64,000 bases of DNA. Source: Octopus vulgaris (Eukaryota). A model generated the notes under the pieces. The model saw only the letters and a list, made by a program, of their open reading frames with translations, ran no database searches and was not told where the DNA came from. Shown in pieces: positions 1 through 64,000 of this stretch (position 1 is its first letter; each line of letters begins with the position of its first letter). Position numbers and translations under genes: made by a program. The stretch covers positions 49,848,001 through 49,912,000 of the forward strand of contig OX597835.1 in assembly GCA_951406725.2 (NCBI GenBank), read 5' to 3'.

Positions 1-49
1 ATCAGGGATGGGATGGGATGGAACTAAATAACGGTAACAACAGTAACAA

Positions 50-81
<32 letters not shown>

Positions 82-680
82 ATAACTTTCAGAATAACAA
101 CAGAGGTAACAACAGCAATAACTATAACGACAACAGCAACATCATCATTGCCTCATCATCATCGTCTTCAATCATCGTCAATCGTTATAATTTCATAATA
201 GCCACCAACTCGCTGGAGACTGCTCTCCCACCAACAAAGAACGCTTTCGATCGCTTGTTAGCGCCATTTTGTTTAATGTTTCTCCTGTCGCCGCCGACAT
301 TTTAATGGCCACTTCATGCCAACCTGTCTCGTTGGCTCTGTTAGAGGAGCATCTTTAACATCAACATTGCCGGCTCCATTATCATCGTCGTCGTCTTCCT
401 CACCGTCATCATCACGGTCGTCGTTGTCATCACCACCATTAAGTTCGAATATAAAATTAAAAGGGATTTCTAAAAGAAAAAAAAAAACAGAAAGAACCTT
501 AGTGATAATAAGGATGATGAATATCATCATCATCGCCATCATCGTCGTCATCATCATCATCATCGCCATCATCGTCGTCGTCATCATCATCATCATCATC
601 ATCATCGCCATCATCGTTGTCATCGTTGTCATTTATTATCAGCATCGTTATCATCTCCATCAATATTACTATTGCTCTTA

Positions 681-910
681 CAAGGCGGCGAGCTGACAAA
701 ACCGTTAGAACGCCGGGCGAAAGGCTTAGTGACAGTTCATCTGTCTCCATGTTCTGAGTTCAAATTCAGCCGAGGTCGACTACGCTTTTAATCATTTCGG
801 GGTCGACAAAATAATACCAGTTGCGTATTGGGGTCGAGGTAATTGGCTTACACCTTCCCTCGAAGTTGCTAGCTTTGTGCCAAGATTTGAAATCAATATT
901 AAATTTGGCG

Positions 911-915
<5 letters not shown>
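681..915 (+). mobile_element. tRNA-derived SINE family A (representative; about 20 copies, e.g. 6487-6710, 12425-12625, 25000-25210, clusters at 38910-40060 and 53045-54250)
   Basis: ggcggcgagctg..gttctgagttcaaatt (B-box-like)..tttcatcc..gtcgataaaataagtaccag..gccttgtgccaaa; (ATT)n tail; many dispersed copies. Confidence 0.85.
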
Positions 916-969
<54 letters not shown>

Positions 970-2064
970 CGTAGTCGTATCGTTGTTGTTGTTGTTGTTT
1001 TTTGTTGTTGTAGTTTGTGTTGTCATTGTTGTTGCCGTTATTGCAGTCCTTGTTCTTATTACTAACATTGTGATTCTGTAGCGGTGACGGGGTTTGATAG
1101 AGAGTCATCATTGTCGTTGCTGTTGTTTCTAGCAAATGACACATTTTCTAGTTACCTTTATTTATGTCCCTTTACCTGTCATTTGAAATGTTTTGTGGGG
1201 TTTCCTTCACCTCTTCATCTTTCCTGAGCTGATAAAACAAGTTCCAAGGAGTTCCCGATTGAGAAAATTATCGACATACACACACACACAAACATATGCG
1301 ACAGGCTTCTTTCAGTTTCCATCTACAAATCCTCTCACAAGCCTTTTGGCCGGCCTGAGGCTATAATAGACGACACTTGCCCGAGATATCACGCAGCGGA
1401 ACTGAACTGGAAACCATGTGGTTAGGAAGCAAACGTCTCACCACACAGCCACGCTGTGCCTACATCTTTATATATATCATTGAATATACATTAATTTGTA
1501 CATCGAACTTAACTTGGATGTACTTTGTAAACGCCATAAAATGCAGTAATTGCATAGACGAATATTGTCAAAAAGTACCAGTCGTCGGTACCGGTGTATC
1601 ACGTGATTTCAGTATATTTTCGCATCATCAGCAATAGACACCCAAACACCGAATGGGGGACTGAGATCTCGTCAACCCGAGATAGTTTAACTCTAAACAG
1701 TCAGTGATGTCGCAAAAAGCTGGCGAGGAGCTGCAGCGTATAAAGAAGCAACTTATGGTGTTCACAAAACTCGTCCAAGTTGACTGTAAAAATTACTCTC
1801 CGTTACAAAGAATACTTCCGTTGTTAAGAGCGAATGAATATTTATTTATGTTATAGGTTTCTAACATCGCAGTTGAATACTTTGTTATACAGTGTGGCAT
1901 TGAGCAATCTGCATCTCTCTATATAAATTATGTGGATAGGCAGAGATTGATATACATATATGCACGTACATACATACATGCATATATACATACATACATG
2001 TATTTGTGTATGTATGTATGTATGTATGTATGTATGTATGTATGTATGTATGTATGTATGTATG

Positions 2065-2096
<32 letters not shown>

Positions 2097-2143
2097 AGAA
2101 GAAGAAGAAGAAGAAGAAGAAGAAGAAGAAGAAGAAGAAGAAG

Positions 2144-2177
<34 letters not shown>

Positions 2178-2760
2178 GCAGCAGCAACAACAAAAACATA
2201 ACAAACAAGTAAAGAAAAAAAGAGAGAGAGCTGGCAGATTAAATGGTTCCAGAAAACTTTCGAAGTTATTTCCAGTATATGAAGTATACTGTGAAGGGCA
2301 ACCCTGCATCAACACACACACACACACACACAAGCATACGCGCGCGTACGCGCACACAAGAATACACACATACATACACACACACACCACCCAATAGCAT
2401 CAACCGTACTCAAGGCTGATGCAACCAATTGAATTCAAGAACTATTTTCCATGGAATTTGAAAGAATATGTGGAGTAAAATGATGATTCCATGATAAGAA
2501 AGAAGAAGTTATGCCACAGAAATATATTTTGAAAACAGTGTGTCTTGCGCTCTAAGACATTCGTAGAATAAAAGAGAAACAGTCAGGAGACAATAGGAAA
2601 GGATTGTCACGAAGGGAGAGGCCGGGAAGGAAGGGGGTGAGATATTTCACTTTATGTCAAGATCTTTGGATAGGGAGGGGGATGCGAGTAGAGTTTGTTC
2701 TTTCTCACAGTGAATCAACTAGATAGCTTTACCCCGTTGTTCAGCTGTAATAGAATTCAG

Positions 2761-3021
<261 letters not shown>

Positions 3022-3333
3022 CGGACACGCACGTACAGTACCGGGGAAAAGGGCGACGGTTTATCTGCATGATTACAGTTGATATATGCACTTACAAACA
3101 CGCGCACGCACACATGCACGCACGCACACACACACATTAATGTTCTCACACACATTTATTTACTTCGGTGGTACAGAAGTATTTTTTGACTTCTATCATT
3201 AGTGGTATAGGTACTCATTTAGTACCCTTATGTATATATGTACATATCTAATATTGTATGTATATATTTTATTAATTTGCCTGTATGGCTGGTAATTCGC
3301 TTACCATTTGTGATGGTATTTTAATAATACCAT

Positions 3334-3374
<41 letters not shown>

Positions 3375-3376
<2 letters not shown>

Positions 3377-3549
3377 GGAGTAAACACATAAATGTGAAAC
3401 AAGGTGGAAAAAAGAGTACTCAAATACCAGGGGTAGAGTAATACGCTTTATTTAAAGCAGCAGAAAATTCAACAAAAACTGTCCGATGAACGGCAAAAGG
3501 GAAACTCAGAGTAACAGGTTTTGTTGAATTTTCTGCTGCTTTAAATAAA

Positions 3550-3550
<1 letters not shown>
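3375..3550 (+). mobile_element. Small fold-back element in (TA)n with degenerate hammerhead core in the loop
   Basis: 37-bp inverted arms 3446-3482 and 3514-3550 enclose CCGATGA..GAAAC TCAGA GTA; (TA)n on both sides; related decayed copy near 47860-48030. Confidence 0.65.
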
Positions 3551-3608
<58 letters not shown>

Positions 3609-3658
3609 TGTGTGTGTGTATGTATATGTATATATGTATATATATGTATATGTATATG

Positions 3659-3690
<32 letters not shown>

Positions 3691-5781
3691 TGTATGTATG
3701 TATGTATGTATGTATGTATGTATGTATGTATGTGTGTATGTATATATACATACACAAAGAAAGAAAGAAAGAAAGAAAAAGAGAGATAGACGGCAGAGTA
3801 AATAATTTCAGAAAAATTTCAGTGCTATTTCCAGCATATTAAGTGTCCCGTTTAGAGCAACCCCCGCATCAACCTCCCCCATCACAATACACACACACAC
3901 ACGCGCGCACACTCAATGCCATCGATTAGTTGACGTCAGAACTTGACTGAGTACCGTACTTGACTGGTACTTTATTTTATCGAACCCAAGGGAATGAAAT
4001 GCAAGGCTGATCTAGACGAGATTTGAACTCAAAGCGAGGACAACTACAGCAAGGCATGTTGTCCGACGGTGGGCCGCATGTGCCAATCCAACGTCATTTC
4101 CTGCAACAATGCCATTACCATTAGATTTGTTAAATAATCTGGTTAATCTTCTAATCACTTTCAGTGAAGAGATCTTTAACTGAAGGTCGTAAGCATATTT
4201 GTCTCAAACTTTAATCCGCCATGCCGAGAGTTATTGCAAAGAACAATACACGATGGCATTGGCGACATCGTCAAAGCGAGGAACCCCGGGAAGACAGCAC
4301 CAGAAAATGTAAACGAAATCTTATTAGAGGGAGAAATCACATTTTCTTGGAGTTCTGAACCCAATAATGACTTCTGTAATTACTGGAAAACGTCGGAATG
4401 GTCCTTCTGTTAGCTGATATGAACTTTATGAAACAAAGCATGAGACCAACTCTATTCGACGTTTAATTATTTCACAATGAAACAATTTACGCTCGAGGAC
4501 AACGCTTGTTGAACAGAATAGGTAGGTTGTTGATTGTAATGTTATTCCCAGAGGTGAGAACATGACGTAAATAACAGCACACGAACGGCATATTTAAATG
4601 TAATATGGAACCACACATGTCTGTGACGATTATGACACCATGTTTGATAAGAGACAAGCTTCGGCCAGCGGGTAGCCATTTGTATCAGCTTGCAGTGAAT
4701 GAGGTCGACTGACCACACGCTGCTGCTATTGCTGCTGCTGCTGCTGCTATCCCTGACCAGAGAAGTAGCTACGAAAATAGTAATGTGGTGGTGGGGGGGG
4801 GGCGAGAACATTTGAAAGACAGTTTTAATTAAAAGTTTCGAGAAGATATTGATTCGTTTCAAAAACCACAGCTGCAGGACTCACCACTTTTAACAAGACG
4901 CATGTAACATGTAACACACATGTGTAATATACTGAAGTGTCAAACTGCGATTAAACTGAGATTATCTACGTGATTAGTAATCAAAAACTACTTCTAAGCG
5001 TGTTTAAAATTGTATTAGTTACAAACAAGGGGAGACAATTTCAATAACATTTGAATTCCGGGCACTTTTCCTTTGTAGTTCCTTGTTTTTAAAATTCAAA
5101 TATTTTGAAGAAAAGATTATCTCCCTTGTAATAAGTTGCATCACTCAAAGGAACCAAGTGTGTTTGAGAAGGACAATGCAGCTGAGAGTAAATATTGTGT
5201 TTGATGCTGACTGGCGAAAGCAATGGGCATGTTTCGGCTTCTCTTGGGTCTCATCGGTGAGCCATATCCAACACAGATTAAAAACCTTGGAAGTGGCCAA
5301 TAGATAGATAGACAGATAGACGGACAGACAGTCAGAGAGACAGACAGATAGATAGATAGACAGAAAATTGATTCACTGACTATGGATATTAGCAATACGG
5401 CAGAAGGAGAACACCAAAGGAGAACGTTCTCATGGCTAAAGTGGACATACGGAGGAATTTAATCAATATAATATAATGAGTTGAAAAGATTCGACGACTG
5501 AGAGTTTCCTTTGCAATTAGAAGGTAAAACCCCCCGCTAAGTATGTTTAGAATCTAAAAACAATTCAATGTGCTTCGGAATGATGATTGTAGATTTTGAA
5601 AAACCGAACATTGACCGAGTGAAGACTATCAACGATGTAGTGATTGTTATCAAACGTAACAAATTGCTACATTTTGCACCAAAAAGAAAAAAAACTGAGA
5701 AAATAAAATGTTTGCAAGAGAGAGTGTAGCTTCTGACCAGCGAGCCAGAAAGTGAGACAGCGGTACAGAGAGAGAGGGGGG

Positions 5782-5831
<50 letters not shown>

Positions 5832-5998
5832 CACAGACACACAGACACACAGACAAACACACACACACACACACACACACAGAAATGACCCGTGTGCTTA
5901 AAACACTTGCTTGAAATAGCAGCCAGATCTCTCTCATATCACATCCGACTGTCTTAAAAAAATATATGACAATGTTTCAAGCGTATCATCATCATTAT

Positions 5999-6061
<63 letters not shown>

Positions 6062-7244
6062 TTTAATGATTGTCATCATCATAACCATTGCCATCACCAT
6101 CGTCGTCATCAGCAGCAGCAGCATTATCATCATCACCATCATCGTCATCAACGTCGTTGCCACCATCATTAAATCTGGGGTGCACTGTTTTGGGTAGTAA
6201 AAGACAGGATGGTCATGACTGGAACGCTTTAATGATACATCTGCCAGATCTATGGCTAAACAACGATAACATGACAACATGAATAAAGGTGCCTTTATAC
6301 AGTGCTAGAGATAACAGCCAAATACCTCCCAACTCACTTCTTGTATTCTTTAAAAAAGGAAACATTGGACAATATACTCTAAAACATGTCATAAAAGGCT
6401 GGGTGGACACGATTGGAACGTCTTTGATCGAGGATATTGTTTGTTAAACAAAATTAATAAAAAAGGAAGAACAGGTTTTAATATTGAAGCAGCGAGTTAG
6501 CGGACTCGTTAGAAGTCCGGACAAAATGCTTAGCGATGATTCGTCCGTCTTCACGTTCCGAGTTCAAATTCCACTGAGGTCGGCTTTGCTGTTCATCCTT
6601 TCGAAGTCTATAAATTGAATACCAGCTGAATACTGGGGTCGATGTAATCGACTTACTCCATTCCCCCGAAACTTGCTGGCTTTGTGCCAAAATTGGAAAC
6701 CAATATCTAAACCTGCATAACCTTGTATCTGAATAATTGACAGGAGGGTCACGGTCGGAATACATATGAGTTGAGACCGAGTGTATCATCATCGCCATCA
6801 TCATCACCATCATCATCACCATCATCACCATGACCACCACCACCAGTTGCTTTCCGTGCAAGTGCTTAGAAGGTCAGTCTCACTGTGCGGCGGCACCTTG
6901 GGCAGGTATTTTCTACAACAGCCTCCGAACTGGCCAATGCCTTTTTAATGGATTTGGCAGGTGGAGACCGTACGGAAGCTCTTGAATATATATATAAATG
7001 TGTGAGAGAGAGAGAGAGAGAGAGGGAGAGGCAAGGATTTTTTGGTTGCGTCTCGCCACTTGACAACCGGTTTTCGCTTTTTATTTCCCTGTAAACTAGC
7101 GGTTCATCAAAAGGATATCGATAGTGAAGCGATTAACCAACCCAACGACAACATCAATGACACTCACGGCACCGGATATCCACTGTCGGCACCATCACCC
7201 TTATCATCATCATCATCATCATCATTATCGCTATTAGTGCTTTA

Positions 7245-7295
<51 letters not shown>

Positions 7296-7444
7296 GTGCT
7301 GCTGCTACTGCTACCGCTACTGTAACGACAATAATATTATTTTGCTTGAAGTCTGAACAACTGAATAATTCATGTCAGTCATCTTAAGAAGATATTCATA
7401 TATGTACATAATACATGTATACACACACACACACACACACACAT

Positions 7445-7476
<32 letters not shown>

Positions 7477-7540
7477 GCATATGTATATATATATACATAT
7501 ATGTATATATACATACATATATACATATATACATACATAT

Positions 7541-7597
<57 letters not shown>

Positions 7598-7717
7598 AAT
7601 ACATACATATATACATATATATATATGCGCATGCACGCACGCACACAAAGAGAAAAAGGAGTGAAAGAGAGACAGGGGTTGTGTGTGTGTGGGTATGTGT
7701 GTGGGGGGGTATGTGGG

Positions 7718-7765
<48 letters not shown>

Positions 7766-8937
7766 CTTGGACAAAACGGACAGTCTTGTTTGAAAGGAAT
7801 TAAGGCTTGCGAAGTAACTTGACCACTCCGTCATCTTCGTGTCTTGCTTAACACTCACTGATAACAACAACAACAACAACAGCTGCAACTAATACAGTTG
7901 CAACCACTACTAACAGCACTACTACTACTACCACTACTACTACTGCTGTTGCTACTTCTTCTTCAGTGATGACATCAAATAACAATACTAAACTGATGAC
8001 AGATTCAACATCAGAAATAGTAACGACGACGATGACAACGACAGTAACATCAGCAACAACCAGACACCATAACAACAGCCAACAACAACAAGAACAACAA
8101 TGACAGTAACAGCATCATTAGTATTGACGATCACAGCTATAAGAATAAGAACGACAATGGAAGACAAAGCATTCTTGTTGGAAAGACGGGAAGAAACAAT
8201 ATGGCCGAATGGTCAAAAAGTTTTGGGTTGAACTTGATTGGCGTGTTGGACAAGTGTCAGGGTGACCGAAGCCTTGTCAGTGTAATTAAATGGAAACTGT
8301 AAAGAAGCCTACCCTCCATCACCCCCGCTCGATGAAATGTATAAAGTATAAAGTGCCACGCTGGTTTCACCAGAGATATTTATCAATGGTACACATGTCT
8401 ACGGAATACTCAGCCACTTGCACGTGAACCATTTTTGTTTCTGTATTTCTGTTGAAATACACTTGTTTTGTTTTAATTACTTGTTTCAATTATGAGACTG
8501 AGGCCATGCTGGGGCACCGCCTTGAATTTTTTTGTTGAATGAATCGGCTCCAGTACTTTTTGTTTAAGCCTGATACTTATTCTATCGTCACTTTTGTCGA
8601 AACGCTAAGTTACGGGGACGTAAACACCCTAACACCAGTTGTCAAGCCGTGGTAGGGAGATACACAGACGCAAAGACACCCACACACACATCGATATATA
8701 ATTATAAGGCGTAAGGATCTAAGTGTAGGAAGTTTGTAAGTTTCGAGCAGTCTGTGGTATAAAAAAACAGCGTTCAGGAACAATAATAATTTACAGGTGT
8801 CGAAGGTTGTAGGCTTTTCCCCCATATCGAAGTTTAATGGGGTGAAAAAAGAATTTTTATAGCTCACGGTTATCAACTTAAGTTGCCATGTATGCGCATA
8901 AAAATCCAGACTGAGGGAGTGGAACAGGTAAAACTCC

Positions 8938-9020
8938 GGTTACATATGTTTCCTAGCTAGCATATCCTCTGATGTAATAATTATTCATCGAGGGGTATTC
9001 ATCTAGCTATTCATCAGGCC
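8938..9020 (-). ncRNA. Type I hammerhead ribozyme motif with long stem II
   Basis: Minus strand reads GGC CTGATGA ATAGCTAG...(nested hairpin)...CTAGCTAG GAAAC ATAT GTA ACC. Stem III is palindromic (ACATATGT); stem I is short with one mismatch. Confidence 0.72.
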
Positions 9021-9357
9021 AAAGAAACATTATTTATATAAAGAGCAGATTGTCGTTCGTTAAAGAATCCCAACTCACCGAAGATAGAATTTGAAATGAG
9101 AGGCGAAGCCGGAAGATCAGAGTAGGAAAACCAAATTTAAAAAATATATATTTAAAAACAGGTAAAAAAACAACAACAAATGTTTGAAGAGAGAGAAGGG
9201 AAAAAAGAGCGAGATAATATGGCGATAATCTTCCCACCTGGATTCCTCTTCTAGCCACTTTTTACCCCACGGACTTCGTCTTCGGTAAAGATTTCGGAGC
9301 GCTACAAAGTGTTTTCAATATTGAACAGCTCTGGTTCTCGCCTCTTGACTAAAAATA

Positions 9358-9441
<84 letters not shown>

Positions 9442-9777
9442 CATGGCTTGGCTGTGATGTGTGGTTAGGACGCTTGACCCCTCTGCGCAGAAACCTGAGC
9501 AAATGTCTTCTTCTGCCACAACCCTCGGTCGACCAATACTTTGTGACTGAATCTGCGGCACGGAAACTGCGTGGAAACGCGAGCGTGAATGCGTTTCGCT
9601 GTTTGACAACCGGTGTTGGTTTGTTTCAGCTAAAAATCGAGGCTTACAGCATAAGTTCCAGACTTTGAAATAAACACAAGAGTCGACTCAGCTGACCAAA
9701 AACCTTTAAGGTGATGCTCAAGAATGGCCGCAGTCAAATGACTAAATTAAGTTAGAGTATACAAGTAGATAGACAGC

Positions 9778-9875
<98 letters not shown>

Positions 9876-9993
9876 TATCCAACTATCTTTCCATTGATCA
9901 GTGTCACTGCCTATCTATCTATCTATCTATCTATCTATCCATCTGTGTATCTAACTATCTTTCAATTTATCTATCTATCTACATCTACCTATG

Positions 9994-10051
<58 letters not shown>

Positions 10052-10847
10052 CATCTACCTATGTATCTGTCTATCTGTCTATCTATTTATTCTTCGCTCC
10101 ACTCTCCCGAACATGAGTCAGCCAGAATCAAGCAGGCAAACTAAGAAATAATTCATGATAATGGCCGTCCTTATAAATAAACAATAAGGCAAAAATCAAA
10201 GGTAAACGTCAAAAGACTGGGTTTGTTACTTGTTTGAGGTGGGGGATCGGTTGGTGGTTGGAGGATGAGGTGAGTGTTGAGGGGGGTTGAAGAGGGGGGA
10301 GGGCGTTTTGTATTGATGTAGCGGCTGCGTCGGACATTGATAAAATGGCGGCAACAATAAAAGACTGAAACGTGGAAGAAGAAGAAGAAGAAGAAGAAGA
10401 AGAAGAAGAAGAAGAAGAAGAAGAAGAAGAAGAAGAAGAAGAAGAAGAAGAAGAAGAAGAAGAAGAAGAAGAAGAAGAAGAAGAAGAAGAAGAAAAAGAA
10501 GAAGACGACGACGAAAAAGAAGAAGAAGAACGAACGAACGAACGAAGAAATGGCGATGGCGGCGGCGAAGAGAACGCAGACGAAGAAAGAGATGTAAACG
10601 AAGAAGACCGATTGGTTTATTTGAGTCAGTTTTGGTCAGTTTTATAATCCTCCATCTTGGAAACTTAAGTCTCTTCTTTCTTTCTGCCTTTCTTCCTTCT
10701 TTTCTTTCCTTTTTTTCTTCCTAACGCTTATTCATTCTCGCTACACAGCCTCTCCTCCCCATCTCCTCCCTCTCGCTCTTCACTCATCTTCTTACACATG
10801 CATACAATCATGCGTACGTATACGCACACATGCACACACACGCACAA

Positions 10848-10879
<32 letters not shown>

Positions 10880-11078
10880 TAGGTGTATGTGAGTTCGTGC
10901 GTGCGCGCGACTTTGTACGACCTACATGCTGTTGCCCTTAAGTGCTCGGATGTCAGGACAGAAAGCGGAGTCCGATGGCGCTTTTCCTTGAATACAATGT
11001 CTGTGTGTTTGTGAGTATACGTATATGTCTATACGTATGTATGTGTATATATATATATGCGTCTGTGCACGCGGTCGT

Positions 11079-11135
<57 letters not shown>

Positions 11136-12878
11136 TGTCTTTGCAACACGAACTTACAAGAATTACAGGATATCGTTTAGTTGTGTGGTCAACGGAAAAA
11201 CAACGCAGAATGTTCTGTCGCCAAAAAATAAATAAATAAATAAAAGCAAAAACGTGAAGAAGAAGAAGAAGAAGAAGAAGAAGAAGAAGAAGAAGAAGAA
11301 GAAGAAGAAGAAGAAGAAGAAGAAGAAGAAGAAGAAGAAGAAGAAGAAGAAGAAGACAGGAGGAGGAGGAAGTGAAGGAGGTGAAGAAGGAGGAGGAATT
11401 TTAATACCGTAGCTTGTGAGGGTGGATGGCGGTGGGTAGGATTTGAAGCGGGGGCCGAAAAATACCCTGCTGAAATGTTGATCCTGTCAAAGACCAACGT
11501 AACCCCTTTAAAAATCGCCGACGAACGTCAAAAGTTAATCTGGCTTAGGCCCCTTAATATCGTATTTAACTTAATCTTCTCCGCTGGTTTTTACCTGCTG
11601 CCGTTGAGCAACAATAAGTAGAAAGATGTCGTCTGCTCCTAAGTGTTGCCTATTTGCTTCTTCTGACACTCCATTCTTATCATAAGTTGATGATGATGAT
11701 TTTCATGATGACGACAACGATGATGATGATGATGATGATGGTAGTGTCTTCTTTCTTTCTTCTTCCATTTCTTTCTTCCTTCCTATCATATTCTCTTTGT
11801 TTTTCGTCCATTTCTTCTGATTCTTGTCCTGTTTCTCTTTCTTCGCCTCCTCTCTCTTTTCCTCTTTCTCCTCCTCTTCCTCCTTGCTTTTCGTCTTTTC
11901 ATATTCCTCTTCCTTCCTTCCTTCCTTCTTCTCTTTCGTTTCTTCTTTCTTCTCTTTCTTCAACTTCTTTTTATTTTTTTCTATATTTCCCTTCCATATT
12001 TTCCTTCCCATTTCATTTCTCCTTCTTCTTCTCCTCCTCCTCCTCCTCCTCCTCCTTCTTCTTCTTCTTCTTCTTCTTCTTCTTCTTCTTCTTCTAGAAG
12101 AAAAAAGACGATCGAGTGTGACACTATATTAATAGTAGGATAATGGTGGTCGCCGCGGCGGCGGTGGCGGCGGTGGCGGCGGTGGATGGTTGTGTCAGCG
12201 GTGGTGGAAGTTAGAAGGTGGGGGTGGAGTTGGATGAGGAGAGAATTACTGTGTAGTCTTTTACTTTGTTGTTGTTGTTGCTGTTGTGGTGGTGACGGTT
12301 GAGATTAAAATGGTTGAGTATCGGACTGGTGCGTTTTGGTGGTGCTGTTCGTTTCTCTTGCAATTGGTTTCAGTTGTAATGGTCATTTTTGTTGTTGTTG
12401 TTGTTGTTGCTGTTGTTGTTGTTGGGGTGGTGAGCTGGCAGAATCGTTAGGACGCCAGGCAAAATGCTGACCGGCATTTCGTCCGTCTTCATGTTCTGAG
12501 TTCAAATTCCGCTGAGATCGACTTTGCCTTTCATCCAATCGAGGTAGAGCACCGGGGATTGATGTACTTGACTTACCCCCTACCCCGAACTTGCTGGCCT
12601 TGTGCCAAAATTCGAAACCGATATTTTTGTTGTTCTTGTTGAGGTTGTCGACCTACCTTTTTTGTTTAGCTTTTTTTTATTTCTTCATATTCATAGTCGT
12701 CTTTTTTTATCTTCTCCATCATTTTCTTGTTTCGTCTCTTTCTTCCACATCTCCTCCTCCTCCTCCTCCTCCTTCTTCTTCTTCTTCTCTTTTCTCTTTT
12801 TCTTCTTCTCTTATTTTTTCATTGTTTTCTTCTTTTTCTTCATTGTTTAGTGTTCGCGATTTGTCTTTTTATTTTCTT

Positions 12879-12920
<42 letters not shown>

Positions 12921-13919
12921 ATTCTCGCTCTTCTCGTTTCTTTAAACTCCTCCACCTCATCCTAATGCCCAACCCTTTCTAATTCTTAAGTGCCCTAAAC
13001 TATTCCATATGACATCCTCTTTAGCCAGATTATCAACGCTGACATCCTATCAACACGTCGGATTAGCACTTTCAGTCACGTGATGTCCTACAGTCAGAAA
13101 GAAGAGGACACTTCATATTACTCAATCTATGATTATTCTCTTTAATCTAAGCTCTCATTCTCATTCTCATTGTCTCCTTTTCATTCTCATTGTCTCATTC
13201 TCGATCTTAGAACTTCCTTCTTCTTCTTCCCTCATTCTCCATATCTCATTTTCCTAATCGTCTTCATTCTTCTTCTCACGTTTTCCTCGTCTCCTTATCT
13301 CTTTCTTATTTTTCTCATTCTCATAATCTCGTTCTCATTGTTTCCTTCTTCTTGTCTCCTTCTTGTAAACTCGCTCTCAAAGTCTCCTTTTCACAATCAC
13401 CTTCGTTCATGTTATTTCATTCTCCCTGTCTCGATCTTGTGTTGAAATAGATGTTGTTTATAACTTATATGTTGGCTATATAGGAAGCTGTTTTAACCTT
13501 TAAAACCAGAGGCTGTCTTAAACAACAACAATAATCTCTGAAATGTATCACCCTATAATTTACAATATTAAAAATCGCAATGCAGAACAGCGAAAAAACC
13601 CTTCATGTTAGTCCCACGATCCTATCGAATGCGTGTGATCAAGTGGTTAGGGTGTTGCACTCGGGTCATTAGATCGTGATTTCAGTTCCTGAAGTGGGTG
13701 GTGCGTTATGTTCGTGAGAAGAAAAAAAACACTTCGTTTCACGTTGCTCCAGTCCACTCAGCTGCAAAACGGACCACCCTGCGACTGATTGGCGTTCCAT
13801 TCGAGGAGACTGATGTGGTCTCGGTCACTTACGCACCATGGAAGCCAGCCTGGTGAGTTCTAGACCCCAAGAGAGACCTATTACTACTATACTACTGTCC
13901 TACAACTCAACCTTTTCTA

Positions 13920-14320
13920 CTGAGACTTACAGATGTATTTGAGAAGCTGATTTCGCCCTTCGACGGCGGACATCATCAGTTGGTGTCCCAAGAATTCTAC
14001 ATGCATACGGCCATCGTCAATTGACGCCCGAGAGTCAACTTCGTCAAATGCGCCAAAGCGTGGGCGACCCTTATCAATAATTGAAATCAAGTTGCAAAGT
14101 TGGAAGATTTCTACAGAGATGAAGAAGAAGTCTTTTCTGACTTCTTCCATCATCAGATGAGACAGATGCTGATGAGGATCGAGACAGCATAGAAGAAAGT
14201 GAGACTCAGACAACCTTTGAGTGGAAGAAATGCACCTATTTTGCCTCATTTGTACATTTGACAACAGCAATGCAGGAATCCCAAACGAATTCATGCTCAC
14301 GCCGGGTGCAAAGGAAAGTG
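13920..14320 (+). mobile_element. Decayed mariner N-terminal fragment
   Basis: ..RESTSSNAPKRGRP (DAPRSGRP-like); multiple stops. Confidence 0.4.
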
Positions 14321-16189
14321 AATTGTTATGGTTTTTCTACTTATTTAAAGTGGAAATAAATATATGACCATTAAGAAATAGAGATTTTTTGTTTGTTTGT
14401 GTGTTGCCCGTTTGACACACACACATCCATGCAGCCCCTTCTTATCGTTTAAGATTTGAGATGATTAGTCTATGAAGAGTCAGTCGACAGCAGGCGACAC
14501 TTATTTGCAGTTGAGGGCAACGTGAAATGAATGCCTTCTCCCGAGACATAAGGCATTATCGGATCTAGGAATTGAACCTGCAAACATACGATCGAAATTC
14601 CAGCAACTTTACCACTACACCATGTGACGTTTCAGAGGGAATATTAAAACAATATCCACTCGTGTAAACGTAAAGATGCGACTGTATAGTGCAATAATTA
14701 TGCCAAGTGTTCTGTGTGGCAGTGAAAGATGCGAAGTGTTGGATTCATTCAAAGCAATTATCCTTGAAAGCAATTGACAAGATCGAATCACAAATGAGCA
14801 AATCTAAAATAAATTCATTTCTGCTTTGGGCTAAAGTACATATTTTTATTGACCCCGAAAGAATGAAAAGTGAAATTGACCTCAGAACATAAAGATGGAC
14901 GAAAAACCAATAAGCCTTTTGCCCGACTCGCAAACGACTCTGCCACCTCGCTAACTTAATAAATCAAAATGTTGTATTGATAAAAGAATTTCCTGTTTTA
15001 AAAACGTTAATTACCTCGTTCTTTTGTGTCCGTTACCACTTTTTAATAAGAAATATTTAAAGAAAGTTAATGAAAATACTTAACGAAATTAATAGCGAAA
15101 ATTTAAATCTATCCAGACATTTCGGTAGGAAGATTTCAAACTTGCAAAAACCAATTCACAAAACGACAGCAGACCGTTCACAATCGAAGAAGCTTGCCAT
15201 TTTCTGCTTCTCACAACATAGAATGGCCCAACCCTGAGTCTAAGTACATTAGAATAATTGTTTATAATATAAACACCAGCCAGAAATTAGTGATAAGGGT
15301 TAATTGATTGCAGACGGCCCAGTATTTCACTGGCACTTTATTTTACAGACCTCGAAACGATAAAAGATAAAATTGGCCTCGGTTGAATTTGAAAAAAAAA
15401 ATCTGCCAATCCACCGGTCTTTATGAATATTTAAGTGGAAAAAAAAATGTTACAAACTTTTAACATAAAATAACAGCGCAGCAAACTTCGCTAACATACA
15501 CCACTCACCACTTGCAACCGCTGACATAAGTAAACACTCAGCCGGTGTCCCATGGTGCATTCTGTTTATTTTGCTCCGTTAGATCGCTCTTTCACGCGGT
15601 TTTATTTAGATTCGCAGCCAGCCAAGGGATTTCAAAACAACTGCAGATTAGCAACATGTCATTATCGGTAGTTTGTGTTCTGTAGACATAAAAAAAAGAC
15701 TTCAGTAATTTGGCCAGTTTATGTCAGTAAGGCCAATGAATCATAATTAGACCTTGTAATTAGCAGTAATTTTAAACATTTAAAAACGGGATTTCTTTAA
15801 AAACACTCGAGCTTTCTTTCCTTCATTAGCAGCAGTACTCTAGATCTGGGTTGGCAAAATGGTTAATGTTCACCCCTGGGGTCTATATAGCTATCCAAGA
15901 TAAACACTTGAAATGACTTTGAGCATTAAGGGTTCGGAATTATAAGCGAACTGAATCTGGAAGAGTTGCAGTAATGGAAAACTAACTTCCAACCAAATAG
16001 CTACGTAATATTCTTTCCTACTAAACGCAGGACGCCGGCAATTTTTGCGGGAGCGGGGGCTGGTCCATTACATCGACGCCAGTGCTTAACTGGTGCCTAT
16101 TTTATTGACCGCTAAAGGACGAATGGTAAAGTTGACCCGGTAGACTTCGAACTCAGAACGTAAGGAAGTTGCACACTTTCTAACCAAGA

Positions 16190-16640
16190 TTGGTTTGAAG
16201 AAGTGGAGTTTTCTTTCCAGCAAGGCGGAGCATCATGTAATGTAAGACCAACTTTGATGCGATTTTACCAAATAAGTCGATTGCCGAAGAGGTTCAGTAC
16301 AATACCCACTGCGTTCACCAGACCTCATACCATAAAATAGTTTTCTGAGAATGCTTAAGTTTTCGGTGCAAAACCTTCAACAGTCGACGACTTGAGGACA
16401 GCCATTAAATGAGAAAGCACTCAAATACCGAACGAAATATTTCTTGATGTTTGCAATTCGAGTTATCAGCAGCGCCTGGACCAGAATGGTCACGAATTTC
16501 AAAACAGAGAATCGTTGAAAGGAATTTTAATTCTGTGCTTAGATTCCATGAAATATTAAAAACCAAACGCATTTTTGGAAAAAAAACTGACTTTATGATT
16601 ATTCAATGCATCAATGCATGTATTCGTTTCTGGGATACCT
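16190..16640 (+). mobile_element. Decayed Tc1/mariner-superfamily transposase fragment
   Basis: FSFQQGGAS (FQQDGA-like), RSPDL, KPSTVDDLRTAI. Confidence 0.55.
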
Positions 16641-16642
16641 TT

Positions 16643-16697
<55 letters not shown>

Positions 16698-18364
16698 GTG
16701 TGTGTGTGTGTGTGCGCGCGCGCGCGCATACATTTATATCTTTTACTTGTTTCAATCATTACACTGTGGCCATGCTGGGGCACCGCCTTGAAGAGTTTTT
16801 AGCCGAATGAATCAACTGCAGTCCTTGTTTTTCTTTTAAGCCTGGTTCTTATCCCATCGCTCTCTTTGGCCGATCTACTAAGTCATGAGAACGTAAACAC
16901 AAGACCGGTTGTCAAGTGGTGGTGGTGGTGGTGGGAGACACACAAACATACACACACACGCACACTCAACTGATACTTGATTTATCGACCCCGAAAGGAC
17001 GAGAGGCACAGCCGACCTCGACGGAATTTGAACTCAGAACGTAAAGACGGACGAAATGCCGCTAAGCCTTTCGTCCGGCGTGCTAACGATTCTGCCAGTT
17101 GGCCGCTTTATAATGCTTCGCCAACATTATTAACAAGATTCACAATCTAACAGGACAGATAATAGCACTACCACTACTACTACCCATACTACAGCAAACT
17201 CTACACACCACCACCATCATCACCACCACCATCATCACCACCACCTACAAATTCCACAAAACACTACAACCGCCCCCGACTACCTCCAAATTCACCAGCA
17301 ACAATGCTACTACCACCACAACGGCCATCGTAAGCAACACACCATCACCACCACCTGCACCAATACCAATACTACTAATACTAAAAGTACCACTACTACC
17401 ACCATCACCATCACTACTATCATCTCCACCAATACCATCAATGTCAATACCACTAACACCACCATTGCCTCCAACTCCACAACAATAATACTGCAACTAC
17501 CACCACCACCACCACCACCACCGCCGCCGCCGCCAACAGTAATACTCATACTACCACCTCCACCACCACTGGCAGCACCATTCGTTCCTTCCTTACCAAT
17601 GGCTGTCAGATATAATGCAATGCTAATCCCTCAGAAAGTGACATCTGCCATTTAAAGGTGGTTGGAGGGGCAGGGGGGGTCCTCTTTCATTTAGTGTGTC
17701 AAAGGTTAGAGAGGAGGGCGGAGTAAGAGAGAGAGAGAGAGAAGAAAGAGAAGGAGAGAGAGAGACACACGGACAGATAGGCAGACAGGGATCATCGAAA
17801 GAGAAACAAGGTTGTTACGGTTGTATTTAAGCCAGGTCAACATCGGTCCAACAAGCATAATAAAAAGCTTTCCAAAGGTGGCCATCTCGTCTTTAACGAC
17901 TACACTATATAATATGTCTCCTTGTATTTTTTTCAAATGATAAGGCGTGATTGGGGTAGATTTTGTTGCTATTTCTAGCAACTTTAGAAACTACGTAGAG
18001 GCACCTTGAAATTTAAACATTGTTTTCACTTGGTCCGTTAATTCCTGATCAAGTGGTAGGGATATCGTCGTGAGCACGGCCTATTTCAGGCCCCTTAAAC
18101 CTGAAGGAACCAAACCCTATTATGGCCTGGCCTGGCCACTGCTGCTTTCTGAAACACACACACACACACACGCACGCACACACATACACAAGCAAACAAA
18201 TACATACACACACAAATACCACATCACACACATACATACGCAAACAAAAATATACATACACATGTACACATGCATACATGCGCACATACACACACATGGT
18301 CATGCTGGGGCACCGCCTTGAAGGATTTTAACCGCAAATAAATCGACCCCAGTACATCTTTTTC

Positions 18365-18590
18365 TATAAAAGGGTATTGTCTTTCATCACGACAATGCCA
18401 GACGCGGCAGAAGTTACTGGGGTCTGCCTGGAAAGTTTTGCACCCTCAGATTTCCACCTGTTTCGGTCTCTTCAGAATTCCTTGAATGGATAGACCTTCA
18501 ACTCTGAAGAGGCTGTAAAAATTTACCTGGAAGAGTTTTACACCGGTAACAACAGGAAATTCTTTGGGCAGGGAAGACTGGATCCACGTT
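18365..18590 (+). mobile_element. mariner transposase fragment
   Basis: IVFHHDNAR..APSDFHLFRSLQNSLNG. Confidence 0.7.
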
Positions 18591-18599
18591 CGAAATATA

Positions 18600-20360
<1,761 letters not shown>

Positions 20361-20628
20361 TATGTATGTATGTATATGTGTATTATATATGTAACTATGT
20401 TTGTATGTATGTATGCATGCATGCATGTATGTATGTGCGTGTGTATGTATGTATGTATGTATGTATGTATGAGTGTATGTATGAAAACAGTTTGATTGAA
20501 ATTCAAAATGGCTGACGACTAGCATCACGCTTGAAACTCAAGAGTACCAACGAAACTATTTTGATCCATACATGTAACTCACAAGAAATTGGTTGAGTGC
20601 CATTCTTTCGTTTGTCCACTCACACTTG

Positions 20629-20698
<70 letters not shown>

Positions 20699-20840
20699 CA
20701 ATAAAGATTCAAGTTAATTTAAATGAATTTACTTGAATATGGTACCTAACTTAGATGCACCAAAACAAACTATACGGTTTTAACAATACAGTAATGTGGG
20801 GTGATTATAAGCGAGAAAAAAGCAACAAGAATGGATAGGT

Positions 20841-20931
20841 TTTTAGTACAATCGTTTCATACAAGGACAGGCTTTATTAAAAGTTGCAAAAATTGCAGCA
20901 TATAAACGTGTCCCGTACTCATCAGCTAAAA
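20841..20931 (-). ncRNA. Mirror copy of the type I hammerhead ribozyme
   Basis: Near-exact reverse complement of 21654-21743 (one extra base) in the left arm of the fold-back. Confidence 0.82.
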
Positions 20932-21653
20932 TACATGTGAGTTCTCTAGACATCCTAGTGGTTGAGGCTATACTCATGAAGTAATGTAGATAATTAAGTA
21001 ACATAAACAGATTTCCAAAGTTCATTAAAGTTCTTTAAAGATGATGTACAGTCTTATCACAGAATTTTAAAAAAGTTTTAATAGCATCACAGAGAAGGTG
21101 ACTTAATCCATAGTGTACATATGAATTTCCAGAGATATGAGGAGGGATTACATACCCACAGACGACAAATTTATCCATTGCTAATCACAACGAGGTTTCA
21201 ATTCCTGCTTATTAGCATTACAGAGAGGGTGAATTAATCCTTTGTATAGATGCACAATTAATCCTTTGTATAGATGCACAATTTCCAATGGTGTAGATAA
21301 TGGTGTATCTACACCATTGGAAATTGTGCATCTATACAAAGGATTAATTCACCCTCTCTGTAATGCTAATAAGCAGGAATTGAAACCCACCTCGTTGTGA
21401 TTAGCAATGGATAAATTTGTCGTCTGTGGGTATGTAATCCCTCCTCATATCTCTGGAAATTCATATGTACACTATGGATTAAGTCACCTTCTCTGTGATG
21501 CTATTAAAACTTTTTTAAAATTCTGTGATAAGACTGTACATCATCTTTAAAGAACTTTAATGAACTTTGGAAATCTGTTTATGTTACTTAATTATCTACA
21601 TTACTTCATGAGTATAGCCTCAACCACTAGGATGTCTAGAGAACTCACATGTA

Positions 21654-21743
21654 TTTTAGCTGATGAGTACGGGACACGTTTATATGCTGCAATTTTTGCA
21701 ACTTTAATAAAGCCTGTCCTTGTATGAAACGATTGTACTAAAA
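21654..21743 (+). ncRNA. Type I hammerhead ribozyme motif (Penelope/retrozyme type)
   Basis: Stem I TTTTAG/CTAAAA; CTGATGA at 21660-66; long stem II GTACGGGACA...TGTCCTTGTAT; GAAAC at 21726-30; quasi-palindromic stem III AC-GATT-GT; GTA cleavage triplet at 21735-37. Confidence 0.85.
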
Positions 21744-21773
21744 ACCTATCCATTCTTGTTGCTTTTTTCTCGC

Positions 21774-21813
<40 letters not shown>

Positions 21814-22412
21814 CAATATATATAGCAATATATACGTTTTGTAGAGGGGACATACATTTAGGCAATGTAGCAGATGAAGCGGACAGAGAGAATCGTTTGA
21901 GCGTCAACCAGAATGATTAGTGATGTTTTGTTAGGAAACTTTTCCGCTTAGAGTTCAAATCTCGCCGAAATCCACATCGTTTTCATTCTTCGAGGGTCGA
22001 TAAAGTAAGTACCAGTCAAATACTATGCTAGATTAGAACCAACAGTCGCCTCACCACCACCATCAGGAAATTCCTGACGCCGTACAAACGTAGGAAATCA
22101 CTACGACATAATAAACGAATATGGAATCGCTGTTTGCAAACAAATGACACATTGTCTTTACTCTAAGCACGTGAGTCTGTGGTCTGCGGGGGGTCGACCG
22201 CGTCCTCCGCTTCATTTTTTTGTAAATCACTCATTCTCATTTAATTGTATATATTATAATTGTTCATTCATATATTTCGTCTCATTCGATACCCTGACCC
22301 CAATGTTTGTTTTGTCTGTCCAAGTATCGTCCCCTCTTTTTCTCAACCTCATCGTTAATAAAGAAATTGACTTAACTTGAGAAATTCTTAATTGTTTTTG
22401 AAACATATACAC

Positions 22413-22720
22413 TTTTTTTTATGATAAATATATAATAGAAAACACATTAAAATGCAAATCTAAAACCGAAGAAAACACAAATATGAACGAAAAAAAGCAT
22501 CACTTTTACCTTCAGTGCCCAAATTACAAGTTACGACGGAACCCACTGAGGGAAGCCAACATGGTTCGCGGTGTTACGACGGGTGATGGCGAGGCTAAGG
22601 CATTGGAACAGCCAAGCACTCTTTGTGAAATTATCTCCCCTTTCTTGAAAGGCGCCACCAACTTCCTCGGCTTCTCTGAGCAAGGTAGTTGTATGACATA
22701 CCCTTCAATGCCCACCCGTC
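22413..22720 (-). mobile_element. 3' end of a CRE/SLACS-like (RLE) non-LTR retrotransposon
   Basis: Minus strand translates SAWLFQCLSLAITRRNTA, similar to the FQRLSxAIQRGNA C-terminal motif; short poly(A) at 22420-22413. Confidence 0.5.
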
Positions 22721-23412
22721 CCCCCATCATCGCATCACCTTTACAGCCGTGACTACTTAACCCGATCTATCATACCCAGGCATGGGGTAGTTATTAGGGG
22801 ACCGAGGGGAGCGGCCGCACCCCCACCAGCACATTTTTCAAAATTGACGCCTTTTCAACAATATTTTTCTTATTATATCATCATCAGCCTCATACAGAAT
22901 AACATTGTTATTAAAACATGAAATTAATTAATGTGGAATACCTGTCTTAGCACTAATGAAATATTTCGCGTCAGAGAAAGCAGTTAAATGTGTCACATCG
23001 TCTTTTCTTTTTTTTTTTATATTCTCGCTGCCATTAATTTTCGAACCTGACCCCTCTTCTATACCCAGGTCAACAAACTGAGTTTCCAGTTCTACCCAAA
23101 GATTCCCCGCAAGACATCACATAACACATGCTGAAGTTGACCATTCCAAGAATCCCTCTCACCATTCTGGTTAAGCCAACAAATAACAAGGATAACGACC
23201 CCACCCCTCCCCACTAAACTAAGATATGACAAAATTTTGCTCTCAACCAAACACGCAGACAAATACTTGTATTCAGACGTACATGGTACGAATTGTATTT
23301 ATAGTTAAGTTTACACAATTGCATACGTGTGTGTGTATTTATGTGTTTATATATATATATGCGTGTGTTACGCGTGTGTACATCTTGCATTCACTCTCTC
23401 ACACACACACAC

Positions 23413-23451
<39 letters not shown>

Positions 23452-23504
23452 TACTTTTATGACATGTGTATGTGCATAATGCATTCGTAATAGCCGATCT
23501 ATGC

Positions 23505-23554
<50 letters not shown>

Positions 23555-23939
23555 TACCTCAAACACACGTCAGGAGACAATCGCAACTTAGATCAAGCTG
23601 ATATACTTCCAGAACAGAAATTACTACACACACACACGCATTAATACACGCATCTACACACACACTCACACACCTGGACCCAAGCAGCCATGTGTACTTG
23701 AAGCACACAAGAAGCGGCGTCATTGGTTAGAGGAGAACAGGCTTGAGCTGTGAACAATCACACTTGCGCTTTATCAGAGTATCCCACAATACATTGCGCT
23801 AATTGATTTCCGTAGGCCTTCATCAGCCGATCTTAATTGGACGAAACTACGTATGTGACGGTCTGCGTTGAAATTGCATATAGGCACACACTCACACATA
23901 CACACAAGCGCGCCTGCCTTCACACTCACACACACGTTT

Positions 23940-23970
<31 letters not shown>

Positions 23971-23999
23971 ATGTATATGTCATATATCTGTCTATCTAA

Positions 24000-24057
<58 letters not shown>

Positions 24058-25423
24058 ATATATATACATACATACATACATACATACATACATACATACA
24101 TACATACATACACACATAACACGTGTATAGACTGAGACATTCATGCACACACGCTTGTGTGTGGATTTCTGTGTATGTATGTTTATGTATGAATGTCATG
24201 TTTTTATATATATATGTGCACGCTTGCATGAACATATACATACGCACATGTTCATTTGTGTGCACACGTATATGTCTATAGATATATGCATACGTGTGAG
24301 AGAGAGAACGAGAGAGAGAGAGAGTGAGAGAGAGAGATTCCATTTACGCCTTTGCATATGAAAGGATTAAAAAGCAGCCAATTGGCGGAATCGTTAGAAT
24401 GTCGGACAGATTATTTTGCAGTAATCGCCCAAGCCGTTGACTCTTTCTGGGTTCAAATTCCGTTGATGATAACTTCGCATTTTATTCCATACAGGATCGA
24501 CAAAATAAGATACGAGTAAAATATTGGGTCGATAGCATCGACTAATCTTGCCCCGTCATTATTCCTTTCAACTGTTATTAGCGACAGAGGCAATACCTAG
24601 GGCTGCTAATATTTTATCCCCACTTAATCGCGGATGTTCTGTTGGAACGAACAATACCGCGGTCGTTACCTTGAGAAACTCTCGTATGGGTTTATAAACA
24701 AAGCCATGGTAACTACCGCAGAATGACTTGTCCTGACAGAACACCCACGTTTAAATCGAAATAAATGTTCCCTCTCTTTCTCCTGTAGATATAAGGCCTG
24801 AAATTTTAGGAGGAGGGGGCTAGTTGATAACGACGACCCCAGTGCTCAGGTGGTACTTATTTTATCGACCCTGAAAGGGATGAAAGGTAACTCAGGACGT
24901 TAAGACGGAAGAAATGCTGTTAAACATTTCGTCCGGCGTGTTAATGATTCTGCTAGTTCGCTGCCTTCGTTCCTCTGCTAATATTATCTAGAATAACTAA
25001 GGCAAGCTGGCGGAAACGTTAGCACACCGGACAAAACGCTTAACGGCATTTCGTCCGTCTTTACGCCCTGAGTTCAAATTCTGCCGAAGTCGACTTTGCC
25101 TTTCATCCTCTCGAGATCGATAAAATAAGCACTAGTTGAACAGTGGGGTCGATGTAAACGACTCATCCCCCTCCCCCAAAGTTTCAGGCCTTGTGTCCAC
25201 AATAGAAAGCATCATCATCATCACCAGACTTCATTTCGTTCACTACCGTCACCACCACCATCTTCGCCACCACCACCACCACCACTACCATCGTCACCAC
25301 CACCACCACCACCATCTTCGCCACCACCATTAATGCAACCAGCAAAATCGCTCGTTCTTGCGGAACCTACGACCTCAACGCTGGATGAGTGGAGAAAAGC
25401 AGATGACCGATGGTGTGCGTGCA

Positions 25424-25479
<56 letters not shown>

Positions 25480-26826
25480 CGTGTGTGTGTGTGCGTGCAT
25501 GCGTGTGTGTGTGTGTGTGTGTGCGTGTGTGTGTATGTGCGTGCATGCGTGTGTGTGTGTGCGTGTGTGTGTGTGTGTGTGCGTGTGTGTGTGTGTGTGT
25601 TTGTGCGCGTGTGTGTGCGTGCGTGTATGCGTACGTGTGTGTGTGTATGCGTACGTGTGTGTGTGTGTGTGTTTTACAGAATGGCTAACCACATACCGAC
25701 GCCACTCAACCCATTCAGCCCTCCTTCACATCTAACCAAAACAAACAAATGGAAAAGGTGGTGGTGGGTGGGATGTTACATGGTGGGGATGACTTGGTGG
25801 ATAGCAGGAGGAGGAGGAGGAGGATTAAAAAGTAAATTATGTAGTAGCAGTAATAGTAGTTGTTTTTATGTGTGGTTTTTTGTGTTGGTTAAAGTCCGGT
25901 GATGAATCGTACGTCAAACTACTCTTAATTCAGTTTTGCTGCAAAACACAAGAAAAAGAGGGTCCGTTTAGACACGTGATCCATCATCTCTCTCTCTCTC
26001 TCTCTCTTCAGTCTCCTCTTCTATCGCTACATTTCTCTACATCAACACCACCACACCACCATCACCTCTACCACCAATGCCAACCCTACACATTTCTCCT
26101 CCTACACCCTCTCCTTCCCATTCCATGGCTTTTACGAAGTTCTGTTAATTGTTGTGCAAACAAGAACACAAAAATAACAACAGCCAATGACAATAATGTA
26201 AACGAGCCCCCCCACACACACACACACACACCCCTTTCTTCGCTCACCACCTCCACCGCCGCCTTCTCCACTACCATCGTGACCACCACCACCGCCATCG
26301 CCACCATTGTAAGTCAGAGACAAAATTACTCATTAAATATGTATTAAGTGTGTGTATGTGTATGTGTGTGTGTGTGCAGTAATATCATTTAAAACATATT
26401 GTAACAAATACATTTCTCTGTGATACAAGTGAAAGAACTCAATACAGAAACAGAGTATAGTTATTAATTTCGTTATGGAGACTGGAGAGGCTGAATGGAC
26501 CGACTCTGAGCAGGGAAAAAGAAACTGGAAGACGGCACTTTTCCATGCCTTGAGGATGGCAGAGTAATCCAGGATTTTGCGCGGCGTTTACCCCGGATTA
26601 CTTTAAGTGGACTGTCCGCTATTGGAGATTCTAATTATTTATTTACTTAATTATTTATTTATCTAATTGTTATTTATATATCCTTTAATGTGGTAACGTT
26701 TACCTTTGATCGATGTAAACCCTACCCGTTTTTCTTTTTGTTTTTTTGGGGGAATTCGTACTTTGATAGTCTTTCATGTCTTGGGTCCTTGTGATCAATA
26801 AAAGAAGTCATTAAATATTATTATCA

Positions 26827-26905
<79 letters not shown>

Positions 26906-27099
26906 ACGCTGTGAAATACGTCGAACGTGTTTTTGACCACGTTGTTTAAGTCTTTGCTCAAACCAGTTTTCACCTGTTTCGTATCTGTTTATGAGCACAA
27001 TTTTTGTTGCATTTCGTCATTAAGGGCACCAGCAATTTTGGGGACTGGTATTTTGTGGTTGTCTTTACCTCTTAAGGGCAAATTTTACCTCCTCGAAAA

Positions 27100-28570
27100 C
27101 GTTTGGGTAGCGTCGTTTTAACAAAGAAGACGCCCACATATGAAACATTGGAGGGGAAGCCTCTTTGTACCATCCCCCTCTCACAGCCGAAGACTCCCCC
27201 CCTTTTTCTTCCGTTCGTTCAACTGCGAAATGTTTGCAAGTTGATTGGTGAGATGGGCCTCAGCAGCAACAGCAACAACAAGCTGACCAACGTCCGACTG
27301 CTGGTAGCCGTGGTCCCCCGTTAGAGAGAAGCCACCGTTGCCCCCAACAGCAGCGACAACATATGCTGCACCTGCAGCAGCAGCATCAACAGAAGCACCA
27401 AAAGCACCGGCAGCAGAGTCTCAACCAAGAACTACACTAGCAGCTGTAAACTCAACAAGAGCAGCACCAGATACGGCAGCAGCAAAAGCAGCAAAAGCGA
27501 CAATAGCCCCATCATCATCATCATCATCATCACCAATAGAAAGACAATCAACAGAACAAGGCATCTCTCAACCCAGATTTCCTTCACCGCCTCTCCCAGA
27601 CACAATCACACCCTTGTCGGGGACAGATTCAGCGGAAACTGGGACCTCGAAATGAAGATAATGTGGGGCACCCCACTAGACAGAAAGAAAAACAAAAGGG
27701 AAGCCAAAAATCATCTTACCCCACCCCCACACCAACACACGCCTCAGGAAACACTGAGAACACCTCATACCAAATACAGACACATTCATAACAACATCCG
27801 CCCCCACCAACACCGCCACCGCCACTAACAACTACAACACTACCACTCACAGAAAGAAAACCTAAACGTTAACGACGATCAACCACAACGACACCTTCAG
27901 GCTAGAAAGAACAGCCAATAAAGACATGATGGCCCTCATAGCACGAAGTGAGAATATTGAGAGAGAGGAGGAGATTTTTAGCACCAACACCTTTAAAGGG
28001 CCTGCAGTTGTACTAATGGTGCGGATGTCATTTGAAACATATAAAAACATTAAGGAGAGCTTTCCCTACGACGTGGGAAACCCTAATGTAGATCCCACCA
28101 ATAGGTTTTTGAAGGAGTTCCCAAAGGAACCATCACTAGATATGGAGATGGAACCACACGATCTTTACCAGCCCCGGGGGAGTAATTCCTTCCATTTTCT
28201 TCTTCTTTTTCTCAACTCTTTCCAGCCAACTCGGCGTTTTTTTTTTTTTAAATAAGTTGAATAAATGTACGAATCGTCCTGGTAACAAGGTTGCTTTTTC
28301 AACGACCTTAGGTCACTAGTTATAGTTGTGCCAGAATTTTCGACACGTGCGTAATAGCCCCTATTTTTGATCTATGCATCTCTTAGTCAGCCTGCAATGG
28401 GTGGCAGGATGGCCGTGCTGTTTAGGAAAGGTCTGGGTCTCGAGGTACCAACGATCTTTCTGAACCCGGACGGGTCCAGAAGGTGGTGAGTTTAGACTAG
28501 TGATTGTCTATGCCCTGACTGGGGCAGGGCAGCCAGATTTCTTCAAGCGTGTAGAAGCCTTCCTTTGAAC
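27100..28570 (+). mobile_element. Decayed Tx1/L1-like LINE: low-complexity ORF1 tail and start of APE endonuclease
   Basis: 28260-28565 reads in pieces INVR..FNDLRSL..GGRMAVLFRKGL..FRLVIVYA..QPDFF, resembling L1/Tx1 APE. Upstream ORFs are Ala/Pro/Thr-rich. Boundaries approximate. Confidence 0.55.
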
Positions 28571-28571
28571 A

Positions 28572-28730
28572 TGCCAGATCAAGCCAAGTTCGGTCAGAGA
28601 AGGAGAAGTTTAAGTTAATATCAAGTTTATAATACATTATTAAAGACTTATGAAGTCTTTAATAATGTATTATAAACTTGATATTAACTTAAACTTCTCC
28701 TTCTCTGACCGAACTTGGCTTGATCTGGCA
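28572..28730. repeat. Perfect palindrome, 78-bp arms, 3-nt loop
   Basis: 28572-28649 is the reverse complement of 28653-28730. Confidence 0.95.
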
Positions 28731-29455
28731 CTTGTTCAGGAGAAGTTCTAATTGTTATTTCTTACCTGTATTCACCTGATGAAAATTCTTTTTATATATT
28801 TTTTTTTTTTGCATAATGTAACATTTCTGTTCATCAATAAAAAAAAACACCTCTGCAACAGCTGTAGTGAACCACAATCCATCTATTGTTACTAGTATTA
28901 TATACATAAATATATATGTGTGTGTGTGTGTATTGGGGTGGATCAAAAAATACAAATTTCAAAATTAGTAACCAAGAATCAATATTTTGTTGCAAGTTAG
29001 GGTTAAAAAAAAGGTGTAAAAAGAACTTAACGGGTAAATATTTTTTTCCGCAGGCTCTGCAATGCAACTGAAAATCTTAAAAACCACTATTTTTGGTCGA
29101 ATTTCATTTCACCTAATTTCGAAATTTCAAGTGCGTTGCGGAGCCTCAAGATCTAACTTTTAGAGCTTAAGATTTTAACAGTTTTGCTTTTAAAGGATTT
29201 CACAAAAGAAAATCGATTCTTAACAAGGAATGTATAAAAATAAAATGAGGAATGGCAAACGTGTTATAAATTGATTTTTCATTCATTGATCAAAATTTCA
29301 AGTGGGCTGCAGAGCCTAAAGATGTAAATTTGAGAACTTCAGATTTTAACTCAGTTGTTTTTAAAGGATTTCGTAATAAAAAATTTATTCCTGAAAACAT
29401 ATTTTGAAAATCTATGTAAAAAGTATCTTTTTTGCTCCACCCTAATATGTGAGTA

Positions 29456-29842
29456 TCTCTCTATATATAAACGGCAGTTTGTCTGTGCGTGTTTCTGTGT
29501 GTCTGTTTTCTCGTACCCTCACCCTGACCACGGCTTTCAACCGATTCTGATGAAACTTGACACACACATAGCCCAATGTCATAATTCAAAACTAACGCAG
29601 CGAAAATTTTGAAAAGTTCCCCCAGTTCTGAAAAAAATCGATAAATTCGACATGGGGTCGAGAATAAAAAAAAACAAACCACAGACTGTCTAGGGGACGC
29701 AACTCAACCTTTTTTTACTCTCAAAAAACAATTTACCATAATTTTTTTCCCATTTTTTTGCTATTTTTTGGCTATAACTCTCTAAAGATGCTTTATAGTT
29801 ATTTCCCTTACAAACCTGAGCAACGCCGGGCGATACTGCTAG
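29456..29842 (+). mobile_element. Second copy of the non-autonomous Helitron-like element
   Basis: Highly similar to 18981-19366, with the same TC...hairpin-CTAG termini. Confidence 0.75.
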
Positions 29843-29879
<37 letters not shown>

Positions 29880-30627
29880 GCATTTTATCACTTGTTTCAG
29901 TTATTAAACCATGGCCATGCTGGGGCACCACCTTGAAGAATTTTTAGTCAAACAGATCAACCCCAGCACTTATTTTTTTAAGTGTGGTACCCATTCTATT
30001 GACCACTTTTGCCAAACTACTAAGTTACAGGGATGTAAATGCACCAATACCAGTTGTTGAGCAATGCTGGGGGACAAACACACACACAAACATATATATA
30101 TATATATATATATACACAACAGGCTTCCTTCATTTTCCATCTACCAAATCCACTCACAAGGCTTTGGTCAGCCCAAGGCTGTAGTAGAAGACATCCGCCC
30201 AAGGTGCCATGCAGTGGGACTGAACCCAAAACCATGTGGTCGGGAAGCAAGCTTCTTGCCATGCAGCCACACCTTCACCTTTAGAAAGTTCCACATTGGA
30301 ATTAAACCCACACCTTTTATATTTGCAGTAAGTGTGCTAACCAATTACACCAACCTACCCACCGAGGTAAAGTAGACGTTGGCAGAATTTGAACTCAGAA
30401 CGTAAAAATGGATGAAAGAATCATTTGGCGGAGAGCCTCAACGATTCTCTCAGCTCCTCTTCTATATTATCACCGAAGCCAAGTGAAGAAGTAAATGGCA
30501 CCCAGGAACTCATAATCGTGACCGATGCCAGCAGCATGACCTTCAAACATGGGGTCTCGTGGAGGTGACAAGGGAGCCAGGCCACTGGCAATGTGCTGTG
30601 CTTGAAGGCAGTGGGCCGACGGAAATG

Positions 30628-31242
30628 GGCTGCTGGATGCTCTTTGTAATGCCAGTCACTCTGAGAGTGTAATGGGTGCCTTTTATGTGCCACCGACACA
30701 GGTGCCATTGGCAAAATGTCGTGACTGTGATTTCCCTCAGCTTAGTGACTCTTCTCTAGCACAGCATATTCTTTTTTACTCTAGGCACAAGGCCTGAAAT
30801 TTTTGGGGAGGGGGCCCGTCAATTAGATCGACCCCAGTATGCAACTGGTACTTAATATATCGACCCTGAAAGGATGAAAGGCAAAGTCAACCTCGGCAGA
30901 ATTTGAACTCAGAATGTAAAGACAGACGAAATACTTGACTTTGCCTTTCATCCTTTCAGGGTCGATATATTAAGTACCAGTTGCATACTGGGGTCGATCT
31001 AATTGACGGGCCCCCTCCCCAAAAATTTCAGGCCTTGTGCCTAGAGTAAAAAAGAATATGCTGTGCTAGAGAAGAGTCACTAAGCTGAGGGAAATCACAG
31101 TCACGACATTTTGCCAATGGCACCTGTGTTGGTGGCACCTGTGTCGGTGGCACCTGTGTTGGTGGCACCTGTGTCGGTGGCACATAAAAGGCACCCATTA
31201 CACTCTCAGAGGGACTGGCATTACAAAGAGCATCCAGCAGCC
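30628..31242. repeat. Near-perfect inverted duplication (about 260-bp arms, 44-nt spacer)
   Basis: 30628-30890 mirrored by 30935-31242; right arm has 4 copies of a 15-mer (ggcacctgtgtYggt) versus one in the left. Confidence 0.93.
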
Positions 31243-31896
31243 GTAGAAACCTTACCAGATCAGACTGGAACCTGGTGCAGCTCTCCAGCTTACCAGCTCC
31301 AGTCAAACTGTCTAACCCATGCCAGCACGGAGAGCAGACGTATGATGATGATGATGATGATGACGCCCCCCACACACACACACAGATAGATAGATAGATA
31401 GATATATGACAAGCTTTTTTTTCAGAAGAGTGACTTACAATGATTTGGTCAGCCGATGGTTATAGAAAACAACCCTTGCCCCAGATGCAATACAGGGATA
31501 CAGAGGGATTGAACTCAGAACCACACGGATGACAAACGTAATTCAGAACCATTCAAATGAACAAAATCTTCTTAAAAATCACAAAGAATATTTTTCTGAA
31601 GGAAATCTTTCAGTTAATTTTTGCCATTTATTATTATTATTATTATTTCTAGTTGCTTACATTCTTTGATGAAGGCATTTATGGTGGTGGTGGTCACGAT
31701 GATGGTGGCAGCAGTGAGTTTTTATCTCTGTGGTTGTAACTAAGATACTGTAGCTGCACTGAAAATGTTGTTGTCATTGCTGTTGCTGTTAGTGTGACTG
31801 TAGGTGTTTGTGATTAATCGCAGTCCAAGTGGTGTTCATGTAGTTCGGGTCATGGCTTTGTTGTGGTTGTTGCTGCTGTTGTGGCTTATGTTGCAG

Positions 31897-32158
31897 TTAT
31901 TTTTTAGACTTTGATTTTGATGACTTTGATGATTTTGTCTTGGGCGTTCTTTTGGTAAATTTCGGGATCTCTTCATCCAAAAGAGGGGCCAAATGTTTAT
32001 GGTTGTGATCAATTGCCCATTTCGCCGGCAGATAAGCTGGATTCATTGTATCAATGAAATGTTGGCGCCATCGTAGCTGGAATTCTAGCAACTTCTTCGT
32101 CCGTTTCATGTGTTCAACGACCTGGTGCCCATGTGGACTGTAATCAGGATTGCTGACC
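31897..32158 (-). CDS. EXD2: EXD2 terminal exon: VSNPDYSPHGHQVV...WRQHFIDTMNPAYLPAKWAIDHNH...SKSKSKK*
   Basis: ttttag| acceptor; TAA stop at 31899-31897; PHG..WRQHF..P..LP..W..DHNH C-terminal motif. Confidence 0.95.
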
Positions 32159-32331
32159 CTAAAAAAAAGAAAGGGATACAGTGAGAGTGATGTATACGTG
32201 TAAATATCCATGTATCTATCCTGCATGCCTACATGTGTGCATGCACACACGCACACATATAGATACATGTGTATGCATGGCAGCCAGTCATGCACATGGG
32301 CATCCATGTGTTAGGGTGTACATGTGTATGA

Positions 32332-32373
<42 letters not shown>

Positions 32374-32603
32374 GTGTTGTGGCCACAAAATGAACAAATA
32401 AAATGAAATTACTTGACATCCATAGTGACAGATTTCTGTAGAACATCCACCGTCAGTTCGTCCACTCCAAGACTTGTCTTCAGGAATTCATGTAACTCTT
32501 TTAGCCGATGGTCAGGAATCTTGTGACTGTTTGTCATTAACGCTCTGCAATATATTCACATAGTTACGTCAGCAGAATCTCATATACATATGCATACACG
32601 CAA

Positions 32604-32636
<33 letters not shown>

Positions 32637-34248
32637 TCAAACTGGCACTTTGTCAGTTACAATGACAAGGGTTCCAGCTGCTCCAATCAACAGAACAGAT
32701 TGCTCTTGGAATTAATGTGCAAGTGGCTGAGTACTCCACAGACACGTGTACCCTTTACATAGTTCTCATGGACATTCAATGCAATACAGAATGTGACTAG
32801 GCTGAGTCCTTTGTAAGTACAGGTACAACTCATTTTTGCCAGTTGAGTGGAGACTGGAGCAATGTGAAATAGAGTGTCTTGCTCAAGGACACGAGACACT
32901 GCCAGGAATTGAACTGATGACCTTGCAATTTGTGAGCTGAACACCCAAACCACTTAGCCACATATATTTACATACATACATACATATACATATACATACA
33001 TAAGTATGCACAGAGTGTATTTCAGACAACATTATACTTCCGTGCAGTCTCATCTTTTCGGAAATAACAGGATGTTATTTTGAGGGAGATTCAGCTGCTA
33101 TTTCTAATAGTGGATCTATGTGTCCTTGTTTGTTTGACCTTGTGGCCATGGTAGGAGCATACAATCTGTCCTTTGTATGGAAAGAGAGAATCCTACTGTT
33201 GTCAGCACAGCTAATAACTCCCTCCGTTTTTGACCACTCTGCTACAATGTGTTCAGATCTCTCTCTCTCTCTCTCTCTCCTTCACACTAGACTTGATCAC
33301 CTGATTAGGTCACTAGATTAGGTCATTAGATTGTCACTAGATTAGGTCACTAGATTAGGTCACCTAATTAGGTCACCAGATTAGATCACCAGATTAGGTC
33401 ACTAGATTAGGTCACCAGATTAGGTCACTAGATTAGGTCACCTAATTAGGTCACCAGATTAGGTCACCTGATTAAGTCACTAGATTAAGTCACCAGATTA
33501 GGTCAGTCACCAGATTAGGTCACTAGATTAGGTCATCAGATTAGGTCACCAGATTAAGTCACCTGATTAGGTCACCTAGGTTACAGAAGCTATCGACCAC
33601 TTCCGTAAGGCTTTCTTAGCAATACAAAGATATACAGGGTGGACCAAAAGTGATGCACCAATATTTTTGACACATTATTTATATTTTATTTTTCTGTTTG
33701 TTTTCCCTGAGGTACAAAATATGCAAAGCCCAATATACCAATCAGGATTACTCGTCTGATAAGGGTACACCAGGCATGTGCATCACAACCATATGTCTGA
33801 GACATGGTCATTTCATATCAAGACAAACAGCGCGTGACCTTGCAGGTGGAGCTCAGTTACAATTTTCTTCAGGTCCCATCCGGTTTAAAAGGTCCCTGAA
33901 TAAGGTTTAAGGATGATGAATGAAACACCCATGTTTCCAGAGGTGAATTATTCAAATGCAAAAGAATTCCTCTCGACATATGGTTATGATGCTCCAGGCC
34001 TTCCTCTATCAGGAGGGTCACATCTCTATCATCTTCCCCACCATTTTTTTAAAACCATTTTATGCTATGCATGTGTCCCTTCTTTTTCAGTGTATATCAT
34101 GTAGACTAACTTTCTTTCCTTTTTTTTATGCACATTACTTAATCATCAGTATATTTTTTCTTATATTTAATATTTCTATTATATGTAATTTTCTAGATGG
34201 TGTAATTTAATTTTTCATTTTGAATTGATAAAAGGTGTTTTTTTCCTA

Positions 34249-34286
<38 letters not shown>

Positions 34287-37200
34287 AAAAAATGAAGTTT
34301 GAAAATGCCGCTATATTAGATAAATTTTAATTTAACATGTTTCAGTTCTTGAAATAACGAACCTTATCAAAAAAATTTGTTTATATAATAAAGAGAGTCC
34401 ATGCTATATGCTTAAAGAGTATGATTGAACAGTTCATAATTGTGACTTACATTCAATAGAGTCAAATATAAAAAATCCATGTTCTTGAAAAGGCGAGGAG
34501 TTCATTATAGATTTTACCTTGTGTTCCAATGGGAGCAACAGTAATGATTTTTGGTCGGCGTCTGCTGGCATAATTTTGGTAAATTTTGTGATTGTTGGAT
34601 TTATATCAGCTAAGCTGTGGTCTCTAGCACTGTTCACTGACGTCATATAGTTCCAAACCAATCAAAACCCAGCCTCAACGAATATAGTGAAAAGACTCCT
34701 AACTGTATCCTGTTAGGAAACCAACCAAGCGGAACGACAAGTTTGACCACGGAAAAAAAAACGTCACCAATTTTTTGACAAATCGAAATTAGATCTGACC
34801 CATGACTGTATCCTGTTAGGTGGCTAGCCCAGCAGAACGAGTAGTTTGACCACGGAAGAAAAACGTCATCAATGTTTTGATGAATCAGAATCGGGTCTGA
34901 CCCATAACTGTATCTGTGAGGAAACCGACCAAGCAGGGTGACAATAGCTTGACCACTGAGGTAAAACGTCATCAATTTTTTGACGAATCAGAATTAGATC
35001 TGCTCATAGAGAAAGAGATCTGTTTATAAATTTTTCCTTCCCTAAGACATATCACTGCCAGCGTGAGTGACTGTTTAAGGATCTGAGAAATTGTAATTCG
35101 CCCCACCTCCATTATTATAATTCTCTCACTGTGGCCGTAGCAACAGTGACCACGGTGGTTGTAGTAGTAGTGCGAGTTGGGGCAGTCGTAGTGGTTGTGG
35201 TAGAATTTCGTTTTTCTTTTTCGGAAGACCAATGTTTTGTTTTAATATTCCTGGCCCAGGGTGTTCAAACTTGGTCTAAATTTTTTGATGAAATAAAGTT
35301 CTTTATTTTGGCGTTGCGTGAAGGTTACGCTGTCACTGAATTTGTAAAGTGGGTAAGTTGTAAATTTCGGATTTACATTTGCAGCACATCTATCTATGTG
35401 TCCGCTGACCGGTATTTTCCGGTATTCAGGGTTTCTAATTTGTGATTTATGCACCGCCATCCTGTTACGTAAGCTATTTTTTGTATGGCCTATATACTGC
35501 CTATTGCAGCCTGCGCATGTTAAGACATAAATTAAGTTTTCTGATGCACAGGTAAAGTTTGCTCTAATGGTGAACTGATGGCTTTGTTCTAGTATAAATT
35601 CTGAACCTTCTACCAAGATGACACAGATTCCGCAGTTGGGCCTTCCACATTTTCTAACTGCTGGTTTTGTGGTTGATGTTGAGTGCAGTTTAGCTTGGGT
35701 TAAAATCCTTTTCAAGGATTTTGGTTGCCGTTTACTTTTAATGATGGTGTGTGTTTCGAGGATCCGGTTCGTCTTTATATATAAGCTTGGCATTTACATC
35801 ATCATCCTCATCATCTTGTAATGTCCATTCTCCATGCTGGCATGGAGCGGATGGTTTGACAGGAATTGCCCAGCTGGAGGGCTGCCTAAACTCCATTTGT
35901 CTGTTTGACATGGTTTCTATGGCCGAATGCCCTTCCTAATGCCAACCACTTTACAGCATGTACTGGGTGCTTTTACCAAAATTGTGCAGTTAAGCCTGAG
36001 CCTCTTTGATTCTAGGTTTTGTATGTATGTGAGAGGATTTGTGGCCAAGTGGACAGAATGTTGCACTCACAGTTCTGAAATTGTGGTTTCAATTCCTGGA
36101 CCTGGTAGTGTGTCATGTTCTTGAGCAAAACATTTCATCACTGCAGTCCCTTTGACAACTGACATGTGGCACAACATGTAGCTCCTGTGCTGATTTGATG
36201 GAGAGAATGAGCTTAGGTGTAGCATCAAACATTTGTTCACAAATGTAGATTGCGCAACAAGAAATTACAAAACCCTGAGATGTCATCTACAACAGAGAAG
36301 TCCTTTATTCAAATAGGGAGGATTGTATGCTACTACCAAGACGAGAAGATCAAAAGCAAAAAGACAGAAATAGGCAAGATGGTCACAGTTGGAAGAACCT
36401 TTGATAATACATCTAGCAGAAAAGGATTGACCAGGAGGAAAAAGAAAGTGTGAAACACCAAACATTACCACTAATGCCAAAAGGTACTTACTTAGCAGCT
36501 GACCGTATCTTAGCCAAGTCGACATCAATCAGAGATTTGTTGACAGTACCAGCTGTCAAAGGGGCATCACATTCCTCAGCCAGTTTCTGCCGGAGTGTGA
36601 CATCACTGGCGCAGGCCTTCTGGTGACATGTAGGACACATGAGGAGAATATCGTGCGACACATGGTCTTTCATTATGGAGGGAAAATACCTAAAAAATAT
36701 AATAATAATAATAATGTGTCATCATGTACATTGTTTTGTGTTGGTATAAAAGATGGCCAACAGCAAATATTCTGCTCAATGCCACAGATTTGCTTGTCAG
36801 TTGTTTGACCTTAACCAGTTGAGCATGTCCCTTAGTGGCTGACGATATGTGCATCTCTGATCACGAGCAGAAGTAGTAGGGGAGCATCATAGCCATGTGT
36901 TGAGAGGGATTCCTTGGGGTTTGGACAATTCACCTCCGGAAACATGAGTGTTTTGTTCATCCTCTTTAAAAAAACATTCAGGGAGCTTTTGAGCGGGGTG
37001 AACTACTTGACCTGAAGAAAATTCTGAGAGGAGAAGAGGGAGGGGTGTGGAGAGGGAGGGTGTTAAGGGGAGGAGGAGGCGTAATAATAGAGTGGATTAC
37101 TCACTTGCGATACTCATGGGGAATTATATTCTTACGGAGGTAATTCTCGGGTTTACCACAAACAACGCATATGTTCTCCTTCTCCTGTTGATAATAACCT

Positions 37201-40200
37201 TCCTCATTTAGTGGCCTCCCAGAGGGTTCAAAGTTCAGCCGGATAACCATAGGATTCTCGCTGACTAGTTCTGAAAGTAAATCAATAACTGGAATGGCTC
37301 ACTCAACCTTTGACCTATGGCAGGTTGAGTTATGTAGATACTGACTGAAAAGATTCAGACAAACAGACAGACAGACAGACACGGTGTGTGGATGTTGTTG
37401 AGAAGATAAATCAAAAGACATAGAATTTAGATGCTGACCAGACAGACCAACAGACACACAAGGTGGGTATTGACAGGGTAGATTCCTATGAAACCTGTAT
37501 GTGAACTGAACAGACAGACACAGTGCGTGGATGTTGGGTTCACTGAGCAAACAGGGAAGAGATGTTATTTTTGAAATACACAATGCACAGATGCTGACTA
37601 CAGAACTTGATATGGTGTGTAGATGTTCACTGCATAGACACATACAGTATATGGACGTTGGTATTAACTCTTTGGCCATGTCCAGCCTAAATATTCTAAA
37701 TGGCCAGATCTGGCCTCTCACACCAAACCTACATTATCAGTCCAAAAATTAACAGTTACCTCATCAAACTCCCAAAGTTACAAAATAATGCAATGATTAA
37801 ATCAAAACAATGTCAATAAATAAACGTTACATTTGACAGAATAAAGTGAACGTTAAAGGGTTAACTGAGAGATCACGTATATTGCTGCCGACCTGCTAGA
37901 AACAGCAGCTAAATTGATTTCCAAACCACCATAAGACAGGATGGTCATGTTCAGAACACCAACAACACAATCATTACTGTAGTGACGATTAAACACTTGA
38001 ATTAATGACATTCATACCTTCCTCCCACCTTTTTAAAGAAGAATAATCACCAACCTCCAAGACCTTTGTAAAGGTACCATTTAGCTTTACGAGAATCACA
38101 GGTACACAATATTTGGTTGTCGGGCGCCAGAAGCTGGCAGTTGTCATAAAGTGGATTGCGGCGCAGATTGTAAGCTCTTAGGCTGTGAGCTCTCAGACTG
38201 TCTTTTTTCGTGAAAGTAGATTTGTTTTCAGGCTAATAAACAGATTGAGAGATTCAAAAAAGATTAAGATTTATTGTGAAATAATTTCATGTTTTTTTAA
38301 AAAAGCTATGTCAGTCAAACAATGCCTGATTAAATTCTTTACGTTTCATTCTTCAACATAGGCGCAGGCATGACTGAGTTGTAAGAAGCTTGCTTCACAA
38401 CCAAATGGTTCCAGGTTCAGTCCCACCAATTTATGGCACCTTGGGCAAGTGTCTTCTACTATAGTCTCAGGCCAACCAAAACCTTGCGAGTGGATTTGGG
38501 AGATGGAAGCTGAAAGAAGCCCATCATATATGTGTGTGTGTGTCATTACGTTTCTCTTTGTCCCCCACCACCACTTGACAACCGGTGTTGGTGTGTTTAC
38601 ATCCCCATATCTTAGCAGTTTGGCAAAAGAGATTGACAGAACAAGTACCAGGCTTTAAAAATAGTCCTCAGGTCAATTCATTTAACTAAAAATTCATCAA
38701 GGCAGTGCTCCAGCATGGCCACAGTCTAATGAGTGAAACATATGAAAAATAAAAGATAAATTCCCAAACAGAGTCTGGAGGAGGTTTGCTTCTCATTTTT
38801 CAAGGCTTAATAAAATAAGTACCAGTCATATTCCAGGGATCAATTGCTTTAACAACAACCTTCATAAGAATACATGGCCATCCACTGCTCTTGCCCAATG
38901 ATAAAAACCATTCTTTCTAATTCTGGCACAAGGCTAGCAACTTTGTGGAAGGGAGGTTAGTTGATATCATCAACCCAAGTATCTAACTGGTACTTTATTT
39001 TATTGACCACAGAAGGATGAAAGGCAAAGTTAACCATGCTGGGATTTGAACTCACAATGTAATGACTCAATGAAAATACCTCTACACATTCTGTGCAATG
39101 CTCCAATGATTCTGCCAGCTTGCTGTCTGAATGCTAATAATAATAATAATAATAATAATGGTACAAGGCCAGCAATTTTAGGAGGGAGATAGTCGATTAC
39201 ATCACCCTTCCCCCATCGCCCAACCTCACCCTCCAGTACTCAACTGGTACTTATTTAATCAACTCTGAAAGAAAGAAAAAAGATAAAGTTGGCCTCAGGG
39301 GAATTTAAACTCAGAACACAAAGACAGATAAAATGCCATTAACAACAACAACAACAACGACGACAACAACAACAACAACAACAATAATGGTTTTAAATTT
39401 TGCCAGAATCGCAGCAATTTTGGGTGAAGGGATGAGTTGATTACATTGACCCCAGTGTTTAACTGGTACTTATTTAATTGACTCTGAAAGGATGAAAGGC
39501 AAAGTCGACCTCAGCAGAATTTGAACTCAGAATGCACCAACCGTCGAAATACCACTCAGGACTTTGTCCAGCACACTAACGATTCCACCAGCTCACCACC
39601 TTAATAATGATAACAACAATAATAATAATAGTTTCAAATATGGCAGAAGGCCAGCAAGTTTAACGAAAAGGGTCGATTACATTCACCCCAGTACACAACT
39701 GGTACTTATTTTATCAAACCCCAAAAGGATCAAAAACAAGGTTGACCTTGGCAGGGTTTGAACTCAGAATGCAAAGCATTTTGTCCACCGCCACAACCAC
39801 ATCACCATCATCATCATCATAATAATAACAATAGTTGTTGTTGTTGTTGTAATAAAGCAGTGATCTGGCAAAACGGTTAGCAAGCCAGGCAAAAAGCTTA
39901 GTGGCATTTCGTCTGTCCTTATGTTCTGAGTTCAAATCCTGCTGAGGCCAACTTTGTCTTTCATCCTTTCAGAGCTAATAAAATAAGAACCAGTTGAACA
40001 TTGGGGGTCGATGTAATCAAGGGGCCAATTTCAGACTCTGTGCCCATAAAAGAAAGGATAATTATTATTATTATTTTTCAGTGAGAGAGTATGAAAGTGA
40101 CATTGGGGTACAAATATACAAAGTCCAATATACCCATCATGACTACTCATCTGAAAAGGGTACACCAGGCAAATGCATCACAACCGACATGGTGTACGAT

Positions 40201-43200
40201 GTGGTGATCAAGACAAACGGCACATGACCTTGCAGGTGGAGCCGTTAGAATTTTTTTCAGGTTGAATAACCCACTCCACTCAAAAGGTCCTTGAATATGG
40301 TTTGCTTATGGATGATGAACAAAACACCCACATTCCCTATTATCATTATTATTATTATTAAATGGATAAAAAAATTATTTCTTAGAGACAAGGCACAATT
40401 TCCTGTAATTATTGAAATAATTCTGTGCGATAATTAGCAAGTTAGCATAGGGTAGTGTAGTACCATGTATAGCAGTGTTGTAGTAGAGTATAGTGTACAG
40501 TAAAGTATAGAGTGATATACAGCAGTCTGAATAATAAGTGGAGTGTAATATAGAAAAGTGTAGAATATTATAGAGTATTGAAGTAGAGTATTGGGGAGGG
40601 GCACAATGGCCCAGTGGTTAGGGCAGTGGACTTGCAGTCATAGGATCGTGGTTTCGATTCCCAGACCAGTCATTGTGAGTGTTTGTTGAGCAAAAACACT
40701 TAAAGTTCCACAACTTTCCCTCATTCTTTCTTCCTGTTTCTGTTCCACCTGTATTTCAACGGGCCCAACCTTGTCGCACTGTTTCAGGCTGAATCACCCC
40801 GAGAACTACATTAAAGGGTACATGTGTCTGTGGAGTGCTCAGCCACTTGCACGGTAATTTCACAAGCAGGCTGTTCCTCCATTGATCGGATCAACTGGAA
40901 CCCTCATCGTCATGACCAACAGAGTGTCACATTTGTGTGGGGGAGTATAAATTATAGTATAGAGGAGTTTAGGGTTAGTGTTTTGGTGTGGTTTGGGTTA
41001 GTTTTGCTCAAACTTCTTCCAACTTGGATTTCCAGAAACGAAGCCATTGCAGATTTCCAATGCAGCGGATAAATAATTGTTAAAGAGGAGAGTAAACAAT
41101 GAGGCAAGGCAAACATCTGGAGTCGGAGGCCAGGGAAGAGAAGGAAAGAAAAAAAGGAGAAAGAAGAAATGCACTCAACACCAGAGCTGAAAGCTGGGGG
41201 GGGGGGGGCACCATGTCGAAAACAGTAGAAGAGTAGGGGCCGAAACTGGACGTGGTTCCTCCAGATGATGTCTTTAGCCTCTGGATTCTATAAAGGAGTC
41301 GTTGAAGTAGCAAACCACGAAATGTGGTTGGAATTCCTCAGACAACTGTTTCTGGGATATTCCGTCCTCAGAGACAAGTAGGGAAAAAAAATACGGAAAA
41401 TGAGAATGGTATATACACACACACACACACACATATGCATCTTTGTATATGTTTGTGTGTATACATATATATACAAACGGCAAACAGAACAAAAACAAGA
41501 AACACAGCCAATTTCTCATCGTTCAGAGTCCAGAAAGTCCTTGTAGTTTCGCCCCTTTATCTACAATACTACTTGAATCCAGCGGGTACTAGGGACTTAT
41601 GCTAGAAGCATTAAGCCTCTGGGCAAGGTAAACAAATGTATACAAGAACGAAAACAGGAACAGAAGCAAAAACAAGAAAGCTAGACTTAAACACAAACGA
41701 CAGAATGCACTTTGAAGGAAAAAAAGGTTATTGGTACAAATACGAATAGAAATAGGTAAATATGAGGAAGGGTCTTTCAGGGATCGGACGAACGTAACGT
41801 ATGGAATAACGATGCAGTTGCAACAGAGAAAGAATTATACAATGGACAAAAGCGTTTCAGCTGCAAAAGGAAAGTAATTGTACAATTACAACAATAATAC
41901 ATAACAAAAAAGGGTCTTTCGACCATCAGACAAAAATAGTAAGCTGGCGCAAAGGGGAAATCATAAGAAACCAGGTGGGAGGACAGATGGACGTGACCAG
42001 CCTGAAGGACGGCTGGTCGAAACAGGATGGCAACGGCCTTAACCAGACAGCGATCAGGTGGTAGGAGAGGGAAGGAGTTGAAGAGTGTAGAGGGACTAAG
42101 GAATAGGAGAGAGGGGAAAGGAATCAGTAGGACTAAAGAACGAGAGGGGAGGGGGGAGAGAGAAAAAGAAGGTGGCAAGGGAAGTGAGGAAGGAAAGTAA
42201 AGGGATTGAAGAATAAGGGGGAGGGGGGAAGGGATTAAGGAATATGAAGGGGAAAATGAAATCAGTGTGTGCGTGTGTGTGTGTGCATATATGTGTAAAT
42301 ATTGTGTGGAAGCAACGCCTGGATTTTAAGGGCCTTAGAGTTAATTTAGCAAAAGAAAAAATAAAGTCCCAGTAAGTAGGAAAACAGACAAATCACTAAT
42401 CCCTTCTGAGAGATGGCCCTGCTCGATATGTAAGAAGGGTGTTGGTAGAAACTCCCTACGTTGTACTCAGTGCAAGCTTTGGACACACAAATGGTGTAAT
42501 AGCATCAAAGGAAGGTTAATGGGGAATATAGTCCTTGTGTGTGGCAGATGTGCAGGAACAATAAGCAGTAAAAATGCACAGATAGTAGACCCCCTGAAAT
42601 GTTTAGGGAGATCATTAGAAGTAGTAGACAGCTTCTGTTACCTAGGAAACCAAGTTAGTAGAGGAGGAGGAAGTTCTGAAAGTGTAGTTGCTAGAATAAG
42701 AACGGGCTGGGCAAAGTTCAGAGAACTTCTTTCTTTGTTGGTAACTAAGGGCCTATCCCTCAAAGTGAACGGCAGATTGCATGATGCCTGTGTATGTGGG
42801 ACAAAGTGGTGAGACAAGATCTTCAGGCACTGGGCTTCACCATGGAAGTGACAAGGGACCAGGAGATGGTGATTTGCTGTACTTGATATACTGTATCAAG
42901 CCAAGTAAAATCCCTGCCATCCATACATACAGGCTTCTCCTTTCAGTTCCTGGTGCCACTTAAAAAGCACCCATGATGGTGACTTTTTTACGGGTTTAAA
43001 TATGCCCCAAGCATAATTGAAATGATAATAAACCTTCTATGTATGGATTCAGATACTGAGTTATCTTGAAACCAGAGCAAATAAACCTGGACCAAATGTT
43101 AGTGAACTGTACATAGGATATGCAAGGTCCAGCTTGAAGTCTTAAGCTGGGCAAAGGATTAAATCTACCAACAAAGAAGAGATACAATCTTTCTGATGGA

Positions 43201-43964
43201 TTTCCTTCTCCCAAATTCCACTCACAAACTCTTAGATTAACCACACACACCACCCCAAGGCTATAATGCTTTGCTTCGGGCCCTCAACTCCTTGATGGAT
43301 TCATAGCTGCAGTGTCATGATACATAGCATGATTTGGTCATTTCTTGACCAGGTGGAGTTCATCCCTCTCCCTGACTGACCACAGCAGATTTCTATTAGA
43401 AAGAAAGAAAGGAAGGAAGGAAGGAAGGAAGGAAAGAAGGAAGAGGGGTGGAAGGAAGGAAGGAAATCGACCCAGTACAGAACTGGTATTTATGAAGCAC
43501 AAAAAGATAAATAGCAAAGTCAGCCTTAGTGGGATTTGAACTGCAAGTGCAGAGGGCTGGAACAATTGCCATAAAACAATCTCTTCAATACTCTGTCACT
43601 TGGTTACTTTAAGGCTGTAATAGAAGGCATTTGTCCTTCCTCCTCAAATTCTGCCACCATATTTGTCAACATGCGGCTGTCATCACATGAAAAGCAGCCA
43701 TTTTGTTGTCATGTAAAAAGCACTTCTGCCGGTGCCACACAGAAAGCACTTATGATGGAGCCACATATAAAGCACCTGTGCTGGTGCCACGTAAAGGACA
43801 CCCAGTGCCACTCTGTAAAGTGGTTGGTGTTAGGAAGGGCATTGAGCCATAGAAACCATGCTACCAAAACAGACAAGTGCAGGAGCCTCCTGGTGTAGTC
43901 CCCTGGCTTGCCAGCTCCCGTCAAACCATCCAAACCCATGCCAGCATGGAAAATGGATGTTAAT

Positions 43965-43999
<35 letters not shown>

Positions 44000-45144
44000 G
44001 TGTTGGGAAGGAGTTAAGAAGTTCACTTTGCAAACATGAGGTCCCATGTTCAATCGCAATACACAGCCTCTCAGGCAAAGTGTCTTTTACCCTAGCCTTA
44101 GATCAATTCACTTCTGAAGTCCATCAGATGCAAACGGCAGCTGGAATTGAAAGATCTAACCTTTTCATTCAGTCTGTGAGTTACATCAAGGTTAATCAGA
44201 GGAGAGCTTGCTGATGTCAACCACTCAACATTACGCAGTGTGTCCTGTTAAGGTCAAAATACAGAATAAACATTACACATTTAGCACTGACTTGAGGCCT
44301 TCATCCCTTTCCCACACTTACAACACAAGAAGGTAGGGTGGTACACAGACATTATTTCATACTCAAATTCCATAACATATTTTCAATATTGATCTATATT
44401 TGGTTTGTTAATTGTTGCTGTTGTTCAGCCCCTGCTCAGCCTTGACCGAGTAGACCTATGCCCAAATTTGTTCAAGCAGGGACCATTCCATTTGTTTATA
44501 TGTTTAGGCCTTTTCTTGACCACATTTCTTGACCACATTTCTTGACCACATTTTCAATGAAATATACCACTGTCCCTGTATTTCAGTTAACTCTGAAAAT
44601 TAGGTTAAGCGTCCTCTGTCACAGCTCCAGACTGGCCAAAGCTTTGGGAGTGGTTTTCATCAAATGTACACTTTCTTTTTCTTTCTTTTTCTTTCTTTTT
44701 CTTTTTACTTGTTTCAGTCATTTGACTGCGGCCATGCTGGAGCACCGCCTTTAGTCAAGCAAATCGACCCCGGGACTTATTCTTTGTAAGCCCAGTACTT
44801 ATTCTATCGGTCTCTTTTTGCCAAACCACTAAGTGACGGGGACGTAAACACACTAGCATCGGTTGTCAAGCAATGCTAGGGAGACAAACAAAGACACACA
44901 AACACACATACATATATATACATATATACGACGGGCTTCTTTCAGTTTCCATCTACCAAATCCACTCACAAGGCCTTTGTCGGCCCGGGGCTATAGCAGA
45001 AGACACTTGCCCAAGATGCCACGCAGTGGGACCATGTGGTTGGTTAGCAAGCTACTTACCACACAGCCACTCCTGCGCCTATATATATATAGGAAAAATA
45101 TTTTTCATATATTTCTACACGAGTGGAATAAAATAACTTTGTTT

Positions 45145-45183
<39 letters not shown>

Positions 45184-48100
45184 AATCATCCCATAAATAA
45201 TGCATTTTATTTGATACTTTTTTTATTTTTCAAAATTAAGATAAACAACGTTGTTTTTTAATCTAAAATATACTCTCCTTCATTTTCTACAACGTTCTTC
45301 CATCTATCTGCTACACTTGTAAGGCCCCTCTTCCAAAATTCACTAATCCATGATGAAAAATACTTTTCCAGTACTGTTCTGACCGCGTCTATAGAATTCA
45401 TATTTTTTTCCCATCCAAATAATTTTGAATAAATGCGGAATAAATGATAATCAGATGGAGCAATGTGGTGGGTGGGGAATTGTTTCCCATTCAAACTGCT
45501 CCAGCCTTTTGGAATGTCATCCTCGCTGTATGTGGAAGAGTATTATCATGATGGAAGAACACCTCTCATCTTTAAACGAAAGATTCTGACTCTTCCGATC
45601 GCACTCAGGTGTCGATGAATGATTGAATGACCAAATCCAAGCTTCTCTGCTAGTTCCTTAACAGGTGGGATTTTGTTCCACCAGGGTTTGCAGGATGTTC
45701 ACATCGAGCTCTGCAGATCTTCCAAGACGAGGCTCGTCTTCTAGGCTATAGTTTCCTGTTCGGAATTTCTGGAACCACTGTTAGCACTGGCTTACTTACG
45801 CCTATTGTCCGATCCCCAAATACTACATTAATATTCCTCACACTTTCCATTGCTTTGTTGCCTTTATTGAACTCATAAAGCAAAATATGCCGAATATGCT
45901 CCTTTGTCCTTCCATTATGGCTTTGAAAAAATAACTGTTAAAATCGAACTGCACTCTTAAAAACTTGCTCTCAGAATGAGTACAAGGTAAAATTGCTACC
46001 TGTTTTTCTAGCAAGTTGATACAGGTAGTTTATCCCCTGCCCCTCCGATTTTGGGTTCATGTAACTGAAAAAAACACATTATTTATGGGATGACCCAAAA
46101 TATATATATTGTTTAAATATTTCCCTTGAGCATTGCGAGACTAATAACCTGATGTAGAACTCAATATATGTGTGTTTCAGAATGAAGTGGTGGCTGGGTA
46201 GAAAGCAGTCATAAGAGAGAGGACAAAGGAATAAACACTTATCTTATACACTTCATTAGCTGACAACTGTTTCTGCAGCGGATTCATAGTTGAGTGCCTC
46301 AGTAACAGCTTCATTGCAGCTTCGAATATGAAGTGCAATTTATTTGGGAAAAATAAAATTGCATTTTATATTTGAGGCTCTGATGAAACTATAAAGTGAT
46401 ATTCAGCATGCAACTATGATTCTACTGCATCTTATAGCAGAAAAAGCTGTAAGCTAATGAAGTGCATAAGATAATTGATCATTCCTTTGTCATCCCATTT
46501 TCTTATATATATATATATATATATATTTACAAGGTGATATATATACATATATTCATTCAGATAAATAACACTGTTCAATATGATGTTGGAATCACTTAGC
46601 TTAATCGTACAGAGCACCCAGCCAGTATCTGAGAGGTACAGGTTTCAATTCCCTGTAGCCACCTACTGGTAACCCTTTGTCCAAGCCATACCAGCATGGA
46701 AAACAGACATGAAATGATGATGATGATGGTGATGAAGAGATCCTAAAACCAAGGGGCTGTGTAAAAAGCATTGGTGTGGATGCTGGTGCCACATAAAATG
46801 TACCCAGCACATTCTGTGGAGTGGTTAGCATTAGGAAAGGCATCCCACCATAGAAACCAAACCAAAACAGACTCTGGGACCAGGCGTGGACCCTGGCTTT
46901 GCCAGTCCCTGTCAAGCTGTCCAACCCATACCAGCATGGAAAAACGGACGTTAAATGTTGATAATGATGTGTCTGTGTCAGCATGGGAGTGTTTTGTTGT
47001 GTGCATGTGTTTGTGTCCCCTTCTTTTGAGATTATGGGAAAGTTGTAAACAAGTGTGACCATCCTACAAGCAATGTTGTCCATTTCCAGTCTTCTCTGTA
47101 AACATGTCTGGCCATGAAGAAATACTGGTTTCGAATTTTGACACAAGGCCAGCAATTTCAATGGGAGCGGGAGGAGGGAGTCGATTACATCAACCTGTCA
47201 CGGAGAAATATTACTTTGCTTGGAAATAGATGAAGATTAGCAACAGGAGGGACAACTGGCTGTAAAACAGGTGGGTCAGCAGATTCTGCTCAGTTCACGC
47301 CAATATGGAAAAATGGATATTATAATGTGTGCGGGAGTGTGTTTGGTGGGGCAAGGAAAAGTGGGTGGAGGGGCCGGTTCAGTTACCTTCTAATTATCAA
47401 TTACGCACCAGCTTCATTAATTTTCTTGTTTTTTGATCTGGGGTCTTGCAGTCAATGATTCCTGGCAGAATCGTCAACATCGCCTCCCGAATATCTTTGT
47501 CTGAGGTACTGTGGAACTTCAGGAAATGCTGCTTCTGTTGGTTCAGTTTGGTCATCATCAGCTGCAGGAATATTGTGACACCAACCAGTGCATCGAGGGC
47601 AGCATAGTGCATCTGTAGCAGCAGCAGCAGCAGCACCAGCAGCAGGAAAATATAAAAAAAGTTAAATTATTTTATGTAACCAAATAAACTAACAATAACT
47701 AATTAAATTAATTATTAATAAAAAGTAGATTTATCATTATTGCATCATCAATTTACATCGGTTTTTTTCCCCCTGCTCAAATAGAGAGAGAGAAAGAGAG
47801 AGAGAGAGAGACAGGAGGGGCATGGATGGATGGATGGACAGACAGACAGACAAGTAAGCACATAAGTGCAAAACAAAGTGGAAAAACTAGTACTTGAGTA
47901 CATAAGGTAGAGCAATATGTCTGTATTAAAGCTGCCAAAATCTCCACAAACTCAGCATTTCACATCCCTGTTCCTCGGACAGTTGGGATTTGTTCATCGG
48001 ACAGTTGTATGATCACGTCTGACAAACAGGAACATGAAACATTCCAGTTCATTACAGAAAATATAACAGAAAAGTCTAATTCTTCAATTGTATGTAACTC

Positions 48101-50495
48101 GGGCAACGCCGGGTAACTCTGCTAGTAATTTCTTATAATATAATATATATATAATAATTTCAAACTTGGGTATACACCTTGTATACACCTTGTTTACATA
48201 CAATTGAAGAATTATATTTTCTGTAATGAACTGGAATACCTATCTCTCTTTCTCTTTTTACTTGTTTCAGTCATGCTGGAGCACCGCCTTTAGTCAAGCA
48301 AATCGACCCCGGGACTTATTCTTTGTAAGCCCAGTACTTATTCTATCGGTCTCTTTCACTGAACCGCTAAGAGACGGGGACGTAAACACTCCAGCATCGG
48401 TTGTCAAGCGATGTTGGGGGACAAACACAGACACACAAACATATACACACACATACATATATATATATATATACATATATATGACAGGCTTCTTTCAGTT
48501 TCCGTCTACCAAATCCACTCACGAGGCATTGGTCGGCCCGAGGCTATAGCAGAAGACACTTGCCCAAGATGCCACGCAGTGGGACTGAACCCGGAACCAT
48601 GTGGTTGGTAAGCAAGCTACTCACCACACAGCCACTCCTGTGCCTATGCTTCGAATTTCATCAAAATTGCAGATGAGGGTTATTTCCCTCTTTACACACC
48701 CAAACAAAATTGTAATCATGCTACATGTATCCCATACTACTGATTTTTATGCACATATTCCAAAATTCCAGTCTTATTGAACCTGTTAAAAGGATTTTGC
48801 TTCTGAAAAATGAAGGTCATGGAGCTCTAAATGTAAGAGTTAAGGCCCCTGTTGGGGGTGGGCATGTTAATGTGAACTAGAGAAGTTGAATTGTTGAGAA
48901 TCTTTTTAACTTTGGTCTTATATCTATTGTTTAAATTTCTTTGAAATAGGAAATATATGTTCACTGGGTTTGTAAAAGAGAGCAAAGCTACAGGAAACCA
49001 AAAGACGAATGATCACAATAAGCAGTCAGCTACAGTGGCCTAGTTGTTACCACTCCCAATGTAGGATTCCTCACCATCCAGGTGACAGGCACAGCCGTAA
49101 GATGCATTACGAATCTTTAACAATTGGAAGGGCGTGACCCAACTGAAATAAACATTAACAACTGTGTGACGTGTGGGCTAAGGAGAAATGAAAGTTGGAG
49201 TTTGCAAATGACCACTATACTGATACGTAACTGGACAGAATACAATCTATACAATCTATAAATGTCTTTGAATAACCAGTCACTCATCTGGGAAGGCCTT
49301 GAAATCAATGTTACCATGTGGGGACTAGGTGTGACCCAGTGATAATAATTGTAGAAATCACAATGTAAGTGTATGTCAAAGCAAACTCTTACACTGTTTC
49401 ACCATTGAATTACAAATAATGCTCATCTTCTATGCTTGGATGACCCCTACAACTATTCGTCTTTGCTTAGATAAAATGACAAAATCGTGGGCGTTAAGTC
49501 CCCATGAAGGGGTCTTTCTAACTTGTAAGAAGATGAAATCTTATAAATATTACTTCATTTGTGTCTAATATCTATGGTTAAAATTTCATCAACAGCAAAA
49601 ATATATGAATTGTCATGGGGGTTGTGGCCCTTTTGCATAGAATATAATTTCCAAATTTCGTAAAGATCCATTCAGTACTTTTGACTTAGTTTTGGATCAA
49701 AAAAGAAATTACTAAAATTTGGGAGTTAAGGCCCCCATTAGGGTGTCTTAAAATCCTCATGTGAAATGGAAACTATGAAAATACTTCTTGATGTATGTCA
49801 ATTACCTATGGTTGAAATTTCATTGAAAATTTATGAATTTTCATGGTGGGTTCTGTCCCCTTTAAGCCATCTGAAATTCAAACCAAACATATTGCATTAT
49901 ACCTGCCCTTATGCATTGAATCTAAGTTTCAAATATCATAAGGGTCCATTCAGTAATTTTGGTTCATGAAATTGTATGAAACACACAACATTACCCTTCT
50001 CCCTGGGCTTCAATTTTGTGTTCCAAATTTCATTACGATTGGTGCAGCAGTTTTCAAATGTATAAGTAATACACAAACACATAAAGACATTGTCTTTGAT
50101 ATAATAAATATGAATGTACACCGTCTTCACTGTCCTCTTTTTGTTTCCATTTTTACCTCTCCACAAAAAAATCGCAAATTTTATTTAATCTGCTTTTGCA
50201 GGAAGGACTGTTTCAACAAAGTCGTGTCTCGCCTTTACCTTCGAAATGCAGAGTAGATGAAACAGAGGCAGTTGAAGAAGGGGAATTTTCCTTGTATTGT
50301 ATGTCCTGTACTCTATTTTTTCGTTGTTTAAGAAAAATGTCCATTTCCTTGGTTTTGTGTTTATGTTTTCGTTTCTCATTGTGTTCAACGTTTTTTTGGT
50401 GTCCTGTACCCATATATGCATGTAGATGTACGTATATATATATGTATGTATATATGCATATGCTTTATTTATTAATTTGTTATTATACATACATG

Positions 50496-50527
<32 letters not shown>

Positions 50528-53500
50528 CGTGTGTATTATATATATATATATATACACACACACAAAGATAAATTGATAGATACAAACAACTGAGTGGGCA
50601 AACAAAAATATGAGACACAGCATAGTGCTTTTCTTTATGTTGATAAGCCTGGTACTTATTCTATTAGTTTGTTCTTGTGAAACCAGTAAGTTATGGGGAT
50701 GTAAATAAATGAACAGCAGTTGTAAAGCAGTGATGAGGGTGAAACACAGAAACAAAGTCACACACATACACTTAAATATATACATACATATATGTGCGAT
50801 TGATTTTTTTAAAGTTTCTGTCTATAAAATCCATATATATATATATATATATATGTATACACACACACACAAAGATAAATTGTGTGGGCAAACAAAAATA
50901 TGAGATACTGCCTTGTGGTTTTTTTTATCTTGATAAGCCTGGTACTTATTCTATCATTTTCTTCTCATGAAACCAGTAAGTTATGGGGATGTAAATAAAC
51001 GAACACCAGTTGTGAGGCAGTGATGAGGGAGAAACACAAAGACACACACACACAGACTTACATATATACATACATAAATATATACGATTGATTTCTTTCA
51101 GTTTCTGTCTACAAAATCCACTGACAAGGCTTTGGTTGGTCTGAGGCTATAGCAGAAGACACATGCCAAATCACCACACAGTGGGACTGAACCCAGGACC
51201 ATGTGTTTTGGAACGAAGTTTGTTACCACACAGCCACACCTGCACCTATGTGTGTGTGTGTGTATGTGTGTGTGTATGTGTGTGTGTGTATGTGTATGGG
51301 TGATATATGTATGCATGTATATATGTGTACATATTACATGTACATCTATATATATATACATCTACACATATACATCTTTATGTATAGAAATAAATGTAGG
51401 CGCAGGAGTGGCTGTGTGGTAAGTAGCTTGCTAACCAACCACATGGTTCCGGGTTTAAATTTAAATTTAAAATAATAAGGGTGAGAAATTGAATATTAAT
51501 TTGATTAATATGAATTGAAAACCAGTGGTGTAGCATATAAGACCATAGCGGATCTTCTTCTAGCAAAATGAATGTCCACTGTTAATGGTTCATCCCTGTT
51601 ATATAATAGTTTGACTTTAATAGTTTCAGTATTAAAGTGAAAGTATCTGACATTACAATAGAGAGATGTTTTTTTTTCACTTTTAACACGTAATACTGAA
51701 ATAGTATTGCTGTGGGCTCACCCTAGACAAGAAGTTAGAAATTCTTTTGCCCATGACACTCCCTGGACCCTAAGTAAGACATGTGTAAAATTTGAATGAA
51801 ATTGGTTGTGTAGTTCTCAAGTTTTAGGGATGCACACAGACAGACACACATTCTCAGTTTTAAGCACCATTTGAGCGTGACCGTTGCCAGTACCGCCTGA
51901 CTGGCCCTCGTGCTGGTGGCACGTAAAAGCACCCACTACACTCTTGGTGTGGTTGGTGTTAGGAAAGGCATCCAGCTGTAGAAACTCTGCCAGATCAAGA
52001 TTGGAGCCTGGTGCAGCCATCTGGTTCACCAGCCCTCAGTCAAAATCGTCCAACCCATGCTAGCATGGAAAGCGGATGTTAAACGATGATGATGACGATG
52101 ATGATGATATACACACACACACACATCCTCTCTTCTGCTCCCCTTCCTGCACTTTGACAGTTTGCTCCAGCAAACCACCACAATCACCTTCCTTTTCATC
52201 TTCTTCATCTTCTTCTACACAATTACTGCCACTCCCCTTTATATCATGTGGGATGGCCATTTATCCCATCTATAGCAAGAAACCTGTGCTTGTCCTCTCA
52301 GTACCTGGCCTATAACCACCTCTGTTGGTGGGATGGCCATGGTTGGAATGATGATGCCATGGATCTGTTTGATCAAAGCTAACTTGGAGTAAAACACCAA
52401 CAATCAACCACCAATACCACCAACACACCCTTACTACAACTCCCACCACCATCACAACTTTCACCTTCTAACTACTGCCTTCACAACCACCACCACCATC
52501 ACAACAGCCATCAACACCACTACAACCTTCCCCCTCCCCAACACACCATCACCACCAGGCCGTAACAGTCACCAACACCCCAACCATCAACCCACCAACA
52601 CATACCACTACCTCCACTACCAATACCACCATACCATTAACACAGCTTTCAATACTGTTACCACCACCACCATCACCTCCACCACCACCACCATCACCTC
52701 CACCACCACCACCATCACCTCCACCACCACCACCATCATCACCACCATCACCACCACCACCACCACCATCATCACCACCATCACCTCCACCACCACCACC
52801 ATCATCACCACCATCACCTCCACCACCACCACCATCATCACCTCCACCACCACCACCATCATCACCTCCACCACCACCACCATCATCACCACCACCACCA
52901 CCACCACCACCACCACCATCATCACCACCATCACCTCCACCACCACCACCATCATCACCTCCACCACCACCACCAGCATCATCACCATCACTACCACCAC
53001 CACCAAAGTATCATTAAAACAAATTTCCCCACCACAACTTTTCATATCTATTTCAAATTTTGGCACAAGGCCAGCAATTTCAGAGGAGGTGGGTATATCG
53101 ATTACATCAACCCCAGTACACAACTGGTATTTATTTTATCAACCGCAAAAGGGATAAAAAGTAAAGTTGAGCTCAGAACATAACGACATATGAAATACCC
53201 CCATGCCTTTTGCCCGGTGTGCCCCCAACACCACCACCCTAACCACCCAACCCAAAACCAATTCCTCAAGACACAAAAAGGTCCTCTCACCTGTTCTTTG
53301 GTAAGTTCTTCGGATTCCCAGTTGCTGAGTGTGATAGATTTGTCTTTGAACATGTCGACATTGATGATGGCTTTGGCAAGGTTCATCAAACTATAACTCG
53401 TACTGGAATAATAACAAAAACAACCATGTAAACAATGATTCCAAAATTTGGCACAAGGCCAGTAATTTCACAGGAGGGGATAAGCCAATGACATCGATCC

Positions 53501-54461
53501 TCAGTATACAACTGGTACTTATTTCATTGACTTCAGAAAGGATGAAAGGAAAGACGACCTTAGCAGAATTTGAACTCAGAATGTAAAGATGGACGAAATG
53601 GCATCATGCTAATGATTCTGGCAGCAACAAGATGAAGAACAACCACAAGATCAGCAGCATTTTGTCCAGTTTTGTATTCTGAGTTCAAATGCCACTGAGG
53701 TTTGACTTTGCCTTTTGTCCTTTCACGGTTGATAAAATAAGTACCAGTTACATGCTGGGGTCGATGTAATCAACTTATCCCCACCCACCCCAAAATTGCT
53801 GGCCTTGTGCCAATATTTGATATCAAAAATATAATTCTTTCTAATTTTGGCACAAGGCCAGCAATTTCTTTTAGAGGAGGGCAAATCAATTACACCGACC
53901 CCGTTACTTGACTTGTGCTTTATTTAATTGACCCCCAAAAACATGAAAGGTAAAGCTGCAAAGCTGACCTCGGTGGAATGTAAAGCTGAGAATGTAAAGA
54001 ACTAAAAGAAATGGCACCAAGTGTTTCACCTGGCAGGTGAATATTCCTGCCAGGTTGCTTCCTAGATAATAATATCCTTTCCATTATAGACACAAGACCT
54101 GGAATTTACAGGGTGAGTGGAGGGGGATACTTACTTCATCAATTCCAAAAGCAAAGCCAAGATCAGCTGAATTTGAACTCTGAATGCAGACGACTGAAAT
54201 GCCATTAAGCATTTTGTCCAGGGTGCTAACGATTCGGCCATTTGGCCACCTTTTTCCTTTTACTTTTACTTGTTTCAGCCATTAGACTGTGGCCATGCTG
54301 GGGCAGCACCTTGAAGAACTGAATCGATCCCAGCACTTATCTCTTTTTTTAAAGCCTGAAACTTATTCTCTCAGTCTCTTCTGTCAAAATGCCAAAACTG
54401 GTCGTCAAGTGGTGGAGGGAGAGACAAACCTAACCCAAAGACACACTAACACACACAGACA

Positions 54462-54499
<38 letters not shown>

Positions 54500-55254
54500 C
54501 GACAGGCTTCTTACAGTTTCCGTCTACCAAATCCACTCACAAGGCTTTGGTAGGTCCAAGGCTACAGTAGAAGACACTTGACTAAGTTGCTCTGCAGTGG
54601 GACTGAACCCGGAACCATGTTGTTGAGAAGCAAGCTTCTGACTAAAATTTCTCAAAGCAATGCCCCAGCATGGCCGGCAGTCTAATGACTGAAACAAGAG
54701 ATAAAAACAAAAAAAAGACAAGTGCTGTAGGGTGAGCATCTTATATTTTTCTGATAAATGCACATTTTTTATTTGAAATTTTGCAAAAATAAGATTCAAT
54801 GGAAGAGATTACAATAATTTTGATAAAATTTAAGAAAATAATATCAAATATTTCTGGCAAATATACAAATAAGAAATTTGTTTTATATACTTTTATTTTA
54901 AAGTAATGATATTTTTCTTTTGAAAATTAGAAATCCTTTCATCATTTTGGTATTGGTGCCGGCTTCTGGCTTGCCAGCTCTCACTCAAACCGTTCTTGTC
55001 ACATTCTGTGTCACGCTGAATCTCCATGAGAACTACATTAAGAGTACACGTGTCTGTGGAGTACTCAGCCACTTGTACGCCATTTTTATAAGCAGACTGT
55101 TCTGTTGATCAAATCAACTGCAATACTCATTGTCTCAGGTGTTTGCCATTACTCACACTAACAAAAGTAGTCTTGCAAACTTCCCCATCACATGACAAAT
55201 GATACCTAGCATGTATATATGTGTGTGTATATATATATATATATATACAAATAC

Positions 55255-55300
<46 letters not shown>

Positions 55301-58300
55301 GAGAGTGAGTCAAAAAGTAATGCCATTTTGTTAAGGACAGGTATAATTACCAACACGGGAACATGTATGATACATCAAAATGAAGCTGGTCCTCTGTGGA
55401 TCACATCCCTACTCCTCAACATAGTCACTGTTTCTCTAAATAGCAATGTTCCACTTTCAAATGAGAGCATGTGTCCCTGCCCCGTAAAAATCTGTTGACT
55501 GTTCTTTGAGCCACTTCTTCACTACAGTTTTCACTTCCTTGTCATTGGACTATCATCTCTTCAGCCCCATGAAAGTAGGATTGAGAGCAAACATTATTCC
55601 AATGACGAGGAAGTGGAAACTGTAGTGAAGCAGTTAAGACTGATTTAATTATTGTTTGCATATACACCTTTCATTTAACACTTGTATGATTTCTCATAGC
55701 AAAGACGCAAAGAAGGAAGACAGGATAATGAGATAGAGAGGGAGAGGGAGGAAGAGAGAATGAGAGAGGGGGAGAGAGAAAGACAGTGAGAGAGAGGGGT
55801 AGGGGGAGAGAGAGAAAGAGAAGAATGAGAATGAAGTGAAAGAAAAAAAGGACAAAACTACTCACACTGAGTATTGGGTAGGTATAAAGGGGAGGACGTT
55901 GCGAAGGTCAAGGTAACCCCTTATGTGAAGGTCATGGTCAATTCGGAGATTGCCTACATCCACACTGATGCCAACACCTATTTTCAGGATGCTGTGGACA
56001 GAAAAAGATAATCATTTAACAACAGTAATCCCTCCTTCAACGGATTATCCACATTCAAATCCTTCATCTTTTTATTTTCTATCTTTTACTTGTTTCAGTC
56101 ATTGGGCTGTGGCCATGCTGGGGCACAGAAGTGCCTTGAAGAATATTTAGTCAAAGGAATCCCCACCAGCTCTTTTTCTTTTTCTTTGAAAGCCTGGTAC
56201 TTATTCTATTGGTCTCTTTTGCCAAACCGCTAAGTTACAGGGGCATAAACACACCAACATAGGCTATCAAGCAGTAGCAGAGGACAAACACAAACACATT
56301 ACAGGCTTCTTTCAGTTTCCATCTACCAAATCCACTCACAAGGCTTTGATTGGCCCAAAGTTATAGTAGGAGACACTTGCCAAGGTGCCATGTAGTGGAA
56401 CTGAACCCAGAACCATGTGGCTGGTAAGCAAGCTTCTTACCACATAGTCACACATGTCAGCATCATCATCATCATCATCATCATCATTTAACGTCTGTTT
56501 TCCATGCTGGCATGGGTTGGGCAGTTTGACTGAAAACTGGCAAGCCAGGAGGCTGCACCAGGTTCCAGTCTGATCTGGCAGAGTTTCTACAGCTGGATGC
56601 CCTTCCTAATGCCAACCACTTCGAGAGTGTAGTGGGTGTATTTTACGTGCCACCGGCACAGGTGCCAGTGTCCTGACACTGGCATCGGCCACATCTAGTC
56701 TCAGTTGGCTTGACAAGTCTACACAAGCACGGTATATCGCCAAGGGTCTTGGTCACCTGTCATTGCCTCTATGGGGCCCAACGCTCAAATGGTGCTTTTT
56801 ACATGCCACCAGCATGGGTGCCAGTCAGACAGCATTGGCATCGGCCATGACTACAATTTTACTCATATGTCATCACCATCATCATCATCACCATATCCAT
56901 CACCACCACCATCACCATCACCATCATCATCATCATCATCATCACCACTATCATCATTTTAACATCTACTTCTCCATGCTTGCATGGATCAGAAGAGAGT
57001 ATATTGGTGCACCAACCAATTTCTATTTCCAAGTGTGGTAACAATCTCCCAGTTAAGGGGGAGTCAAGAGGTGCAGGATGAGTGTATATACTAGGCTTAG
57101 TGACAAGCAATGAGTACAGAGATGCTGCACATACAGAAGCACGCACACAGGTGGAGGGGGAGGAGGGGGAGCATATGACAAAATAGTTATGGGAAGAGTA
57201 ATGTGAAATTTGCTTCTTCAATTATATTTGAAAGTAATTCCTTTTGGAAATGTCTACCCCTTCCATCATTTTGTGTCGGCACCAAGAAATGTGATGAAAG
57301 TTAAATTATAATTACTGAGTCACACAAAAAAGGCACTGGTGTTGGTGCCACATAAAAAGCACTCAGTCCACTCTGTGAAGTGGTTGGCATTAGGAAGGAC
57401 ATCTGACCCTAGAAACCAAACCAAAACAGACAATGGAACATGGTGCAGCCCCTGGCCTTACCAGCTCCTGTCAAACCGTCCAACCCATGCCAGCATGGAA
57501 AAACAGATGTTAAATGATGATGATGAGTGTGTGTATGCCATAGTTACTGATATCAGTCATGGTTACAAAATATTTCAGCTTTTGTTAGAGAAAATTATAC
57601 AAGAGTTCTATGAGAGGAATTCTATGGTGAAAAACCACATTAAAACATATTAGACACAAAAATCATCTTGTGGCTTTAAGCGATGAAAAACTGGCAAGAA
57701 ACTCCCTGAATCGAAAATATCTCAGCTTTTGTTAAATAAATTTATACCAAAGTCATGTGCTAATGAAAAATCTCTACTTCTAATGCTATCAATCAATCAA
57801 TCATCGTCATTATCATCATCATCATTTAACATTTGTTTTCCATGCTGGCATGGGTTGGATGGTTTGACAGGAGGCTGTACTAGGCTTCATTGCCTGTTTC
57901 GGCAGGGTTTTTAATAGCTGGGTGCCCTTCCCCAAATCAACTCTGGTATAGAAAATAACAACCTACCTTGAATCAGCCAACAAACTTTTTAATGATGATG
58001 GAAAAGGTTTTGGCAACAAGTTCAGTCTAATAAGTACACAAAGGCCGTCTTTACCTGCCAATTGTAGCAAGGACACAGGATACCTCCTACCAAATCGAGT
58101 GATCCATTCAGCATCTAATCCCAACACCTAAAAATAAATGGACTAACAATTAATTAAAAGTAAAGCCAATTAAAAATCCAAACTGAGAGCAAATGGCATC
58201 TTCCAATAATTATACAGCAGATATGCATCGTTGTGCTTTTATCCAAATCCTCAGCACAAGAGTGGCCGTCGGGCAAGAGGCTTGCTCCCCAGCCACAGGG

Positions 58301-61300
58301 TTCTGGGTTCAGAACATTGGGCAAGTGTCTTCAACTACGGCCCTGGGCCAACCAAAGCTTTGTGAGTGGATTTAGTAGACGGAAAGTGAAAGAAGCCCAT
58401 TGCATATATATAGATATATGTGTGAGTGTGTGCATGTGTGTGTATGTGTGTGTATGTCTGTGTGTGTCTTTGTTTCTGTGTTTGTCTCCCCCACCACCAC
58501 CACCTGACAGCTGGAGTCGGTGTGTTTATGTCCTTGTAACTTAGCAGTTTGGCAAAAGAGACGAATAGAATAAGTACTTGGCTTAAAAAAGAAACGCTAA
58601 GTCCTGGGATCGATTTAGTTATCTGTTCCTTTCTCCTTCCGAAGAAAGAAAGTAGTAATGTCTACTTATTGAACTAGCGTTCCAAGTGGCGGCTTGTCAG
58701 ATATGTGTACCATCTCTGATTAAAGAAGGGGGAGGGGGAGAGAGTGACAGTGACAGAGAATGTCCCATTTCTTTCCTCTTCCCAAACAATAATTCTTACT
58801 GCCTCAACGACTTCCACCTATTTAACAGTAGCAGGAATTGAAATTCTAACTTTAGCCTCAACATAGAAGTCCATTGACCCAAAAAACATCCTATTACGCA
58901 TGGCTATACATATGTTTACATGGATATCTGCAATTATTACTGATCATAATTTTCTTTTCTCCCCATTCTACGGAAATTCTTCAAATGCCTGACAGTGGAA
59001 CCATGATGGGCGGCAAGATGATAAAGGGAGGTAACATACAGCCAACTTGGGAGGAGTTGTCTCCCTTAGTAAAACAACGATCTTCTTATAGCGACTCTGA
59101 AGTATTGTAAATATTCAGAAACAACAGCCAAATATCACAACGCCGGACTTCAATTTCCGACCATTGAAACAAACAAACAAACAAATAATAAATAAACAAA
59201 CCTATTGATTAAATTGTTCTCTGCTGATTTTATTGATACCGGGATTTAAGCTCAAAAAAGACTTAACTAAACACCTCAAAAGAATTTTGTCTCCTATTTC
59301 CCGCTTTTAATAATAATAATAATAATAATGAAATTATTGTATACAGTGCTCAGATGCACCACAACTTGTCAAAAGTGCGTATAGAGAATATGCAGTAATG
59401 TACAAATGTCTGAGAAATGAACAGTGTATGAGTCAGATACATGTTTGCATGTGTATGGAGGAGAGAAAATCAGGTGTAGTGTTGGCGAATCTCAGGAAGC
59501 ATGGAAGTTTTGAAGGATGCGGTGCTCCGACAACTAACAACTGATGCTGGCAGTTTGTTCCATGCTTCAGCAACTCTTAGCGTGAAAAAATGTTTCTGAA
59601 AGTCATGGGAGCTGTGCTGTCTTCTGACTTTGTAAACATGTCCACAGGTGTTAGACAGATGGAGTTTGAAAAGGTGCTCAGAGTTATTGTTTGTAAGATA
59701 GTTAATAATTTTATGGGTGTCTGCCAAGTCAGTTGCCAGATGTCGGAGTTTCAATGTATCCATGCCCAGGGAAGTAAGGCATTCATAATATGGCAAATGC
59801 CTGATGGAGGGTATTCTCTTGGTTGCACGTCGCTGAACGGTTTCCAGACGATTAATATCCTGGGCAAGATAGGGGTTTCAGACCGGTGATGCAAATTCCA
59901 GGTGAGGCCGCACCATAGCTATATAAAGCTGCAGATAGATAGCCAGAGAGCGGCTCACTTGGTGAGTGGTGCCAAGACACCCTCAGCCTTCTTGGCAATT
60001 TTAGCGATGTGTTTTGTCCAACGCAAATCACTGTCAACAATAACACCCGGGTCACGTTCACATGAAGACTTTTTGAGATTAGTGTTGTGGAGGGAGTAAG
60101 TAGACACCAAAATGCATGGTGGTACATTTGTCCACAGCCAGCTTGAGTTGCCACTCCATGATCCACTGCTGCATTGTGTCCAGGTCTGATTGCAATAAAG
60201 ATCTATAGTGTACAGGATCTGTCCTCTTTATTTCGAGGTACAGCTTCATGTCATCTGCATATTTCAGCACAGTGGCATTCTTTAAGTTGGCATCTTTGTC
60301 ATTAACATATGCAACAAATAAAAGGGGGCCACGAACAGATCCCTGTGGTTCACCAGATGTCATCTCATAGGATGAAGAGTGCTGTCCTAGAACTGTGACA
60401 ACCTCTTTTCGGCTGATAATGAAGGACTTCAACCAGTTATAAAGATCGTCTCTTACACCCATTGCAGAGAGTTTCACCATAAGTCTTTTGTGTGGCACAG
60501 AATTGAAAGCCTTAGCAAAGTCTAGGTAAACAACATTCACCCAGGATCCGCGATCAGTGATTCGGGTAATGTCCTCAAGAAACTCAATGAGTTGATTACA
60601 GCAGCTATCTCCCAAATTGCACTATTGGGTGGTTTTTTTGTGCTTGCGTGGTACCGATGCTGCACATGCCATCCATATTGAATTCAGAATGTTCTGGAGT
60701 ATAGTGTTCACATCTCCAGAGGCACAAAATTCGAGCCAGCTTGGGCATCGCAGCTCGGTACAATAAGAGTTCCAGTCTGCTTTATTCCAGTCGAAGCAGG
60801 CAGTTTGAAGATGGTTGTGGTTTTTGTTACAACCAATCAGAGACAAGTTGGCCATGATCATGGAATGATCAGAGTCACCTAAAGGTTCTTCGGTAGTGAC
60901 ACTAATAATTGTTTCAGGAGAAGCAGTAAATAACAGATCCAAAGTGTTGTTACCCCTTGTGGAGGAGGTAACGACTTGGGACCAATTTGAATTCAGTACC
61001 AGTTCAAAGAAAGGATTTGCACTTTGCAGCCAACAGAGGGCCTCCCAGTCAATCCCCACCAACATCTCCTGTCCCGGTTTTACTTATTGAATACCTAATT
61101 CTCGTCGACAGAATTTTGGAAGGAATATCCACCCCTCAAAGAGCCATGCCCCTTGAGTAAAGAAAAGTGGTTGAAAGTGAGACCAGGGCAAAAATTGAAA
61201 ATTTGAAAAAGAAAAGAAAAAAACTTCAGAATTGTAATATCCGTTGTCTGAACTACACGATTACTAAAAAGACGCAGGCGTGGCTGTGTGCTAAGAACTA

Positions 61301-62441
61301 TAACCTCGGGCCAACCGAAACTTTGTGAGTGGATTTTGGGAGACGGAAACTGAAAAAGCTTGTCGTATACAAATGTATGTGGGCGGGCGCGTGTGTATGT
61401 GAGTTTTTCCCACCACCACCGCTTGGCAACCGGTGTTGGCGTCTTTACATCCTCATACCTCTGTGGTTCAGCAAAAGAGAACCAATAGAATAAGTAGTAG
61501 GATTTTAAACAAATAAGCATTGGGGTCAATTCATTCTACTAAAAATTCTTCAAGGCGGTGCCCCAGCATGGCCGCAATTTAATGATTGAAACAAGTGAAA
61601 AAGAAAAAGATAAGAGGACGGGAAAAAAAAACTATCCTTTTCCTTTTCCCTGTGGCATGGGTCTTTAGAACCCAGCTATTCTGAAACTCCCAGTCGATGG
61701 TGGTGATGACAATATACCCAGAACCATCCTGATTTCCAACATTGGTAATGCTTATTATACAAGCAAAAGTTAAACGAATCCTGACACAAAATTCTAACAA
61801 GTATTTTGTTTGTTCAAAGGTTTCATTGCCCTTCTTTTACTGTGACAGGCACGTCCTGGCCATGCAACAAACAGACCCCAACATTCACATAAACAACAAA
61901 AGTGTTTAAGTCGATGTATCTCTGTTGGTTCAAATGATAGGGAGCCAGTTGTTCAATTAACTGAACCTTCCAGCTCATTAAATTAGCATATAAGTGGAGG
62001 TGTGTTCCTCAGATAAATGTGCCCTTAACATAAGTCTCAGGCAGAAGGAGCTGACATAGTGGAACAACAGATACAATCCATCCAACCAGCTCAGAAACAG
62101 ACTCTGTCTACCCATCATCATCATCACCATCACCACCACACATTGAATGCAGATAACATGCGAAGGTTCGGGAGGAACGAAGCTGGTATGTTCTGCTGGG
62201 GATGCATGTGTGACAGATCATTGGTATATTGAGAGAGAAGTTGAGCATAAGAGGAATTAGATGCAATGTACAAGAGAGGAGACTGCACTGGTTTGGTGAT
62301 GAAGATGATGATCATGATGGTAATGAGGACAATGATGATGATGTTGAAAACAATGGTAACAAAGTTTCCAAGATGAAATTGAAAATGATCACCCACATGG
62401 ATGCACACAAACTTTGCAAAGACAAGATTTGCATACAAGAC

Positions 62442-62478
<37 letters not shown>

Positions 62479-62719
62479 GACAAAAACTTTAAAGGTACCA
62501 TTGAGTTTGCAGAATGTATAGAAAGTGTTTAGAGTGTATAGTCGCGATTACATACCGGGATGCTTTCACACTGCTCCAGAAGTGTGCGATAAACCGAATT
62601 CCATTCAGAGTGTGTACAGACAATTTTAATGTCCATAGGGGGCAACACTACATGTTTTTCCATCAGGAGTTCCCGAGGGGCTTTCATGAGGAAACTGTAG
62701 ATCTTACGGAGAAGAAAAC
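31897..62719 (-). CDS. EXD2: EXD2 orthologue (exonuclease 3'-5' domain-containing protein 2), 5'-partial spliced gene, 10 coding exons in window
   Basis: Manual splicing of 62719-62556, 58127-57967, 55991-55866, 53402-53291, 47612-47409, 38232-38055, 37270-37105, 36689-36492, 32544-32413 and 32158-31897 gives 1703 nt with an open frame and all AG/GT sites in phase. Motifs VLGLDAEW (ExoI), LKIGVG, SNW, YAALD (ExoIII), PLYDNC, CVVCG, KDHVSHD..CPTCH and WRQHF..DHNH match human EXD2 as I recall it. Start exon is outside the window. Confidence 0.95.
32413..32544 (-). CDS. EXD2: EXD2 exon: ALMTNSHKIPDHRLKELHEFLKTSLGVDELTVDVLQKSVTMDVK
   Basis: ttgcag| acceptor and |GTAATT donor; 132 nt, phase 2-2, in frame with both neighbours. 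Confidence 0.88.
33285..33583 (+). repeat. 13-bp minisatellite (AGATTAGGTCACY)n, about 23 copies
   Basis: Directly visible tandem array. Confidence 0.95.
34283..35793 (-). mobile_element. 5'-truncated Penelope-like element: GIY-YIG endonuclease ORF (35793-35242) plus 3' region
   Basis: CGRPNCGIC linker, NLIYVLTC..C..YIGHT, R..H..H, E..FI...PSLN: typical PLE GIY-YIG with Cys/His. Ends next to (TA)n. Left boundary approximate. Confidence 0.85.
34702..35009. repeat. Three tandem ~102-bp units in the PLE 3' region
   Basis: Units start ctgtatc at about 34702, 34806 and 34908 and share ttgaccac..aaaacgtca..tctg. Confidence 0.8.
36492..36689 (-). CDS. EXD2: EXD2 exon: YFPSIMKDHVSHDILLMCPTCHQKA...KIRSAAK
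   Basis: ttttag| acceptor and |GTAAGT donor; 198 nt; HxSHD..CxxCH motif. Confidence 0.95.
37105..37270 (-). CDS. EXD2: EXD2 exon: ELVSENPMVIRLNFEPSGRP...KENICVVCGKPENYLRKNIIPHEYRK
   Basis: tttcag| acceptor and |GTGAGT donor; 166 nt; CxxC of the HNH-like domain. Confidence 0.95.
38055..38232 (-). CDS. EXD2: EXD2 exon: PENKSTF...AYNLRRNPLYDNCQLLAPDNQILCTCDSRKAKWYLYKGLG
   Basis: tattag| acceptor and G|GTTGGT donor; 178 nt; PLYDNC..APD..LCTCD..KA.WYL.KG signature. Confidence 0.95.
40597..40925 (+). mobile_element. tRNA-derived SINE family D (others at 13630-13870, 32640-32960(-), 36035-36240)
   Basis: A box TGGCCCAGTGG, B box GGTTTCGATTCCC, then ttgagcaaaacactt core and a shared gagaactacattaa..tactcagccacttgcac body. 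Confidence 0.7.
42370..42800 (+). mobile_element. RTE-clade LINE fragment (Cys-rich insert plus post-RT region)
   Basis: WPCSICKKGVGRNSLRCTQCKLWTHK..CGRC..LEVVDSFCYLG..ARIRTGWAKFREL. Confidence 0.75.
44700..45080 (-). mobile_element. CORE-like SINE family B (young copy; others at 6860-7130, 9440-9755, 29890-30275, 38360-38750, 48245-48646, 56085-56450, 58255-58615, 61272-61600, 63645-63996)
   Basis: aggcgcaggagtggctgtgtggtaag head, cttgggcaagtgtctt core, internal (TG)/(TA) microsatellite, gactgaaacaagtaaaa tail. Confidence 0.85.
45181..46098 (-). mobile_element. Internally deleted mariner transposon with both TIRs
   Basis: TIRs ttgaatcatcccataaataatg and cattatttatgggatgacccaa; TA flanks; IAPSDYHLF..RW..VVENEGEY transposase C-terminus and DEPRLGR-like N-terminal remnant. 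Confidence 0.85.
46212..46506. mobile_element. Old diverged fold-back element with degenerate hammerhead, abutting (TA)n
   Basis: Imperfect arms (gacaaaggaat..ttatcttatacacttcattagc versus gctaatgaagtgcataagataa..attcctttgtc). On +: GCT CTGATGA (46380)..ctataa..ttatag..GAAA AAGCT GTA AGC. Confidence 0.6.
47409..47612 (-). CDS. EXD2: EXD2 exon with ExoIII motif: MHYAALDALVGVTIFLQLMMTKL...KLMKL
   Basis: ctacag| acceptor and CTG|GTGCGT donor just before an in-frame TGA; 204 nt, phase 0-0; YAALD. Confidence 0.9.
48647..50110 (-). mobile_element. Decayed repeat with internal tandem subunits (Helitron-like)
   Basis: Recurring gttaaggcccc and tatctatggttaaaatttc motifs at about 48840, 49490 and 49720; end resembles the 5' ends of the other Helitron-like copies. 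Confidence 0.35.
51856..52108 (+). mobile_element. RTE-related short repeat family C with (GAT)n tail (others at 31190-31360, 35800-35975, 43750-44000, 46780-46970, 56460-56690, 57335-57525)
   Basis: gtggttggtgttaggaaaggcatccagc..caacccatgctagcatggaaagcggatgttaaacgatgatgat repeated through the window. Confidence 0.7.
52660..53005. repeat. (CAC/CAT/CTC) trinucleotide tract with higher-order units
   Basis: Directly visible; gives the Val/Met pseudo-ORF 52617-53123. Confidence 0.9.
53291..53402 (-). CDS. EXD2: EXD2 exon: TSYSLMNLAKAIINVDMFKDKSITLSNWESEELTKEQ
   Basis: ttccag| acceptor and |GTGAGA donor; 112 nt; SLxxLA...SNW..LTxxQ motif of WRN/EXD2-type exonucleases. Confidence 0.93.
55299..55635 (-). 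mobile_element. mariner 3' fragment with internal inverted duplication
   Basis: NDKEVKTVVKKWLKEQSTDFY on minus strand; TIR-like tacgagagtgagtcaaaaagt after (TA)n; 55517-55549 mirrored at 55598-55631. Confidence 0.6.
55866..55991 (-). CDS. EXD2: EXD2 exon: ILKIGVGISVDVGNLRIDHDLHIRGYLDLRNVLPFIPTQYSV
   Basis: ccacag| acceptor and |GTGAGT donor; 126 nt, phase 2-2; KxGVG..D (ExoII region) and LDLR motif. Confidence 0.93.
57967..58127 (-). CDS. EXD2: EXD2 exon with ExoI motif: VLGLDAEWITRFGRRYPVSLLQLAGKDGLCVLIRLNLLPKPFPSSLKSLLADS
   Basis: tttttag| acceptor and |GTAGGT donor; 161 nt; D-x-E catalytic pair. Confidence 0.95.
59308..61075 (-). mobile_element. Degenerate, 5'-truncated CR1-clade LINE (APE remnant plus RT)
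   Basis: TRGNNTLDLLF/PLGDSDH (APE end); YLDFAKAFNSVPH, SGEPQGSVRGPLLF, KYADD (RT); FFTLRVAEAWNKLP (CR1 C-terminus); frameshifts; (TTA)n tail. Confidence 0.9.
62140..62300 (+). mobile_element. RTE LINE C-terminal fragment
   Basis: LREKLSIRGIRCNVQERRLHWFG (RRLxWFGH motif). Confidence 0.6.
62556..62719 (-). CDS. EXD2: EXD2 coding exon (first in window): FLLRKIYSFLMKAPRELLMEKHVVLPPMDIKIVCTHSEWNSVYRTLLEQCESIP
   Basis: ttccag| acceptor and |GTATGT donor; 164 nt, phase 1 to 0. Joins in frame to VLGLDAEW, like human ..EWDQIEPLLRSELEDFPVLGIDCEW (recalled). Confidence 0.85.
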
Positions 62720-64000
62720 CTGGAATTGGAAGATGAAGTAAGACAATAACAACAACAGCAACAATAAATGCAGTGTGGAAGGGAGAGGCAAGTATAATCG
62801 ATTAGATTATCTTCAGTACTTAATCTGTAAAAGGTTTATTGACACCAGGACAAAAGACAAAACCAACTTTGGCAGGATTTGAACTAGGAACATAAAGGTA
62901 TTTAATTACCACAAGACCTTTTTCTCTATTATTCTTATGATTCTGTTTATCAGCTGCTCTAACAACAACAACATATTAACATGTTAGCATTTAAACTGGC
63001 CTGATCCAACCTCTCACACCTACTCTACAATGTTAGTCTATAAAAATATACAGTCACATCATCGAAATCTCAAGACTACAAGATAATAGAGGATAAATTC
63101 AAATCAAATGTGAATAAGTAAAATAGTCAGAATGGGAAACGGTTAAACAGGAAAATAACTGAGAGCAGCAGAAAGTAAGATGGTAGAATGGTGCTTCCTT
63201 TTATAAGCCTGGGAAGGATGGAAAGATGAGGCTGACGAGGACAGGATTTGAACACAGAATGTAAAGGATCATTCCTCTAAAGGACATCAGACATTTTATC
63301 TGAAACTCTATTGACATTTCTCCAAAGAAGTGGAGATAAATCTATAGAATATAAGGAGGAGGAGGAAGAGGAGGAGGAGGAGGAGAGGAAGAAGAAGAAG
63401 AAGAAGAAGAAGAAGAAGAAGAAGAATCATTTCTACTATAGGCACAAGGCCTGCTCTCTCACTCAATCATAATAATAATAATAATAATGGTTTCAAATCT
63501 TTCCACAGGGGCAGCCATTTTAGGGAAGGGGATGAGTTGATTACATCAACCCTAGTATTTCACTGGTCCTTAATTTATCAGCCCCGAAAGGATGAAACGT
63601 AAAGTCAACCTTGGTGAAATAATAATAATCATGTTTTATCTTGTACTTGCTTTAATCATTAGATTGTGGCCATGCTGGAGCACCACCTTGATGACCTTTT
63701 AGTCAAATGAATGAACCCCAGGACTTTTCTACTGATTTCTTTTGCAAATTCACTAAGTTACAGGGATGTAAACGCACCAACACTGGTTCTCAAGTGGTGG
63801 TGGGGACAAACACAAACGCACACAAATATATATGACGGGCTTCTTTCAGTTTCCATCTACCAAATCCACTCATAAGGCTTTGGTCGACCTGAAGCTGTGG
63901 TTGAAGACACTTACCCAAGGTGTCACATAATGGGACTGAACCCAGAGCCTTGTGGTTGGGAAAGAGGCTTCTTACCACACAGCTACACCTGCACCTAATA

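Follow-up and report, generated by a model that had tools for sequence, protein, structure and literature searches.

The window, that is the whole stretch of 64,000 nucleotides of Octopus vulgaris DNA analysed here (contig OX597835.1), contains a fold-back of about 1.1 kb, in which two arms lie head-to-head within (TA)n. The following features were identified, where "family" refers to the repeat family to which the arms are assigned below.

20632–20695: (TA)32, left flank, the target microsatellite
20696–20810, minus strand: one-sided 3′ extension ("tail") of 110–115 nt, the long end of the family, partnerless in the right arm
20806–20810, minus strand: internal TATAA, the recurrent short end of the family; the right arm stops at the mirror position
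20811–21299, minus strand: left arm, a 5′-truncated copy with its ribozyme-sense strand on the minus strand
20841–20931, minus strand: type I hammerhead motif, mirror copy (C3 20925, G12 20858, A15.1 20855, H17 20847)
21078–21263: two diverged internal repeats, about 79% alike, with a period of 131 nt in the left and 135 nt in the right arm, without a hammerhead
21232–21279: exact 24-nt tandem duplication, left arm only
21299–21306: inversion junction, eight bases foreign to the family sequence; family contigs diverge after 21298
21306–21773, plus strand: right arm, an inverted 5′-truncated copy stopping at the short end, with its ribozyme-sense strand on the plus strand
21654–21743, plus strand: type I hammerhead motif found with a motif descriptor, predicted cut after 21737
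21775–21824: (TA)n, right flank

Structure of the Fold-Back

Between the two arms, 464 bases are paired, free of substitutions but with three indels, and a central loop of 6 nt (21300–21305) is enclosed. The left arm has one additional nucleotide at 20879 as well as the 24-nt duplication, and the right arm has four additional nucleotides at 21388–21391. A direct repeat of 9 nt takes in the loop (21287–21295 recurs at 21299–21307), and the eight central bases, a repeat of 21287–21294, appear to be a templated insert. An earlier reading of the letters alone, called the original prediction in the following, had described near-perfect inverted arms with a 6-nt loop, about 470 bp of potential double-stranded RNA and (TA)n on both sides, all of which agrees with this layout. 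Small indels between the arms had also been noted, correctly for the 24-nt duplication on the left and the 4-nt insert on the right, and the single nucleotide at 20879 had been missed.

The original prediction had found no credible reading frame, which holds for the visible part of the sequence: the longest stop-free frame of the fold-back has 63 codons, and three right-arm peptides of the most open frame gave no Pfam family at the curated cut-off. A coding origin of the arm was considered, as this frame has only three stops, but was rejected, since the common stop-codon variant is still a stop and Pfam returned only a sub-threshold DUF223 match.

In the right (TA)n flank, two GCAAT interruptions were found (21813–21829), and the same letters occur at the long end of the element (20698–20702). 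They possibly reflect abortive priming at the long end, or chance.

A Dispersed Repeat Family

Contigs of four public runs (X1, X2, X4, and X11; contigs only) were aligned to positions 20690–21340 at a likeness of at least 85%. One arm was matched by 3716, 916, 1014, and 70 contigs, respectively, and at least half of the sampled words of one arm were found in 20 runs from 10 studies with five organism labels. Judged by these matches, the fold-back sequence is part of a longer, high-copy repeat family. The copies are 5′-truncated and dispersed, with thousands of contigs and other flanks.

Among the 24 of 197 loose ends that are listed, at least 10 contigs of X1 and at least 4 of X4 depart from the window sequence beyond 21298. 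The 30 bases seen of this continuation resemble the internal repeat at 21121–21150, like a further unit, and no reverse transcriptase (RT) or GIY-YIG frame linked to the family was found in the visible 600 nt, which are non-coding, and these 30 further bases. As other copies run on past 21298, the family sequence is 5′-truncated at the centre, and the fold-back is a product of insertion. The 1.1-kb palindrome had been regarded as the element itself, which is not borne out, since copies continue past its centre in X1 and X4. Furthermore, in each of the three DNA-like runs the summed depth is higher at the ribozyme and declines on the way to the centre, in agreement with 5′ truncation, contig depth not being a copy number.

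At least 22 contigs of X1 pass into (TA)n immediately before 20806, which mirrors the end of the right arm, and one X11 contig does so before 20814. Joins of the long end to (TA)n are single listed ends, before 20691 in X1 and, with a different flank, before 20695 in X11. The family therefore has two recurrent 3′ ends beside (TA)n, at a distance of about 110 bases from each other. The proposed targeting of (TA)n gains support from the X1 contigs that meet the microsatellite where the short arm ends. No strand-change joint occurs among the listed loose ends (24 of 197) of the four runs, neither for the junction of this fold-back nor for fold-backs at other loci. X11 has no depth over 21240–21340 and is therefore silent on the junction.

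Hammerhead Motifs

The motif of the right arm is composed of stem I (21654–21659), CUGAUGA (21660–21666, C3 being 21660), stem II (21667–21725), and GAAA (21726–21729), followed by helix III with the sequence AC-GAUU-GU, the cleavage triplet GUA (21735–21737), and stem I′ (21738–21743). Both motifs read outwards from the centre, lie near the 3′ end of the sense strand, and are 722 bp apart.

A descriptor demanding the hammerhead core, at least five Watson-Crick pairs in stem I and at least four pairs in stem II, had exactly two matches in the 64-kb window, one in each arm; it had none in 100 dinucleotide-shuffled windows and none in 3000 shuffled arms. The type I core CUGANGA, GAAA, and UH as well as helices I–III are present in both motifs. 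This confirms the claim of a complete type I hammerhead in each arm, as the descriptor finds precisely these two and nothing in the shuffles. The Rfam scan (E up to 1) matched no hammerhead model; its 27 matches were miRNA-type hairpins and microsatellite matches, all below the gathering score, and were rejected. A 22-nt ribozyme motif had no exact match in metagenome and viral contigs.

In both arms the pair 10.1–11.1 is a G-U wobble and not G-C, and a G10.1-C11.1 pair is described as highly conserved in motifs of Penelope-like elements (PLEs; PMC4209133). No common variant was found at this site among 40 of the 50 variant rows of the four runs. At the 13 core positions the DNA runs likewise have no common variant among the rows shown, which is not significant with only 7 of about 95 positions varying.

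As a monomer, the ribozyme fold has a free energy of −13.9 kcal/mol versus −17.4 kcal/mol for the lowest-energy fold, and the pair probability of stem I in 21560–21775 is 0.002. Helix III consists of two pairs and a 4-base loop and is self-complementary through G-U pairs, with a duplex energy of −5.8 kcal/mol. A variant of loop III, which makes up 17–45% of the depth in all four runs, turns helix III into a perfect palindrome, as expected for dimer-type motifs. The idea that the palindromic helix III suits dimers is thus supported by its self-complementarity and by this variant. The hammerhead is the ordinary 3′-end motif of the family and is predicted to be weak on its own and to work as a dimer or with the assistance of a protein.

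Since the two motifs lie on opposite strands, a single transcript never carries a dimer in cis. Whichever strand is transcribed, the antisense arm is copied into RNA ahead of the sense ribozyme, and read-through RNA is therefore predicted to pair and to mask the ribozyme. When folded, the plus transcript formed a single long hairpin (−838 kcal/mol), in which the motif is covered. Folding accordingly predicts masked ribozymes at this locus, except for transcripts that start inside the element. The ribozyme is here likely a passenger, with read-through RNA forming a 464-bp hairpin that would hide it and would be a likely substrate of ADAR.

A Diverged Relative and Neighboring Palindromes

A second, diverged relative of the family was identified in the window.

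18599–18762, minus strand: whole tail and a loop-less fold-back of 29 bp, 70% alike over 136 columns, between TA runs

The tail 20696–20810 is homologous throughout to 18599–18730. The relative is truncated before the ribozyme, has its right end at the same TTATAA, and folds back at a different point. Directly to its left, 18300–18590 is a decayed remnant of a transposase, which from its translation we take to be mariner-like.

In addition, two fold-backs without a hammerhead were found. The first one (30628–31242) has arms of about 263 bp that differ by one substitution and by a tandem gain of 45 nt in one of them, and a loop of about 44 nt; its DNA is presumably SINE-like. The second one (28566–28738) has about 82 perfectly paired bases and a loop of 4 nt. 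Together with the hammerhead-bearing fold-back, three young palindromes are thus located within 11 kb, and the presence of two near-perfect hammerhead-free fold-backs within 10 kb indicates that palindromes arise here by other routes too.

Further Elements in the Window

On the minus strand at 34700–35793, a fragment of a GIY-YIG endonuclease (Pfam PF01541, 35245–35793) was identified, behind which lie three repeats of 103 bp whose hammerhead-like core is decayed. We assume this fragment to be Penelope-like; as a parent of the fold-back, 14 kb away, it was rejected, since the two share no sequence.

Three elements with related ends, a short hairpin followed by CTAGT, adjoin (TA)n at 18979–19367 (plus strand), 19640–20360 (minus strand), and 29454–29864 (plus strand), and 18979–19388 is 94% alike to 29454–29864. 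These elements, presumably of the Helitron/Helentron type, use the same TA tracts as the family of the fold-back. Furthermore, a broken LINE-type element with an RVT_1 domain (60082–60621) is located at 59470–61083 on the minus strand.

None of 73 stop-free frames in 1–45 kb gave a Pfam family. Two stop-free frames of ordinary composition, 31897–32310 (minus strand) and 27866–28255 (plus strand), are possibly host exons; neither had a Pfam family or an exact look-up match, and 31897–32310 had no PDB match.

Origin of the Two Arms

Both arms share the letter of the window, against the majority of X1 and X4, at 20895, 21103, 21116, 21156, 21163, and 21181, six sites in all. The window letter at 21156 makes up 0.03% of the X1 depth and is absent in X2, X4, and X11. 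Such minority letters common to both arms indicate that the arms come from one source. The four extra bases of the right arm (21388–21391) occur in family contigs of all four runs and, since each arm also has an indel of its own, the arms are not simple copies of one another. Both are directed outwards, share one stop base within the longer family sequence, and finish at the two recurrent ends about 110 nt apart.

It is probable that the locus consists of two head-to-head, 5′-truncated 3′ ends of the high-copy family, likely placed into (TA)n by the RT-endonuclease of a PLE through twin priming. By analogy with the purified Poseidon protein of the anole, the enzyme would nick the TA tract on both strands, and a cDNA would be primed from each nick. 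One cDNA would begin at the long end and the other at the internal short end, on the same or a sister RNA template; both would halt at the template's 5′ end and be joined via the short templated insert. The one-sided tail would then be given by the distance between the two RT starts. Identical stop points on both arms are, however, also given by hairpin self-priming. When a twin-primed and a self-primed second arm are taken together, a Penelope-type insertion is highly probable.

Self-priming of the second arm, from one cDNA begun at the long end, is a possible but clearly less probable route. It would involve a 9-nt slip, a fold-back via a hairpin of 2 bp with a 6-nt loop, copying up to the internal TATAA, annealing to (TA)n, and later indels. 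Such a course would explain the symmetric stop points in both copies of the window, the minority letters shared by the arms, and the short end TATAA, which matches the target; self-priming has been proposed for junctions of this type (PMC3846280), and the hammerhead-free fold-back 30628–31242 likewise has a large tandem gain and a single substitution. However, the right arm is devoid of the 24-nt duplication and retains four bases found in family contigs of four runs, so that three later indels without any substitution would be required, and the extension seen in vitro takes place on both strands, with two RT starts (PMC11167929).

Three further explanations fit worse than a twin-primed insertion, the main reason being that it is the short end of the family at which the right arm stops. 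A one-armed copy could have been doubled later when DNA repair of a generic kind folded it back, a course that is also possible for 30628–31242; the near-perfect hammerhead-free fold-backs 28566–28738 and 30628–31242 speak for such a process, but the right arm stops precisely at the recurrent short end, joining (TA)n, and the relative 18599–18762 stops likewise. Repair is not expected to choose that point twice, which makes this origin very unlikely.

Less likely still is a non-autonomous mobile unit, the 1.1-kb palindrome being copied whole with one ribozyme per strand. The missing ORF and the young, near-perfect arms are in line with it, and non-autonomous PLE derivatives exist (PMC8557442; bioRxiv 10.64898/2026.07.22.740005). 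Against it, family contigs pass the centre and depth drops towards it, the relative 18599–18762 folds back elsewhere, the letters common to both arms are seldom or never seen in the family, and the hairpin would mask both ribozymes.

The least likely explanation is a fold-back artefact of library or assembly: the junction is not among the listed ends of any independent run, the arms are free of substitutions and their indel-only differences resemble consensus errors of long reads, and other near-perfect palindromes lie nearby, but the right arm is no mirror, missing tail and 24-nt duplication and having four family bases, and it finishes at the family's short end beside (TA)n. The claim that the fold-back is not a simple read chimera is thus probably right, given the indels, the absence of the tail on the right and the short end of the family.

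Comparison with Known Systems

The fold-back is likely built and working like a Penelope-type insertion, its membership being based on the anatomy of the insertion. The kinship with Penelope proposed in the original prediction is supported by this anatomy, namely 5′ truncation, an inverted truncated copy, the one-sided tail and (TA)n. PLE insertions are 5′-truncated and often have an inverted truncated copy next to them as well as a tail of 30–40 bp at one end, and the Naiad and Hydra families favor (TA)n (PMC8557442). Palindromes at head-to-head junctions are common and have been interpreted as self-priming (PMC3846280). Inverted pLTRs and 3′ extensions are also described in a curation guide (PMC8969392). 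Several features of endonuclease-bearing PLEs are present here: a type I hammerhead motif near the 3′ end on the sense strand, 5′-truncated dispersed copies, a head-to-head inverted 5′-truncated copy (in the window), the one-sided tail, and a (TA)n or AT-rich target. With insertions of such elements as far as described (PMC8557442; PMC3846280), the locus shares the head-to-head arms, 5′ truncation, one-sided extension, (TA)n, and the hammerhead near the 3′ end; it differs in that its tail is about 110 nt long versus 30–40, that is about threefold, and that no ORF was seen.

In Schistosoma mansoni, dual minimal hammerheads on opposite strands, 100–700 bp apart, were ascribed to truncated PLEs in 2014 (PMC4209133). 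The arrangement found here (722 bp), the short palindromic helix III, and the long helix II are the same. In the octopus motif, helix III has 2 bp and a 4-nt loop, helix II has about 59 nt with internal loops, the pair 10.1–11.1 is G-U, and there is no extra base after A9.

The purified Poseidon protein of Anolis carolinensis cuts and extends both strands of AT-rich DNA. Reverse transcription of the Poseidon element PAc starts at two internal sites, the spacing of which equals the tail, and its hammerhead needs protein and is dispensable for insertion in vitro (PMC11167929). Shared with PAc are the two ends that define the tail, the AT-rich target and the position of the hammerhead upstream of the ends. 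In contrast, the ORF of PAc starts at stem II of the ribozyme, whereas here no open frame follows the ribozyme, and the RT start sites are deduced here from contig ends.

Like the animal non-LTR retrozymes described so far in PMC7229834 and bioRxiv 10.64898/2026.07.22.740005, the sequence is non-coding, has a type I hammerhead and is related to PLEs. Their units are arranged head-to-tail with a ribozyme in each, whereas the arms here are head-to-head with one ribozyme per strand. An assignment to these retrozymes was rejected, as there is one motif per strand and the internal repeats are free of motifs. A MITE or foldback DNA transposon is a fixed unit bounded by symmetric terminal inverted repeats; this was rejected as well, since the ends are asymmetric and copies run past the centre.

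With the octopus Naiad and Hydra-1_Obim (PMC8557442 supplement) the family has the (TA)n preference in common, and a full hammerhead is located close to the 3′ end of Hydra; the hammerhead listed for Hydra-1_Obim differs from the motif found here in all stems. Naiads are described as lacking canonical hammerheads (PMC8557442), and with the complete core present here a Naiad PLE was rejected. Eight motifs of 10–13 nt had no match in the accessible text of the PMC8557442 supplement, in which line breaks could hide one, and the published octopus Naiad and Hydra families were rejected as the parent. For Octopus vulgaris thirty recently active Penelope families have been reported, in a main text that is, in its accessible part, silent on hammerheads (PMC13282606); the family may already be contained in the repeat library of that study or in Repbase/Dfam.

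Editing-Like Changes in X11

X11 is guessed to be an RNA run, none of the runs being recorded as RNA, and comes from a different individual than the DNA-like runs. In the variant table, of which 40 of 50 rows were seen, changes were called run-specific if they reached at least 10% in X11 and less than 1% in the three other runs. All nine such changes are A-to-G, eight on the ribozyme-sense strand and one on the opposite strand, versus 5 of 28 rows that are common in DNA (Fisher p = 1.6e-5, 40 of 50 rows); this p value overstates the difference, since each site is based on 2–6 contigs and several sites perhaps share contigs. With a cut-off of 5%, 10 of 12 X11-specific rows are A-to-G. The A-to-G spectra of the whole runs are weaker, 20 of 47 in X11 versus 4 of 27 (p = 0.02) and 4 of 20 (p = 0.10).

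Among the editing-like sites, given here by the matching left-arm positions, are three A's in stem I (20842–20844), the A of the cleavage site (20847), A15.1 (20855), and three A's in stem II (20860, 20909, and 20916). They likely represent ADAR editing of family RNA, which does not necessarily come from the locus studied here. Hyper-editing targets near-perfect double-stranded RNA, Penelope is massively edited in a lizard, and the octopus is among the most edited animals (PMC5625713). No paper on ADAR control of retroelement ribozymes was found in the open-access literature searched.

A bolder, rather unlikely reading is that the family, with its threefold long tail, acts as a genome-wide maker of near-perfect hairpins, which the host ADAR uses to silence the ribozyme through edits in stem I, at A15.1, and at the A of the cleavage site. 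If true, editing would act directly on the catalytic RNA of a retroelement, and fold-back insertions would be a main source of the very high hyper-editing reported for the octopus.

Significance

The inverted arrangement of truncated copies has already been described, and the locus is an ordinary, clean, and young example of it. Mildly new are the tail of about 110 nt and the editing-like changes in the ribozyme core. With two ends 110 nt apart and changes that are shared between or private to the arms, a genome-wide survey could separate twin priming from hairpin self-priming at this step of Penelope transposition. Finally, the editing-like changes in the core make the control of retroelement ribozymes by ADAR testable.
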